From: Lentisphaerae bacterium GWF2_38_69
GTDB taxonomy: Bacteria; Verrucomicrobiota; Lentisphaeria; Victivallales; GWF2-38-69
Assembly: GCA_001803205.1 (NCBI GenBank)
Contig: MHBE01000028.1
Span: forward strand, 24,929 to 88,928
Reading direction: 5' to 3'
DNA length: 64,000 nucleotides
Shown here: positions 1 to 64,000 of the stretch, in pieces
Position numbering within the stretch: position 1 is the first letter of the stretch
How the letters are laid out: each line of letters opens with the position of its first letter
Notes under the pieces: model-generated
The model's input: the letters and a program-made list of their open reading frames with translations, nothing else
Told to the model about the DNA's origin: nothing
Databases searched by the model: none
Position numbers and translations under genes: made by a program

Positions 1-173
1 TAAGTATTCATGTCAGTTTTAACAAATTCACAATGGGTTGAACTTACGGTAGCATCCTTAAAATTTATTATGTTTGTGGTGGAGCGTCCACAAAGATAAG
101 CTTTGTTTGTAAGGGGGAAAGTCTGGCCTTTGTCAACTTCAGAAAGAACTATAAGTACAGGTATTTTATTCAT
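1..173 (-). CDS. FHA domain protein, N-terminal fragment (gene continues past left edge)
   Basis: Reverse complement of 1-173 reads MNKIPVLIVLSEVDKGQTFPLTNKAYLCGRSTTNIINFKDATVSSTHCEFVKTDMNT.., matching the FHA pattern (G-R-x..-I-x-F-x-D-x-x-V-S-x-x-H). Too short for the ORF track. Confidence 0.55.
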   Translation of the reverse strand, partial: MNKIPVLIVLSEVDKGQTFPLTNKAYLCGRSTTNIINFKDATVSSTHCEFVKTDMNT

Positions 174-326
174 TTAATTTAATGGACAGTCAATAATGTT
201 GAGTTTAGAAATGATTAGTAACTATTAATATAGCAATTCTAGAGATATTAAACGAATTTTCAAACATTGTATTCTATTTATTTTTCAGGTTTATAGGTTA
301 ATTGAAAAATGATAGTTGCATATTTG

Positions 327-354
327 TTGATATCATATAAGCTTAAATTATTAT
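327..354 (+). promoter_or_regulatory. candidate sigma-70-type promoter of the adk operon
   Basis: TTGATA (327-332), 16 nt spacer, TATTAT (349-354), about 35 nt upstream of the adk ATG. AT-rich context, so a chance match is possible. Confidence 0.35.
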
Positions 355-389
355 TCTTTTTTTTATAAAACAATCAAAAGGAATTCACA

Positions 390-1025
390 ATGAAAAAGAA
401 TATTATATTTCTTGGTGCTCCTGGTGCTGGCAAAGGGACTTTTGCTGCCCTACTGGTAGAGAAGAAAGCTCTTCTACATATATCTACTGGTGATATTTTC
501 AGAAGAGAGATTAAGAATGGAACAGAACTCGGTAAAAAGGCTAAAAATTATGTTGAATCAGGGGGATTGGTTCCTGATGAAATAGTAGCTGATATGGTAG
601 CTAAAAGACTTTCCGAACCTGATTGTAAAGAAGGATTTATATTAGACGGATTTCCCAGGACTCTTAATCAGGCTGAACTCCTAAAGAAGACTGGAGTAAG
701 AATTGATGCTGTTATATCCTTTGATGCTAATGATGATTTGCTTATAAAAAGACTTACAGCAAGAATCATGTGTCGGCAATGCAATGAAAATTACAATAAG
801 CTCTTTTCTCCACCTGCAAAAGAAGGTATATGCGATAAATGCGGAGGAGAATTATACCAGAGAAAAGATGATAGTCTTGAAACGGCAAATAGCCGTTTAG
901 CCTTATATCACAAAGAGACAGCTCCGCTCATCGACTTTTATAAGAAGGGAAAAATTCTTTTCTCCCTTAACTCGGCCAGGGAAAAAGGAGAAGTTATGAA
1001 GGATTTGCTCAAGCTTATAGAATAA
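390..1025 (+). CDS. adk: adenylate kinase
   Basis: 211 aa. P-loop GAPGAGKGT, STGDIFR AMP site, zinc-type lid CRQC..CDKCGG. Confidence 0.95.
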   Translation: MKKNIIFLGAPGAGKGTFAALLVEKKALLHISTGDIFRREIKNGTELGKKAKNYVESGGLVPDEIVADMVAKRLSEPDCKEGFILDGFPRTLNQAELLKKTGVRIDAVISFDANDDLLIKRLTARIMCRQCNENYNKLFSPPAKEGICDKCGGELYQRKDDSLETANSRLALYHKETAPLIDFYKKGKILFSLNSAREKGEVMKDLLKLIE

Positions 1026-1026
1026 A

Positions 1027-1791
1027 ATGCCAGAAAAGGTAGTGATTCATTCAAAATTAGAGATTGAAGGCATAAGGCGTGCAGGGCAGGCGGCTGCGTT
1101 TGTAAGAGAAGAGCTCAAAAAAGCGATTGTTCCAGGAATTACAACAAAAGATCTGGATGAAATTGCAAGAGGGCTTATAGATCTGACAGGCGGAAGAAGC
1201 GCATTTTTTGGATACCGGGGATTCCCTGGCCAAATCTGCATATCCCTTAATGATGAAGTCGTGCACGGAATAGGCAGGTCTGATATTTTTATAGATGCAG
1301 GCTCTGTTGTGAGCGTTGATGTAGGAGTAGTGCTGGAAGGTTTTGTAGGAGATACCGCAGAATCAGTTTACACAGGTATTCCTAGTGAGGATATCGACAG
1401 ATTATTGAAAAAAACCCGTGAATCATTATTTGCAGGAATTAATGCTGCAATTGAAGGAAATTATATTAGAGATATAAGTGAGGCTGTCCAAAGAATAGCA
1501 GAATCTGCAAATCTAGGAATAGTTAGAGAGTATGTCGGGCATGGATGCGGTAAAAAGCTTCATGAGCCTCCAGAAATTCCAAACTATAAGACTTCAAATA
1601 AAGGACCAAGACTGCAGAATGGAATGGTTCTTGCTATTGAACCTATGCTTAATTTAGGCACACATGCAGTTAAAACAGACGCTGATGGTTGGACAGTTCG
1701 TACACTTGATGCTAAATTATCTGCTCATTACGAACACATGGTACTTATTAACGATGATAAACCGGAGATACTCACTTGGCCAAAGAAGTAA
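1027..1791 (+). CDS. map: methionine aminopeptidase, type I
   Basis: 254 aa. MetAP metal-ligand contexts VSVDVGV, GHGCG, LAIEPM, HYEHM. ATG lies 1 nt after the adk stop. Confidence 0.95.
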
Positions 1792-1991
1792 TAACAGTTG
1801 ATGGAGTAGTAAAAGAATTACTCCCGAATACAATGTTCAAAGTTGAACTAGAAAACGGGCATACAGTTTTGGCGCATATAAGCGGCAAGATGCGTTTGCA
1901 TTTTATAAGAATCCTTCCAGGAGATACAGTCACAATGGAAATGTCTCCCTATGATCTTACCAAAGCTAGAATAACTTTTAGGAAAAAGTAA
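1776..1991 (+). CDS. infA: translation initiation factor IF-1
   Basis: 71 aa, collinear with IF-1 from residue 1 ([33 protein letters not shown]). Needs the TTG start at 1776, overlapping map by 16 nt. Confidence 0.93.
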
Positions 1992-2167
1992 CTTTAGCCA
2001 ATTATATTCATTGCGGTGTACTACATATTTTCTATTTTTTTTTCCCTTTTCTCTTGATTGTTACTACCCTAAAGATATTTTATACGCCTTTTGATGTATT
2101 CAAAAAGTTTGTTTTTTATTTATTTATAACAACTTAAATAAATTAAATATAGAAAAGGTATTAAATT

Positions 2168-2287
2168 ATGAAAGTAAGGGCTTCAGTAAAAAGGCGTTGT
2201 GAATACTGCCAGGTCGTTAAAAGAGCAGGTGTATTGAGAGTTATATGCTCAAGAAACAAAAGACATAAGCAGAAACAGGGTAAATAA
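2168..2287 (+). CDS. rpmJ: 50S ribosomal protein L36
   Basis: 39 aa [39 protein letters not shown] (Cys3-His zinc type). Translated by hand; below the ORF-track size cut-off. Confidence 0.9.
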
Positions 2288-2325
2288 TTTCTTAAAATTA
2301 ATATAACTAACAAGGAAATAAACAG

Positions 2326-2727
2326 ATGCCAAGAATTCTAGGTGTTGATATTCCAGGGAAGAAGAGAATAGAAATTTCTCTTCGTTATTTGTATGGTATA
2401 GGACCAGCAAAAGCTTTGGAAATTGTCAAAAAAGCTAAAATCCCTCTTGGGACAAAAGCAGATGATCTTACTGCAGATCAGGTTTCTTCAATAACAACAA
2501 TGCTTCAGAACGACTATCTTGTAGAAGGGGACTTGCGCCGTGCTATTATGCAGGATATTAGGAGACTCACAGCTATTGGTTCTTACAGAGGTGTACGCCA
2601 TCGCAGAGGTTTACCTGTAAGAGGCCAAAGAACCAAAACTAATGCTCGTACCAGAAAAGGACGCGCTAAGACTGTTGGTGCTATTCGTGATAAGACACAA
2701 AGAAAACTCGCAAATAAAGATGAATAA
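2326..2727 (+). CDS. rpsM: 30S ribosomal protein S13
   Basis: 133 aa. [27 protein letters not shown]-terminus and basic C-tail. Confidence 0.95.
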
Positions 2728-2753
2728 TTACTGGAACGAATTTGAGGTTTAAA

Positions 2754-3239
2754 ATGGCTGAAGATAAAAAAACTGTACAAAAAGATGAGAAAAAGACTGC
2801 TCAAGAAGCAGTTGAAAATATTGAAGCAGTAGCTGTTGCTCCTACTGAGGAAACAACTGCTGTAAAACGAAAGATTAAAGGAGCCAGACTCATTCCATCT
2901 GGAATAGCCTTTATTAAAGCTACATTTAACAATACGAAAGTTACCATAACTGACCCTAGAGGTAATGTAATTTGCTGGGGTACTGCCGGCAAAGCAGGCT
3001 TTAAGGGTTCAAGAAAAAGTACGGCTTATGCAGCTCAGTTAGTTGCAACTGACACTGTAAAGAAAGCTCAACAGGGTTTTGGTATGCGTGAAGTTGAGGC
3101 TCGTATTAACGGACCTGGACCTGGTCGTGAGTCTGCTGTGCGAGGTATCGCGGCTGCTGGCGTTGATGTTACATCAATAAAAGACATCACACCTGTTCCA
3201 CATAATGGTTGCAGGCCTCCAAAAAGACGTCGTATCTAA
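2754..3239 (+). CDS. rpsK: 30S ribosomal protein S11
   Basis: S11 core [19 protein letters not shown] and C-terminal [18 protein letters not shown] 2754 with a GAGG RBS is preferred over the TTG 2742 of the ORF track. About 35 aa of N-terminal extension. Confidence 0.92.
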
Positions 3240-3256
3240 TTTCTTAGGAGATAATT

Positions 3257-3883
3257 ATGAGACAAACAGGACCAGCATGCAGAATTTGCAGAAGAGAAGA
3301 AAAAAAACTCTTCCTTAAAGGTGAAAGATGCCTTAAGGCAAAATGTGCTATAGATAGAGAAAGACCCATCCCTGGAATGCATCAGAAAAGAAAAGCTAAA
3401 CTTTCAGGCTATGGTGAGCAGCTTAGAGCAAAACAACAAATCCGCAGATCTTATGGATTAGGAGAAAGGCAATTCAGGAAAGTATTTGGAATCGCCGCCG
3501 GTAAAAAAGGCATAACGAGTTTCAACCTATTGGTTTTACTTGAATTCAGATTGGATAATATTGTGTATCGTTCAGGTTTATCTTTATCAAGAGCGCTTGC
3601 CAGACAGATGGTTACTCATGGACATATAAAAGTGAATGGAAGAAGGGTTAATATTCCTTCTTATACACTAAAGGCCGGTGATGTAATCAGCATTAAAGCT
3701 TCTAATAAGTCAACAGCAATGACGGCAAAGAATATTGAAGTAACAGCTACTACAAACAAAATTCCTGAGTGGATTTCTTTTGATAAGGAATCAAGTAAAG
3801 TACAGATAGTTCGTCTCCCTGAGCCTGGTGAAATTCAAGCTCCAGCAGATGAACAGCTTGTAGTAGAACTCTACTCTAAGTAA
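3257..3883 (+). CDS. rpsD: 30S ribosomal protein S4
   Basis: 208 aa. N-terminal Cys cluster CRICRREEKKLFLKGERCLKAKC and S4 RNA-binding domain RLDNIVYRSGL. Confidence 0.95.
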   Translation: MRQTGPACRICRREEKKLFLKGERCLKAKCAIDRERPIPGMHQKRKAKLSGYGEQLRAKQQIRRSYGLGERQFRKVFGIAAGKKGITSFNLLVLLEFRLDNIVYRSGLSLSRALARQMVTHGHIKVNGRRVNIPSYTLKAGDVISIKASNKSTAMTAKNIEVTATTNKIPEWISFDKESSKVQIVRLPEPGEIQAPADEQLVVELYSK

Positions 3884-3903
3884 TATTTTAGGAGGTTAAT
3901 AAA

Positions 3904-4962
3904 ATGGGTCTAGTTCATGATTTTCCAATACCTCAGAGTATTGAGAAGGATGAAGTGACAGCTACTCCTACCTATGCTAAGTTTACAGCAGCTCCATTTC
4001 AGAGCGGGTTTGGGCATACTATAGGTAATTCATTGAGGAGAGTACTTCTCTCATCACTTAAAGGAGCTGCTATTTCAGCGATTAGAATTGATGGAGTTAC
4101 TCATGAGTTCGCTACAATTTCAAAAGTAGTTGAAGATGTTTCAGAGATAGTTCTTAATCTTAAAAAAGTTCTATTAGTTCCACATACTGATCTTCCAAAA
4201 ACACTTGAAATAAGGAAAAAGACAGCTGGTCCGATTACAGCTGCAGATATTGTAACAGATGGAACGGTCGATATCGTTAATCCTGAACTTGTGATTTGTA
4301 ATTTGGACAAAGATACAAATTTCAGAGTCGAGATAGATATAACAGAAGGCAGAGGCTTCAGAGCTTCTGAAAAGAATAAAAATGAAAACCAGCCAATAGG
4401 TACTATCGCTATTGATTCTAATTTCAGTCCTGTAAGGAGAGTTCGCTATCAGGTGGGAGCTGCACGAGTAGGGGAAGAAACTGAGATGGACAGTCTAATT
4501 ATTGAAATATGGACTGATGGCAGAATTACACCTGACGATGCACTTGAAAAAGCCGCTAAAATTCTAAGAGACCATTTGCGTCCATTTTTTGGGCAATCTG
4601 AAAACCTTGAACCTTCGGCTCTTCTCAGCGATGAGGAAAAACCTCTTTTTAAACAGGTATCACAGAATGTTGAAATTCTTAATCTTTCAGTTAGGTCTCA
4701 GAACTGTCTAAATAATGCAAATATCAAGCTTATTGGCGAGCTCTGTTCAAAAACTGAAGGCAGAATGCTAAAGTATAAGAATTTCGGAAAGAAATCGCTT
4801 GATGAGATTGTATCCAAACTGGCTCCTATGGGGCTATCTCTTGGTATGACATTCAGTGAAAATCTTACTGAAGCTATACGAATGGAAGCTTCTAAGATAG
4901 AACTGAAACCAGTTATAGAACAGGAAGACGACGAAGAAGAAGAAAACGAAGAAAAAGAGTAA
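3904..4962 (+). CDS. rpoA: DNA-directed RNA polymerase subunit alpha
   Basis: 352 aa. Alpha NTD plus CTD helix-hairpin-helix (LNLSVRSQNCLNNANIKLIGEL), acidic C-tail. Canonical position between rpsD and rplQ. Confidence 0.95.
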   Translation: MGLVHDFPIPQSIEKDEVTATPTYAKFTAAPFQSGFGHTIGNSLRRVLLSSLKGAAISAIRIDGVTHEFATISKVVEDVSEIVLNLKKVLLVPHTDLPKTLEIRKKTAGPITAADIVTDGTVDIVNPELVICNLDKDTNFRVEIDITEGRGFRASEKNKNENQPIGTIAIDSNFSPVRRVRYQVGAARVGEETEMDSLIIEIWTDGRITPDDALEKAAKILRDHLRPFFGQSENLEPSALLSDEEKPLFKQVSQNVEILNLSVRSQNCLNNANIKLIGELCSKTEGRMLKYKNFGKKSLDEIVSKLAPMGLSLGMTFSENLTEAIRMEASKIELKPVIEQEDDEEEENEEKE

Positions 4963-4969
4963 TATTATC

Positions 4970-5377
4970 ATGCGCCATAGAAAAAAAACATTTAAAATCG
5001 GAAGAACAGATTCCCATAGGAAATCTCTTCTTGCTAATCAGGTTTGCTGCCTAATATCCTCAAAAGAAATAACTACAACTTTGGTTAAGGCCAAAGAAAC
5101 AAAGCGAATTGCAGAAAAGATGGTTACTCTTGCTAAGAGTGGTACTCTTCATGACAGACGCCGTGCAATAAGCAAGTTAGGGGACACTCAAGCTGTTAAA
5201 ATACTATTTGAAGAAATAGGTCCAGCATTCAAAGATAGAAATGGAGGCTACAGCAGAATTATCCAACTAGGGCCAAGAATTGGAGATGCCGCGGAAATGT
5301 GTATCCTTCAGTGGGTAAATACAACATCAGGTGAAGCTCCAAATTCTACAAGTAAGGAAAAAGCAGCTGACAAATAA
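4970..5377 (+). CDS. rplQ: 50S ribosomal protein L17
   Basis: 135 aa. MRHRKK..GRTDSHRKSLLANQ, typical L17 N-terminus. Confidence 0.95.
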   Translation: MRHRKKTFKIGRTDSHRKSLLANQVCCLISSKEITTTLVKAKETKRIAEKMVTLAKSGTLHDRRRAISKLGDTQAVKILFEEIGPAFKDRNGGYSRIIQLGPRIGDAAEMCILQWVNTTSGEAPNSTSKEKAADK

Positions 5378-5405
5378 TCGAACTAAGCAAAATATTGTAA
5401 CTTTT

Positions 5406-5441
5406 AAGGGCAGTCTTCAAAGCTGCCCTTTTTTCTTTTTT
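5406..5441 (+). terminator. rho-independent terminator of the alpha operon
   Basis: AAGGGCAG (5406-5413) pairs with CTGCCCTT (5423-5430), followed by TTTTCTTTTTT. Confidence 0.7.
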
Positions 5442-5500
5442 GCTAGTGTAAATATATAACATAACAACTACAATCTAAAATTGCAGGGAGTTATGATGCT

Positions 5501-6307
5501 ATGCGTAATTACGACAATTGTTTAAATAATTTTCTAAATGATTTGAAAGATGAAAAGCGTCTTTCCGCCGAAGAAACTACACGACTGATCCTCATTTATC
5601 AAAAGACAAACGATAAAAAAATTCTTGATGAAATAATTATCGGAAACATATGGTTTATTATTTCAAGAGCAAAGAGATACACGAATAGGTATTTGTCTGC
5701 TTCGGATTTTATTTATTCCGGTATTCTTGGAATGATTAGAGCAGCTAAAAAATTTGACCCGTCAAGGAAAATTAAATTTATTACATATGCCTGTTACTGG
5801 ATAGAAATGTATATGAGAAGAGAAGTTATATTTAATTCTTCAATTGTCAAAATGACGCCCAGAATGTGGGGGATGGCTTCAGCATTGGCAAAAATGAAAG
5901 ATTCTGGCGCTACAGAAGAAGAGATAATTAAAAAACTTAAAATTGGGAGGAATACATTTAAAAAATTACGAAGGCATCATAATGATATAAGTTTAAATTC
6001 ATTTCTTACCAATGATCCCGATGCTGACGAACTTGAGAAGATGATTCTTGTTAATTACCAGACACCTGCTCAAATATGTGAAGAAAGCGATGAATCATCT
6101 TATATGATTTTACTACTTAATAAATTAAAAAGAAGAGAGAGGGAAGTAATTGAGCGTAAATTTGGACTAAGAGACATTGATAAAGAAAACACTATGGCAA
6201 TTAGTAGGAAAGAAGAAATTTCTGCTGAAAGGGTGAGACAGATACTTAAAAACGGCTTAAAAAAACTAAGAAAATCTTTTCCAGCCAGAGAATCGTACTT
6301 TAAATGA
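5501..6307 (+). CDS. sigma-70 family RNA polymerase sigma factor (non-primary, group-3-like)
   Basis: 268 aa. Region 2 FIYSGILGMIRAAKKFDPSRKIKFITYACYWIEMYMRREV; region 4 HTH ISRKEEISAERVRQILKNGLKKLR. No region 1.1 or long non-conserved region. Confidence 0.8.
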   Translation: MRNYDNCLNNFLNDLKDEKRLSAEETTRLILIYQKTNDKKILDEIIIGNIWFIISRAKRYTNRYLSASDFIYSGILGMIRAAKKFDPSRKIKFITYACYWIEMYMRREVIFNSSIVKMTPRMWGMASALAKMKDSGATEEEIIKKLKIGRNTFKKLRRHHNDISLNSFLTNDPDADELEKMILVNYQTPAQICEESDESSYMILLLNKLKRREREVIERKFGLRDIDKENTMAISRKEEISAERVRQILKNGLKKLRKSFPARESYFK

Positions 6308-6890
6308 ATTTTATCGAAATGTCATAAATTTCTTGAGGCGATGTAACTACAAATGCGTTTATTCCCAGATTTTTGGCTGATTCCACATTAATTTTGCTGT
6401 CATCAAAGAAGAATATATTTTCAGGAACAGTATTTAATTCTTTGATTACATATTTAAATATTTCAGGGAATGGTTTCATAAGTCCAATTTCATAAGAAAA
6501 AAACAATCTATCAAAAATTTTAAACAAATCATATTTTTGTCTGAGAAAATCAATATGAATTTCATTAGTATTGGAAAGGACTGACAGATTATAATATTTC
6601 TTTAATTTAGAAAAAAGTTCCACAAAATTAGGTTTAGGCGGGCCAGTAATAGAACAGAAGTTTTTTTTAATTTCTTCTGGGGAAAGAGATACATTGAATT
6701 CTTTAATTAGTTCATCAGCAAATTCGTCAAATGAAATTTTACCTGTCTCAAAATTTCTAGTAGAATCGGAAGTGATCCAAAGTTTCTGAAGTTCTTCTAT
6801 TGTGAATTCTTTCTGAAGCATTTTTGCAGCATAAAATTCCCAGTATAACTCAATAATGACTCCGCCCATATCTGTAACTAAATGTTTCAT
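6300..6890 (-). CDS. HAD-superfamily hydrolase (phosphatase-like, subfamily IA)
   Basis: 196 aa. Motif I variant VTDMGGVI; motif IV FFFDDSKINVESAKNLGI. 3' end overlaps the convergent sigma gene by 8 nt. Confidence 0.78.
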   Translation of the reverse strand: MKHLVTDMGGVIIELYWEFYAAKMLQKEFTIEELQKLWITSDSTRNFETGKISFDEFADELIKEFNVSLSPEEIKKNFCSITGPPKPNFVELFSKLKKYYNLSVLSNTNEIHIDFLRQKYDLFKIFDRLFFSYEIGLMKPFPEIFKYVIKELNTVPENIFFFDDSKINVESAKNLGINAFVVTSPQEIYDISIKFI

Positions 6891-6910
6891 TTGCTGAACT
6901 CCATTAAATT

Positions 6911-6940
6911 AAAAAAATAGGCGCAATTTTGTGCGCCTAT
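6911..6940 (-). terminator. rho-independent terminator (minus strand) after the PLP gene pair
   Basis: ATAGGCGCA (6917-6925) pairs with TGCGCCTAT (6932-6940). The plus-strand A-run 6911-6917 is a T-run on the minus strand. Confidence 0.6.
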
Positions 6941-6977
6941 ATGGATGAATAATTAAAACACACATTAGCAACTTATT

Positions 6978-8435
6978 TTAGCGCTCAACTCCTGTAAATA
7001 TAATTGCAGTTGAACTATCTTTCGAAATAATATTGAGTTTTTTGAGTTTTATGTAACCTGCAAAACCTGAAGATCCTGTTGGATCTACTTTTATTCCTGA
7101 TATCGATTTTGCTATAATGTTGGCGTTAATCAATTCCTGCTCCGTGACAGTAGTGGCAATCCCACCGCTTTTTAGCATTCCCTGAATTATCTTGAACCAA
7201 TCGTAGGTGACATCATCAAGTATACCATGTGCAATGCTGTGAGGTTCGCCTTCCCATGGCCACATAAATTTATTCATATTTTTTGTGCATTCTTTTAATA
7301 CATTCTGGATTTTATCTGAAGAATAATTTAGTTTTGCGAATGCTGATATTGAAAGAATTTCACCAAGGTACATATCAAAATAGTTAAGATATGATTTATT
7401 GTTTTCTTCATATTCCGGTGTATTAGAAATGTGAAGAGAACACTTAAGATGATTAGTTTTTGCTATCATTTTTAATACTAGTAAAAAAGCTCTAAATAGA
7501 GGAAAACCTCCTTCGGTTTGTACTGTATGTATAGAAGGGAAGCAGCTAGGAGTATTTGTTGAATTAAGCTCTTCTATGGACTTAACTGCAGAACTTGCTA
7601 AAGCACCGCCTCCTACCTGTATTACTACCGAGTTAATTTTCTGTTTGGCTAAAGCTGCCTGAGCGAATAGCTCGAGTCCAAGGGTCTGTCCGCCTTCAAT
7701 ATTCGACCAGTTGTCAGGGCCAGAGCATGAAAAAGGAACAGCACCGGATTCTAAAGCTTCCTGGAATCGGTTATAGCAAGGGTCTCCTGTTTGACCGGAA
7801 ATTCTTGGACATTCTACAATAATTGCGCCATAGAATTTTAGTTTTTCAATAACATTAGTGTTAACATTAGGTGGAATAAAGACGCTTAAAATATAACCGG
7901 CAGCTTTTGCTACTGCAGCAGCACCTAAAGCAGCATTTCCGCAGCTATAGATGGCAAGTTTTGGCTTTTCATTTATGATTCCGGCTTTTCTTAAAACTTC
8001 GATATAAATAATATTTCCCATAAGATGTCTTGCCTTATGAGAACCTGATACATTAACAGTCTCATTTTTAATTAGTGTTTTGCCAGGAATCCCTTTTATG
8101 TCGTCCTTTACAATAAGAGGTGTAAAATTGAACCCGGGTTCACCAAATTTCCTTAACTCTGAATTAATAGAATTTACAATCAACTCATAATTTACATTTA
8201 ATTTTTCTGCCAAATAATAACTAAAAAAATATTTCTTGAAGAGAATGTAAGGATCTCGATTTTGAGTTATATCAAGAATCTTTGAAATATTAAAAGACAA
8301 AGTAGCTGGAAGAAATTTTTCGAGAATATGGTTAGCAGCGTCTTTTTTACGGTTGTCACAGCCATAAATAGGCCTATTTAAATCAAAAGAATACACCGAC
8401 TCGCAGCCGGTGCATTTTAAGTGAGAGTCTTTCAT
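6978..8435 (-). CDS. fold-type II PLP-dependent enzyme (ThrC/DsdA/TrpB-like) with N-terminal zinc ribbon
   Basis: 485 aa. N-terminal CTGC..(15)..C Cys cluster; candidate PLP-lysine motif VSGSHKARH (compare SGSIKARGG of D-serine dehydratase); SCGNAALGAAAVA; Gly-rich phosphate loop VQVGGGALAS. Confidence 0.72.
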   Translation of the reverse strand: MKDSHLKCTGCESVYSFDLNRPIYGCDNRKKDAANHILEKFLPATLSFNISKILDITQNRDPYILFKKYFFSYYLAEKLNVNYELIVNSINSELRKFGEPGFNFTPLIVKDDIKGIPGKTLIKNETVNVSGSHKARHLMGNIIYIEVLRKAGIINEKPKLAIYSCGNAALGAAAVAKAAGYILSVFIPPNVNTNVIEKLKFYGAIIVECPRISGQTGDPCYNRFQEALESGAVPFSCSGPDNWSNIEGGQTLGLELFAQAALAKQKINSVVIQVGGGALASSAVKSIEELNSTNTPSCFPSIHTVQTEGGFPLFRAFLLVLKMIAKTNHLKCSLHISNTPEYEENNKSYLNYFDMYLGEILSISAFAKLNYSSDKIQNVLKECTKNMNKFMWPWEGEPHSIAHGILDDVTYDWFKIIQGMLKSGGIATTVTEQELINANIIAKSISGIKVDPTGSSGFAGYIKLKKLNIISKDSSTAIIFTGVER

Positions 8436-8451
8436 TCTATTCTAAAACTAG

Positions 8452-9942
8452 TTATTTCGCGAGTTTGTTGAACTCTCTAATAAGGTTGTCCCAGATTGGA
8501 ACGAACTTCTTCAGATCCTGCCAGAATTTCTGGTTTTTTCTGGCATTAAAGTCTTTAATCTCAACTCCTTGCTGTTCGACCCAAGTATAATAACCAAGGT
8601 TAAATACTCTTTCTTTTTCAACAAGAGTCATTTCCATAAAGTGATCCACCGTTACTGCTTTAAGATGCTGACCGAATGTTTCAGCCGCTAAGAGTTCGTT
8701 AAATTTACCATTGAAATATTTTCCGGTGGCTTTTTTCCCTTCACTTTTATACATGAAAGCCGGATCAGTAGCTACTGTAATAATGGCATCATTTGAGTTC
8801 ATATGGTAATATTTTGCAGTTTTGATTGCAGCCAGCATATTGGCTATAGAAGACAGCCCCATCAGAGAAAGATTGTAAAGGTCATTATCTGTTAAACCTT
8901 TAACTTCCTTGAGATATTTCTTGCCCGCATCAGAATTAAAGAGAACATATAAGGAATCAGTAGAAACATCTGAGATTGCTGCAACGATATCATTATTCAT
9001 TACATTATGTACAAATGGTACATGTTTATCTCCAATGCCCTGAATATTGTGTCCTCCAAAACCATTATATAGGAGGGTTGGGCATTCAAGAGCTTCGACA
9101 GATACTATTTTTAAATCATTATATGTATCTTTGAGATAGTCTCCTGCTGAAATTGTTCCTGCAGATCCTGTTGCTGAAGTAAATGCTTTTAGTTTGAGTT
9201 CAGGGTATTTCTTTTTTACGTCTGTATATACTGTATTTAATGCTTTGCCTGTGCAAACATAATGAATGATAGTGTTGCCAAATTCGCAGAATTGATTGAA
9301 AATAATATTTGTAGAATCTTTATCAAGTTCATTGCATTTGTCATAAATTTCTTTGACATTGCTTTCGCAACCATAAGTCTTATAAATATCTGTTTGGGGG
9401 TCAAGACACCACTTATTTAACCAGTTGAAGCGTTCTTCACTCATTTCTTCCGGAAGAATAGCTACTCCTCTGCAACCCATAATACGGGAAACAGCCACGC
9501 CTCCTCTGCAATAGTTGCCAGTAGATGGCCAAATAGCTTTATGAACATTAGGATCAAACTGTCCTGTGATAAGCCTTGGAGCCAGGCAACCGTAAGCGGC
9601 GAGGACTTTATGGACATTTACCATTGGAAAGAATGCACCTGGCATAACAAGTATTTTTGCATCGACACCTGTAAGAGCTTTAGGAACTTCAAAATAATAA
9701 GGAATTTCTTTGAATCCTTTTCCATTTGGGTCATTGTACCAGTTGATTCTATATAAATTAAGAGGATGAGCCTCATCTCTATCAATATTTTCAAGAGCTT
9801 TAACAATTTCAGGCGAAATTTTTGAAGGGTCAGCTAATTCCTCGTAAGTAGGAAGCTGAATTTTTCTTTCTTTAAATTTCTTGACAGTTTGATTAAGTGT
9901 ATCTTGGTTAACAACTGTACATTCGAGTCCTAGCTTAGCCAT
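8452..9942 (-). CDS. fold-type II PLP-dependent enzyme, CysK/CBS-like core with long N- and C-terminal extensions
   Basis: 496 aa. Candidate PLP-lysine FPMVNVHKVLAAYG; STGNYCRGGVAVS (compare SSGNTGIALA); SATGSAGTISAGDYLK (compare GVGTGGTITG phosphate loop). Confidence 0.72.
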   Translation of the reverse strand: MAKLGLECTVVNQDTLNQTVKKFKERKIQLPTYEELADPSKISPEIVKALENIDRDEAHPLNLYRINWYNDPNGKGFKEIPYYFEVPKALTGVDAKILVMPGAFFPMVNVHKVLAAYGCLAPRLITGQFDPNVHKAIWPSTGNYCRGGVAVSRIMGCRGVAILPEEMSEERFNWLNKWCLDPQTDIYKTYGCESNVKEIYDKCNELDKDSTNIIFNQFCEFGNTIIHYVCTGKALNTVYTDVKKKYPELKLKAFTSATGSAGTISAGDYLKDTYNDLKIVSVEALECPTLLYNGFGGHNIQGIGDKHVPFVHNVMNNDIVAAISDVSTDSLYVLFNSDAGKKYLKEVKGLTDNDLYNLSLMGLSSIANMLAAIKTAKYYHMNSNDAIITVATDPAFMYKSEGKKATGKYFNGKFNELLAAETFGQHLKAVTVDHFMEMTLVEKERVFNLGYYTWVEQQGVEIKDFNARKNQKFWQDLKKFVPIWDNLIREFNKLAK

Positions 9943-10055
9943 AATCTCTCCTATTTTGCTTTTAAATAAAGTATTGCGTCAAAATAATCAAAAATAGCTT
10001 TTAATATTGTTTGAGTGATAGAAATTACAAATATAATCCGATTAAAATGTTATAG

Positions 10056-10086
10056 TTAAGCATTATTAAGCAAGAATAATTAAGCA
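10056..10086. repeat. three direct TTAAGCA heptamers in the divergent PLP-operon/glyQS intergenic region
   Basis: TTAAGCA at 10056-10062, 10066-10072 and 10080-10086 (start-to-start spacing 10 and 14 nt). Confidence 0.3.
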
Positions 10087-10128
10087 GTAAATAGCTTGAT
10101 ATCGGGCTTTAATTGCCTAAAAACTGAA

Positions 10129-10136
10129 TGTATAAT
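10129..10136 (+). promoter_or_regulatory. candidate -10 element for glyQS
   Basis: Perfect TATAAT at 10131-10136 preceded by TG, 40 nt upstream of the ATG. No convincing -35. Confidence 0.3.
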
Positions 10137-10176
10137 TCTTTGTGCTGAAATTTTAAAATTTATCAAGGAATAAGAA

Positions 10177-11499
10177 ATGACCAAGAAATTCGAAATGGAT
10201 AGACTTGTATCTCTCTGCAAAAGAAGAGGATTTATTTTTCAAAGTTCAGAAATTTATGGAGGGATAAATGGTTTTTGGGATTATGGACCTATGGGGGTAG
10301 CTATGAAGAAAGCTATTGAATCTCTCTGGTGGAAGGAAATGGTTGAAACCCGTGACAATGTAGAAGGTCTTGATTCCACAATTATATGTAACCCGAAAAT
10401 TTGGAAAGCCTCCGGACATTTAGATAAATTTGGAGACCTTATGACAGACTGCAGGGACTGTAAAGCAAGGCATAGAATTGATCAAATGGAAGATCCAAAG
10501 AAGTGCCCTAATTGCAATTCAGCTAATCTTACAGAACCTAGAGAATTTAATTTGATGATGAAAACATATGTTGGGCCTGTATTTGATGAAGAGCATGTTG
10601 CGTATTTGCGAGCTGAGACATGTCAGCCCATTTTTGCGGATTTTCACCTTATCAGAATATCATCAAGGCAGAAATTGCCCTTTGGGATTGCACAGGTAGG
10701 GAAAGCTTTTAGAAATGAAATTAATCCCAGGAACTTTACATTCAGGTCAAGAGAGTTTTCCCAGATGGAAATGGAGTTCTTCTGTTCAGACGAAGAATCA
10801 ATGAAATGGTATGACTACTGGAAAAATGAAAGAATCAAGTACTATCGTGAAAAACTCAATTTTAAAGAAGATGTTCTAAGAATTCATGAGCATGAAACTC
10901 TTGCTCATTATGCTAAGGCTGCGCTTGATATAGAGTTTGAATTTCCATTTGGGTGGGGAGAGCTTGAAGGCGTTCATCATCGCGGCACATGGGATATGTC
11001 CAGACATCAGGAATTTTCTGGAGAGAATCTGGAATACTATGATCAAGAAAAAAACATAAAATTTATTCCGACGGTTGTGGAAACTTCAGTCGGTCTAGAC
11101 AGAACAATGCTTGCTGTTCTTTGTAACAGTTATGATGAAGATATGGCTGAGACTAAGAAAGAAGATAAAACCGAAGATATAAGGGTAGTACTAAGAATCC
11201 CGCCTATTGTAGCGCCTGTGCAGCTTGCAATTCTTCCTCTTTCCAAGAAACTTGGAGATAAAGCAGATTCAATATTCAAAGATTTGAGGAAGCGTTATCG
11301 TGCGGATTATGATGATACAGGAAGCATCGGGAAACGCTACAGAAGACAGGATGAAATAGGTACTCCTTTCTGCATAACAGTAGACTTCGATTCCATTAGT
11401 GATAATTCTGTAACAATCAGAGATAGGGATACAATGCTTCAGGAGAGAGTTTCAGCAGATAGTCTGCTTTCATACTTTGACGGAAAATTTTTTAACTAG
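10177..11499 (+). CDS. glyQS: glycine--tRNA ligase (dimeric alpha2 type)
   Basis: 440 aa. FQSSEIYGG, GFWDYGP, motif-2-like GKAFRNEINPR, motif 3 SVGLDRT, C-terminal anticodon-binding domain. Confidence 0.93.
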   Translation: MTKKFEMDRLVSLCKRRGFIFQSSEIYGGINGFWDYGPMGVAMKKAIESLWWKEMVETRDNVEGLDSTIICNPKIWKASGHLDKFGDLMTDCRDCKARHRIDQMEDPKKCPNCNSANLTEPREFNLMMKTYVGPVFDEEHVAYLRAETCQPIFADFHLIRISSRQKLPFGIAQVGKAFRNEINPRNFTFRSREFSQMEMEFFCSDEESMKWYDYWKNERIKYYREKLNFKEDVLRIHEHETLAHYAKAALDIEFEFPFGWGELEGVHHRGTWDMSRHQEFSGENLEYYDQEKNIKFIPTVVETSVGLDRTMLAVLCNSYDEDMAETKKEDKTEDIRVVLRIPPIVAPVQLAILPLSKKLGDKADSIFKDLRKRYRADYDDTGSIGKRYRRQDEIGTPFCITVDFDSISDNSVTIRDRDTMLQERVSADSLLSYFDGKFFN

Positions 11500-11510
11500 A
11501 AGGTGAGTAT

Positions 11511-11972
11511 ATGATTTGCCCTACATGTTCTTCAGTAGAACTAAATATAATTGATATTGAAGGAATAAAAGTCCATCATTGCTCAAAGTGTGACGGAATA
11601 TTTTTACATCACGGAGAGCTGAAAAAAATCACTCATCCAACAGAAGGAGATGTTGAGTACTCATCTATAGAAGAAGCTGATCTTTCAAAAAAATCTGGAA
11701 TAACCTGTCCGGTATGCGATGAAGGATATTTATACGAACACAGATCAAATTGCACTGACCAAAATTGCTCCAAATGCATGCAAAACGAAATGATTGATAT
11801 TTATTTTGTTTCATTTTCTAATGTAAAGATGAATTATTGTCCTAAATGTCGGGGAATATGGCTGACAAAAGGTACGTTGAATCTTATTAATAAAGAAATA
11901 GATAAACTTAATAAAGATAAAGACAATTGGGAATATGTCCTGGCTTCGTTTCTCTCAAAACTTCCATTTTAG
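11511..11972 (+). CDS. double zinc-ribbon protein (zf-TFIIB-like modules)
   Basis: 153 aa. Module 1: CPTC..(17)..CSKCDGIFL. Module 2: CPVC..(46)..CPKCRGIWL with an extra Cys-rich insert CTDQNCSKC. Start is 11 nt after the glyQS stop. Confidence 0.65.
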   Translation: MICPTCSSVELNIIDIEGIKVHHCSKCDGIFLHHGELKKITHPTEGDVEYSSIEEADLSKKSGITCPVCDEGYLYEHRSNCTDQNCSKCMQNEMIDIYFVSFSNVKMNYCPKCRGIWLTKGTLNLINKEIDKLNKDKDNWEYVLASFLSKLPF

Positions 11973-12010
11973 AGTTTTTTGTCTTGAAGTAGTCTTTAAT
12001 TTACGCTATT

Positions 12011-12028
12011 ATGACGAATTGTCATTCA
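12011..12028. promoter_or_regulatory. palindromic operator-like site upstream of the ferredoxin gene
   Basis: ATGACGAATTGTCAT (12011-12025), inverted repeat ATGAC/GTCAT. Its 3' part TTGTCATTCA (12019-12028) recurs at 45364-45373. Confidence 0.3.
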
Positions 12029-12071
12029 ACTAGAAATAGTTCAAGTATAAACCTATAACAGGAGAAAGAAA

Positions 12072-12239
12072 ATGGCAGCAAAAGTAGATGCAGATAAATG
12101 CACAGGATGTGAAAGTTGTGTAAGCGCTTGTCCAGTAGAAGCAATTAGCATGAAAGATGGCAAAGCTTCTGTTGGCGATCAGTGTATTGATTGCGGCGCA
12201 TGCGTAGGCGAGTGCCCTGTAGAAGCAATCAGTCTCTAA
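12072..12239 (+). CDS. 2x[4Fe-4S] ferredoxin
   Basis: 55 aa MAAKVDADKCTGCESCVSACPVEAISMKDGKASVGDQCIDCGACVGECPVEAISL. Two CxxCxxCxxxCP motifs, GGAG RBS. Translated by hand; absent from the ORF track. Confidence 0.87.
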   Translation: MAAKVDADKCTGCESCVSACPVEAISMKDGKASVGDQCIDCGACVGECPVEAISL

Positions 12240-12261
12240 GAAGAGATTTTTAGCTCTGTAA

Positions 12262-12290
12262 AAGCAACGGTTTCAACCGTTGCTTTTTTT
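12262..12290 (+). terminator. rho-independent terminator after the ferredoxin gene (also faces the uppP 3' end)
   Basis: AAGCAACGGT (12262-12271) pairs with ACCGTTGCTT (12276-12285), followed by a T-run to 12290. Confidence 0.65.
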
Positions 12291-12302
12291 ATGTAGAAGA
12301 GA

Positions 12303-13109
12303 TTATTTCAAAAAGAATAACAGAACGATGATGCCCAGTAATATGCGATAGTAGCCAAAAAACTGGAAATCTTTTTTACTTATAAAGTTCATAAATCCAG
12401 CAATTACAGCCCAGGCTACAAAGAAAGATACTAGAAAACCTACAGATAAAATTATTATTTCAGAAGCAGTAATATTGAAACCCATTTTATATATTGAATA
12501 TATTGTCGCTGCTCCTATGGTGGGAATAGCTAGGAAAAACGAAAATTCTACTGCTATAACTCTGGAACAACCTAAAAGAAGAGCTCCAACGATTGTCGCT
12601 CCCGAACGGGAAGTTCCAGGAATCATGGCAAGGCATTGGATAAGACCTATATAGAAAGCTGTTAAATATGAAAGATTTTCAAAGGATTCTATTTTAGGGA
12701 TTCTCTTTTTTTTCATTTCAACTGCTATAAGAATGATTCCTCCAAGAATCAAGGCTATCGCAACAGTCGTGGGATTGAAAAGAAGTGATTCTATCTTTTT
12801 ATGAAAAATAGCTCCAATAATTAATGCTGGAATCACTCCGGCAATTATTTTTTTCCAAATATAAAAAGTTCTTGATTTGAAGAATATTCTATATTCATCT
12901 TTAGAAGGGAACAGTGCTTTTTTGAAATAAATAACCACTGCTAGAATAGCGCCAAGCTGAATGATCACATCAAATTTATTAGTAAAGCTTTCATCGAAGC
13001 TTATAAATTGGTTTACAATTATCAAATGTCCCGTGGAAGAGATAGGCAGAAACTCGGTTATGCCTTCAACTATTCCTAAAACCGCAGCTTTTAAAATTAA
13101 CATCAGCAT
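12303..13109 (-). CDS. uppP: undecaprenyl-diphosphate phosphatase
   Basis: 268 aa polytopic membrane protein. GIVEGITEFLPISSTGHL and PGTSRSGATI motifs of BacA/UppP. Confidence 0.93.
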   Translation of the reverse strand: MLMLILKAAVLGIVEGITEFLPISSTGHLIIVNQFISFDESFTNKFDVIIQLGAILAVVIYFKKALFPSKDEYRIFFKSRTFYIWKKIIAGVIPALIIGAIFHKKIESLLFNPTTVAIALILGGIILIAVEMKKKRIPKIESFENLSYLTAFYIGLIQCLAMIPGTSRSGATIVGALLLGCSRVIAVEFSFFLAIPTIGAATIYSIYKMGFNITASEIIILSVGFLVSFFVAWAVIAGFMNFISKKDFQFFGYYRILLGIIVLLFFLK

Positions 13110-13111
13110 AA

Positions 13112-13726
13112 CTATCTGATAATTATTCTGGCGTTAACAGCAGAAGTGGTATAGCCGATTTTTTCCAGATAAACTTTATGAGAAGCATTGAATATTTTGC
13201 TTACCACTATTTGAACTTTATTTCTTGACAGCTCTTTAAGAACTATATTATGAATGAATAAACCTGCTTTTGAATTTCTTGCAGATGGGGCTACATAATC
13301 AAGGATTACTGATAGCTCATTTTCTGAATTGTTTTCAAGAATGAAAACTCCGATAGGCTGATGATTCTTTAGAACTAAGAAAGAGGTCGAATCTGAAGTA
13401 ATTTGTGAATCACTGAAATCAGTAAATAGTTTTGAAATATCATTTTTATAATGATTAAGAAAGTAGTTGAATAAAGGTTCATTTTTATCAACTTTGCATA
13501 CAGAAAAAGCTTCATTTATATTATAGAGATAGTGCAGAGAGTAAAGGTTCAGAATGCAACATGCCAGGTTGAATACAATTACAGGCATTGAAAAATTAAG
13601 AAAGCCGTAGATAACATATAAGAAACTTCCTGCAAGGTTATACCAGCGGAAATTGCTCATGTTTTTCATAAAGAAAGAGAGCAGTAATAAAAGCGAGGCA
13701 GCCCATCCTATAATCTCAACGTACAT
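13112..13726 (-). CDS. membrane protein: 3-TM YgjV/SemiSWEET-like N-terminus fused to a GNAT-like domain (paralog A)
   Basis: 204 aa. Three hydrophobic helices in the first ~70 aa, then a soluble domain with GNAT-like elements (FLVLKNHQPIGVFILE, VILDYVAPSARNSKAG, HKVYLEKIGY). Stop is 2 nt before the uppP start. Confidence 0.55.
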   Translation of the reverse strand: MYVEIIGWAASLLLLLSFFMKNMSNFRWYNLAGSFLYVIYGFLNFSMPVIVFNLACCILNLYSLHYLYNINEAFSVCKVDKNEPLFNYFLNHYKNDISKLFTDFSDSQITSDSTSFLVLKNHQPIGVFILENNSENELSVILDYVAPSARNSKAGLFIHNIVLKELSRNKVQIVVSKIFNASHKVYLEKIGYTTSAVNARIIIR

Positions 13727-14384
13727 TTTTTAAATACCTCGACTTTATTGTTTCAACGCTCATGCGAAATTGATATGCTCCTTCAATCGGTTCATATCCT
13801 AATTCGGTAAGATATTTATTGTGTTCAAGACTGCCGCCGGAAGTGTAAAGATGCTTAAGGCCATGCGAAGACAATCTTGAAATATAATGTGCATATTTTC
13901 CCATAATGAAATTTGCGCTTTTCATGTCTCTATATTTGGGAATAGCATAATCCAGATCAACAATAATCTCATTTGGATTATCGTCTCTAACAATTACAAT
14001 GCTTACTACTTCTACATTGCGAAGTGCAAATAAACAGTAAGAATTATCCTTGATATCCCCTGTAAATGAAGGGTTAAATTTATAAATGTCAGTTAAATAG
14101 GCATTCAGAAAATATTTAAGATATGGATCGTTGGAGGGGATATGAAGGAGGTCAAAAAGATCTTTTTTTGTATATAGTTTTCGAAGAAAATGGATATTTA
14201 CGAAAGCTCTTAAGATATTGTAGCAAAATAACGGCGTAGAGCCAAAAGCAAGCCCATATGCGGCATAAATAATCCCTCCTATTAAGCTTATCCAGCGCAT
14301 CCTCATCATAGATTTCATAAATAAAGAAAAAATGACAAGAGCTGAAGCTGACCAGCCTAGAATGAAAAGAATATGAGATTCCAT
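13716..14384 (-). CDS. membrane protein: 3-TM YgjV/SemiSWEET-like N-terminus fused to a GNAT-like domain (paralog B)
   Basis: 222 aa with the same architecture as paralog A (ILGWSASALVIFSLFM.., IIVDLDYAIPKYRDMKSA, HNKYLTELGYE). Overlaps paralog A by 11 nt. Confidence 0.55.
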   Translation of the reverse strand: MESHILFILGWSASALVIFSLFMKSMMRMRWISLIGGIIYAAYGLAFGSTPLFCYNILRAFVNIHFLRKLYTKKDLFDLLHIPSNDPYLKYFLNAYLTDIYKFNPSFTGDIKDNSYCLFALRNVEVVSIVIVRDDNPNEIIVDLDYAIPKYRDMKSANFIMGKYAHYISRLSSHGLKHLYTSGGSLEHNKYLTELGYEPIEGAYQFRMSVETIKSRYLKNVR

Positions 14385-14460
14385 CGTTTATACTTCAAAT
14401 TATTTAAGATTAGATAAAAATCTAGTTTAAAATGTTTTCAAAACCAGTTTTTAGTTTAAA

Positions 14461-15297
14461 TTATTGCCTGAAAAGGCGGGTTTTAATGCAAGGCAAAGTC
14501 CGCTCTGAATCATTAGTTCGAATAGGATTAATGTCGAGGCCGCCACGACGGGTAAATCTGGCATACACTGTGAGTTTCTCCGGATTGCACGATTCCATGA
14601 TATCACAAAAAATATTTTCAACGCAGTTTTCATGAAAAGCAGAGTGTGTTCTGTATGAAACAAGATATCTAAGTAAATTTTCTCTTGAAATAGTTTTTCC
14701 GAAATATGATACTTGAACAGAAGCCCAGTCAGGCTGGCCAGTAACAGGACAATTTGACTTAAATAAGTTTGTATAGAGAGTTTCATTGGTCAGATTATCA
14801 TTTTCTAGGCAAACAAGTTTCTTGTTAATCTTATAATCAGAAAACTCAATATCAGCGACATCCAGGCAAGTTCCTTCGAATTTGGCTATGTTTGCTGAGA
14901 TAAAATCATTTTCAGTGAAGATTTTTATTATTACATTTCCTTTTGAAACATTAGAAAGGTCTTTTGTAATAAGGTTTGCAAATTCTTTGTTGTTTTTAAA
15001 TTTTTTTTCGCTTAGCGAATTTAAATACAGCTTTAGTGATTTTGATTCTATAATGTTTTCAGTATTGTAAGGGAAAATTATAAACCCTAAAAAGCATTGA
15101 GGTTTCCCTTTAATATTCAGATAGGATAGTTCATAAGCAGACCAGATATCGTAACCTGTAAAAGGAAGAGGATTAAGATTGCAGTTCAAATCTTTTCTGC
15201 TCTCTAATCTTGGCACAGGGAATAGAATTCCTGGTTCATATCTGAGAGAATAATCAGAAGATTTTCCAAGAAGTGAATTATTGATTGTTTGTGACAT
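14461..15297 (-). CDS. queF: NADPH-dependent 7-cyano-7-deazaguanine reductase (bimodular type II)
   Basis: 278 aa. ESKSLKLYLNS and SNCPVTGQPDWA motifs, C-terminal HE-containing module. Confidence 0.9.
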   Translation of the reverse strand: MSQTINNSLLGKSSDYSLRYEPGILFPVPRLESRKDLNCNLNPLPFTGYDIWSAYELSYLNIKGKPQCFLGFIIFPYNTENIIESKSLKLYLNSLSEKKFKNNKEFANLITKDLSNVSKGNVIIKIFTENDFISANIAKFEGTCLDVADIEFSDYKINKKLVCLENDNLTNETLYTNLFKSNCPVTGQPDWASVQVSYFGKTISRENLLRYLVSYRTHSAFHENCVENIFCDIMESCNPEKLTVYARFTRRGGLDINPIRTNDSERTLPCIKTRLFRQ

Positions 15298-15437
15298 TTA
15301 AATAACTCAAAATTAACCGGACTGCTTAAAAATTGCAAATAAATATTTTAAAAAGCATTTTCAAAATACATATATTAACTATAATTTAGCTATTTTGTAT
15401 TTCCATACAAAGTTAACATAAACAAAAAAGAGGATTT

Positions 15438-17897
15438 ATGTCTAGTGCAATGTTGGTATCAGCGAGTAATACCGCTCATGTCGTAACTAAAACCATCGGA
15501 GGAGAAGCTTCTCTGGCCGTACCAAATTTTTTCCAGTATGACCCGACTGGGTTTTGGATTTTAATCGTTGGGATAATAGTCTCAATTTTGGGCGTCTGTT
15601 TTGGCTTGTACGAATATAAGAAAGTCAAAGCTCTTCCGGCTCATAAATCTATGCTAGAAATAGCAAATGTAATTTTTGAGACATGCAAAACTTATCTGAT
15701 TCAACAGGGAAAATTCCTAATTATCCTTGAGATAATTATAGGAACATGCGTGGTTTTTTACTTCGGGGTACTGAAGTCTGAGTCTATAATAAATGTTATT
15801 ATCATCCTGTTCTTCTCCATTATCGGAATATTAGGTTCTTATACAGTTGCCTGGTTTGGCGTAAGAATGAATACATTTGCAAATGCCAGAACAGCCTTTG
15901 CATCTCTTGAAGGCAGGCCAATAAAAGTTCTTAACATCCCTTTAAAAACAGGTATGTCTATCGGAGTGCTTTTAGTTAGCATAGAGCTTATAATAATGCT
16001 TTTTATCCTTATTATTTTACCTTTAATCGGGCTTGGTCACCTTGCAGGTTTCTGTTTTATTGGATTTGCGATAGGTGAATCTTTAGGCGCTTCCGCGCTT
16101 CGCGTTGCGGGCGGTATCTTTACAAAGATTGCCGATATCGGTTCTGACCTGATGAAAATTGTGTTTAAGATCAAGGAAGACGACCCGAGAAATCCAGGAG
16201 TAATAGCTGATTGCACAGGTGATAATGCCGGAGACTCAGTCGGTCCAACAGCAGACGGTTTTGAAACTTATGGCGTAACAGGCGTAGCTCTTATTACTTT
16301 TATTCTGCTTGGCATACTTGACACTTCAAAACTCCCCGTAGGCGCTACAAGAGAAGGTGTGCAGATTGCACTCCTTACTTGGATTTTCACCATGCGTTAT
16401 CTTATGATTGTGACTTCAGTTGTTTCTTATTGGGTAAATACGGCAATTACCAATACAATATACGGCGCAAAGAAGCATATGAACTTCGAACAACCGCTTA
16501 CCAACCTTGTATGGATAACTTCTATTCTATCAATTATTATGACATTCAGCGTCAGCTATTGTCAGCTTTCAGGCGGTGTTTTCGGCTCTAATCTATGGTG
16601 GATCCTTTCGATAATAATAAGTTGCGGTACATTGGGAGCGGCAGTTATTCCTGAAGTTACAAAGAAGTTTACAAGCCCGAATTCTGAGCATGTAATGGAA
16701 ACTGTTACAGCTTCAAGAGAGGGAGGGGCTTCTTTAAATATCCTAGCAGGATTAGTTTCAGGAAATTTTTCAGCTTTCTGGATGAGCGCTTCCATTATTA
16801 TATTGATGGTTATCGCCTATTTTGTAAGCGAATTAGGCCTTGCCTCATACATGGTATATCCTTCAGTGCTTGCGTTTGGTCTTGTAGCCTTCGGATTCCT
16901 GGGAATGGGGCCTGTAACAATCGCTGTAGATAGCTATGGGCCAGTGACTGACAATGCGCAAAGCGTTTATGAATTGTCATTAATAGAAGAGCAAAAGGAC
17001 ATTTCAAAAGAAATAGAAAAAGATTTCGGGTTTATTCCTGACTTTGAAAATGCGAAACTTCAACTTGAAGAAAATGACGGAGCAGGTAACACTTTCAAAG
17101 CTACAGCAAAGCCTGTTCTTATTGCTACAGCAGTTGTTGGCGCAACAACGATGATTTTTTCTTTGATTCTTGTAATGAAGCAGATTCTTGGTGTACCTCC
17201 TGAACAGATATTAAACCTTTTAAATCCCTATACTATTTTAGGATTTATGTGCGGAGGAGCAGTAATTTACTGGTTTACAGGAGCTTCAATTCAGGCTGTG
17301 ATGGCAGGAGCTTACAAGACGGTTTCATATATCAAACAAAATATCAATCTTGATTCAGAATCTAAAAAAGCTGACATAGAAAAATCTAAGGAAGTCGTCA
17401 AGATATGCACACAGTACGCTCAAAAAGGAATGTGGAATATATTTATTGCTATATTTTCTTTCTCTTTGGCGTTTGCGTTTCTATCCTCTCCTGTCAGAAG
17501 CAATGAAAGCGCCGCATTTTTTATCAGTTTTCTGATATCTCTGGCTGTCTTTGGGTTATTTCAGGCTATTTTTATGGCAAATGCCGGTGGATGCTGGGAT
17601 AATGCAAAGAAGGTTGTTGAAGTAAATCTGAATATGAAAAACACTCCGCTTCATGAAGCTACAGTAGTAGGCGATACGGTAGGAGACCCGTTCAAAGATA
17701 CATCATCTGTAGCTATGAATCCAATAATCAAGTTTACTACACTTTTCGGTTTGCTGGCTATGGAAATATCTTTAGATCCAAGCTTTAGAAAATATGCAAT
17801 TTACCTCGGTGTGATATTCTTGATTATCGCTCTTGTTTTTGTATGGAGAACATTTTATGCAATGAAGATAGAGATTATCAAGGATGAACTTAATTAA
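15438..17897 (+). CDS. hppA: membrane-bound ion-translocating pyrophosphatase (divergent, long form)
   Basis: 819 aa polytopic. GGIFTKIADIGSDL, DPRNPGVIADCTGDNAGDSVG, GNTFKATAKP, GGCWDNAKK, VVGDTVGDPFKDTSS. Confidence 0.9.
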   Translation: MSSAMLVSASNTAHVVTKTIGGEASLAVPNFFQYDPTGFWILIVGIIVSILGVCFGLYEYKKVKALPAHKSMLEIANVIFETCKTYLIQQGKFLIILEIIIGTCVVFYFGVLKSESIINVIIILFFSIIGILGSYTVAWFGVRMNTFANARTAFASLEGRPIKVLNIPLKTGMSIGVLLVSIELIIMLFILIILPLIGLGHLAGFCFIGFAIGESLGASALRVAGGIFTKIADIGSDLMKIVFKIKEDDPRNPGVIADCTGDNAGDSVGPTADGFETYGVTGVALITFILLGILDTSKLPVGATREGVQIALLTWIFTMRYLMIVTSVVSYWVNTAITNTIYGAKKHMNFEQPLTNLVWITSILSIIMTFSVSYCQLSGGVFGSNLWWILSIIISCGTLGAAVIPEVTKKFTSPNSEHVMETVTASREGGASLNILAGLVSGNFSAFWMSASIIILMVIAYFVSELGLASYMVYPSVLAFGLVAFGFLGMGPVTIAVDSYGPVTDNAQSVYELSLIEEQKDISKEIEKDFGFIPDFENAKLQLEENDGAGNTFKATAKPVLIATAVVGATTMIFSLILVMKQILGVPPEQILNLLNPYTILGFMCGGAVIYWFTGASIQAVMAGAYKTVSYIKQNINLDSESKKADIEKSKEVVKICTQYAQKGMWNIFIAIFSFSLAFAFLSSPVRSNESAAFFISFLISLAVFGLFQAIFMANAGGCWDNAKKVVEVNLNMKNTPLHEATVVGDTVGDPFKDTSSVAMNPIIKFTTLFGLLAMEISLDPSFRKYAIYLGVIFLIIALVFVWRTFYAMKIEIIKDELN

Positions 17898-17920
17898 AGA
17901 ATTGAAAATATAAAAATGCA

Positions 17921-17952
17921 AAGGTTCAGAATTTTAAGTTCTGAACCTTTTT
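17921..17952 (+). terminator. rho-independent terminator after hppA
   Basis: AAGGTTCAGAA (17921-17931) pairs with TTCTGAACCTT (17939-17949), followed by a T-run. Sits between convergent genes. Confidence 0.65.
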
Positions 17953-17993
17953 AGTTTTTAAGAATAATGTTATATGGACAAAATGCCCCTCTC

Positions 17994-19007
17994 TTAGAAA
18001 ATATTATTGGGGCTATAAACCTTGTCGTTGATTCCATATTTCTTATTATGTTTGTTTATTTCTTCTGTTATTTTTACAGCAAGTCTGAGAGCTTCCAGCC
18101 CGATCTTTCCAGATACTTTAGATTCGGCTGTTTTCCCTGTTTGAATTGTTGAAAGGGCATTACTTACAAAGGTAGTAAGTTCTTTTTGCAAAGCATTATG
18201 ATCAACTATAGGAATTTCCTCTTTTTGGATAGAAGAGTTGTCTTTTGAAAAAACTGTACATGTTTTATTTGCATAATCTAAAGAGATAAATTTGGCCGGT
18301 TGATATATATGCATAGTTCGTATACTTTTTTCGCTGACTCTGCTGGCAATTATATTTGCAACGCATCCATTTTTAAAAGTTATTCTTGCATTTGCCATGT
18401 CCTCTGATGAACTAAGGACAGAGATGCCTGATGCTTCTACTCTTTCAACTTTACTCTTGACAATATGCAAAATTAGTTCAAGGTCATGTATCATCATGTC
18501 AAGAACTACTCCAACTTCAGTTCCTCTTGGTTCTTTCCCGTGTCTTGCTGGAGGGTAAGGAGACATTCGTTTGGCCTCAATAAATCTGACATCATTTATT
18601 TTTCCGTCTATGAAATCAGTTACGGGATTGTATCTTTCTGTGTGACCAATCTCAATAATTAATCCGTTTTCTCTTGCTATTTTTACTATTTCTCCTGCTT
18701 GTTGGAGATTTGAAGCTATCGGTTTTTCTATCAACAGGTGCTTTTTCTTGTTTAAGAGGAAAAAGGCTATTTTATAGTGATCAGTAGCGGGGACTGCAAT
18801 ACTAAATCCTTCACAATTATCAGCTATATCTTCCAAAGATTGAAATGCTTTTGTGTTTAGTTCGGATGCGACTTTTTTGGCTGTTTCAGGATTTATATCA
18901 TATACACCTATCAGTTGTGCATCATTGATATTTTTATAAAGTCTGGCATGATGTTTCCCTAGGGTGCCGACGCCTATTACGCCTACTCTCATTTTATTGC
19001 TGTTCAT
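17994..19007 (-). CDS. Gfo/Idh/MocA family oxidoreductase
   Basis: 337 aa. N-terminal Rossmann MRVGVIGVGTLGKHH and the EKP motif (LLIEKPIA). Confidence 0.85.
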   Translation of the reverse strand: MNSNKMRVGVIGVGTLGKHHARLYKNINDAQLIGVYDINPETAKKVASELNTKAFQSLEDIADNCEGFSIAVPATDHYKIAFFLLNKKKHLLIEKPIASNLQQAGEIVKIARENGLIIEIGHTERYNPVTDFIDGKINDVRFIEAKRMSPYPPARHGKEPRGTEVGVVLDMMIHDLELILHIVKSKVERVEASGISVLSSSEDMANARITFKNGCVANIIASRVSEKSIRTMHIYQPAKFISLDYANKTCTVFSKDNSSIQKEEIPIVDHNALQKELTTFVSNALSTIQTGKTAESKVSGKIGLEALRLAVKITEEINKHNKKYGINDKVYSPNNIF

Positions 19008-19090
19008 ATGTTCCTTTTTTAAATTTTACATTGGACTGGATAATAATTATATCTGAAAAGCTTTGATTGAGAAATCATGAATGCTTTCAA

Positions 19091-19130
19091 TTGAAAAGAA
19101 AAATTTAATTAAAGGTTGAAAAATTGAAAA
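19091..19130. repeat. three TTGAAAA heptamers in the divergent oxidoreductase/GT2 intergenic region
   Basis: TTGAAAA at 19091-19097, 19116-19122 and 19124-19130. Confidence 0.2.
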
Positions 19131-19216
19131 CTATCTGCAAATTATTAGGTTTCACATATTTGAAATAATGATTTTGTATCTTTGTTATATTATAATTGAA
19201 CTTGAGGAGCTGTAAT

Positions 19217-20731
19217 ATGGATAAAATATTAATTATGACAATTTTCATAGTATATGTTATAACAGTAATAATGTTAATGATATACGGATTTCATTCTTAC
19301 TTAATGATAACTCTTTTTTATCTTAAGCAGAAAAAAGCCCGTAAACAAGTAGTAGAGACAGTTAAAACTTTTTATGACAGCTACCAGGATAAAGACCTTC
19401 CCTTGATAACAATTCAACTTCCTTGTTACAATGAATCCGATGTAATTAAGCGGTTGATGCTGTCTGCATGTGAAGTTGATTACCCAAAAGATAAATTTGA
19501 AGTTCAGGTAGTAGATGACAGCACGGATGAGACTGTGAAGATAATCGATGAATATGTAAATGAACTAAAATCAAGCACTAAAGTTGATATATATACTGTC
19601 AGAAGAGATAACAGGGAACAGTTTAAAGCCGGTGCTCTTGCTAATGGTCTTAAGATAGCCAAAGGTGAGTATGTAGCTATATTCGATGCTGACTTTATTG
19701 TTCCTAAAAATTTTCTAAGAAGGAGCATAGCTCAAATTCATGGGAAAAATAAAATTGCCTGTGTTCAGTCCAGATGGGGTCATCTAAATAGACATGAAAA
19801 CTGGCTTACAAAGGCTCAAAGTATCGCTTTAGACGCCCATTTTGCCGCTTCTCAGGGGGCCAGAAATTATAATAATTTATGCATGAATTTTAATGGTACC
19901 GCAGGAATGTGGAGAATTTCAGCTATTGATGCAGTAGGCGGATGGTCAGGTGATACGCTTACGGAAGATATGGATTTGTCTTACAGAGTTCAGCTCAAGG
20001 GATATAAAATGGCTTTTGACTATGATCTTGTTTGTCCTGCTGAATTGCCAAATAATCTAATGGCTTTTAAAACACAGCAGAAGAGATGGGCGAAAGGAGC
20101 AGTTGAAACAGGAATTAAACTTTTGCCAAGCATTTTGAAATCAAAGGCTTTGACTGTGCACCAGAAGTTTGAAGCTTTTATGCATTTAACTAATAATTTT
20201 GCAGCAGTGCTGATGATAATATTAACCTTGTTGACTCTTCCTGTGCTTGTATACTCAAGTCCACATATTAATTATGGACCGGTATTGCCATATCTTTGGA
20301 CAATTGTAATAATTGCTTCACTGGCTCCGTGTGCTCTTTATACCGGAAGCGGCGCCGCACAAAGAAAAGGATTTTTCTCTTTTAGGAATTTCCCTCTCAT
20401 GATAGCAATGGGAACAGGTCTTTGTGTTAATAATTCAGCAGCAGTAATTGAAGCCATCAGAGGGAAAAAGTCTGCTTTTATCCGTACTCCCAAGAGCGGC
20501 AGTCTGGATAAAGATAAAAAAGCAAGCAAATATAAAGTAGGCAATAACTTGACTATCGGATTCATTGAGCTTATTCTTGGGATATATTGTTTTATAACAT
20601 TTTATGTCTATCTTGCGCACTACCAGTACTTTTTTGGATTTTTCATAGGCGCGTATGCGATAGGTTTATTTCTTTTTGGGTATAAAACAATAACATATGT
20701 AATTATTAAATCTCAAAAAAAGACAGCATGA
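19217..20731 (+). CDS. family 2 glycosyltransferase, membrane-integrated processive synthase type (CslA/cellulose-synthase-like)
   Basis: GT2 motifs VVDDSTDET, FDADF, TEDMDLS, QQKRWAKG (QxxRW). One N-terminal and several C-terminal TM helices. ATG 19217 with a GAGGAG RBS is preferred over the TTG 19196 of the ORF track. Confidence 0.85.
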   Translation: MDKILIMTIFIVYVITVIMLMIYGFHSYLMITLFYLKQKKARKQVVETVKTFYDSYQDKDLPLITIQLPCYNESDVIKRLMLSACEVDYPKDKFEVQVVDDSTDETVKIIDEYVNELKSSTKVDIYTVRRDNREQFKAGALANGLKIAKGEYVAIFDADFIVPKNFLRRSIAQIHGKNKIACVQSRWGHLNRHENWLTKAQSIALDAHFAASQGARNYNNLCMNFNGTAGMWRISAIDAVGGWSGDTLTEDMDLSYRVQLKGYKMAFDYDLVCPAELPNNLMAFKTQQKRWAKGAVETGIKLLPSILKSKALTVHQKFEAFMHLTNNFAAVLMIILTLLTLPVLVYSSPHINYGPVLPYLWTIVIIASLAPCALYTGSGAAQRKGFFSFRNFPLMIAMGTGLCVNNSAAVIEAIRGKKSAFIRTPKSGSLDKDKKASKYKVGNNLTIGFIELILGIYCFITFYVYLAHYQYFFGFFIGAYAIGLFLFGYKTITYVIIKSQKKTA

Positions 20732-20769
20732 CAATATAAAAATTATTGATCCTGTTTTAGAGCCCCGTT

Positions 20770-23700
20770 ATGGACTTTGGTAAATTTCTGCTTCAGGATC
20801 AATATCGAATTCGTTCATTATTAAGAAAGATCGAACAGTTTAAAAAATCGGATAGACCATTTGATAAACTGGAAGGAAGTCTCGAAAAGCTTATAGCTTC
20901 TGCTATAGACAAGGTCAATAAACGGCATAATGCTCTGCTGTCAATTAAATACCCTTCAGAATTGCCAATTTCTTCAAAAATTGAAGAAATAAAAAGTCTG
21001 ATATGTTCAAATCAAGTCGTAATAGTTTCAGGATCAACTGGCTCAGGAAAAACTACACAATTGCCAAAAATTCTTTTTGAGTGTGGTTTTGGCAAAGTAG
21101 GCAGAATAGGCTGTACTCAGCCTCGCAGGCTGGCAGCTTCAGGAATGGCAAAAAGAGTATCAGAAGAAACAAAATGCGTATTTGGAAAAGAAATAGGCTG
21201 CAAAGTCAGGTTCAGCGATAATACTTCTGATAATACTGTTATCAAATTTATGACTGACGGTATACTATTGTCTGAAACGATAAGTGATAGACTGTTGTTG
21301 CAATACGATTCTATTATTATAGATGAAGCTCATGAGAGAACATTGAATATAGATTTTATAATCGGTTATATCAAAAATATTCTTCCTCAAAGACCCAACT
21401 TTAAATTAATTATAAGCTCTGCAACTCTTAATACTCAGGCCTTTTCTGATTTCTTTGATAAGTCTCCTGTTATACAAATAGAAGGAAAGATGTTTCCTAT
21501 AGAAGATGTTTTTATTCCCCCTTATGAAGATGAGGATACTTCGTTTCATATTCAGAGGGGTATTGAATGGATCAATGAAATGGAAGACAAGGGAGACATT
21601 CTTGTCTTTCTCCCGGGAGAAAAAGAGATAAAAGACTCTTTCGACTTACTTGAAGGGCAGAAATATCTTAATACTGAAATTATCCCGCTATATGGAAGGA
21701 TGAGTATAAATGAACAACAAAGAATTTTTCAGCCAGGCAAATTACGAAGGATTATCCTTTCTACCAATGTAGCTGAAACATCAATCACAATTCCAGGAAT
21801 TAAATATGTAGTTGATTCAGGATTGGTCAGAATAAACCGTTATGATCCTCGTTATCGTATTGAGTCTTTGCAGATCGAAAATATTTCCAGAGCAAGTGAA
21901 AAACAGCGCAGAGGGAGATGCGGGCGCTTAAAAGACGGTATTTGCATTCATCTCTATGATAAATCTACTTTAGAAAGTTCTCCTGAATTTACTGACCCTG
22001 AAATATGCAGAAGTTCGCTTGCAGAAGTAATTTTACAGATGATATCTCTTAATCTTCCCGAAATTGATAATTTCCCTTTTTTGGAGAAGCCTAAAAATTC
22101 TCTTATCAGAGAAGGGTATAAAACTCTTTATGACATTCAAGCTATAGATAATCATAATAAATTGACAGAGGAAGGTAAAATTATTTCTGATTTTCCTATA
22201 GATCCTTGTTTGGCAAAAATGGTATGCCAGGGAAACAAGGAAAAATCATTAAATGAAATGATCATTATTGCTTCATTTCTTAGTTTACAGGATCCAAGAG
22301 AACGATCCTTGGAAAAACAAACAGTTGCGGATAATGCTCACAAAAGATTTTTCGATGAGCGTTCTGACTTTATTTCTATTTTAAAACTTTGGAATTTCCT
22401 TGAATCTGAAGGCTATTCATCAACTAATAAACTAAGGAAGATTTGCAAGGAAAATTTTCTTAACTATCGGCGGATAAAAGAGTGGCGTAATCTTTATTTA
22501 GAGATTATCGAAGCAGTAGAGGAACATGGATGGGAAGTAAATACGGAAAATATCAGAAAAGAAATATATGATTATGCTTCTATTCATAGTTCAATTATTT
22601 CAGCTTTTCCTGCAAATGTAGGAATTAAGACCGAAAAAGGAGTTTATCAGGGAGCAGGAGAAATTAAATTCTTTTTATTCCCTGGCTCAAACATATTTAA
22701 AACTCTTCCTAAATGGGTAGTTTGCTCTTCAATTGTGGAAACCTCAAAACTATATGCCAGAATAGGAGCTGAAATTTCTCCTGAATGGATAGAAAATGCT
22801 GTTTCACATCTATGCAAATCTTTATACAAAGATATCTATTGGGAGAAGAAAAGAGGGTTTGTTTCGGCGCTGGAAACGGTTGTTTTCAGAGGTCTTCTGA
22901 TAAATGAAGGAAGAAGGATTCATTATGGAAGAGTCAACTCCTTAGAAGCAAGAAAAATTTTCATTCGGGATGCTCTTGCCCCTGGAAATTTCTTCTCATG
23001 GCATAAGTGGCTTAAAGATCATAAGAAAATGATCGAAGATATTAAGAAAATGGAAATTAAAATAAGGCGTCCTGAATCTCTGTTAAATAATGACGCGATC
23101 TTTGAACATTTTGACAAGATAATTCCAGACGATGTATGCTCGGTAAAAAGTTTTGAAGAATATCTAAATATTTCAAGGCCAGAGCTAGGCATCAAATTTG
23201 AAGATGCTATGTATTTTTTGCCTGGAGATATGGATTTTATTGACTATCCTGATGAACTTATTTTTGCTAATTGCTCTTTCGCTCTTCAATATTCATTTAA
23301 TCCTGGAGAAATTGATGATGGTGTAACTCTTCTTGCAAAGACCTCTGAACTTAATCTTCTTCCTTCCTATATCTGTGATTGGCTTGTTCCGGGCTATCTT
23401 TCTGAGAAAGTCAGATTTTTGATTAAATCTCTACCCAAAAACAAGCGGATTTTGTGCAATCCAATACAGAAAACTGCTGAAGAGTTCACAAATGAAGTAA
23501 AAGCTGGAAGAATACGAAAAAATTCTAAACTACTTACCTCTCTATCTATATTTTTATCCTCAAAACTACATATTGAAGTAATGCCTGATGATTTTAATGA
23601 AAGTGAGATTCCGAAATATCTGATTATGAAAGTTGGGGAAATAAAAGAAGGGCAAAGTAAACTAGTATTGACTGAAGGATTTCCAGACCTTGAAGATGTT

Positions 23701-24603
23701 TCAACAAGAATCCAACGACTTGAGAAAAATGAAAATATGGAACAAATACCGAAAAACTTTATGGAGTTTCCTTCTGTGAAGATGGAAGAAAAGGTATTGA
23801 TTGATAAGGAACGCAATATTTATGCTTATCCGGCTCTTATTATCGAAGGAAATGGAGAAATAAGCATACATCTCTTTACAGATCAGAGAGAAGCCCAATT
23901 CAATCATCGTATGGCATTAGTCAAGCTCTTCAGCAACAAATACAAAGAGCAAACTAAATATCTTGAAAAGCAGTTGCCGATAAAAACATTTATTGCGATT
24001 GAGCTATCCTCTATATATGGTTCCTCCCAATATAAGTCTGACTTTTCAGGAGCAGTCATTTTTCATTCTCTTACAGATAAGGGAAATATTGATATAAGAG
24101 ATATCTGCACATTTAATGACAGAGCAGAAAAAGCATGCTCTATTCTTTATCAGAATTCAATTAAGTTTTCAAGCATATTGGAAAATATTATAAATGAGCG
24201 AAATTCTATTCTGTCTAAACTTGGCAAAAAGTTTCAAAAAAATGAGAGCTATGATGACATCTGCAGACAAATGGAGTTTTTATTTCAACAGGACTTTCTT
24301 AAGAGAGATTATGTATGGACAAGATACAGTTCTTATCTGAAAGCTCTCTCCTTAAGAATAGAGAGATTAAATAATTCGCCATTAAAAGATTTAAATAAAT
24401 TTTCAGAGATAAAGCCATATCAGGAAAAATTTGATGAACGGATTAAATCTCTGAAGAATTCACAATTTGCGTTTGGCGTAATGGAATTTGCCAAATTGCT
24501 CCAGGAGTTCAGAATCAAAGTCTTTGCTCCAGAAATTTCTCTGCCAGAGAAAATTTCGAGTACAATTATGGATCAAAAAATCAAGGAGATCATGTTAAAC
24601 TAA
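20770..24603 (+). CDS. hrpA: ATP-dependent RNA helicase HrpA (DEAH box)
   Basis: 1277 aa. GSTGSGKTTQLP, DEAHERT, SATL, TNVAETSITIPG, QRRGRCGR, plus the long HrpA-type C-terminal region. Confidence 0.92.
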   Translation: MDFGKFLLQDQYRIRSLLRKIEQFKKSDRPFDKLEGSLEKLIASAIDKVNKRHNALLSIKYPSELPISSKIEEIKSLICSNQVVIVSGSTGSGKTTQLPKILFECGFGKVGRIGCTQPRRLAASGMAKRVSEETKCVFGKEIGCKVRFSDNTSDNTVIKFMTDGILLSETISDRLLLQYDSIIIDEAHERTLNIDFIIGYIKNILPQRPNFKLIISSATLNTQAFSDFFDKSPVIQIEGKMFPIEDVFIPPYEDEDTSFHIQRGIEWINEMEDKGDILVFLPGEKEIKDSFDLLEGQKYLNTEIIPLYGRMSINEQQRIFQPGKLRRIILSTNVAETSITIPGIKYVVDSGLVRINRYDPRYRIESLQIENISRASEKQRRGRCGRLKDGICIHLYDKSTLESSPEFTDPEICRSSLAEVILQMISLNLPEIDNFPFLEKPKNSLIREGYKTLYDIQAIDNHNKLTEEGKIISDFPIDPCLAKMVCQGNKEKSLNEMIIIASFLSLQDPRERSLEKQTVADNAHKRFFDERSDFISILKLWNFLESEGYSSTNKLRKICKENFLNYRRIKEWRNLYLEIIEAVEEHGWEVNTENIRKEIYDYASIHSSIISAFPANVGIKTEKGVYQGAGEIKFFLFPGSNIFKTLPKWVVCSSIVETSKLYARIGAEISPEWIENAVSHLCKSLYKDIYWEKKRGFVSALETVVFRGLLINEGRRIHYGRVNSLEARKIFIRDALAPGNFFSWHKWLKDHKKMIEDIKKMEIKIRRPESLLNNDAIFEHFDKIIPDDVCSVKSFEEYLNISRPELGIKFEDAMYFLPGDMDFIDYPDELIFANCSFALQYSFNPGEIDDGVTLLAKTSELNLLPSYICDWLVPGYLSEKVRFLIKSLPKNKRILCNPIQKTAEEFTNEVKAGRIRKNSKLLTSLSIFLSSKLHIEVMPDDFNESEIPKYLIMKVGEIKEGQSKLVLTEGFPDLEDVSTRIQRLEKNENMEQIPKNFMEFPSVKMEEKVLIDKERNIYAYPALIIEGNGEISIHLFTDQREAQFNHRMALVKLFSNKYKEQTKYLEKQLPIKTFIAIELSSIYGSSQYKSDFSGAVIFHSLTDKGNIDIRDICTFNDRAEKACSILYQNSIKFSSILENIINERNSILSKLGKKFQKNESYDDICRQMEFLFQQDFLKRDYVWTRYSSYLKALSLRIERLNNSPLKDLNKFSEIKPYQEKFDERIKSLKNSQFAFGVMEFAKLLQEFRIKVFAPEISLPEKISSTIMDQKIKEIMLN

Positions 24604-24728
24604 GCCGATTATAATTTTTTAATGAAATATAGGACTCTTCGAGACTTTTAATCGAGTTATTAGTTCAGATTAGATTTTGTTATTTTTCTGTTAGAATTTA
24701 TTTAAAGCTAGTCTACTTTCTTATTCTT

Positions 24729-24737
24729 TGATATAAT
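24729..24737 (+). promoter_or_regulatory. candidate extended -10 promoter of mgtA
   Basis: TGaTATAAT (24729-24737), 44 nt upstream of the mgtA ATG. No -35 match. Confidence 0.35.
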
Positions 24738-24780
24738 CTCTAAATCTAAAATTATTTACTACACTCGGCGAGAGCTTTTA

Positions 24781-27501
24781 ATGTTTAAATTCAAACAGAA
24801 AAAAACTACTGAAGAAGAATTGAGAGTGCATCTGGATCATGTCCGGAATCAGCTCAGAGTCATGTCTTTGCTGAGCATTGACAAACTCATGGAGAAGTTT
24901 GAAACAGGTGATAAAGGCTTAAAGCCAGAAAGAATCGAAGAACTTCTCAGGGAATATGGGAAAAATATTGTTGGAATACAGAAACCGCCTCCATGGTGGA
25001 AGATACTCTATTATTCCTTCAAAACTCCTTTTAATATGATTCTTTTTCTTCTGATGCTGGTTTCGGTTGTTACCGGGGATAAAAGCGGCGGAACTGTTAT
25101 GGGGGCTATGATTTTACTTAGTACTTTTCTGAGGTTCTGGCAGGAAAGTAAAGCTGTAATGGAAGCTGAATATCTGAAGAAACTTGTGCATAATAAAGCT
25201 ACCGTAATAAGGCAGCTTTATGAGGGAAAAAAGCTTGTTTGCAAGGAAGTTGATATTCCAATGGAAAATCTCGTTCCGGGAGACATAGTCCATTTGTCGG
25301 CCGGTGATATGATTCCTGGAGATGTAAGACTTATATCTAGCAGGGATCTATTTGTGAGTCAGTCTGCGCTTACTGGTGAAGCTTTACCTGTTGAAAAACA
25401 CGAAAACTTTAAAAAATTTAAAAGATCTGTCTCTCTTCAGAAATATATTGGCGAAGACAAAGGAAAGCGGGAAACAGCTGAAAAAACAAGTTCTTTAGAT
25501 CAGCCTAATATGTGTTTAATGGGAAGCAGCGTTGTGAGCGGTACTGCCAAAGCTGTAGTCCTTTGCACTGGAACAAATACATTTTTCGGTTCAATGGCTT
25601 CCCAACTTATTGGTAAAAGACCTCAGACAGCGTTTGATCAGGGCGTTGACAGCGTCGGAAAGTTACTTGTTAAATTTATGTTTGTAATGGCTCCGATAGT
25701 TTTTATCGTTAATGGTTTTATGAAAAGTGACTGGACTGACGCATTTCTTTTTGCTATTTCTGTAGCTGTAGGACTTACTCCTGAAATGCTTCCAATGATT
25801 TTAAATGCAAACCTTGCAAGAGGAGCTGTCGCGCTTTCCAAGAAAAAGACTGTGGTCAAGAATCTAAGTTCGATACAAAATTTTGGTGCTATGGATGTTT
25901 TATGTACTGATAAGACTGGTACGCTGACACAGGATAAAGTAGTCCTTATAAAGCATCTTGATCTTTCAGGGGAGAAGTCAAAATCAGTACTAAGTTATGC
26001 TTTTCTTAACAGTCATTTTCAAACTGGTTTGAAGAACCTTCTTGATAAAGCCGTCATTACAAGAGCTGAAGACAAGCAGGTTATAGACATCGCAAAAGAT
26101 TATAAGCTCATAGACGAAATTCCTTTTGACTTTGTCCGAAGAAGAATGTCAGTGATTCTGGAGAAGTATGATACAAAAGAAAAGCTATTCATCTGCAAAG
26201 GCGCTGTTGAAGAGACTATCAGAAGTTGTACTAAAATTGAACTTCATGATGGAGAAATTAAAGACATATCAGAGGAGTATGCAAATGTCCTAAATGAACT
26301 TAAGGATCAACTCTCTGAAGACGGTCTTAGAGTCGTAGTCGTAGCTTATAAACAAATTACAGAATGGGCTGAGGATAAATTTTCGACAGAAGATGAAAAA
26401 GACCTTATTTTTTCAGGATATATAGCATTTCTTGATCCGCCAAAAGAGTCGACTTCAAAAGCCCTTAAACTTTTGATGGAGCTTGGCATTGAAGTCAAAG
26501 TCCTGACTGGGGACAATGACCTTGTCTCAAGAAAAATATGCAAGGATGTTGAACTTCCTGTCAAAGGAATTCTTACAGGGCCTGAAATAGACCAGCTCGA
26601 TGAAATACAACTTACAGAGAAAGTTAAAAATTGTACTGTTTTTGCAAAACTCTCTCCAGCAAATAAGGCAAGAGTAGTAAAGAATCTCAAGAGTCAGAAG
26701 CATGTAGTAGGTTTTATGGGAGACGGAATAAATGATGCTCTTGCATTGCGAGAAGCTGATGTAGGCATATCCGTTGATACTGGCACTGACCTTGCTAAGG
26801 AAGCTGCCGATATTATACTTCTTGAAAAGAGTCTTCTTGTGCTTGAGGAAGGGGTAAGAGAAGGGAGAAGGACATTTGGAAATATTATCAAATACATTCA
26901 GATGACATGCAGTTCAAATTTCGGTAATGTATTCAGTGTGCTTATCGCAAGCGCTATTCTTCCTTTTCTTCCTATGATGCCTGTGCAGCTGCTAATCCAG
27001 AATCTTCTGTATGACTTCTCTCAAATTGCTATTCCATGGGACAGAATGGATGAGGATTTTATGAAAAGGCCTAAAACATGGGATCCGAAATCTATAAAGA
27101 AATTCATGATTTTTATAGGTCCGATCAGTTCTATCTTTGACATTTGCACTTTTGCAATTATGTGGTATGTATTCAAGGCAAACTGTGATGCCCAGCAAGC
27201 TCTCTTCAATTCAGGGTGGTTTGTAGAAGGCCTAATAACACAGACTTTGATTGTACATATGATAAGAACAGAAAAAATACCTTTTATTCAGAGCAGAGCA
27301 TCATTTCCTGTCGTATTCGGCACTTCTCTGGTAATATTACTTGGAGTTTTGATTCCATACGCTCCATTTACAGCGCATTTGGGTTTTGTTCCTTTGCCTC
27401 TATCATATTTTCCTTACTTGGTTGCAATGACAATAGCATATTGCTTATTGACACAACTTTGCAAAACATGGTACATAAGAAAGTTTAAAAGCTGGCTTTG
27501 A
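24781..27501 (+). CDS. mgtA: magnesium-translocating P-type ATPase
   Basis: 906 aa. TGEALPV, phosphorylation site CTDKTGTLT, hinge MGDGINDA. MgtA/B-type topology and length. Confidence 0.9.
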   Translation: MFKFKQKKTTEEELRVHLDHVRNQLRVMSLLSIDKLMEKFETGDKGLKPERIEELLREYGKNIVGIQKPPPWWKILYYSFKTPFNMILFLLMLVSVVTGDKSGGTVMGAMILLSTFLRFWQESKAVMEAEYLKKLVHNKATVIRQLYEGKKLVCKEVDIPMENLVPGDIVHLSAGDMIPGDVRLISSRDLFVSQSALTGEALPVEKHENFKKFKRSVSLQKYIGEDKGKRETAEKTSSLDQPNMCLMGSSVVSGTAKAVVLCTGTNTFFGSMASQLIGKRPQTAFDQGVDSVGKLLVKFMFVMAPIVFIVNGFMKSDWTDAFLFAISVAVGLTPEMLPMILNANLARGAVALSKKKTVVKNLSSIQNFGAMDVLCTDKTGTLTQDKVVLIKHLDLSGEKSKSVLSYAFLNSHFQTGLKNLLDKAVITRAEDKQVIDIAKDYKLIDEIPFDFVRRRMSVILEKYDTKEKLFICKGAVEETIRSCTKIELHDGEIKDISEEYANVLNELKDQLSEDGLRVVVVAYKQITEWAEDKFSTEDEKDLIFSGYIAFLDPPKESTSKALKLLMELGIEVKVLTGDNDLVSRKICKDVELPVKGILTGPEIDQLDEIQLTEKVKNCTVFAKLSPANKARVVKNLKSQKHVVGFMGDGINDALALREADVGISVDTGTDLAKEAADIILLEKSLLVLEEGVREGRRTFGNIIKYIQMTCSSNFGNVFSVLIASAILPFLPMMPVQLLIQNLLYDFSQIAIPWDRMDEDFMKRPKTWDPKSIKKFMIFIGPISSIFDICTFAIMWYVFKANCDAQQALFNSGWFVEGLITQTLIVHMIRTEKIPFIQSRASFPVVFGTSLVILLGVLIPYAPFTAHLGFVPLPLSYFPYLVAMTIAYCLLTQLCKTWYIRKFKSWL

Positions 27502-27506
27502 TAACG

Positions 27507-28793
27507 ATGGAATCATTGATTATTGCTATATTTATCATTGGATATGCAGCTATTGCTTTTGAGCATTTCATAAAGGTAAACAAAGCGGCAAGCGCATTGA
27601 TTACAGGAGTTCTCTGCTGGACAGTATATATACTTTATTCTACCAATCACCACGATGTATCCATCCAGCTGGAACATCACTTAGGAGGTCTATCGGGGAT
27701 TTTGTTTTTTCTGCTTTGCGCTATGACTATCGTAGAGATAATTGACGCGCACAAAGGATTTGATTTTGTTACTTCTCTTATAACTCAGAAAGACAAAAGA
27801 AAACTCTTATGGATTCTATCTTTTGTTACATTTTTTATGTCTTCAGCTTTGGATAATCTAACTACTACTATAGTAGTTATTTCCTTATTGAAGAAGCTTG
27901 TTCATGAAACAAAAGACAGACTTTTTTTTGCCGGAATAATGGTAATAGCGGCAAATGCCGGGGGAGCCTGGTCACCAATAGGGGATGTAACCACGACAAT
28001 GCTTTGGATTGGCAACCAGATCACAACAAGTGCTATTATCTATCAGTGTATATTCCCTTCGATAATTTCTTTGATGCTTCCTTTGCTGGTAGTCTCATTT
28101 CATTTGAAAGGCAATGTAAAATCCCATGAAAAAACAGTAATTAATTATGAAGAGACAATCTCTCTTTCTCAGAGACATCAAAGGTTCATTCTTTTTTGCG
28201 GGCTTTCTCTGTTACTGCTGATACCTGTATTTAAAACAATTACTCATCTTCCTCCATACATGGGGGCATTGATAGCCCTTGGCATTCTTTGGGTTATTAC
28301 TGAATTTATTAATGATAAAAAAGATGAGAAAACCAAAATGAGGCTTTCAATTGGAAGAGCTTTGAAGAATGTTGATACTCAGTCAATACTTTTTTTCCTT
28401 GGAATTCTCTTGAGTGTGGCTTCCCTAGAATCTATAGGAGTGCTTTCCCAGTTATCAACAAGTCTAGCAACCCATATAAAAAATCAAAACATGATTGTCT
28501 ATCTTATAGGGATGATTTCGGCAATTATAGATAATGTGCCTCTTGTCGCTGCCGCTCAGGGGATGTATGGCTTATCTATATATCCAACTGATAACAGTTT
28601 TTGGTTATTCCTTGCTTATGCTGCAGGGAACGGAGGAAGCATTTTGATAATAGGTTCTGCTGCCGGAGTCGCTGCTATGGGACTTGAAAAAATCAGCTTT
28701 TTCTGGTATCTAAAGAAAATAAGTTTTCTGGCTTTTCTTGGATATAGTGCAGGAGCTCTCGCTTTTATACTTCAGCAGTATTTTATTTCATGA
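27507..28793 (+). CDS. NhaD/ArsB-superfamily Na+/H+ antiporter-like permease
   Basis: About 428 aa polytopic, with ANAGGAWSPIGDVTTTMLW as seen in the NhaD family. ATG 27507 is preferred over the TTG 27498 of the ORF track. Confidence 0.72.
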   Translation: MESLIIAIFIIGYAAIAFEHFIKVNKAASALITGVLCWTVYILYSTNHHDVSIQLEHHLGGLSGILFFLLCAMTIVEIIDAHKGFDFVTSLITQKDKRKLLWILSFVTFFMSSALDNLTTTIVVISLLKKLVHETKDRLFFAGIMVIAANAGGAWSPIGDVTTTMLWIGNQITTSAIIYQCIFPSIISLMLPLLVVSFHLKGNVKSHEKTVINYEETISLSQRHQRFILFCGLSLLLLIPVFKTITHLPPYMGALIALGILWVITEFINDKKDEKTKMRLSIGRALKNVDTQSILFFLGILLSVASLESIGVLSQLSTSLATHIKNQNMIVYLIGMISAIIDNVPLVAAAQGMYGLSIYPTDNSFWLFLAYAAGNGGSILIIGSAAGVAAMGLEKISFFWYLKKISFLAFLGYSAGALAFILQQYFIS

Positions 28794-29428
28794 TCTATTT
28801 TGATGTCCACACTCATAAGTACTCTTATCAAAAAAATGTTATAGTAATTCTTTTCTCTCTTTCCAGAGGGGATGAACATTTTTGCAGCATCGGAATTCAT
28901 CCCTGGGATGTAAATATAACGAGCGCTGAACAAATTCCACTCATAGATACTATGGCTTATAAATCAAAGGTTCTTGCAATTGGTGAAATAGGATTGGATA
29001 AAGTTTGCCTTGCCGATTTTCAACTGCAGAAAGAGTATTTTTCAAAGCAGCTTGAAATAGCTCAGAAGCATAATAAACCAATTATCATTCACTGTGTAAA
29101 AGCCTATGAAGAAATCCTGTTTTTGTTAAAAGATTTTAAATTTCCGGTAATCATGCATGGTTTCAATAGAGGCTATGAGATGGCAAAACAGCTAATTGGT
29201 AAAGATTTTTATCTCTCTTTCGGCAAAGTTCTTTTTGATGAAAAATCTAAGACAATTGATGCATTCGAAAAAGCACCTCTTGACAGGATATTTCTTGAAA
29301 CAGATGAATCAGAATTAGATATAAAAAATATTTATGAAAGAGCAGCAGAAATAAAAAAAGTTGAACTTAATGTAATTATAGAAAAAATAGAATGTAATTT
29401 TAGAAAGGTTTTCAATGGATACAAATAA
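28790..29428 (+). CDS. TatD-family metal-dependent hydrolase (short form)
   Basis: 212 aa. DVHTH, GEIGLD, IIIHC, LETD motifs. ATGA start/stop overlap with the upstream gene. Confidence 0.78.
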   Translation: MIYFDVHTHKYSYQKNVIVILFSLSRGDEHFCSIGIHPWDVNITSAEQIPLIDTMAYKSKVLAIGEIGLDKVCLADFQLQKEYFSKQLEIAQKHNKPIIIHCVKAYEEILFLLKDFKFPVIMHGFNRGYEMAKQLIGKDFYLSFGKVLFDEKSKTIDAFEKAPLDRIFLETDESELDIKNIYERAAEIKKVELNVIIEKIECNFRKVFNGYK

Positions 29429-30152
29429 TTGGAATATCAGAACTGAACTTCTTCTTGGAAAAGAGGCCATGAAGAAGCTTTCAACCGCTAGCGTTTTAGT
29501 AGCCGGAGTCGGAGGGGTTGGAGCTTATGCTGCAGAATATCTGTGCCGTGCCGGAGTCGGCAAGATAACAATAGTAGATTCTGATATCATTGAAGAAACA
29601 AATCTTAATAGGCAATTAATTGCTCTGCGCTCCAATTTCGCTAAATCCAAAGTAGAACTAATGGCTCAAAGACTGAGAGATATTAATTCTGACGCTCAAA
29701 TTATTCCGATTATGGCATATTTAAAAGATGAAAAAACTCCTGAAATTTTGACAGCAAACCACTTTGACCTGGTAATAGATGCGATCGATACTCTCTCTCC
29801 TAAAGTTCATCTTATTTTAAAATGCCTAGAGCTTAAAATTAAAATAATCAGCTCTATGGGGTCAGGGGGGAAACTTGATCCTTCCCTAGTGAAGGTCTCA
29901 GATATTTCAAAAACATTCAATTGTATGCTGGCTAGGGCTGTTAGAAAGAAACTTAAGAAATATAAAGTATATAAAGGATTCCAAGCTGTATTTTCTCCTG
30001 AAGATGTGAAAGGAGTAGTTATCGAACTTGAAGATGATCCTGATATTATTACAAACAAAAAATCCGTAGTAGGAACAATTTCTTACATGCCATCGGTTTT
30101 TGCCTGTCATGCCGCGGCCGCCGCAATTAGTGAACTGTTGAAAGAAGAATAA
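29415..30152 (+). CDS. tcdA: tRNA threonylcarbamoyladenosine dehydratase (ThiF/E1-like)
   Basis: 245 aa. VAGVGGVGAYAAEYLCRAGVGKITIVDSD..NLNRQ. Overlaps the TatD-like gene by 14 nt. Confidence 0.82.
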   Translation: MDTNNWNIRTELLLGKEAMKKLSTASVLVAGVGGVGAYAAEYLCRAGVGKITIVDSDIIEETNLNRQLIALRSNFAKSKVELMAQRLRDINSDAQIIPIMAYLKDEKTPEILTANHFDLVIDAIDTLSPKVHLILKCLELKIKIISSMGSGGKLDPSLVKVSDISKTFNCMLARAVRKKLKKYKVYKGFQAVFSPEDVKGVVIELEDDPDIITNKKSVVGTISYMPSVFACHAAAAAISELLKEE

Positions 30153-30280
30153 CCTGATTTATTGTTTTCCTAAAGTTATTTTTAATTATGAACTTAAGAA
30201 AACCACAATGCTGATTCTGTCTGAATTAGCTTTGAGATAAAGATAACTGCTAATTGAAAAAATAACTATCTAAAGTTATT

Positions 30281-31831
30281 ATGAAACTTACTATGAAAAT
30301 CATTTCTTCTGAACAGATGAGGGAAATTGATTCCCTTACAATTAGTTCCGGTAAAGTTTCTGGCAAAGAGCTTATGAACAGAGCCGGAGTTAAGATAGCT
30401 TATGAATGTTATTCTTATGTGAGAACTTATTATAGTTTATATTTCAAACGATTTGTAATTCTGGCTGGAAAAGGCAATAACGGCGGCGATGCCTATGTAG
30501 CGGCAAATTGTCTGTATGAAAAATATAAATGCGATGTAATTATTTTCTCTATTTCTCCTGTCGATAAACTTTCAGAGGATGCCAGATTTTATGCTTTAAA
30601 TCTTAACAGCGCAATCAAACATCAAGTTCGTGAAGAATTAAATGAATCGGACTTTCTTCAGGGAGATGTAATAGTTGACGGTTTGCTTGGAACCGGATTT
30701 TCAGGAGCCCTTAGCGGTGTTTATAAAGAGTGGAGCGAATTTGTAAATAGGATTAATAAGCCAGTTATTTCAATTGATATTCCGTCTGGATTGAATGGAA
30801 CTACAGGTTTTGGCTCAGGAATAGTTGCGGATCTTACTATAACAGTAGGATTGCCAAAGATTGGATTTTTTATTAATGATGGAGTCAGAACTACAGGCAA
30901 AGTTATTCCAATTGATATAGGATTTCCTGAAGAATACATTGATATAACAAAGTCTGATCTTTCATATTATACCTTGGGCGATGCCTCATCTTTTGTTAGA
31001 AGGGTTCCATGCGATGCGCATAAGAAATCGAAAGGCAGCGTTTTAATAATAGGCGGGAGCAAATTCTATAACGGAGCTCCGATTCTTTCAGGATTATCTG
31101 CTTTGAGAGCTGGTGCAGGATTCGTTACAGTTGCAGTTCCCGCAGCTTCCGGAATATCGTCTGACTGCCACTCGCTGATTGTAAGAAAAATAGAGGATGA
31201 AGGAAGCGGAGTATTCCAAAGTTCTTCTCTGAAAGAGATAATGGCTTTAATAGAATCCCACGATTCTATTGTTATAGGGATCGGTCTCTCACAGGAAGAA
31301 AGCTGCATAAAAATACTGGAAACTGTTTTAGAATCTAATAAAAGAACTGTTTTTGATGCAGACGCTCTTAATTTGCTTGCTTCCAATATTCATTTGTTAA
31401 AAAAATCTGATAGTTTCGTTTTTTCGCCTCATCCTGGAGAGGTTTTTAGGTTGGCGAAGGCTTTTGGACTTAAAACCATTAGTAATAGGATAGGTTTAGC
31501 AAGGAAGTTAAGCCAATGTCTTGGGGGCATACTGATTTTCAAAGGCAATAAGACTATTACTGTTTCGGAAATAAACAGCGTGGCATATCTGAATAGCACA
31601 GGCTCAGCGACTCTTGCTACTGCTGGAAGTGGCGATGTGCTTAGCGGAATAGTAGGAGCCTTACTGGCAAATTATGATAATGACTGTTTTTCAGCATCTG
31701 CTTTCGGAGTTTATCTACATGGAAAAGCAGGAGAATTAGCTGAAATTGATTTTGGAACCAGGAGCGCTACTGCCGATGATATAATAAAATATATACCTAA
31801 AGCCTTGAAACAAATTTCACCATTTTCATAG
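30281..31831 (+). CDS. nnr: bifunctional NAD(P)H-hydrate repair enzyme (epimerase/ADP-dependent dehydratase)
   Basis: 516 aa. YjeF_N (GKGNNGGDAYVAA) plus a C-terminal kinase-like domain (AGSGDVLSGIVGALLA). The true start may be ATG 30293 (MKIISSEQMREID). Confidence 0.9.
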   Translation: MKLTMKIISSEQMREIDSLTISSGKVSGKELMNRAGVKIAYECYSYVRTYYSLYFKRFVILAGKGNNGGDAYVAANCLYEKYKCDVIIFSISPVDKLSEDARFYALNLNSAIKHQVREELNESDFLQGDVIVDGLLGTGFSGALSGVYKEWSEFVNRINKPVISIDIPSGLNGTTGFGSGIVADLTITVGLPKIGFFINDGVRTTGKVIPIDIGFPEEYIDITKSDLSYYTLGDASSFVRRVPCDAHKKSKGSVLIIGGSKFYNGAPILSGLSALRAGAGFVTVAVPAASGISSDCHSLIVRKIEDEGSGVFQSSSLKEIMALIESHDSIVIGIGLSQEESCIKILETVLESNKRTVFDADALNLLASNIHLLKKSDSFVFSPHPGEVFRLAKAFGLKTISNRIGLARKLSQCLGGILIFKGNKTITVSEINSVAYLNSTGSATLATAGSGDVLSGIVGALLANYDNDCFSASAFGVYLHGKAGELAEIDFGTRSATADDIIKYIPKALKQISPFS

Positions 31832-31849
31832 AAATGATCAAAATTAAAT

Positions 31850-32137
31850 ATGTTTAAAAGAAAAAAAATTGGGTCTTCAAGAACAGAATCACCTTCGATG
31901 AAGGTTCATCATTATTTGTCAGGTCTTATCTTAAAGATTATTTTCTGCATCATTGTTTCAGTAATAATTTTCCTAATTTTTAATTATTTTATATTCAATT
32001 TTATTAACTTCATTCTTGTTAATATCTCTCAGGCTCCTGAGATAACTAAAGAGAACCCTTACTTCATAGGAATAGAAATTTTCGCTATTATTTTGGGAGA
32101 ATATATGGTTATCAGAGATAGAATTCACAAGAGATAA
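31850..32137 (+). CDS. small hypothetical membrane protein
   Basis: 95 aa, basic N-terminus then 2-3 hydrophobic helices. No recognisable motif; tightly spaced after nnr. Confidence 0.4.
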   Translation: MFKRKKIGSSRTESPSMKVHHYLSGLILKIIFCIIVSVIIFLIFNYFIFNFINFILVNISQAPEITKENPYFIGIEIFAIILGEYMVIRDRIHKR

Positions 32138-32208
32138 TTAAGATTGAAGTTCAAATAAATAAATTTAAACAGGATCACATAATTATAAATGAATAAGGAG
32201 AAGAAGTA

Positions 32209-34410
32209 ATGAACACAAAAAAAGCCATTGCAGCATTTTTGCTGGCACTGCCAGCATTTACTTTGGTTACTAATAATGCTTATTGTGATGAAGATTCTAC
32301 CGGAATTCCAAAAACGATCAAAGTAAAAATTTCTCACCCGATAGATGATGGGAAAGGCGATTTTTCAGGAAAATACCAGAAATATATTACGATGAACTAT
32401 TCTGATTTGAATGACGCTAACGATAACTCAGGCGCTATTAGAGGATTTTTTGCTAAATATAAGAATGCTGATAAGGAGATAATAAAAATATCAAAATCTG
32501 AATTTGAAACAGGATGTGTGATACCCTACACTTTGGGTCTTTGGTTAGATTCAGATAATGGTTTGTTAAGAGTTGTAGACACTGCGCATATGTCTCAGAA
32601 TGCCAAAGAACACATGGCAGGTATTTTTAACGATTCAAAATTAAACAAATATTCATATGATCTTGCAGAAGGCGGAAAAAACTGGCCTATATATTGCCCA
32701 TATAACCAATATGAATTTATTAATAAAAAGTTTCATGGCGTTCAGGGAGCAAAATTTATTCAAACTGATAAAGAAAAGCCACAATGGAAACCGCTTCTTA
32801 AGAACAAATCTGGAATATGGCAGAATCAGGAATGCTTATATAATCATATAGGATTGATGTTTATTCCTAATAACTACATTGTTCCTGGCGGAATGTTCAA
32901 TGAAATGTTCGGTTGGGATTCTTTCTTTATGATCAAAGGACTGCTTGACAGTGCCCAATATATTCTAGACAACCCTGACAGCGAAATATATTTTGCGGGG
33001 AAAGGTTATCGCAAGGTTACAGCTAATGATGCGGTAGAGATGTTTCAGATAGCCAAAGGAATGGCTGATAATCATATTTATGAGATAAATTGCTATGGCG
33101 GCTTTATCCCTAATTCAAACAGGAGCTATCATCTCGGCAGATCTCAGCCTCCATTTCTAGTGCAGGAGTCTCTAGCAGTCTATAATTTTTGGAAGAACCT
33201 TTCGGATGATAATAAAAATCTTTTTGCTTATAGAGAAACTCTAGGAGAATATCTTTCACTTGAACCTGACGCAATAAAAAAGAGTTTCAAGGCTCCGACA
33301 AATTACGAAGAATGGCTGACTAGAGAAGTCCTTCCTGCTGCTATTGCCTATTTTAAATATTATACTGAACCTAATACCGTTTATACACAATGGAGTCCTT
33401 ACGACAGCTCCAATCCTAAAGATCAAAAGAATCAGCATGTGATTAACGGACTTTCAGTTTATTATGTTGACGGCATTGGAGCCTGTTTTGAAGTTGTTTT
33501 CTCACCTGACGAAACAAACCGTGGTCTTTACGATATGTATGCTGCAAATTTTAAAAACGGTACATTCGCAAATCCACAGAATCTTTATTATGACCCGGAA
33601 AAGGGCGAACTTACTGAATGGCTCTATAAAAATGACCGAGCAGTAAGAGCTTCAGGCTTTGATATTTCCCTGAGATTCGGCAAAGCTGGGCAATTTTGTT
33701 TGGATTACGCTCCAATTGCTCTTAATTCACTGCTTTACGAAATGGCTGATGATATCGAAGAGATAAGTACACTAGATGCTTCAAAGGATAATAGCTACGG
33801 TTATACTTCAGATGAAATTTCAAAGAATATGGAGTTTGTTACAACTCATAAAACTGAACTTAAAAAATTAATTAACAGTAAGATGTGGGATACAGGGAAA
33901 AAATATTTTGCAGATTACAACTTCTATCCGGAACGAAATAAACAAAGCACATACGCATATGAGTTTACAACAAAATACTGTCCTTATTATGTGGGAGCCA
34001 GTGATATCAAAATTAAAACAAAAGGTGATTTGTTCCTTCCTTCACCGGCTGCTGCAAAAAATTTCGGAGAAGATGTTAAAGCAGTTTACGGAGTTACTAC
34101 CAGTTTGAACAAAGATGCAATTGGTATAACTCAATGGGATTTTCCTGTAGCATGGGCTCCTAATGAATATTTTGCCTACGAAGCCATGCTCAGTTGTGAA
34201 AAGAATTCGATGGCTGACAAGATAGCAATGGGGTGGACTGATACAATTGATATGTATTTTGCAAAACACGGCATCATTATTGAAAAATATAGCGCGTATA
34301 ATCCACTTGGAGATGTTCGCGTCACAACAGGTTATGCTAAAAATAACGCTGGTTTTGGTTGGACTAACGGCATGTATATGCTTTTTATTCAGGCGTTAAA
34401 CCAAAAATAG
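32209..34410 (+). CDS. secreted GH37 trehalase-like glycoside hydrolase (long form)
   Basis: 733 aa. Signal peptide MNTKKAIAAFLLALPAFTLVTNNAYC. Trehalase signature 2 is an exact match (QWDFPVAWAP); signature 1 is degenerate (PGGMFNEMFGWDSF). AAGGAG RBS. Confidence 0.8.
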   Translation: MNTKKAIAAFLLALPAFTLVTNNAYCDEDSTGIPKTIKVKISHPIDDGKGDFSGKYQKYITMNYSDLNDANDNSGAIRGFFAKYKNADKEIIKISKSEFETGCVIPYTLGLWLDSDNGLLRVVDTAHMSQNAKEHMAGIFNDSKLNKYSYDLAEGGKNWPIYCPYNQYEFINKKFHGVQGAKFIQTDKEKPQWKPLLKNKSGIWQNQECLYNHIGLMFIPNNYIVPGGMFNEMFGWDSFFMIKGLLDSAQYILDNPDSEIYFAGKGYRKVTANDAVEMFQIAKGMADNHIYEINCYGGFIPNSNRSYHLGRSQPPFLVQESLAVYNFWKNLSDDNKNLFAYRETLGEYLSLEPDAIKKSFKAPTNYEEWLTREVLPAAIAYFKYYTEPNTVYTQWSPYDSSNPKDQKNQHVINGLSVYYVDGIGACFEVVFSPDETNRGLYDMYAANFKNGTFANPQNLYYDPEKGELTEWLYKNDRAVRASGFDISLRFGKAGQFCLDYAPIALNSLLYEMADDIEEISTLDASKDNSYGYTSDEISKNMEFVTTHKTELKKLINSKMWDTGKKYFADYNFYPERNKQSTYAYEFTTKYCPYYVGASDIKIKTKGDLFLPSPAAAKNFGEDVKAVYGVTTSLNKDAIGITQWDFPVAWAPNEYFAYEAMLSCEKNSMADKIAMGWTDTIDMYFAKHGIIIEKYSAYNPLGDVRVTTGYAKNNAGFGWTNGMYMLFIQALNQK

Positions 34411-34434
34411 ATTAATAACTAATTCAATATTATC

Positions 34435-34460
34435 AAGGCCGATTTTATATCGGCCTTTTT
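34435..34460 (+). terminator. rho-independent terminator after the GH37 gene
   Basis: AAGGCCGA (34435-34442) pairs with TCGGCCTT (34450-34457), followed by TTT. Confidence 0.7.
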
Positions 34461-34619
34461 GCTCTATATAAGAGATATCACATTACAGATTTATAACTCA
34501 GGATAAAGTAAGCTGCCCCTTAATCAAAGAAGGCTAACTTCGATGCAATTACCTGGCTCTAGCCTATAATGTGAATACAATAAGCTCTAATTTTAAATTA
34601 TATACGATGGAGAACTACT

Positions 34620-35180
34620 ATGCCTCCTGGATATGATCCATGGCAGAATGCCAAGACAAAAAACGGCTTCAATGCAGATGAAGTTATTTCAGGAATACAA
34701 AAAAGTATACGCAGAAGTGAAGTTGAAGATGCTATTACATTTGCATGGGAAATGTACATTACTTCCGAAGAACTGGAAAATTATATGTGGAAGCGTCTTA
34801 TGGTAATTAGCGTTGAAGATATAGGATTCGGTGAACTAAGAGCTCCTATCCTGATAAAAACTCTGAACGATATAAGAAAAGAATTTGCGTATAATGCTCC
34901 AGATAGGCCATTATTTTTCGTTCACGCTATCAGATATCTGTGTTCTCTCGAAAAAGATCGTTCTACAGATATGCTTCGCAATATTGTTGAAAAAGAATTT
35001 GAAAAGGGAAAACGGCCTTACATAAAAGATTATGTCCTTGATATGCACACAAAAAAAGGACAGGAGATGGGGCGGGATGTTAATTATTTTCTCGATGAAG
35101 CAAGTAAAGTTATTCCTTTAAAAAAAGGAGCACATGACGAATATCTTCCACGACTTAAAAAGCTTTTAAATGACAAATAA
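34620..35180 (+). CDS. stand-alone MgsA/RarA C-terminal-domain-like protein
   Basis: 186 aa. ISGIQKSIRRSEVEDAITFAWEMY and MVISVEDIGFGE resemble the MgsA_C helical domain (HKSIRGSD..ALYW, ..SEDIG.AD). No AAA+ ATPase module. Confidence 0.55.
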   Translation: MPPGYDPWQNAKTKNGFNADEVISGIQKSIRRSEVEDAITFAWEMYITSEELENYMWKRLMVISVEDIGFGELRAPILIKTLNDIRKEFAYNAPDRPLFFVHAIRYLCSLEKDRSTDMLRNIVEKEFEKGKRPYIKDYVLDMHTKKGQEMGRDVNYFLDEASKVIPLKKGAHDEYLPRLKKLLNDK

Positions 35181-35209
35181 TAAGTTTGAAATTGGAAAAG
35201 ACAAGGCTT

Positions 35210-36868
35210 TTACAAGTCAGCCATAATTGATTTGTAGTTCATTTGGTCTTCGTACATTTTCTTGAAGACCCCATACTTAGCAATATGATAGGAAGCAGTA
35301 AGTCCTTTTGCTGGCTCAATAATCTTTTCAGCCTTGCACATCTTTGACATACCATCCTGGACAGTTAAAGCCCCTCCCGAAGCCGCCATGCCGAGAATCG
35401 CCGAACCAAGCAGAACAGCTTCCGGTTCTTTTGAAAGAACAAGCGTGCACTGAGTGATATCAGCATGTTCTCTGATAAAAACGGGATTTTTTGTTCCTCC
35501 GCCACATATGAAAATTGTATCTATTTTATAACCATTGTTATTCATTTCTTCAATTATATGCTTAGTGCCATATGCGATGGCCTGAATTGTTGCCAGATAA
35601 AGCAGAACGAGTTCTTCAATGGAATCGGAGAGTTTCAATCCGCTAATCATTCCCCTGAGTAGCGGATTAGCTCTTGGAGACCTGTTGCCGTGGAAATAGG
35701 GTAGTATATGGAGGCCTCTGGTAAGTTCTGCAGGAAATCTAACTTTTGATGACATTTCATCAAGTTTGGCATTAAGAAGTTCATAAACTGTTTTATTAGC
35801 TTTTTCGGCTTCACTTATGAGCTCAGCAGCTTTTGTGTGAGAGAAAATTATATGGTCAACAAGTGCACCTGTTGCTGACTGTCCGCCTTCAGATAGCCAC
35901 ATACCGGGCAACATAGCAGAAAAATAAGGCCCCCAGACTCCTGGAACATAACTCGGATTCGGTGAGACTGCCATATGACAGCTTGAGGTTCCTCCAATAA
36001 GGGCAAGTCGCCTTGAAAAATCAATTCTATTCTCATCTTTCAGAATTGCACCTAACATGCCTATTCCTCCTGCGTGGGCATCGATGATTGAAACTCCCAG
36101 AGCTGTTCCTTCCTTTAAACCGAGTTCTAAAGATGATTTTTTACTGAGACCTCCAGGAACACTTTCAGCTATTGGTCGTACTCTTGTGCCAATGCGTTGA
36201 TATCCTTCAGCAGAAAGGTCTTCTAGTCCGATGGCTTTAAAATATGAATCATCCCATGATCCAACGCTTTCAGAATTTATCCTTTTGACATGTCCCATAT
36301 ATGTCCATTTACACACCGTAGAGCAAAGAGATCTTACATCCTGTCCAGTTGCTTTGTAAACTAGAAAATCCGGCAGATCAAAGAATTTAGCTGTTTTCTG
36401 CCAGCATTCCGGATGGTGTTTTTTTAACCAAAGGAGTTTAGGTGTTTCCATTTCAGGAGAGATTTTCCCTCCGACATATTTAAGGACTTCATGTTTTGTG
36501 GAATTGATAAAATTAGTTTCTGCTATTGCCCTATGATCCATCCAGACAATTACATTGCGTTCGTTTTCATTGGATTTGCTTACAGAGACCGGCTTGTCTT
36601 GAGAATCTATCGCGACTAGAGAACATGTGGCGTCAAAACCAATACCCGTGATGTCATCTTTTTGAATTTTGGCTTTTTTTATGGATTCCCTGACGCAATG
36701 GCATACTGATTCCCAAATATCATTTGAAGATTGTTCAACGAAATCCTGATCATACTTCCATATCTTGATTGGATTGCTAGCCGAAGATAGCATAACACCT
36801 TCTGATGTGAAAATTCCTGCCCTGGCGCTGCCGGTTCCTACATCAATCCCAATATAACAATTATCCAT
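35210..36868 (-). CDS. FGGY-family carbohydrate (pentulose/ribulokinase-like) kinase
   Basis: 552 aa. N-terminal YIGIDVGTGSARAGIF and C-terminal ICGGGTKNPVF. Confidence 0.88.
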   Translation of the reverse strand: MDNCYIGIDVGTGSARAGIFTSEGVMLSSASNPIKIWKYDQDFVEQSSNDIWESVCHCVRESIKKAKIQKDDITGIGFDATCSLVAIDSQDKPVSVSKSNENERNVIVWMDHRAIAETNFINSTKHEVLKYVGGKISPEMETPKLLWLKKHHPECWQKTAKFFDLPDFLVYKATGQDVRSLCSTVCKWTYMGHVKRINSESVGSWDDSYFKAIGLEDLSAEGYQRIGTRVRPIAESVPGGLSKKSSLELGLKEGTALGVSIIDAHAGGIGMLGAILKDENRIDFSRRLALIGGTSSCHMAVSPNPSYVPGVWGPYFSAMLPGMWLSEGGQSATGALVDHIIFSHTKAAELISEAEKANKTVYELLNAKLDEMSSKVRFPAELTRGLHILPYFHGNRSPRANPLLRGMISGLKLSDSIEELVLLYLATIQAIAYGTKHIIEEMNNNGYKIDTIFICGGGTKNPVFIREHADITQCTLVLSKEPEAVLLGSAILGMAASGGALTVQDGMSKMCKAEKIIEPAKGLTASYHIAKYGVFKKMYEDQMNYKSIMADL

Positions 36869-36898
36869 AATTAATAATTTCCTGTTAAAAATTGTTAA

Positions 36899-38461
36899 TT
36901 ATTTATTGGTTCTGCCTAATATAAATTCATGTAAGCAGTCCACAACTTCATCTTTTTTACATGGAAGAAAAGTTATAGATCCTGCGTTTTTATGTCCGCC
37001 GCCTTCAATAAAGGCATTGGGGACTTTCTGGTAAATATATTTCTTCAGTTCATGTAGGGAAAAATTGGCTTCATTTGTAGCTCTTAAAGTAATTGCAGTA
37101 TTCATGATTCCAGCAGTGATGAGAGCTTTTGTTCCTGTTTCCTGCAGGTAATTTTCGTGAATCAGACTGACAGCTCTTCCCGGTTTTGGAAAGAACCCAA
37201 ATCCCGGAAAAGATTTTTCAATTTCAATAGTTTGAAGAGTCACACTCCCTAGTTTCTCCTGGATGGCTCCAGCTTTACCAATAGCAAGCCCTTTTTTGTC
37301 CAGTTCTTTAATGTATGGAGCAAGAAGACTGACAAGTTCCTTCTGTTTATTTCTTGGCTGTCCAAAAACTACTTCCACATATTCTCTGACTTCCATGAAC
37401 CTTACTTTTGATGAAACGAATTCTATTACAAGTCCGATATCAGAGAGGAGCTCTTTTGAGTAACCTTCAGCGATGGCAAGAGCAAGATATTTCTCCATAG
37501 TTTCTTTGTTTGCAATATCAATTCTGTCGGAATACCCGCTCATAGCAGCTATCTGGAGAATATTTTCAACATTCTCGTTAATAAATCTGGCAAGTTCAAC
37601 GCAAAGCATTCCGGCAGAAATCAGGGAACCGCTTTCTCCGACGAGAAACGGGTTGATATGCGCAAGAACCTGTTCGGAAATGACATCCTGATCAAAACCA
37701 TGATGATCTACCACGATGAAGTCAGAGCCATGAATCCTGCCCTGTTTGATTGCCATTAAATCTTCTTCACATGAACCGTTGTCACAGATAATAATAAGAG
37801 GCATTTTGTTTGAAAATTTTGCGACATTTCTAAGTGAGTTTGCAGTATCTCTTATAGAGTCTTCAAGTTCATAAAATGGCGCCTGACAGGGAGCTCTCTG
37901 GAAGAATTCCCATGGAGCTTTTTCAGAATTATGCTGTTTAATAATGAGCGGTACAATGGCTCTTTCCAGGGCAAATCCAGAAGAATAACCGTCACAGTCA
38001 TTGTGATGTCTTATGATGATTGGTCTGTTCTGTATTATCGCCAATCTTATTTCTTCGGCGGCCTTAATAATCCTTGGTTTGAGTTTATCAAGGATTTCAT
38101 TTTTTACGAGGAATTCAATGTCCTTGACTTTTGCTCTTTTTATCTCGATTTCTCTCATTGAAGCGCGCAATTCATCAACCTCTCTTTCATTGAGTTCCTT
38201 TATTGATTTAATTTCGCCTTCAAGTTCACCTTTGAATTCTCCTATCTCAATTGAGGCTTGCACGCTCATCCCTTCAAGTATTTCAGGGAAGGCTCTTTCG
38301 CCTGGTTTGATGAACCCTTTAAGTGCAAGATTCCCTGTACCGTCAGAAAGAAAGAAAATTGTCGGCCCGCCAGTCTGGACAACACGATCAATTCGTCCCT
38401 TTAGTAAAACCCGCCTGCTTGAGGCGGATATGTCACTGATAAATAATCTGCGATTTTCCAT
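36899..38461 (-). CDS. OB-fold/DHH/DHHA1 phosphoesterase (archaeal-RecJ-like architecture)
   Basis: 520 aa. N-terminal OB-like segment, charged coiled-coil, DHH motifs HHNDCDGYSSG, IIICDNGS, FIVVDHHG; DHHA1 motif IEGGGHKNAGS. Confidence 0.78.
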   Translation of the reverse strand: MENRRLFISDISASSRRVLLKGRIDRVVQTGGPTIFFLSDGTGNLALKGFIKPGERAFPEILEGMSVQASIEIGEFKGELEGEIKSIKELNEREVDELRASMREIEIKRAKVKDIEFLVKNEILDKLKPRIIKAAEEIRLAIIQNRPIIIRHHNDCDGYSSGFALERAIVPLIIKQHNSEKAPWEFFQRAPCQAPFYELEDSIRDTANSLRNVAKFSNKMPLIIICDNGSCEEDLMAIKQGRIHGSDFIVVDHHGFDQDVISEQVLAHINPFLVGESGSLISAGMLCVELARFINENVENILQIAAMSGYSDRIDIANKETMEKYLALAIAEGYSKELLSDIGLVIEFVSSKVRFMEVREYVEVVFGQPRNKQKELVSLLAPYIKELDKKGLAIGKAGAIQEKLGSVTLQTIEIEKSFPGFGFFPKPGRAVSLIHENYLQETGTKALITAGIMNTAITLRATNEANFSLHELKKYIYQKVPNAFIEGGGHKNAGSITFLPCKKDEVVDCLHEFILGRTNK

Positions 38462-38468
38462 TGTATAA

Positions 38469-39989
38469 TTATCTTTTTCCTCCGAAGACTCTGACTTTGA
38501 ATCCTAGTTTATGTGAAAGAGCAATCATTTCTTCCATGATATCACCATAAGCTATTGCAATATGGTTACTCATGTAGTGAGCCATCAGTGTATCTCTGGA
38601 GATTCCAAGGTCTGCAGCCATAAAAGGCCACTGTCTTGTTATTGATGTCCAGAGTTCCTCTTTTTTCTTCTCTTCAAGTTTGGGAACTTCACCTTTGCCA
38701 ATGTCCATATAAAGTTCATCATTCATAACGAAAGCTCTGGCCCAGGTAATTTTTCCGGGGAGGCTTTCACCTGTGAATGTGCCTCCTGGAATCGGAAAAT
38801 AACCAGCTGGCTGTCTGTAGGAGTGGACACCTTCAAGGGAGTCAGGTTTATGATTGAAAGAATATGCTCCGGCCGAGCCTGAATTATTCAAGAGCCAGAT
38901 AAATCTTCCATCGTGTTCAACTCCCCACCTTACATCGTGGAAGAATGTAGCCTGATGAAGTTTTTTCTTCTTGAGAATCCTTTTCATTAATTCCATCGGG
39001 ATGAGGTTTCCCTGATCGCCTTCTGTTGAATCTACGATAGTGTCGCCGTTTGATTCTGGTCTGCAAGCTGAATTCAGAAGGCCTTCAGCAAAATCTGAAG
39101 GCGGGCGTAGACCTATTAATCCAAGCTGGTACTGCCAGCCCACGCAATCAGCTTTGAATTCATTCACGATATCCAGGACTGCAAGATAATCGCGAAGTTG
39201 TTCTTTTGTCGCCTTTTCATCAAAGTCTTCAGCTTCTTTTTCTCCGTAATGGAATGTAATCCCTTTGCTTTTGACAAATTTATAAGCTTCATCAATTCTC
39301 TTCTGGCTGATTTTTGTTCCTCTCTCAATAATCCATGCCTGGTCAACCTTGTGCTCTGTAAAACCTATTTTGGTAAGAAATTTTGAACCAAAATAACCAT
39401 TAATCATACCCATTGAAGTATCACCGAGCATCAGAGCCAGAATTCTTCTTTGGGATATTTCATCAGCTATCTGTTGGGCTATTTTAGAACCTTTTTCGGA
39501 GACTTTTACAGGTTTTTTAACCTCTGTTGCAGAGTATTTTATAGTTCCATTCTTGCACCATTCTTCAAGTCTTGACATAAAGGCTGAATCATCAGTCCAG
39601 TTTTCCGCATCAGTCCAGACTCTGCTGGCCTTTCTTCCTACAAATTCAAGGCAGGCGGCAGTGTTAAGAAGACCTACAAGGCCGGGCCATTTGCCTGAAA
39701 AATTGCTTGCGAGCAGAAATGGAGTATCTTTGCCCACCACACCGTCAGTTGTATGTGGGCCATAGACCCAGTGAGTATACAATCCAATCAGAGGATCATT
39801 GATGGGGCTGATTTTTTCAATTGCTTCGTGCGGTTTAGTGATGAAACCTTCAACTTTATAAGGGATATATCCAAGCTTTTTAATAGCTTTTTCCATTTGT
39901 TCGGTAGCTTGGATAACTCCGGGGAGGGCAAGTTCATTTGGCTTAGCTCTATAATCACCAGGCCAGAATATTGCGATTTTTTTCTTCAT
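38469..39989 (-). CDS. L-fucose/L-arabinose isomerase family protein (putative sugar isomerase)
   Basis: 506 aa. Overall resemblance to FucI-like proteins (KIAIFWPGD.., TEGDQGNLIPMELM, HYMSNHIAIAYGD). Weaker, pattern-level call. Confidence 0.58.
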   Translation of the reverse strand: MKKKIAIFWPGDYRAKPNELALPGVIQATEQMEKAIKKLGYIPYKVEGFITKPHEAIEKISPINDPLIGLYTHWVYGPHTTDGVVGKDTPFLLASNFSGKWPGLVGLLNTAACLEFVGRKASRVWTDAENWTDDSAFMSRLEEWCKNGTIKYSATEVKKPVKVSEKGSKIAQQIADEISQRRILALMLGDTSMGMINGYFGSKFLTKIGFTEHKVDQAWIIERGTKISQKRIDEAYKFVKSKGITFHYGEKEAEDFDEKATKEQLRDYLAVLDIVNEFKADCVGWQYQLGLIGLRPPSDFAEGLLNSACRPESNGDTIVDSTEGDQGNLIPMELMKRILKKKKLHQATFFHDVRWGVEHDGRFIWLLNNSGSAGAYSFNHKPDSLEGVHSYRQPAGYFPIPGGTFTGESLPGKITWARAFVMNDELYMDIGKGEVPKLEEKKKEELWTSITRQWPFMAADLGISRDTLMAHYMSNHIAIAYGDIMEEMIALSHKLGFKVRVFGGKR

Positions 39990-40002
39990 ATGATTCCTTT
40001 TA

Positions 40003-40902
40003 TTAGAGTAGGCCTAATTGCTTTAGGCGAATTTTGATTTTTTCTCTTTCAGGGTTTTTGAAAGAATGGAAAGGTTCTGCGAGAGTGTCGCTGCATATAC
40101 CAAGAAGAGATAGCGCGCATTTAACCCCTTTCAAATAGCTGGAACCATGTTTCCCCACAGTATAAATGGCACTGCTGATATCAAGGATTTTATTTTGGAG
40201 TTCTTTGGCAAGTTCCCATTTTCCTGTCTGGGCGGCATTAAATAAATTTACATATACCTCAGGGCAGAAGTTTGCTCCGCCGTTTACTCCTCCGTCAGCT
40301 CCTATGAACAGAGATTCAGCCAGGATTTCTTCAGGGCCTACATAAAAAGCAAAGTCATTATTATTTTTTAATTTATGCTTGAGCATGTGAAAATAAGTCA
40401 TATTGCCCGAACTATCCTTAATACCTTTTACACCTTTAATTTCTGAAGCAAATTTTACTGTTTCAGGATCAAGCATGGTCTTTGTCATGCTGGGCATATT
40501 GTACAAATAAAGAGGGACACTTATTTCTTTCATTAAATCTGAAATATATTCCCTTAATTCATCTGGCCCTGCAGTAAAATAATAAGGAGGAGCAAGGACG
40601 ACAGCATCAGCTCCGTTTTCTTTTGCAAAATTGGCTAACTTAATTGATTCAACAAAAGCAGTGTCAGTAATTCCGACCATAACAGGGAGTCTGCCTGCTA
40701 TCTGTTTACAGGCTCTCTCTACCAGCTCGTACCTCAGTCTATAACTCAAACTAGGCGCTTCGCCTGTAGTTCCTAGAATGAAGATTGCGTGTACACCGCC
40801 CTTGATGACATGTTCTATAAGTTTATCCAGACCCTTTGTATCCAGCTTGTCCGAAGAAAGAAGAGGAGTTATCAAGGGTGGGATAATACCTTTAATTTTC
40901 AT
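40003..40902 (-). CDS. DapA/NanA-family class I pyruvate lyase (dihydrodipicolinate synthase / N-acetylneuraminate lyase family)
   Basis: 299 aa. GTTGEAPSLS, YNMPS, Schiff-base lysine context GIKDSSGN. Confidence 0.85.
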   Translation of the reverse strand: MKIKGIIPPLITPLLSSDKLDTKGLDKLIEHVIKGGVHAIFILGTTGEAPSLSYRLRYELVERACKQIAGRLPVMVGITDTAFVESIKLANFAKENGADAVVLAPPYYFTAGPDELREYISDLMKEISVPLYLYNMPSMTKTMLDPETVKFASEIKGVKGIKDSSGNMTYFHMLKHKLKNNNDFAFYVGPEEILAESLFIGADGGVNGGANFCPEVYVNLFNAAQTGKWELAKELQNKILDISSAIYTVGKHGSSYLKGVKCALSLLGICSDTLAEPFHSFKNPEREKIKIRLKQLGLL

Positions 40903-40945
40903 TTAATTTAGCCTCAGTGTTTAATTAAGTTTTTTATACCAAGTG

Positions 40946-41719
40946 CTATCTATACGGTTGCCATTCAGGTTCATTTTGGAAAATCCATCTGTAATAAGCT
41001 TTTTCTTTAAGGTCAGAAGCGGCTTCCTCGTCACAGATTACAGTGCATGAAGGATGCAGTTGAAGCGCTGTAGCAGAAATCATTGAAGTAATAGGCCCTT
41101 CTACGGCTTTTGCCAAAATTTCAGCCTTGTCCTTTCCTGTAGCGAGCATTAGTATTTTTTTGGCTTCAAGGATAGTGCCTACTCCCATGGTAAGAGCGCG
41201 CTTAGGCATATCCTGCGGTTTGTCAAAAAGGCCTGAATTCTGGTCTATGGTAGTTTGGGTTAGAGCTTTTTCTCTGGTTCTTGAGAAAAGAGAAGAGAGA
41301 GGTTCATTGAATCCAATATGCCCTGATTTTCCAAGACCCAGAAGCTGAATATCTATTCCTCCATGATCTGAAATCAGTCTTTCATATTTCTCGCACTCTT
41401 CTTTCATATTCTTAGCCATACCGTTAGGAAGGTAAGTGTTATAGAGTTTGATATTAATTTTTTTGAATAGGTTCTCATTCATGTAATATCTGTAGGAATT
41501 CTTGTTAGTCCCTTCTAGTCCTATGTATTCGTCGAGATTAAATGTCGTGACGCTTGAGAAGTCCAGGTTCATAGCAACAATCATATCATAAACTTCTTCC
41601 ATAGTTCTTCCTGTTGCCATTCCAAGGACGCAAGAAGGTTTTGATTTAACTTTGGCAGCGATAAGCTTTGCTGTTAGAGTAGTTGCAGCTTCCCTGTTTT
41701 TCATGATGATGACTTCCAT
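40946..41719 (-). CDS. nagB: glucosamine-6-phosphate deaminase
   Basis: 257 aa. VLGMATGRT, TFNLDEY, LGLGKSGHIGFNEP. Confidence 0.92.
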   Translation of the reverse strand: MEVIIMKNREAATTLTAKLIAAKVKSKPSCVLGMATGRTMEEVYDMIVAMNLDFSSVTTFNLDEYIGLEGTNKNSYRYYMNENLFKKINIKLYNTYLPNGMAKNMKEECEKYERLISDHGGIDIQLLGLGKSGHIGFNEPLSSLFSRTREKALTQTTIDQNSGLFDKPQDMPKRALTMGVGTILEAKKILMLATGKDKAEILAKAVEGPITSMISATALQLHPSCTVICDEEAASDLKEKAYYRWIFQNEPEWQPYR

Positions 41720-41736
41720 AATTTTCTCCTATGTCT

Positions 41737-42645
41737 TTAATTTGTTATTTTATGAAAACTTAAGGATAATTCTTGTTGAATCATATATATAGCTCCGAGC
41801 TCTGCTGTTTTTGAGGCATTAGGAAGAGAAATATAATGTTTTTCATTAACATAAGAGTAGAGCAATCTTCCTAGACCTCCCAAAAGAACGCAATTGATTT
41901 TTTCTGAAGGATGTTGTGATTTTTTATTCAAGGCTTTATATATTAAGCCTATCTCTTCAGCCGCTGCCTGAATAAGGTTTAGAGCATATGAATCTCCTTT
42001 TTGCGCGTAATCAACCACAAGCGGAGCAAGAGTTGCGAATTCTGATGATTTTGCGGAACAAGCCCATGTGCAAAAATCCACAAGGTTGTTATTGAATTTG
42101 GCAAAAACCGCATTTAGCATTTTACTGTTTTCTATAACGCCGTCAGCGGCTTTGAAAGTGAGTTTTGCTGTTTCAAGACCCAGCCAGGCTCCTCCTCCGA
42201 TATCCGCATGAGGAAAACCCCATCCGCCAATTCTATAATATTTACCTTTTTCAACCAAGTATCCAATTACTCCTGTTCCAACGCTTATAATGGCTCCGTC
42301 TTTTCCATCATGAACAGCCAGACAGCCAATATGCGCATCACTTTCAAGAATGAGAGTTTTAAAAGGGTGCGGTGTGGCAAGAAATTCTTCTTTGGCTTTT
42401 ACAATTGTGACTCCTGCCAGCCCCATCCCGGCATGAAAAAGGTACTTTTTGTTGTCCAGAGTTATCTTACTGTCTTTCAAAGCTTCGTTTATAGCGCAGT
42501 AAATTGAGTTCCAAGAATCTTTTACAGAAAGCCTTATATTTGAAGGGCCGCCAAAGCCTGTTCCGATAAGTTTGAAGTTTTCATCTGTGACAATTGCTTT
42601 GGTTTTTGTTCCTCCTCCGTCGATTCCGATATATAAGCTTTTCAT
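41737..42645 (-). CDS. BadF/BadG/BcrA/BcrD-type N-acetylhexosamine (GlcNAc/MurNAc) kinase
   Basis: 302 aa. LYIGIDGGGTKTKAIV and GWGFPHADIGGGAWLG. Confidence 0.8.
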   Translation of the reverse strand: MKSLYIGIDGGGTKTKAIVTDENFKLIGTGFGGPSNIRLSVKDSWNSIYCAINEALKDSKITLDNKKYLFHAGMGLAGVTIVKAKEEFLATPHPFKTLILESDAHIGCLAVHDGKDGAIISVGTGVIGYLVEKGKYYRIGGWGFPHADIGGGAWLGLETAKLTFKAADGVIENSKMLNAVFAKFNNNLVDFCTWACSAKSSEFATLAPLVVDYAQKGDSYALNLIQAAAEEIGLIYKALNKKSQHPSEKINCVLLGGLGRLLYSYVNEKHYISLPNASKTAELGAIYMIQQELSLSFHKITN

Positions 42646-42647
42646 AA

Positions 42648-44216
42648 TTATTTCCTGTTCTGCAATATTACTGCTACGGTTTTATTGACTATTGATTCTC
42701 CCGGCTGAAGAACTTCCAGTTCCTTGAACATCTTGTCGGCAATATCCTCGTATTTCATTTCCATCTTGTGTTTCATTTTAAGAATGAAATCAATATATCT
42801 TATCGCTCTGTCAATAAGCTTGCTGTTGCTTGGATAAAGTGATGTCATGATATTTCCGTCATAAAGGCCAAGCCTTCCCATAACAAGTGTGGAAGATGTA
42901 TTTAAAATCAGTTTCAGAAGAAGCTGTTCGAATATAGGCGAAAGTTTTTTTATGCTGAAAGAAAATCTGATTCTATCAAATTCCAGATTTATGTCATTAT
43001 TTTCATTTCTACTTACTTTAAAAATATGTTTTGTCGGCGCGTACTTTGTTCTGAACAGAGCCAGATTTTTGCTGAAGTCAAAACCCATCAACCGGTTCAA
43101 GTTTGTTTCGTCACTCCAGTCAAGTGTTTTTGGAGCGCGTCCGAGGAGAAGTTTCCACGCTTCCTGGGCTGTTTCAGCTTCCTTGAAGATTATATAACAT
43201 GTTGAAGGTTTTTTATTAGAGTCAATCTGGTTTTCAAAAGGTATCAAGTTGAAAGTGGGTGAGCGTTCAGTTGTATCTGTAAGAGTGGTAATCCCGTAGC
43301 AGGGTTGAGTTTCGTAGAGTATAAATTCTTTGTTTTTATAAGCAGCGCTTTCGGCAATGATAATTTCATCAATCGGATTCATGTCAAAAGACTTAAAGAA
43401 CTCAAGAAAGTCTTCTAATTCATTTCTGATGTTTTTAGATATTAGAGGCATGCCCATTCCGATCATAAGAGCTGTTGTAGCCTGCATTCTTGTGCTTCCA
43501 GAAAGAGCCATTGGGCCGGTATATAATCCAATGTTTTTGATACGGGAGTTAAAAATAGGGTGATCTTTGATCCTGCCTTTTAGAGCGTCATTCGTATTGC
43601 AATGAATAAAGTAGGGCTCCACGCTTGTTTTTGCTGCTTCCTCTGCGGCACCTATGCAGAAAGGAGATTCTCCGCTTGCTGTAGCGCTTAAAAGCAAATC
43701 TCCGTCTTTGAATCCTGCCTGATAGAGTTGTCTGATGCCGAAATCCTTGTGATCTTCGAAACCTTCAAGAGACTTGATCATCGCGCTGTCTCCCCCTGCC
43801 AGAAAACCAATAAGGGAATCTTTTCTATCAAATGGGTTATAGCTTTTCCATAGGTATTCCAGAGCGACAGCAAGTCTTCCACTCGCGCCGCATCCGCAGA
43901 TGTAAATTTTATTTCCTGATTTGAGCGTATTTTCTGCGTCTTTTTGAAGTTTTTCCATTTCAGGAAGATACTCAAGCATTTTGGTAATGGCTTTTATGTC
44001 TATTTTCTGAATGAGTTTTACAGCTTCTTTGACATTGTTAGTTGCCAGTTCAGACATATTATGAGTGTCAGGATTAGGAAGCTCAGTAAGAAGAGGATGA
44101 TTGCGGAATTTGTCCTGTTGTTCCCAGAATATCTTTATTCTGTTTTCAAGGTCTGGGGTTCTCAATTTTGTAAGCTCCTCTATCGATTTAAAGCTAAAGG
44201 ATGAATTTTTTCCCAT
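42648..44216 (-). CDS. MurQ/GCKR-family SIS-domain protein (putative MurNAc-6-phosphate etherase, long form)
   Basis: 522 aa. IYICGCGASGRLA (compare MurQ GAGTSGRLG) and LSGSTRMQATTAL (compare GSTRxKAGTAQK). About 90 aa N-terminal and 150 aa C-terminal extra sequence. Confidence 0.72.
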   Translation of the reverse strand: MGKNSSFSFKSIEELTKLRTPDLENRIKIFWEQQDKFRNHPLLTELPNPDTHNMSELATNNVKEAVKLIQKIDIKAITKMLEYLPEMEKLQKDAENTLKSGNKIYICGCGASGRLAVALEYLWKSYNPFDRKDSLIGFLAGGDSAMIKSLEGFEDHKDFGIRQLYQAGFKDGDLLLSATASGESPFCIGAAEEAAKTSVEPYFIHCNTNDALKGRIKDHPIFNSRIKNIGLYTGPMALSGSTRMQATTALMIGMGMPLISKNIRNELEDFLEFFKSFDMNPIDEIIIAESAAYKNKEFILYETQPCYGITTLTDTTERSPTFNLIPFENQIDSNKKPSTCYIIFKEAETAQEAWKLLLGRAPKTLDWSDETNLNRLMGFDFSKNLALFRTKYAPTKHIFKVSRNENNDINLEFDRIRFSFSIKKLSPIFEQLLLKLILNTSSTLVMGRLGLYDGNIMTSLYPSNSKLIDRAIRYIDFILKMKHKMEMKYEDIADKMFKELEVLQPGESIVNKTVAVILQNRK

Positions 44217-45342
44217 TTACAAATGCTTTTAATGGTTTGAAATTACTGTCTACTATAAGAAGATCTGCTTTGTACCCTTTTTCAATTTTTCCTACATCTT
44301 TGAGTCCAAGTGAAGATGCCTGATTGTAAGAAGTAACTTTTATTATTTCAGATAGAGGAATACCTGTAATATCGTAAACATTCTTAAGGGATTGATAATA
44401 TTTAAGTGTACTGCCTGCAAGTGCGCCTGAAGCTGCTATTCTTGCCGCGCAGTTTTCTACGATTACATCAAGTCCCCCGAGTTTATAGTTGCCGTCTTTC
44501 AGCCAGGATGCTGACATTGAGTCTGTAATTAACATGATGTTATCCGCATGCCTTACTTTAAATGTCAGTTGAATCATATCAGGACAGACATGAATTGTAT
44601 CGCAGATAAGTTCAAGTTTTACATCGTCATCGATGAGGCCAGCTCCTACCAATCCTATTTCCCTGTGATGCAGCGGCGTTATCTGATTACAGTAATGTGT
44701 AATGTTTTTAAGTCCGTATTTTTTTGCTTTTTTAAAGTCTGCATAAATAGCAGAACTATGGGCGCAAGAAGGTACAATTCCCATCTTATTGAGTTCAGCG
44801 ATGAGTTCAGAAGCTCCTTCTACTTCGATTGCAAAAGATACGATTGCAACTTTTGAAACATTATGAAGATCTCTTACGAAATTAATGTCAGGCTTTTTAA
44901 TAAATTTGGGATTTTGCGCTCCTATAGCTTTTTGACTTATAAAAGGACCTTCGAGGTGCATTCCAGCTACTTTCGCAAAAGTCGTGTTTCTTTTATATTC
45001 TTCAACGCTTTCGCAGGCCTTTTTGAGGTCTTCAAAAGGAAGAGTAAGAGTTGTAGGGCAGAAAGTAGTTACGCCTTCTCTGAGCTTGGTTTCTGCAATT
45101 TTCTCAATTGATTCTACTTTGCCGTCAGTTACATCGCATCCCATTGCTCCGTGAGTGTGTATATCAATGAATCCGGGAAAAACAATATTTCGTTGAGCAT
45201 CAATTATTTCAGAACCAGTCGGTATCTCTGTAATGTTATTATGGAAAATATTTTCAATTATATCGTTTTTGATTTCCAAAGATCCATTAGCTATATCCAG
45301 GCCAGCTGAAACGATCCTGCAATTTGTTATAAAAGTGCTCAT
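44194..45342 (-). CDS. nagA: N-acetylglucosamine-6-phosphate deacetylase
   Basis: 382 aa amidohydrolase. FIDIHTHG and HLEGPFIS; GGAGG RBS. Confidence 0.9.
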   Translation of the reverse strand: MSTFITNCRIVSAGLDIANGSLEIKNDIIENIFHNNITEIPTGSEIIDAQRNIVFPGFIDIHTHGAMGCDVTDGKVESIEKIAETKLREGVTTFCPTTLTLPFEDLKKACESVEEYKRNTTFAKVAGMHLEGPFISQKAIGAQNPKFIKKPDINFVRDLHNVSKVAIVSFAIEVEGASELIAELNKMGIVPSCAHSSAIYADFKKAKKYGLKNITHYCNQITPLHHREIGLVGAGLIDDDVKLELICDTIHVCPDMIQLTFKVRHADNIMLITDSMSASWLKDGNYKLGGLDVIVENCAARIAASGALAGSTLKYYQSLKNVYDITGIPLSEIIKVTSYNQASSLGLKDVGKIEKGYKADLLIVDSNFKPLKAFVNGKKFIL

Positions 45343-45357
45343 AAGGCCTCCAGATAA

Positions 45358-45373
45358 GACAATTTGTCATTCA
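45358..45373. promoter_or_regulatory. palindromic operator-like site just upstream of the nagA RBS (divergent nag/uxaC region)
   Basis: GACAATTTGTC (45358-45368; GACAA-T-TTGTC). TTGTCATTCA (45364-45373) is identical to 12019-12028. Confidence 0.3.
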
Positions 45374-45454
45374 TAAAGAGAAATTAAGGCAATTATAGCA
45401 TAAAATAAGAAAACAACATTTTATAACAAAAATTAAAGATGCAAAAGGGAATAA

Positions 45455-46861
45455 ATGAAAGACTTTATGGATAAGAATTTTCTACTTGGTTCTAAAACTT
45501 CACGAGAACTTTTCAACGATTATGCTGCAGGTATGCCTATTTTTGATTATCACTGCCACTTGAACCCAAAAGAGATAGCTGAAGATCATAAATTTAAAAA
45601 CATAACTGAAATTTGGCTTAAAGGCGATCATTACAAATGGCGGCAGATGAGAATCAGCGGAGTTGAAGAAAAGTATATAACAGGTAATGCTTCCGATGAA
45701 GAAAAATTTATGAAATATGCTGAAATTCTGCCTTACTGCATGGGCAATCCTATTTACCATTGGACTCACCTTGAGCTTCAGCGGTACTTTGATATTCATA
45801 AACCTCTTACTTTAAAAACAGCTGAAGATATATATGAAAAATGTAATAAGTTATTAGGTAAAGACAGTTATTCATGCCGTGCAATAATAAAAAAATCAAA
45901 TGTCAAAGTAATTTGCACTACTGATGATCCGATTGATGATCTGGCTGCACATAAAGAAATACTTGGTCTAAAGGATTTTGAGACTGCTGTTGTGCCATCA
46001 TTCAGACCCGATAAGGGAATAAATATAGACAGAGTTGGTTTTACAGACTGGATCAGGCAACTTCAGGAAGTTTCAGGAATTCAGATTTCTTCCTATGACA
46101 AACTCATTCAAGCTCTTTCTTCAAGAGTAGACTTTTTCCATTCTCTTGGCTGCCGTGTCTCCGATCATGCGCTTGATACAGTCCCTTACGATGCAGCTCC
46201 AGAAAAGCATATTGCTGATGTTTTTGATATGGCTATGAACGCTTATCCTATCCCAAAAGAGGACATCGAAGCTTACAAGACTGATGTCCTTGTAAAACTT
46301 GCATCTATGTACAAGGCAAAAGGCTGGATAATGCAGTATCATATAGGGGTTATGAGAAATGTCAATTATCCAATGTTCAGTAAACTTGGCTCTGATACTG
46401 GTTTCGACGCTATAAATGATGACAATTTTGCCCCTCAATTGGCTTCGATTCTTAATGCAATTGAAATCGAATCCGGGTTGCCAAAAACAGTTCTCTATAC
46501 GATAAATTCTACAAAGAACGAAGTTTTAAGTTCACTTGTTGGGGCGTTTAGCTCTTCATTTCCAGGGAAAATCCAATTTGGCACAGCATGGTGGTTCAAT
46601 GACCATATAAGAGGTATGAAAGCTCAGATGAAGTCGCTTGCTGAACTTGGCGTACTGGGAAGATTTATAGGAATGCTTACTGATTCAAGAAGTTTTCTAT
46701 CCTATACAAGGCATGAGTATTTTAGAAGGATTCTCTGCAGTCTTATTGGAGGGTGGATTGAAAATGGAGAACTTCATGAAGATATAGAATTTTATGGAAA
46801 ACTCGTCAAGGGAATCTGTTTCAATAATGCCGCTGATTATTTCCCTATTGAATTTAAATAA
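45455..46861 (+). CDS. uxaC: glucuronate isomerase
   Basis: 468 aa. PIFDYHCHLNPKEIAED..ITEIWLKGDHYKWRQMRISGV. Confidence 0.92.
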   Translation: MKDFMDKNFLLGSKTSRELFNDYAAGMPIFDYHCHLNPKEIAEDHKFKNITEIWLKGDHYKWRQMRISGVEEKYITGNASDEEKFMKYAEILPYCMGNPIYHWTHLELQRYFDIHKPLTLKTAEDIYEKCNKLLGKDSYSCRAIIKKSNVKVICTTDDPIDDLAAHKEILGLKDFETAVVPSFRPDKGINIDRVGFTDWIRQLQEVSGIQISSYDKLIQALSSRVDFFHSLGCRVSDHALDTVPYDAAPEKHIADVFDMAMNAYPIPKEDIEAYKTDVLVKLASMYKAKGWIMQYHIGVMRNVNYPMFSKLGSDTGFDAINDDNFAPQLASILNAIEIESGLPKTVLYTINSTKNEVLSSLVGAFSSSFPGKIQFGTAWWFNDHIRGMKAQMKSLAELGVLGRFIGMLTDSRSFLSYTRHEYFRRILCSLIGGWIENGELHEDIEFYGKLVKGICFNNAADYFPIEFK

Positions 46862-46881
46862 GTAAAGTTTCAGAAAAAACT

Positions 46882-47376
46882 ATGAAGAAACTAAAAAATT
46901 TATGGGCGCCATGGCGCATAGAATATATTCTTTCGGCAAAAGATCAAGGATGCTTTTTATGCGACAGAAAACAATATAATTCAACGAAACCAGACGAAGA
47001 ATATATAATTTATAGAGGGAAAAATTCATTCGTCATGATTAATGCTTATCCTTATAACTCAGGTCACCTTCTTATTGCTCCTTACCTCCATACTGGAGAT
47101 ATAGAAACTTTGAACAAGGAAATTTTGTACGAAATTTCCGATTTGATGGTTCTTTCAAAACAGGTATTAGCTAAAGTTATGAAACCTGCCGGTTACAATG
47201 TCGGCTACAATTTCGGATCTGCAGCTGGAGCTGGATGTGAAGAACATCTTCACTTGCATATAGTTCCGCGCTGGATTGGAGATGTTAATTTTATGCCTGT
47301 AATTGGAGATATCAAGGTTATGCCTCAATCCCTCAGAGACACTGCAAAAATACTGCGTTCAGAATTCCCTGCATAA
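46882..47376 (+). CDS. HIT-family nucleotide hydrolase/transferase
   Basis: 164 aa. WAPWRIEYI..CFLC N-terminus and histidine triad HLHLHIVPR. Confidence 0.87.
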   Translation: MKKLKNLWAPWRIEYILSAKDQGCFLCDRKQYNSTKPDEEYIIYRGKNSFVMINAYPYNSGHLLIAPYLHTGDIETLNKEILYEISDLMVLSKQVLAKVMKPAGYNVGYNFGSAAGAGCEEHLHLHIVPRWIGDVNFMPVIGDIKVMPQSLRDTAKILRSEFPA

Positions 47377-47404
47377 AAATTTGCAAAAAATTGTTTTTAT
47401 AAAT

Positions 47405-47432
47405 TTGTATTAGAAAGACATAATGGTAAAAT
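47405..47432 (+). promoter_or_regulatory. candidate promoter of the tRNA-Leu/tRNA-Thr/tuf unit
   Basis: TTGTAT (47405-47410), 16 nt spacer, TGgTAAAAT (extended -10, hexamer 47427-47432), about 25 nt upstream of tRNA-Leu. Confidence 0.45.
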
Positions 47433-47457
47433 AGAAGTCCCTTTTGTTGATTAAGAC

Positions 47458-47542
47458 GCTCGGGTGGCGAAATTGGCAGACGCGCATGTTTGAGGGGCAT
47501 GTGGAGTAATCCGTGGGGGTTCAAGTCCCCCCTCGAGCACCA
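47458..47542 (+). tRNA. tRNA-Leu (anticodon GAG), type II with long variable arm, encoded CCA
   Basis: Hand-folded. Acceptor GCTCGGG/CTCGAGC; anticodon stem CATGT/GCATG with loop TTGAGGG; T arm GGGGG-TTCAAGT-CCCCC; 3' ACCA. Confidence 0.85.
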
Positions 47543-47613
47543 TATTCGATGGATAGGTAGTTGGTTGATAAGAATTGTTCGAGAGTCCGGAATCCGGACA
47601 GATAAGGACCGGC

Positions 47614-47689
<76 letters not shown>

Positions 47690-47761
47690 TTTTTTTATAT
47701 AGGCGTTAATAAACATTCATATATACAAAATTTCACAATAGCTAGGAGGAAATAGAGGATC

Positions 47762-48958
47762 ATGGCTAGAGAAAAATTTGAAAGAACTAAACCTCACGTG
47801 AATGTTGGCACAATTGGTCATGTTGACCATGGTAAGACAACTCTTACAGCCGCAATCACAATGACAATGGCAAAAAAATTCGGTGGCGAAGTAAAAGGTT
47901 ACGACCAAATTGATAGTGCCCCTGAAGAAAAAGCTCGTGGTATTACAATTAATACTGCGCATGTTGAATATCAGTCTGAAAAGCGTCATTACGCTCATGT
48001 AGACTGTCCCGGACATGCGGACTATATTAAGAACATGATAACAGGTGCAGCTCAGATGGACGGAGCGATTCTGGTAATTGCTGCTACGGATGGTCCAATG
48101 GCTCAGACTCGTGAACATATTCTACTTGCCCGTCAGGTAGGAGTGCCTGCTATTGTTGTATTTCTTAACAAAGTTGATCAGGTTGATGACCCTGAACTTA
48201 TAGACCTTGTAGAAATGGAAATTCGTGAGCTTTTGAGCAAATATGAATATCCTGGAGATGAAATTCCAATTATCAGGGGTTCAGGACTGAAGGCAATGGA
48301 AGCTCAGGGAGATTTAAACAATCCCGCTACAAAATGTATTCTTGACCTTATTGAAGCAGTTGACAAATATATCCCGGAACCTGTTCGCGCAATTGATCAG
48401 CCTTTCCTAATGCCAGTTGAAGATATATTTTCAATAGAAGGCCGTGGAACAGTTGTAACTGGTAGAGTAGAGCGTGGAGTTATCAAGGTTGGTGAAACTG
48501 TTGAAATAGTCGGGATCAGACCTACAGTTTCAACTGCAGTAACTGGTGTTGAAATGTTTCGTAAACTTCTTGATGAAGGAAGAGCCGGCGACAATATAGG
48601 CTGTCTTCTCAGGGGTACTAAAAAGGAAGAAGTTGAACGCGGTCAAGTTTTAGCAAAGCCAAAGTCAATTACTCCACACACTAAGTTCAAAGCTGAAATA
48701 TATGTGCTCTCAAAGGAAGAAGGCGGAAGACACACTCCATTCTTTACAAACTACAGACCACAGTTCTATTTCAGAACAACGGATGTAACCGGTATTGTAA
48801 GACTTCCTGAAGGCGTAGAAATGATTATGCCTGGTGATAACACATCAGTTGAAGTTGAACTTATTTCCCCAATAGCAATGGAAAAAACACTCCGCTTTGC
48901 TATCCGTGAAGGCGGCAGGACTGTTGCTTCAGGAAGAGTTACTGAAATTATACAGTAA
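47762..48958 (+). CDS. tuf: elongation factor Tu
   Basis: 398 aa. [30 protein letters not shown]. Confidence 0.98.
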
Positions 48959-48977
48959 TTACATTAGCTAATTATCA

Positions 48978-49012
48978 TTTGTCCCTGTGCTCAAAAGAGC
49001 ATTAGGGACAAA
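48978..49012 (+). terminator. long imperfect hairpin between tuf and rpmG (weak terminator/processing signal)
   Basis: TTTGTCCCT (48978-48986) pairs with AGGGACAAA (49004-49012), with an inner TGCTC/GAGCA stem. No strong T-run. Confidence 0.3.
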
Positions 49013-49031
49013 TTACTTATGGTGAAATAGT

Positions 49032-49184
49032 ATGGCAAGAGAAATAATCACACTAGCTTGTACAGAATGCAAGAGAAGGAACTATTCTACTGTAAAGGAG
49101 AAAAAGAATACTCCTAATAGAATAGAAAGAAAAAAATTCTGTAAATTTGATAAAAAACACACTCTCCACAGAGAAACAAAGTAA
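49032..49184 (+). CDS. rpmG: 50S ribosomal protein L33
   Basis: 50 aa [50 protein letters not shown], translated by hand. Absent from the ORF track. Confidence 0.9.
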
Positions 49185-49196
49185 AGGTTTAAATAC

Positions 49197-49272
49197 AGGT
49201 GGATAGCTCAGTTGGTAGAGCAGCGGTCTCCAAAACCGCAGGTCGCAGGTTCGAGCCCTGTTCCACCTGCCA
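49197..49272 (+). tRNA. tRNA-Trp (anticodon CCA), encoded CCA
   Basis: Acceptor AGGTGGA/TCCACCT; anticodon stem GCGGT/ACCGC with loop CTCCAAA; T loop TTCGAGC. Confidence 0.92.
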
Positions 49273-49284
49273 ATTAGTGATCTT

Positions 49285-49482
49285 ATGAATAATTTGTGGC
49301 CCAATATTAGAAAATTTGTAACTGGCACGATCGAAGAACTCGGCAAATGCTCATGGCCGAAAAGAGAAGAGCTTTACAGGACTACAATCATAGTGATTGT
49401 TGCTATCGCCTCTTTAGCTGTATTTGTTTCAGTTGTGGATTTTGTAAGTCAGAGAATCATCCGCATTCTAACTGGTTTTTAA
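49285..49482 (+). CDS. secE: preprotein translocase subunit SecE
   Basis: 65 aa, single C-terminal [23 protein letters not shown] motif. Canonical position before nusG. Confidence 0.87.
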
Positions 49483-49501
49483 TTACTTTAAGGTTTATGA
49501 A

Positions 49502-50083
49502 ATGACTAATCCAGAAGAAAATATACAAGGTAAATGGTATGTTGTTCAGGCTCTTTCAGGCCACGAGAACAAAGCTAAGGAAAACCTCGAAAGGCAATTG
49601 AAGTTAGAAGGAAACAATATCCCTATCTATGAAGTATTAATTCCTACTGAAAAAGTTTCGGAAGTTAAGAAAGGCGAGAAGATCACATCTTCAAGGAAAT
49701 TTTTTCCTGGCTATCTTCTTATACGAATGGATCTCTATGACAAAGAGAACAAAGTTCGTGATGATGTATGGTATTTTGTTAGAGAAACAGCAGGAATTAT
49801 TGGCTTTATTGGTTGTGGATCTGACCGCAGACCAATGCCTTTAACTGACAGTGAAGTTAATAATCTGTTAAATCAGGTTCAGGAACGAAAAGACAATATA
49901 GTACATAAGAACCAGTATGAAGTAAATGAGTCTGTCAGAGTAAAAGATGGAGCATTTGAAAATTTCGAAGGTCTCATAACCGAAATTGATCAGGAAAGAG
50001 GGAAACTCAAAGTCCTTATTTCAATATTCGGCAGGAATACTCCAGTTGAATTGGAATTTTGGCAAGTTGAAAAGGAAGCATAG
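49502..50083 (+). CDS. nusG: transcription termination/antitermination factor NusG
   Basis: 193 aa. NGN domain ([18 protein letters not shown]) plus a C-terminal KOW domain ([15 protein letters not shown]). Confidence 0.93.
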
Positions 50084-50166
50084 GAACGGACCTTTTGGCT
50101 TGTTTAAACAATAAAAATTTTGTGGTAGAAAATCCGTTCTTTCGCTCCCACATAATAAGGTAAAAT

Positions 50167-50595
50167 ATGGCAAAAAAAGTAACAGCGCAAATTAAGCTGC
50201 AGATTCCTGCAGGAGCTGCGAATCCTGCTCCTCCAGTAGGTCCGGCACTCGGACAAGCTGGCGTTAATATCATGGAATTCTGCAAGAAGTTCAATGCTGC
50301 TACTCAGTCTCAGGCAGGACTTATAATTCCTGTAGTGATAACTGTTTACCAGGACCGTTCGTTTACCTTTGTAACTAAATCTCCACCAGCTTCAGTCCTA
50401 TTGAAGAAAGCCGCAGGGCTGGCTTCAGGGGCTAAAACTACAGGTAAGGAAATTGTAGGAAAAGTTACAAAGAAACAGGTTATGGAAATAGCAAAGCTCA
50501 AGGAAAAGGATATGAATGCCAGAGACATGGAAGCAGCTGTTAAAGTAATCAAAGGAACCGCCAGAAGCATGGGAATCGAGGTGCAGGATGCATAG
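50167..50595 (+). CDS. rplK: 50S ribosomal protein L11
   Basis: 142 aa. [30 protein letters not shown]. Confidence 0.96.
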
Positions 50596-51289
50596 AAGTA
50601 AATTATATCGTTCCCAGATTGAAAAAGTCGAACGGGCAAAGTTGTATGACCTTAAAGATGCGTTCACGCTTCTTAAGAGCCTTCCACATGTTAAATTCGA
50701 TGAAACAGTTGAGCTTGCCCTTAAACTGGGCATTGACACGAAGCAGTCTGATCAGACTGTCAGAGGTGCTGTGACTCTTCCAAGCGGAACAGGAAAAAAG
50801 GTAACGGTAGCTGTGGTAGCTTCCGGAGATGCTGCTGAAAAGGCAAAAGCTGCAGGAGCAGATTTTGTCGGATACGAAGATTTAATTGAGAAAATAAAAG
50901 GCGGCTGGCTTGAATTTGATTCGCTAATAACAACCCCTGGAGATATGCCAAAGTTAAGAGCTCTAGGTAAAGTACTAGGCCCTAAAGGATTAATGCCTAA
51001 TCCCAAAACCGGCACTGTCACAGACAATCTCGAAGGAGCAGTCAGAGAAGCTAAAGCAGGAAAAGTAGAATTCAGAGCAGATAAGGGCGGCGTAGCTCAT
51101 GTCCCTGTCGGAAAACTCTCTTTCACCATTGACCAGCTTGATGCTAACATAAGAGCTATTATTAATGCGATAACTTCCGCTAAACCTTCAGGAGCAAAAG
51201 GCACATATCTTATCTCTGCTACTATTTCTTCAACAATGAGTCCAGGCATTAAAATAAGCCTTAAAGACTTTATAAAAGTGGTGGCATAA
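50588..51289 (+). CDS. rplA: 50S ribosomal protein L1
   Basis: 233 aa. [27 protein letters not shown] overlaps the rplK end by 8 nt. Confidence 0.95.
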
Positions 51290-51290
51290 T

Positions 51291-51818
51291 ATGAGAATTG
51301 AAAAAAAACAGATTGTAAGCCAGATAGGCAGCATATTGGTTGATGCTTCTTTCTTATATATGATAGCCTACAAAGGATTGAAGGTAAAAGATTTTGAACA
51401 GCTAAGAATACAACTTGAAAAGGCTGGCGCTTTTTGCCATGTATTTAAAAATACATACATTAGAAAAGCAGCTGAATTGAACAATCTTTCAGAACTTGCC
51501 AAAGTAAAACTTACAGGCGACACGGCTTTGGTTGGCGGTAAAGGTGACTGCAGCGCGATAGCAAAAATAATAAGTGAATTTATTAAGAAATTTAATGTGG
51601 TAGGAATCAAATGCGGCTACCTGGAAGGTTCTGTTCTTCAGGCTGCTGATGTAGATGCAATTTCAAAATTGCCTGCCAAAGAAATTCTTTATGCTCAGCT
51701 CCTCGGTGTTCTTCAGGCTCCTGCAAGAAATCTTGTTAGTGTGCTTAACGCTAAACTTGCAAGTCCTGTTTATGTTCTTAGCGCGTTTAAAGATAAGAAA
51801 GCTGAATCAGCTAGTTAA
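51291..51818 (+). CDS. rplJ: 50S ribosomal protein L10
   Basis: 175 aa. L10 position and pattern. ATG lies 1 nt after the rplA stop. Confidence 0.92.
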   Translation: MRIEKKQIVSQIGSILVDASFLYMIAYKGLKVKDFEQLRIQLEKAGAFCHVFKNTYIRKAAELNNLSELAKVKLTGDTALVGGKGDCSAIAKIISEFIKKFNVVGIKCGYLEGSVLQAADVDAISKLPAKEILYAQLLGVLQAPARNLVSVLNAKLASPVYVLSAFKDKKAESAS

Positions 51819-51869
51819 ACTAAATAAAATAAGTCAAAGTTAAAATAAAATCTCAAACGGAGGTCAATA

Positions 51870-52265
51870 ATGTCAGAAGTAAGCGTTACTCCTGAAATGG
51901 AAAAATTCATATCTTATGTAGAAAGCATGACAGTTCTCGAGCTTTCAAAGCTTGTTAAAGCTTTAGAAGAAAGACTCGGCGTTACAGCCGCAGCACCAGT
52001 AGCCTCAGCCGCAGCTCCTGTCGCAGCCGCACAGGCTGAAGCAGCTGAAGAACAGACTGAGTTTACAGTAGTTCTCAAATCTTTCGGAGAGAAGAAAATA
52101 GAAGTTATTAAGGTCGTAAGAGCTATTACAGGTCTTGGCCTTGCTGACGCAAAAGCTCTTGTAGAAGGTGCTCCAAAGAATGTTAAAGAAGGGGTATCTA
52201 AAGAAGAAGCAGCAAAACTTAAAAAGGAAATCGAAGCAGCTGGCGCAACAGTTGAACTTAAATAG
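51870..52265 (+). CDS. rplL: 50S ribosomal protein L7/L12
   Basis: 131 aa. Ala-rich hinge, C-terminal [41 protein letters not shown]. Confidence 0.96.
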
Positions 52266-52290
52266 TTTCGCGAATTGAATAATTAGAAGC

Positions 52291-52325
52291 CGGGAAACGC
52301 GTGTGAATGCGTTTCCCGCTTTTTG
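52291..52325 (+). terminator. rplL-rpoB intercistronic hairpin plus T-run (attenuator/partial terminator)
   Basis: CGGGAAACGC (52291-52300) pairs with GCGTTTCCCG (52309-52318), then CTTTTT. Confidence 0.7.
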
Positions 52326-52393
52326 CCTTTAGGTAACGAAGGGTATTTTACCCTTATTTTAGTTGGTATAAACAGGAAATAACAAGGTGTGAT

Positions 52394-55300
52394 ATGGCAG
52401 AAAGAATAAATCTGGGAAAACTTCACGACATATTAGAGATTCCAAACCTGATTAACATACAGGTGCAATCCTACGAAGAATTTCTACAGAAAGACATTGC
52501 ACAGAAAGATATAAAATGCCAGGGTCTTAATGAAGTCCTCAGGGAAATCTTCCCTATTGAAAGTTACGATAAAAAGTGTGTGCTAGAGTACACTTCATAT
52601 ACAATTGGATCACCAAAAGTAAGTTTATTAGATTGCTTAAAAGACGGCGAATCTTACAGCTCACCGCTTAACATAGAATTTAGACTTGACAACAACGGAG
52701 AAATAAAGACTGAAACAGTTTATATGGGTGAAATACCTATTATGACTGATAAAGGTACATTTATCATAAACGGGGCTGAAAGAGTAATTATAAGCCAGCT
52801 TCACAGATCACCTGGTATTTGCTTTGAAAAGAAACAGCATACAAGCGGTAGGACATTATATTCTTACAGGATTATTCCGGATCGCGGATCATGGCTTGAA
52901 GTTCAGTTTGATATCAACGATAACATGTACATATATCTTGACAGAAAAAGAAGACGCAGGAAGTTTTTGGTTTCAACTCTTTTAAGAGCCGTTGGATATG
53001 AAACAAATAGAGAAATTATAAGTAACTTCTATGATATAAAGAAAGTTACTGTAGCTGCTTTATCTAAAGAAAATGATGTTTCTGTTTATTATACACTTGG
53101 AGAAATCATAGATGCCGATGGAGATGTAATCGTAGAACCATATGATTCTTTAACGGAACAGGCTGTAGCATCTTTGAAATCACAGAAAGTAAAAGATATT
53201 GAACTTATTCATATTCCTAACAAGGCTGATTATCTTTTAAAATGTCTTCAGAGAGATACTTCAACCACTAAGGAAGAAGCACTTAAAGAAATTTATAGAA
53301 GAATGAGACCAGGAGATCCTCCAAGCATTCAAAATGCGACACAACTGCTTGATAGACTTTTCTTTGATGTTAAGAGGTATGATATTGGGCTTGTAGGAAG
53401 ACACAAAATAAACAAACGGTTAAATTTGGAAGTTCCTAAAGATACCAGAACTCTTACAAAAGAAGATTTAATAGGATCCACAAAATATCTTATGAAACTT
53501 AGATGTTCTGGCGGAAAAGTTGACGATATAGATCATCTTGGAGCAAGAAGAATCAAGACAGTTGGAGAGCAGCTGCAGAATCAATGCCGTATCGGTTTAG
53601 TCAGAACTGAAAGACTCATTCGTGAAAGAATGACACTTCTTGGAATGAACGAATCAGTAATGACACCTGGAAAACTTGTTAATCCGAAGGCATTCGCTAG
53701 TGTAATCAGAGACTTTTTTGCACGAAATCAGCTTTCACAATTTATGGATCAGACAAATCCTCTCTCAGAACTTACAAATAAGAGAAGATTATCCGCTCTC
53801 GGACCAGGCGGCCTTAATAGAGAAAGAGCAGGTTTTGAAGTTCGAGATGTACATACAAGTCATTATGGCAGAGTCTGTCCTATTGAAACACCTGAAGGCC
53901 CTAATATCGGTCTTATTTCCTCAATGTCCCTTTATGCAAGAGTAAATGACTTTGGTTTTCTTGAAACACCATACAGAGTCGTGAAAGACTGCAAAGTCAC
54001 AAATGAAATCGTTTATCTGACCGCGGATGAGGAAGAGCAATATGTAATTGCTCAGGCCAATGCACAGCTGGACTCTGATAACAATTTAGAATCAAAAACT
54101 GTTAGAGCCAGATATCAGGGAGATCCTGTTGTTAGAGCCAAAGAAGATGTACAGCTTATGGATGTTTCACCGAAACAGCTCGTAAGTGCGGCAGCAGCTT
54201 TAATCCCATTCCTTGAACATGACGACGCGAACCGCGCTCTGATGGGATCAAACATGCAGAGACAGGCTGTTCCTCTGCTTACTACTGAAGCCCCAATTGT
54301 TGGAACGGGCTTAGAGAGCAGGGTTGCTGTAGATACAAAATCGGTAGTTTCAGCTATTGATGAAGGAATTGTAGCTGATGTTTCAGGAGACAGGATTATT
54401 ATCACAGCAGACGGAAAATCTATTGACAAAACTTCTAAGCCTGAAAAAGTACAAGAATATGAGCTCTTTAAATTCCTTAGGACTAATGCAGGAACAAGCA
54501 TTAATCAGAGGCCTTTGGTAAAATCGGGAATGCATATCAAAAAAGGCGATATTATTGCCGATGGAGCATCAACTTCAAATGGTGAACTTGGACTGGGAAA
54601 AAATCTTACAGTTGCTTTTATGTCATGGTGCGGATACAACTTTGAGGATGCGATTGTTATCAGTGAAAGAGTTGTAAAAGAAGATGTTTATACCAGTATT
54701 CATGTAACAGAATGTGAAACGATTGCAAGAGATACAAAACTAGGTCCAGAAGAAATAACAAGAGATATTCCCAATGTAAGCGAAGAGGCTTTGAAAAACT
54801 TAGGTCCGGACGGAGTGATCAGATTAGGTTCGGAAGTTAAGCCTGGCGATATTCTGGTCGGTAAAATTACGCCAAAATCAGAAACAGAACTTGCCCCCGA
54901 AGAAAGATTGCTTCGCGCTATCTTCGGTGAAAAGGCTGCAGATGTGAAGGATTCAAGTTTGATAGTAGGAAGCGGCAATACAGGCGTTGTTATGGATGTA
55001 AGAATCGAACATTCAAAAGATGCCAATAAAGCTGCTATGACAAAGACAGAACTCAGAAGACAGTGTAAGCATATTAAGGATAACGGAAAAGCTGAATACT
55101 CTGTTCTTACTGAAGAACTTGTAGCCGAGCTTACTGATATTATGCTCAAGGAAAAACTTACACATCCTATTTATGATACATCTTCATCAAAGAAAGATAT
55201 GATTCTGATATCTTCAAATAGAAGAGTTACGACAAGCGGTATTAATAAGCTTGCTAATAAGATCAGGTACTACAGAATGGAAGATTGTCCGATGAAGAAA

Positions 55301-56224
55301 AAAATCGACGAAATTGCCAAAAAATATCTTCCTAGAATTGAAAAGATTGAACAGGAAAGAGATGAAGCAATTAATTCTCTTGAAAGTGGACAGGATATTG
55401 AATTGGGAGCGATTAAAAAAGTTAAAGTTTATATAGCTACAAAAAGGAAACTGCAGGTCGGGGATAAAATGGCCGGAAGGCATGGAAATAAGGGCATTGT
55501 GGCTAAAATTGTGCCTCTTGAAGATATGCCGTACCTTGCTGACGGGACACCTGTTGATATTGTTCTTAATCCTCTTGGAGTCCCAAGCCGTATGAATGTA
55601 GGACAGATACTTGAAACACATCTTGGCTGGGCTGCGGGAATCCTTGGACTTAAAGTAGCCTGTCCCGTATTCGATGGACCAAATGAAGGAGCTATTATTA
55701 ACCTTTTTGAAAAAGCTAATGTCAAGTATGAAAAAGAACATGGTGAAAACATGCATTGGGGCTTTGTTCAAAAAGATGGGAAATGGGTTTTTGACGGTAA
55801 AGTAGATCTTTTTGACGGAAGAACCGGAAACAGGTTTCATCAGAGAGTTACTGTCGGCAAGATGTATATGCTGAAACTAGACCATCTTGTGGCAAACAAG
55901 ATTCATGCAAGATCTGTCGGGCCATATTCGCTTGTTACTCAACAACCTCTCGGAGGTAAAGCACAACATGGCGGACAGCGCTTTGGAGAAATGGAAGTAT
56001 GGGCTCTTGAAGCTTATGGTGCTGCTTATGCTTTGCAAGAAATGCTTACAGTCAAGAGCGACGATGTGGTCGGTCGTACTAGAATGTACGAATCGATAGT
56101 CAAAGGACAGAATGTTCTTGAAGCAGGCCGTCCTGAATCATTTAATGTGCTTATGAAGGAAATGCAGAGTCTGGGACTTGATATACAGGTCGTTAAAGAC
56201 GCAGAAGCCCTTCACAAGCAATAA
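52394..56224 (+). CDS. rpoB: DNA-directed RNA polymerase subunit beta
   Basis: 1276 aa. GDKMAGRHGNKG, SVGPYSLVTQQPLGGKAQHGGQRFGEMEVWALEAYGAA. Confidence 0.98.
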   Translation: MAERINLGKLHDILEIPNLINIQVQSYEEFLQKDIAQKDIKCQGLNEVLREIFPIESYDKKCVLEYTSYTIGSPKVSLLDCLKDGESYSSPLNIEFRLDNNGEIKTETVYMGEIPIMTDKGTFIINGAERVIISQLHRSPGICFEKKQHTSGRTLYSYRIIPDRGSWLEVQFDINDNMYIYLDRKRRRRKFLVSTLLRAVGYETNREIISNFYDIKKVTVAALSKENDVSVYYTLGEIIDADGDVIVEPYDSLTEQAVASLKSQKVKDIELIHIPNKADYLLKCLQRDTSTTKEEALKEIYRRMRPGDPPSIQNATQLLDRLFFDVKRYDIGLVGRHKINKRLNLEVPKDTRTLTKEDLIGSTKYLMKLRCSGGKVDDIDHLGARRIKTVGEQLQNQCRIGLVRTERLIRERMTLLGMNESVMTPGKLVNPKAFASVIRDFFARNQLSQFMDQTNPLSELTNKRRLSALGPGGLNRERAGFEVRDVHTSHYGRVCPIETPEGPNIGLISSMSLYARVNDFGFLETPYRVVKDCKVTNEIVYLTADEEEQYVIAQANAQLDSDNNLESKTVRARYQGDPVVRAKEDVQLMDVSPKQLVSAAAALIPFLEHDDANRALMGSNMQRQAVPLLTTEAPIVGTGLESRVAVDTKSVVSAIDEGIVADVSGDRIIITADGKSIDKTSKPEKVQEYELFKFLRTNAGTSINQRPLVKSGMHIKKGDIIADGASTSNGELGLGKNLTVAFMSWCGYNFEDAIVISERVVKEDVYTSIHVTECETIARDTKLGPEEITRDIPNVSEEALKNLGPDGVIRLGSEVKPGDILVGKITPKSETELAPEERLLRAIFGEKAADVKDSSLIVGSGNTGVVMDVRIEHSKDANKAAMTKTELRRQCKHIKDNGKAEYSVLTEELVAELTDIMLKEKLTHPIYDTSSSKKDMILISSNRRVTTSGINKLANKIRYYRMEDCPMKKKIDEIAKKYLPRIEKIEQERDEAINSLESGQDIELGAIKKVKVYIATKRKLQVGDKMAGRHGNKGIVAKIVPLEDMPYLADGTPVDIVLNPLGVPSRMNVGQILETHLGWAAGILGLKVACPVFDGPNEGAIINLFEKANVKYEKEHGENMHWGFVQKDGKWVFDGKVDLFDGRTGNRFHQRVTVGKMYMLKLDHLVANKIHARSVGPYSLVTQQPLGGKAQHGGQRFGEMEVWALEAYGAAYALQEMLTVKSDDVVGRTRMYESIVKGQNVLEAGRPESFNVLMKEMQSLGLDIQVVKDAEALHKQ

Positions 56225-56242
56225 AAGGGAGGAGTTACTACA

Positions 56243-59200
56243 ATGATAGATACAAATACGACCAACAAGGGTTACGAATATGTTGAAGACAACAGTTTTG
56301 AAGCAGTATCAATAAGTATAGCTTCTCCAGAGCGTATCCGTTCGTGGAGCCATGGAGAAGTAAGAAATCCCGAAACAATAAATTATAGAAGTTTTAAACC
56401 TGAAAAAGGCGGACTTTTCTGCGAAAGGATATTTGGACCAAGCAGAGATTGGGAATGCAGCTGCGGAAAATATAAGCGCATTAAGTACAAAGGCGTGATA
56501 TGTGACAGATGCGGCGTTGAAGTAACAGTTTCAAGAGTTAGGCGTGAACGAATGGGACATATTGAACTTGCTGTGCCTGTCTCTCATGTATGGTTTTTCA
56601 AATGCATGCCTAGCAGACTAGGCCTTATTCTTGATATGACTGCAAGAGCGCTTGAAAGAGTAATTTACTATGAAGAATGGGTAGTAATTGATGCAGGCGA
56701 CACTCCGCTGAAAGTCACACAAACATTAAGCGAAATTGAATATCGTGAAGCTATTGAATTATATGGATCAAATTCATTTGTTGCAGATATGGGAGCGCCT
56801 GCTATCAAGAAACTTCTTGAAACACTAGACCTTAAGGCTCTTAAGGACGATTTAGGTTCTCAGATGTTTGCTACCAGAAGCCGTGCTATCAGAAAGAAAA
56901 TTGCAAAAAGATTAAGATTGATCGAAGGCTTTACTGAAAGTCAGGCAAAACCTGAATGGATGATTCTGGAAGTTCTTCCTGTTATTCCTCCAGAGCTAAG
57001 ACCCCTAGTTCCTCTCGAGGGCGGCAGGTTTGCAACATACGATTTAAATGACCTCTATAGAAGAGTTATTTATCGTAATAACCGCCTGAAAAATCTACTT
57101 CAGCTCAAAACACCTGAAGTTATTATCAGAAATGAAAAAAGAATGCTTCAGGAAGCTGTTGATGCTCTAATGGATAATGGAAGACATGGGAGAGCTATAA
57201 CAGGAGCAGGCAACCGTCCTCTCAAATCGCTTAGTGATATGCTTAAGGGTAAAGGAGGCCGTTTCAGGCAGAATCTTCTTGGTAAACGCGTAGATTATTC
57301 GGGACGCTCTGTGATAGTAGTTGGTCCTGAGCTCAAGCTCGATCAGTGCGGATTGCCCAAGAAAATGGCTCTTACTCTTTTCGAACCTTTCATAATCAGG
57401 CATCTCAAAGACAGAGGCTATGTCCATACTGTCAGAAGCGCAAAGAAGATGATAGAAAGAGGGGATGATGTAGTGTGGGATATCCTTGAAGAAGTTACAA
57501 AGGGGCATCCTGTTCTTCTGAATCGCGCTCCAACTCTTCACAGACTAAGTATTCAAGCTTTTAATCCGGTTCTGATTGAAGGTTCTGCTATAAGAATTCA
57601 TCCTTTGGTTTGTACAGCTTATAATGCAGACTTTGACGGAGACCAGATGGCTGTTCATATTCCGTTATCTGGCGCAGCTCAGCTTGAAAGCAAACTTTTG
57701 ATGCTTGCCCCAAATAATATATTTTCTCCATCAAACGGCAAACCTATTGCTACTCCTTCTCAGGATATAACACTGGGATCCTATTATTTGACTACTACAA
57801 TGGATTCCAATACAAATCCAAAGATATATGGAGGATATTTCGAACTTCTTGCAGCTTACGATGAAGAAATCATTAAAATTCATGATTTGGTTAAGATTCC
57901 TAATCCTGATTATGGAAAAGATACAATTTGGGGAGATAAAAAGTCCAAATATATCATTACCACACTTGGGAGATGCAAGTTTAATGAAATATGGCCGGTT
58001 GAGTTGGGGTTCTTTAATCAGCCTACCGCTAAAAAGACACTCAATAAACTTATCGGAGATTGTTATATTCATGTGGGTCATGCAAGTACTGTAAAAGTTC
58101 TGGACGCACTAAAAGCGCTCGGGTACGAGTATGCCACAAGATCTGGTTTTTCAATTTCTATTGCTGATTTGAATGTGCCTAAGTCAAAAACTGCTGAAAT
58201 AGAAAAATCTCAGGCTGAAGTCGATAAAATTGACAAACAGTATAATAAAGGTGTGATAACTGAGGATGAGAGATTAAACAAAATTATAGATATTTGGAGT
58301 AAAACTTCTAATACTCTGGCTGATGAACTTATAAATACTCTCAGACAAGGAACAGTTAAGCCTGGTGAAATTAATCCTGTTTATGCAATGCTTGATTCAG
58401 GCGCCAGAGGCAGCAAAGACCAGATAAAACAGCTTGCAGGGATGCGCGGACTGATGGCTAAACCTTCTGGGGAAATTATTGAAAATCCTATTATTTCAAA
58501 CTTCCGTGAAGGCCTTAAGGTTCAGGAGTATTTTATAAGTACACACGGAGCAAGAAAAGGGCTTGCTGACACAGCTCTAAAGACCGCAGACTCGGGTTAT
58601 ATGACAAGGAAGCTAGTTGATGTGGCTCAGGATATTATCTGTAGAGAAGATGACTGTGGTACTTCAAATGGCATAGTTGCTACAGCCCTTAAGGATGCCG
58701 GTGAAGAAGTCGTACCTCTCAGAGACAGAATTAAAGGCAGATACTGCGCTAAAGACATTCCGGCTAAAGGAAGAGGTAAATATTATGCAAGAGCCAATGA
58801 TTACATATCTGAAGAGCTCGCAGCTATCGTAGAAAAAGGAGGCGTCAAGGAAGTAACAATGAGATCTCCTTTGACTTGCGAAGCAGAATTTGGTGTTTGC
58901 ATCAAATGCTATGGCAAAAATCTTGCGTCTAATAGTCTTGCAATAACAGGAGATGCTGTCGGAATTATTGCCGCCCAGTCTATTGGTGAACCAGGGACTC
59001 AATTGACGATGCGTACTTTCCATATCGGTGGTACAGCGTCTTCTTCAATGCAGCAGTCGCAAATAGCTATAAGAGCCTCTGGAACTATACATTATGGAGA
59101 TAATGTTAGGTTTATTCAGGATATTGAAAAGGCTTTTAAAGTAGTTAAAGCAGGCAGTATCAGCATTAAAGATGAAGAAAATGTAACGATTGAAAAATAT

Positions 59201-60409
59201 GAACTCCCCATAGGAGCTACTATTTTCTTTAATGAAAAAGATATCGTAAAGGAAGGCGATCTTGTAGCAAAATGGGATCCATTTAATATCCCTATTCTAG
59301 CTGAAGTAACTGGAAGAGTGGAATTTAGAGATCTTGTTGATGGTATTACCCTGAATCGCGAAGTAAGAGCAAGCGGAATTGAAGAAATGACAGTACTGGA
59401 ACATAGGGAAGATTTACATCCACAAATTGTTCTTATTAATGATGATGATGAAATACTTGACCATCATCCTCTCCCGTCAGGCGCATACCTGATGGTTAAA
59501 GAAGATGAAGCTATCCAGGTGGGCTCAACAATAGCTCGCTTGCCCAGACAGCTTTCAAAGAATAAAGATATTACCGGAGGCTTGCCTCGTGTCTCAGAAC
59601 TTTTTGAAGCCAGAAGACCTAAAGAACTTGCCGAAATTGCAAGGATGACCGGGCGTGTGGAAATCGGAAAAATGGGAAGAGGTAAGATACAGTTGATCAT
59701 TCACGATATGGAAGATCCAACACTTGTTGAAGAGCATTCAATTCCTTCTCAAAAGCACCTTACAGTAAGAAAGGGAGACATTGTAAAGAAGGGGCAGAAG
59801 CTCACGGACGGTTCAATTGATCCTCATGACCTTCTTGAAATTTGTGGGCCACAGGAACTTCAGAAATACCTGGTCAATGAAGTACAAATGGTTTACAGAG
59901 CTCAAGGCGTTGAAATCAATGACAAACACATTGAGATAATAGTCAAACAAATGCTGCAGAAAGTTAGAATCACTGAACCAGGTTCTACCCAATATCTGCC
60001 AGGGGAACAGATAGACAAGCGCAATTTTATCAAAGAAAATAGCAAAGTTGTTCAAAATGGCGGAACTCCTGCTGAAGCAGATCCAGTTCTTCTTGGAATA
60101 ACAAAAGCTTCTCTTGAAACAGAAAGCTTTATTTCAGCTGCTTCCTTCCAGGATACGACAAGAATTCTTACAGATGCTGCAATTCTCGGTAAAGTTGATG
60201 GTTTGAGAGGATTTAAAGAAAATGTGATAACCGGACATTTAATTCCTGCAGGAACAGGAACTACCAATTATACAGAATTGAGCGTAATAAAACTTGGTGA
60301 AGAAGTTGAACTTGAATTCAAATCAGAAGAAGAATCACAGGATAAACTGACAGTTGAAGAAACTGTAGCTACAGCCAAGGCTGCTGAAATTCTTGCAATA
60401 GATAAATAA
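56243..60409 (+). CDS. rpoC: DNA-directed RNA polymerase subunit beta'
   Basis: 1388 aa. Zinc site [15 protein letters not shown], catalytic [12 protein letters not shown], trigger-loop region [16 protein letters not shown] with an SI3-like insertion. Confidence 0.98.
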
Positions 60410-60493
60410 AATTAGAATATAATTTGTATATCGTTGAAAGAAAATTAGATTAAACGCTCTTTGATTTATAAAAAATTTTAAAGGTGAAAGAAA

Positions 60494-60910
60494 ATGCCCA
60501 CAATAAATCAGTTAATTAAGACTGGTAGAACTAAAAAGTTCAAAAAAGTCAAGGCTCGTGCTTTGCAGGGATGCCCGCAAAGAAGAGGCATCTGTACACA
60601 GGTAACAACTAGAACTCCAAAAAAACCTAATTCAGCTCTTAGAAAAGTCGCCAGAGTGCGTCTTACTAATGGACAGGAAGTAACAGCTTATATAGGCGGA
60701 GAAGGACATAATTTGCAGGAACACTCTGTTGTTTTAGTAAAAGGCGGCAGGGTAAGAGATCTTCCTGGCGTACGCTATCATATTGTGCGTGGGGCACTCG
60801 ATAGTTTAGGAGTTGAAAAACGCAGACAGGGACGCTCGAAATACGGCAACAAGCGTCCTAAAGCAGGAGCCGCAGCAGGTGGAGCTTCAGCAACTAAGGC
60901 AAAAAAATAA
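60494..60910 (+). CDS. rpsL: 30S ribosomal protein S12
   Basis: 138 aa. MPTINQLIK.., [15 protein letters not shown], with a Gly/Ala-rich basic C-tail. Confidence 0.96.
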
Positions 60911-61016
60911 CTTGAGACAGTTTAAAAATATGATCTGTCGATACTTAAAAGTGTCGGCAGATTTGTTGTCATAATGTCTTATCTAATAAGTTAAAATATT
61001 TGAGGTAGATTAAAGG

Positions 61017-61487
61017 ATGAGAAGAAGAAAAGCAGAAAAAAGGGATATCATTCCCGATCCAAAGTACAACAGTGAACTTGTAGCACGCCTTATCCATGGG
61101 ATTATGGAAAGAGGAAAAAAGGCCGTTGCCCAAGGTATTGTTTATGGTGCATTTGATGAAATAAAGAAGAAAAAGAAAGATCTGGATCCTCTTGAGGTAT
61201 TCGTTCAGGCTCTAGAAAACGCTAAACCCAGACTCGAAGTAAAGAGCAGAAGAGTGGGTGGAGCAACATATCAGGTTCCTGTTGAAATACCACAGGAAAG
61301 ACAAGCTACTCTTGCCATGAAGTGGATTACTTCTTATGCCCGCAACAGGAAAGGGATGCCTATGAAAAAAGGCCTTGCTGTTGAACTCATGGATGCTTTT
61401 GATAATACAGGATCTGCAATTAAAAAGAAAGAGGATACACACAAAATGGCACAAGCAAACAAGGCTTTTGCTCATTATCGTTGGTAA
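61017..61487 (+). CDS. rpsG: 30S ribosomal protein S7
   Basis: 156 aa. [17 protein letters not shown].., [12 protein letters not shown]-terminal AFAHYRW. Confidence 0.96.
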
Positions 61488-61498
61488 TAATATCACAA

Positions 61499-63616
61499 AT
61501 GGCTAAATCGTCTGCAAAAAAAGAATATGTAGAATCTGAATGTAGGAGTTTTCCTCTTTCGAGTGTTCGCAATATTGGTGTTATTGCTCATATAGATGCT
61601 GGTAAAACTACTACCTCCGAGAGGATACTTTACTATACTGGTGTCAATTATAAGATGGGCGAAGTTCATGAAGGTACAGCTACCATGGACTGGATGGTGC
61701 AGGAGCAGGAAAGAGGTATTACTATTACTTCTGCTGCTACTACTTGTGTCTGGAAACAACATAAAATTAACCTGATTGACACTCCCGGACATGTTGACTT
61801 TACTGCTGAGGTAGAAAGATCTCTTCGTGTACTTGATGGAGCTGTAACTGTTTTTTGCGCAGTTGGTGGAGTTCAACCGCAAACAGAAACTGTTTGGAGA
61901 CAGGCAAAGAAATATAAAGTTCCTATCGTCGCTTTTATAAATAAAATGGATCGGACAGGGGCAGACTTTGAGAAAGTAGTGCATGATATGCGAACTAAAC
62001 TCAATACGGTAGTTGTTCCTATTCAGGTGCCGATTGGAAAAGAATCTGACTTTACTGGCTTTATTGACATTATAGCTAAAAGATCCCGTTATTTTGACGA
62101 AGAAGAGGACGGTTCAAAATTCAGAGATGTTGAAGGATATGAAGAGGAATATGAATCTAAAGTAGATGAATATTTTAATTATCTTGTCGAATGTCTTGCT
62201 GAATTTAATGAAGAAGTTATGGAACATTTTGTTAGCAATACAGTTCCCGATACACAACTTATAAAAAATTCTTTGCGTGAAGCTGTTGTCAAAGGTCATA
62301 TAGTTCCTGTAATATGCGGTTCAGCATTTAAGAACAAAGGCGTGCAGGCACTTCTTGATGCTGTAGTTGATTATCTTCCGTCGCCTAGTGATATTGAGGC
62401 TATTGAAGGAATAGATCCGATTTCCGAAGAAAAGAGAACGGTACAGGTTGGAGATGATAAACCATTTGCAGCACTGGCTTTTAAGATAATGAATGACACT
62501 TATGTAGGAAAACTCACTTTCTTCAGAGTGTACTCAGGAGTCGCCAAACCAGGCCTTACCATATACAATCCCCGAACCAGAAAAACTGAAAGATTTGGCC
62601 GTCTTCTGCAAATGCATGCCAATTCCAGGGAAGAAAGAGAATATGTATTTAGCGGAGATATAGCCGCTGCTGTTGGATTAAAGGATGTTACTACCGGAGA
62701 TACTATCTGTCAGGAGAACAATAAAATTTTACTTGAAACAATGAGTTTTCCAGAACCTGTGATGTCTATTGCTGTTGAACCTAAAACTGCTGCTGATAGA
62801 GATAAACTTTACAATGCCCTTGCTTCTTTATCCGACGAAGACCCTACTTTTGTGGTAAAAAGCGATGAAGAAACAGCTCAAACTATCATATCAGGAATGG
62901 GAGAACTTCATCTTGAAATTATAATGGACAGACTTGTAAGAGAGTTCAAAGTAGAAGCAAATTCCGGTAAACCTCAGGTTGCATACAGAGAAACGATTGT
63001 TTCAAATGCCGAAGCTGATGCAAAATTTATAAAGCAATCTGGAGGAAAGGGACAATACGGACATGTTATAATTGAGATAACTTCTATGGAACGCGGCCAT
63101 GGAATTACCATTGAAAATAAAGTTACTGGCGGCAATATCCCTAAAGAATATATCAAACCTATTGAAAAAGGGATTCAGGAGGCATCAAAAAGTGGTGTTA
63201 TTGCAGGTTACCCTCTTATTGACTTTCATGTTGACATTTTAGATGGATCATATCATCCTGTAGACTCTTCAGAGTTAGCGTTTAAAATAGCCGGATCCAT
63301 GGCTTTAAAACAAGCCGCAAAGAAAGCAGGGCCGATAATATTAGAGCCTGTAATGAAATTGGAAATTGTAACTCCCCCTGAATATATGGGAGATGTTATA
63401 GGAGATGTATCCAGTAGACGCGGAAGCGTAGTAGAATTTGAAACAGGGGAGAATGAAACAAAAATTATTGCCCATGTTCCACTTGCTGAAATGTTCGGAT
63501 ATTCTACTGCTATAAGATCAATATCAAAAGGCAGAGCAGGATATTCAATGGAGCCATCCCATTTTGCTAAAGTACCAAATAATATTCAAGAAAAAATATT
63601 GGAGAAGAATAAATGA
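61499..63616 (+). CDS. fusA: elongation factor G
   Basis: [25 protein letters not shown] 61499 (MAKSSAKK..) is preferred over the TTG 61481 of the ORF track. Confidence 0.95.
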
Positions 63617-63942
63617 GCGCAAAAGAAAATCCTAAACAACGCATCAGGATTCGTCTCCAGGCTTTTGATCACAGAGTCCTGGACAAATCCGTAAAAGACA
63701 TTGTAAGTACAGCAAAGAGAACTGGCGCTGTAGTTGCTGGTCCGATTCCACTGCCAACAAGAATAGAAAGGCTTACCGTCAACCGTTCTCCCCATGTTGA
63801 CAAGAAGTCAATGGATCAATTTGAAACTAGAACTCATAAAAGATTGATGGATATCATTAATCCTACTGCAAAGACAGTTGATGAACTCAAGAAACTGAAT
63901 TTGCCTTCAGGTGTTGATATTTCCATAAAAGTCGGGTTCTAA
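63613..63942 (+). CDS. rpsJ: 30S ribosomal protein S10
   Basis: 109 aa. [27 protein letters not shown] overlap with the fusA stop. Confidence 0.95.
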
Positions 63943-63994
63943 TTTATATTAATCGGCACCAATGCTCTTTGAAGTAAGTGCCATAGGAGGAAAA

Positions 63995-64000
63995 ATGAAA
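63995..64000 (+). CDS. rplC: probable start of 50S ribosomal protein L3 (only 2 codons in window)
   Basis: GGAGG RBS then ATGAAA at the window edge. Call rests on the conserved rpsJ-rplC order only. Confidence 0.3.

Follow-up and report, generated by a model that had tools for sequence, protein, structure and literature searches.

HAN (Hef-associated nuclease) proteins have been described as a Euryarchaeota-only group linked to Hef, a protein of archaeal fork repair, and they are stated to be missing from bacteria and from non-euryarchaeal archaea (PMC6158738). Their chemistry is that of an Mn2+-dependent 3'-to-5' exonuclease on ssDNA and ssRNA (PMC6158738, PMC5717133), the substrates of PfuHAN being long ssDNA and ssRNA (PMC6158738). 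The Thermococcales proteins, PfuHAN (PF0399, represented by PDB entry 5yh1) and TkoHAN (TK0155), are 740 aa long and carry an N-terminal DnaJ-type zinc finger and an S1-like domain, in addition to an OB fold that precedes the DHH/DHHA1 nuclease domain. In DPANN archaea (Woesearchaeota, Pacearchaeota and Nanoarchaeota), proteins labelled 'archaea-specific RecJ-like exonuclease' show the layout OB + DHH + DHHA1 within 510-560 aa, and their genes adjoin those for S6e, aIF2-gamma, a PD-(D/E)XK nuclease or an ABC transporter, but not a sugar operon. More distant cousins include GAN/RecJ-Cdc45, M. jannaschii RecJ2 and bacterial RecJ (COG0608), which have the DHH/DHHA1 core with motifs I-VII in common, and the nanoRNases and cyclic-di-AMP phosphodiesterases NrnA, GdpP and DhhP, which belong to the same DHH/DHHA1 superfamily and possess its GGGH motif.

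Here we describe a predicted nuclease of the HAN type that is encoded by a bacterium, in the middle of a sugar operon. The window, by which we mean the whole 64,000-nucleotide stretch of DNA analysed, is bacterial (Victivallales, Lentisphaerota), and the relevant features are as follows.

35210..36868, minus strand: FGGY-family pentulose kinase, downstream neighbour (TIGR01315, 667 bits; cut-off 408.7)
36869..36898, minus strand: 30-nt A+T-rich spacer from nuclease stop to FGGY start, with an AGGAAA lying 11 nt upstream of the ATG and no hairpin or terminator
36899..38461, minus strand: predicted HAN-type (COG1107 branch) DHH/DHHA1 nuclease gene, short form, 520 aa, ATG start; protein parts are an OB fold (aa 17-89), a helical linker (92-143), DHH (~146-320) and DHHA1 (~400-512)
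38462..38468, minus strand: 7-nt spacer from FucI-like stop codon to nuclease start codon, with no terminator-like site
38469..39989, minus strand: FucI-like sugar isomerase, upstream neighbour (Pfam Fucose_iso_C, E 3.5e-13)
40003..45342, minus strand: upstream operon part, comprising nagA, a SIS/MurQ-like gene, a NagK-like kinase gene, nagB and a DHDPS-family lyase gene

An earlier note on this DNA, made from the letters alone, had reported a 520-aa reading frame with an OB-like N-terminus and complete DHH/DHHA1 motifs, and every string that it quoted is present in the translation: LKGRIDRVVQTGGPTIFFLSDGTGNLALKGF at residues 20-50, HHNDCDGYSSG at 152-162, IIICDNGS at 223-230, FIVVDHHG at 248-255 and GGGH at 487-490. 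The same-strand gaps of 7 and 30 nt to the FucI-like and FGGY genes also agree with the coordinates. Its domain reading and its idea of a captured nuclease gene have both stood, while the bacterial host and an origin in DPANN archaea escaped it, and it did not name the strand. Pfam recognises the DHH domain at 29.1 bits, barely over the cut-off, and a tRNA_anti-codon OB fold at 25.7 bits, barely under it. The AF2 model (pLDDT 84.7) is clearer, predicting a five-stranded OB fold at 17-89, which Foldseek matches to the OB folds of RPA, Stn1 and ExoVII, then two long helices at 92-143, and then DHH/DHHA1. These helices are what the note had called a charged coiled-coil, and in part they align with the N-terminal end of the PfuHAN fragment that was crystallised. 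At 520 aa the protein is without the DnaJ-type zinc finger and the S1-like domain of the Thermococcales enzymes, since Pfam finds only OB and DHH, AF2 builds a single OB fold, and residues 1-100 have no Cys cluster.

On sequence and predicted structure, the protein falls, as a short form, in the archaeal HAN (COG1107/arCOG00429) branch and is not a generic RecJ. The archaeal-type RecJ-like nuclease that the note had read from the domain order is thus borne out and can be placed more closely, because the homology and structure searches it had proposed give the HAN nuclease domain as nearest relative, rather than RecJ, GAN or Nrn. Indeed, the NCBIfam model NF053577 (HAN_nuclease) matches residues 13-512 at 333.5 bits (E 2e-99) and is the top NCBIfam match by 290 bits. 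The RecJ-type models stay at 32-43 bits against cut-offs of 360-550 (bacterial RecJ TIGR00644, 32.1 bits, cut-off 396.9; archaeal GAN/RecJ-Cdc45 NF053576, 43.3 bits, cut-off 360, and NF040701, 38.4 bits, cut-off 550). The NF053577 match begins at model position 102 of 612 and lies below the equivalog cut-off of 840 bits, and by these scores the protein ranks as homologous to Thermococcales HAN but not as its equivalog. The same relative emerges from the structures: 5yh1 (PfuHAN aa 300-740) aligns with residues 98-513 at E 1e-73, where the next PDB entry reaches 6e-4, and it is the top Foldseek match of the AF2 model (E 4e-34, TMt 0.87, 35% identity), all others being at 5e-13 or weaker. RecJ-Cdc45, GAN and bacterial RecJ come far behind, with a Foldseek probability of 1.0 but low TM. 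In contrast to the archaeal GAN/RecJ-Cdc45 group, the present protein has no CMG-interaction domain, and, unlike bacterial RecJ, it carries its OB fold at the N-terminus instead of the C-terminus and would be expected to act with a polarity opposite to RecJ's 5'-to-3'.

The active site is intact. The Mn2+ ligands D366, D436, H462 and D528 of PfuHAN are identical in the bacterial protein (D157, D227, H253 and D312), as is the remainder of motifs I and III, and so are three of the substrate residues (R507, R676 and H709, corresponding to R292, R460 and H490), with R587 replaced by K372; the roles of these metal- and substrate-binding residues are taken from the PfuHAN work (PMC6158738). Across an alignment of 39 sequences that includes PfuHAN, D155, D157, D227, D252-H253-H254, D312 and G487-H490 are invariant. 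The residues of the PfuHAN trimer salt bridges, E390, R449 and E598, are not conserved (K181, Q240 and Y383), so the protein may have another quaternary structure and possibly handles its substrates differently. By analogy with PfuHAN and TkoHAN we infer the enzymatic activity and its polarity, and the bacterial proteins, which are now labelled 'hypothetical', can on sequence grounds be named HAN-like DHH-family ssDNA/ssRNA exonucleases.

A terminator scan found no minus-strand terminator at either nuclease junction, and promoter-like matches in a consensus scan were at chance (35 observed against 28.6 +/- 6.3 in shuffled sequence), so that the internal promoter or terminator which the note had named as a possible objection does not appear above chance in gaps of 7 and 30 nt. 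The operon leaves no room for a terminator, and the nuclease is most probably co-transcribed. Close by lies a stand-alone MgsA_C-domain ORF (34620-35180), for which we rejected a functional link, as it is not kept beside the operon in any related locus.

The sugar-operon position is limited to one narrow Victivallales clade, made up of the window and the loci L001/L007, L004, L005, L006 and L052 (79-83% identity to the query), at each of which the nagA-to-DHDPS gene set recurs. Outside this clade, some 40 further ortholog loci were compared, and FucI-like/FGGY genes lie beside the nuclease in none of them: in other Victivallales the gene is away from sugar genes, and other bacterial orthologs adjoin T2SS/YggS, FKBP, or methyltransferase and PHP phosphoesterase genes. 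In two of the loci, L009 and L010, a gene for a PHP-family phosphoesterase that weakly resembles RNase RNM and pAp phosphatase comes after the ortholog. Conversely, FucI-like homologs at ~70% identity are found in many bacterial phyla, yet the nuclease is missing from all 83 other FucI-like loci, and in 38 of them the FGGY kinase gene directly adjoins the FucI-like gene, which argues that the nuclease is an insertion into an older junction. An unrelated PDDEXK_3 gene occupies the same FucI-like/FGGY junction at L048. At L004 the nuclease gene is also inside the operon but at another place, with nagB on one side and the DHDPS gene on the other, and a cdaA/ybbR pair is located just ahead of that operon. 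Capture of a nuclease gene by a metabolic operon, one of the two readings offered in the earlier note, is thus supported by the HAN identity together with the operon embedding. Recurrent flanking by FucI-like and FGGY genes, which the note had thought worth checking, is confined to the one clade and does not extend across lineages; orthologs elsewhere without sugar genes, which the note itself held to speak against its proposals, are largely what is found.

Selection on the gene has been strong and of the purifying kind, with dN/dS at about 0.03 (0.02-0.06), and dS among clade members runs from 0.76 to over 2, that is, near or beyond saturation. Among 120 archaeal-like homologs, 178 alignment columns reach a conservation of 95% or more, and the operon copies retain 171-175 of these; the only clade-specific changes at conserved positions are F/Y swaps.

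Where did the gene come from? The nearest matches are Victivallales homologs at 74-83% identity, followed by hundreds of DPANN proteins at 65-72% over their full length, the nearest non-bacterial relatives being Woese-/Pacearchaeota proteins. In a distance (NJ) tree of 39 sequences, the bacterial sequences form a single clade (bootstrap 99) that is sister (bootstrap 89) to three DPANN sequences, Woesearchaeota-labelled or unclassified, whose contigs encode S6e and aIF2-gamma. The bacteria are nested in the Woese-/Pacearchaeota, with Methanosarcinales and PfuHAN outside, and no branch acceleration is seen in this tree. Because the bacterial clade is nested inside DPANN sequences, the gene apparently went from archaea to bacteria, out of a Woese-/Pacearchaeota-like DPANN source. 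Co-transfer of an adjoining FKBP gene, seen at L002 and in some Pacearchaeota, was considered and dropped, as FKBP identity is only ~40% and the orientation differs. A literature search on RecJ, DPANN and HGT found no description of HAN-like genes in bacteria.

The opposite view would be that transfer ran from bacteria to DPANN archaea, or that the bacterial copies are DPANN binning or assembly contamination. DPANN genomes do hold many bacterial genes, and some bacterial labels are doubtful: the 'Vulcanimicrobiota/Synergistia' contigs are taken as bacterial on the strength of MAG labels and weak markers, with the 'Synergistia' and 'Vulcanimicrobiota' MAG proteins nearly identical to each other, and the Parcubacteria-labelled homolog P0014 (72% identity) has neighbours without Pfam matches, so that its contig context is uninformative. 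In Victivallales, however, contamination is already refuted by long-read assemblies. Here the nuclease lies between bacterial operon genes on one contig, ~10 kb from tuf and rpoBC, both in the window and in a 3.08-Mb chromosome; the window encodes bacterial rpoB, rpoC, EF-Tu (tuf), NusG and EF-G (fusA), all over curated cut-offs, and an identical protein carries a Lentisphaeria MAG label. A misassembly or chimera is likewise ruled out, given the same arrangement in six independent assemblies, one of them that 3.08-Mb chromosome. GC (0.399), GC3 (0.342) and codon-usage distance (0.127) all fall inside the neighbour range, in agreement with the neighbours, although as a signature of foreign DNA such composition is uninformative. 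Direction is further indicated by a bacterial clade that sits inside archaeal sequences of far greater diversity, with Euryarchaeota as outgroups, in a family that is otherwise archaeal (PMC3307487, PMC6158738). We therefore hold reverse transfer or contamination to be very improbable.

It is also fair to ask whether the enzyme serves the pathway in which it is embedded, and we think that this is unlikely. One form of the idea, a phosphoesterase for sugar phosphates or nucleotide sugars, was raised in the earlier note; taken further, a recruited DHH enzyme would cleave a phosphoester or phosphodiester in such a compound, which would feed the DHDPS-lyase, FucI-like and FGGY route. The tight embedding (7 and 30 nt to the neighbours and no terminator), the fact that six diverged genomes all keep the gene in the operon, L004 despite its internal rearrangement, and the existence of non-nuclease phosphoesterases in the DHH superfamily (PMC6158738) would all suit it. 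Nevertheless, we found no support for it: the sugar module works without the nuclease gene in 83/83 other loci, FucI-like and FGGY genes being normally adjacent; other Victivallales orthologs are away from sugar genes; and the DPANN orthologs that are 65-72% identical lie beside ribosomal and translation genes. Moreover, conserved positions are kept almost throughout, F/Y swaps being the sole clade-specific changes, and the nucleic-acid-type OB fold and ssDNA-binding residues are retained. Such recruitment, with for instance CMP-Kdo, CMP-sialic acid or a phosphorylated piece of glycan as substrate, is quite improbable. A regulatory coupling, in which the enzyme would degrade nanoRNA, pAp, pApA or cyclic di-AMP and be co-expressed with amino-sugar/cell-wall-sugar catabolism, has precedent in NrnA, GdpP and DhhP and might be read into the PHP-family gene at L009/L010 and the cdaA/ybbR pair at L004. 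Yet these three enzymes are distant fold matches only (Foldseek E 1e-7 to 1e-6, ranks 34-36), with no family-level sequence match and a similarity far weaker than that to HAN; the cdaA neighbourhood occurs in one locus and is absent from the window; and PfuHAN takes long ssDNA and ssRNA as its substrates (PMC6158738). This, too, seems to us to have little chance of being right. If true, a pathway role of either kind would be a non-repair function never reported for the OB + DHH + DHHA1 HAN architecture. A part in anti-phage defence was rejected, there being no PADLOC match at E <= 0.01.

Our preferred explanation, which we consider probable, is that of a short-form HAN of DPANN origin riding as a passenger in the sugar operon. 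An ancestor of these bacteria would have acquired the gene from a Woese-/Pacearchaeota-like DPANN archaeon, and later, in one Victivallales lineage, it would have settled in the formerly contiguous FucI-like/FGGY junction of the nagA-to-kinase operon, where read-through from the promoter of the operon most probably drives its transcription. The encoded enzyme would have kept its biochemical role, as an Mn2+-dependent 3'-to-5' exonuclease that degrades single-stranded DNA or RNA in housekeeping nucleic-acid repair or turnover, and would not be a step in the pathway; that the gene is co-transcribed and plays no part in sugar metabolism is what we infer. Against a mere passenger, the gene has stayed in the operon in all six clade members despite dS near or beyond saturation, and at L004 it changed slot without leaving. 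This retention, L004 included, could reflect selection for co-expression.

The compact OB + nuclease form of HAN is thus common among DPANN archaea and strongly conserved there, and would have entered bacteria at least once, firmly in Victivallales and possibly in other phyla. It offers what looks like a clean case of an information-processing enzyme gene passed from archaea to bacteria, and of a foreign gene that became expressed through its place inside a catabolic operon of the host; of the two, we regard the cross-domain transfer as more notable than the operon position. To our knowledge Hef is an archaeal protein that bacteria lack, and the Hef-dependent role described in archaea therefore cannot apply in a bacterial host where the nuclease has no Hef partner. 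Long retention in bacteria under strong purifying selection and without Hef therefore points to a partner-independent function of the enzyme, one that is worth assaying.

The 520-aa ORF that the earlier note had placed in a sugar catabolic operon is real, and every motif string cited for it is found in its product. With its immediate neighbours it is laid out as follows.

35210..36868, minus strand: FGGY-family pentulose kinase gene (TIGR01315, 667 bits), the downstream neighbour, starting 30 nt past the nuclease stop
36899..38461, minus strand: nuclease gene, 520 aa, ATG start
38469..39989, minus strand: FucI-like isomerase gene (Fucose_iso_C domain), the upstream neighbour, its stop 7 nt before the nuclease start codon

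Farther upstream on the same strand lie genes for a DHDPS-family lyase, nagB, a NagK-like kinase, a 522-aa SIS/MurQ-like protein and nagA. Consensus scans gave no minus-strand terminator-like site at either nuclease-gene junction and promoter-like matches at chance (35 against 28.6 +/- 6.3 expected), and the GC content and codon usage of the nuclease gene are in line with its neighbours. The DNA is bacterial, bearing tRNA-Thr, tuf, tRNA-Trp, nusG, rpoB, rpoC and fusA; their proteins exceed the cut-offs of bacterial equivalog models by a wide margin, and a protein identical to the nuclease is on deposit from a Lentisphaeria MAG as a hypothetical protein. The SIS protein (42648-44216, minus strand), kept in all operons of the window's clade, resembles MurQ etherase or GKRP in its N-terminal half and continues into a long C-terminal extension without any family match. 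An antisense 151-aa ORF entirely within the nuclease gene (38013-38468, plus strand) is most likely spurious. A 186-aa ORF convergent with the operon end (34620-35180, plus strand) corresponds to the C-terminal domain of AAA+ proteins of the MgsA/RarA type and to nothing else (MgsA_C in Pfam, 26.7 bits, slightly below cut-off); since related genomes lack it beside the operon, it is unlikely to be connected with the nuclease.

What kind of enzyme is this? Pfam offers a marginal DHH domain, an OB fold below threshold and nothing else, and the best NCBIfam match is NF053577, 'Hef-associated nuclease' (HAN), at 333.5 bits (E 2e-99; residues 13-512 against positions 102-599 of 612), under the equivalog cut-off of 840 bits; the NCBIfam models for bacterial RecJ and archaeal GAN/RecJ reach just 32-43 bits. 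In the PDB a single entry matches the sequence strongly, 5yh1, which contains the DHH nuclease domain of the HAN protein from Pyrococcus furiosus (PfuHAN, PF0399; E 1e-73, residues 98-513). The AlphaFold2 model (pLDDT 84.7, pTM 0.85) runs from a five-stranded OB fold (17-89), resembling in Foldseek those of RPA, Stn1 and ExoVII, through two long helices (92-143) to DHH and DHHA1; its top Foldseek match is again 5yh1 (E 4e-34, TMt 0.87, rmsd 3.1 A), with archaeal RecJ-Cdc45, GAN, RecJ2 and bacterial RecJ 20 orders of magnitude weaker. Compared with HAN it is a shorter form, with a single OB and the zinc finger missing. PfuHAN is an Mn2+-dependent 3'-to-5' exonuclease acting on ssDNA and ssRNA, with metal ligands D366, D436, H462 and D528 and substrate residues R507, R587, R676 and H709 (Feng et al., PMC6158738). 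In a 39-member family alignment these correspond to D157, D227, H253 and D312, invariant in all members, and to R292, K372, R460 and H490; the PfuHAN trimer salt-bridge residues E390, R449 and E598, in contrast, are K, Q and Y.

Its relatives fall into three tiers: a few Victivallales proteins at 74-83% identity, hundreds at 65-72% whose labels read Woesearchaeota, Pacearchaeota, Nanoarchaeota or 'archaeon' (named 'archaea-specific RecJ-like exonuclease' by JGI), and Methanosarcinales at 36-39%. In a bootstrapped NJ tree (513 columns, PfuHAN as root) the bacterial sequences, two Victivallales subclades and a tight 'Vulcanimicrobiota/Synergistia' group, form one clade (bootstrap 99), nested inside Woese-/Pacearchaeota diversity and sister to three DPANN sequences, Woesearchaeota-labelled or unclassified (bootstrap 89). 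The sister contigs are truly archaeal, since ribosomal protein S6e and aIF2-gamma genes lie directly beside the nuclease gene, and this supports a putative transfer from archaea to bacteria. In six loci of the closest DPANN relatives (L013, L014, L018, L021, L024, L030) S6e and aIF2-gamma lie divergently beside the HAN-like gene and a PD-(D/E)XK (PDDEXK_1) nuclease is nearby, a conserved mix of translation and nuclease genes. Bacterial MAG labels outside Victivallales are less secure; the nuclease gene is accompanied there by genes for ankyrin, HEAT, radical-SAM, TetR and PDDEXK_2 proteins. MAGs bearing the two different labels 'Vulcanimicrobiota' and 'Synergistia' (L011, L012, L025, L039) encode near-identical HAN-like proteins and share ankyrin, 1112-aa HEAT-repeat and radical-SAM neighbours, and at least one of these labels or bins is probably wrong.

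Five further assemblies carry the nuclease gene in the same operon, which excludes misassembly. Gene order is as in the window in four of them (L001/L007, a 3.08-Mb Victivallales chromosome, L005, L006 and L052); the operon of the fifth, L004, contains in addition a BNR glycosidase and an MFS transporter, and there the nuclease gene has moved into the nagB-DHDPS interval. Recurrent flanking by FucI-like and FGGY genes, which the earlier note had raised, is confined to the window's clade, and sugar genes are absent around every other ortholog examined. The gene adjoins T2SS/YggS genes in other Victivallales (L003/L008), translation genes, a PD-(D/E)XK nuclease and an ABC transporter in DPANN genomes, and follows an FKBP gene on an unlabelled contig (L002) whose protein groups in the tree with Victivallales L009 and L010. 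In those two it sits between a methyltransferase gene and the following.

L009, 5033-5938: PHP-family phosphoesterase gene, 163 nt from the HAN-like gene
L010, 5893-6801: PHP-family phosphoesterase gene, 19 nt from the HAN-like gene

Both PHP products weakly resemble RNase RNM and 3',5'-bisphosphate nucleotidase (pAp phosphatase), and the two genes may be a nucleic-acid-turnover pair.

The FucI-like family keeps ~70% identity across many bacterial phyla, and the question can be turned round. Among 83 FucI-like-encoding loci outside the window's clade, none has the nuclease gene within 8 kb and 38 have the FGGY kinase as immediate neighbour, no more than 200 nt away. The nuclease gene is therefore a lineage-specific insertion into an ancestral FucI-like/FGGY junction, and the suggestion that a nuclease gene had been captured in a metabolic operon is supported for one Victivallales lineage. 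In another lineage (L048, 9626-10009) an unrelated 127-aa PDDEXK_3 gene occupies the same junction, which seems to accept foreign inserts repeatedly. The isomerase and kinase themselves form a two-gene module across many bacterial phyla (window 35210-36868 and 38469-40902; L048, L049, L050 and L054-L131), which a DHDPS-family lyase accompanies in Victivallales; L004 and L048 further add a transporter and a BNR glycosidase of sialidase/Kdo-hydrolase-like type. Such an arrangement would be consistent with a putative route from a ketodeoxy-sugar acid to pyruvate and an aldopentose, then to a pentulose and pentulose-5-P, for example from Kdo through D-arabinose to D-ribulose.

Could the enzyme instead have been recruited as a sugar-phosphate or nucleotide-sugar phosphoesterase, as the earlier note had also proposed, or tie the turnover of nanoRNA or cyclic dinucleotides to the catabolism of amino sugars? 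Both are residual alternatives, and the one basis for either is persistent residence in the operon, including after the L004 rearrangement. Against recruitment, the operon-embedded copies retain 171-175 of 178 alignment columns conserved to 95% or more among 120 archaeal-like homologs, with F/Y exchanges as the only clade-wide differences; the branches of the bacterial clade are not inflated, and its dN/dS is 0.02-0.06 (dS 0.76 to saturation). There is no sign that the enzyme has neofunctionalised towards a sugar substrate, and PADLOC gave no match to the protein. We think it fairly probable that the protein is a short ssDNA/ssRNA exonuclease of the HAN type, whose gene would have passed from DPANN archaea into bacteria, been retained for a housekeeping nucleic-acid function and come to be expressed as a passenger of the sugar operon in one Victivallales lineage. 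It brings no new mechanism; it adds a new member to a known family of nucleases, one that is shorter in architecture and comes from a host domain new to the family.
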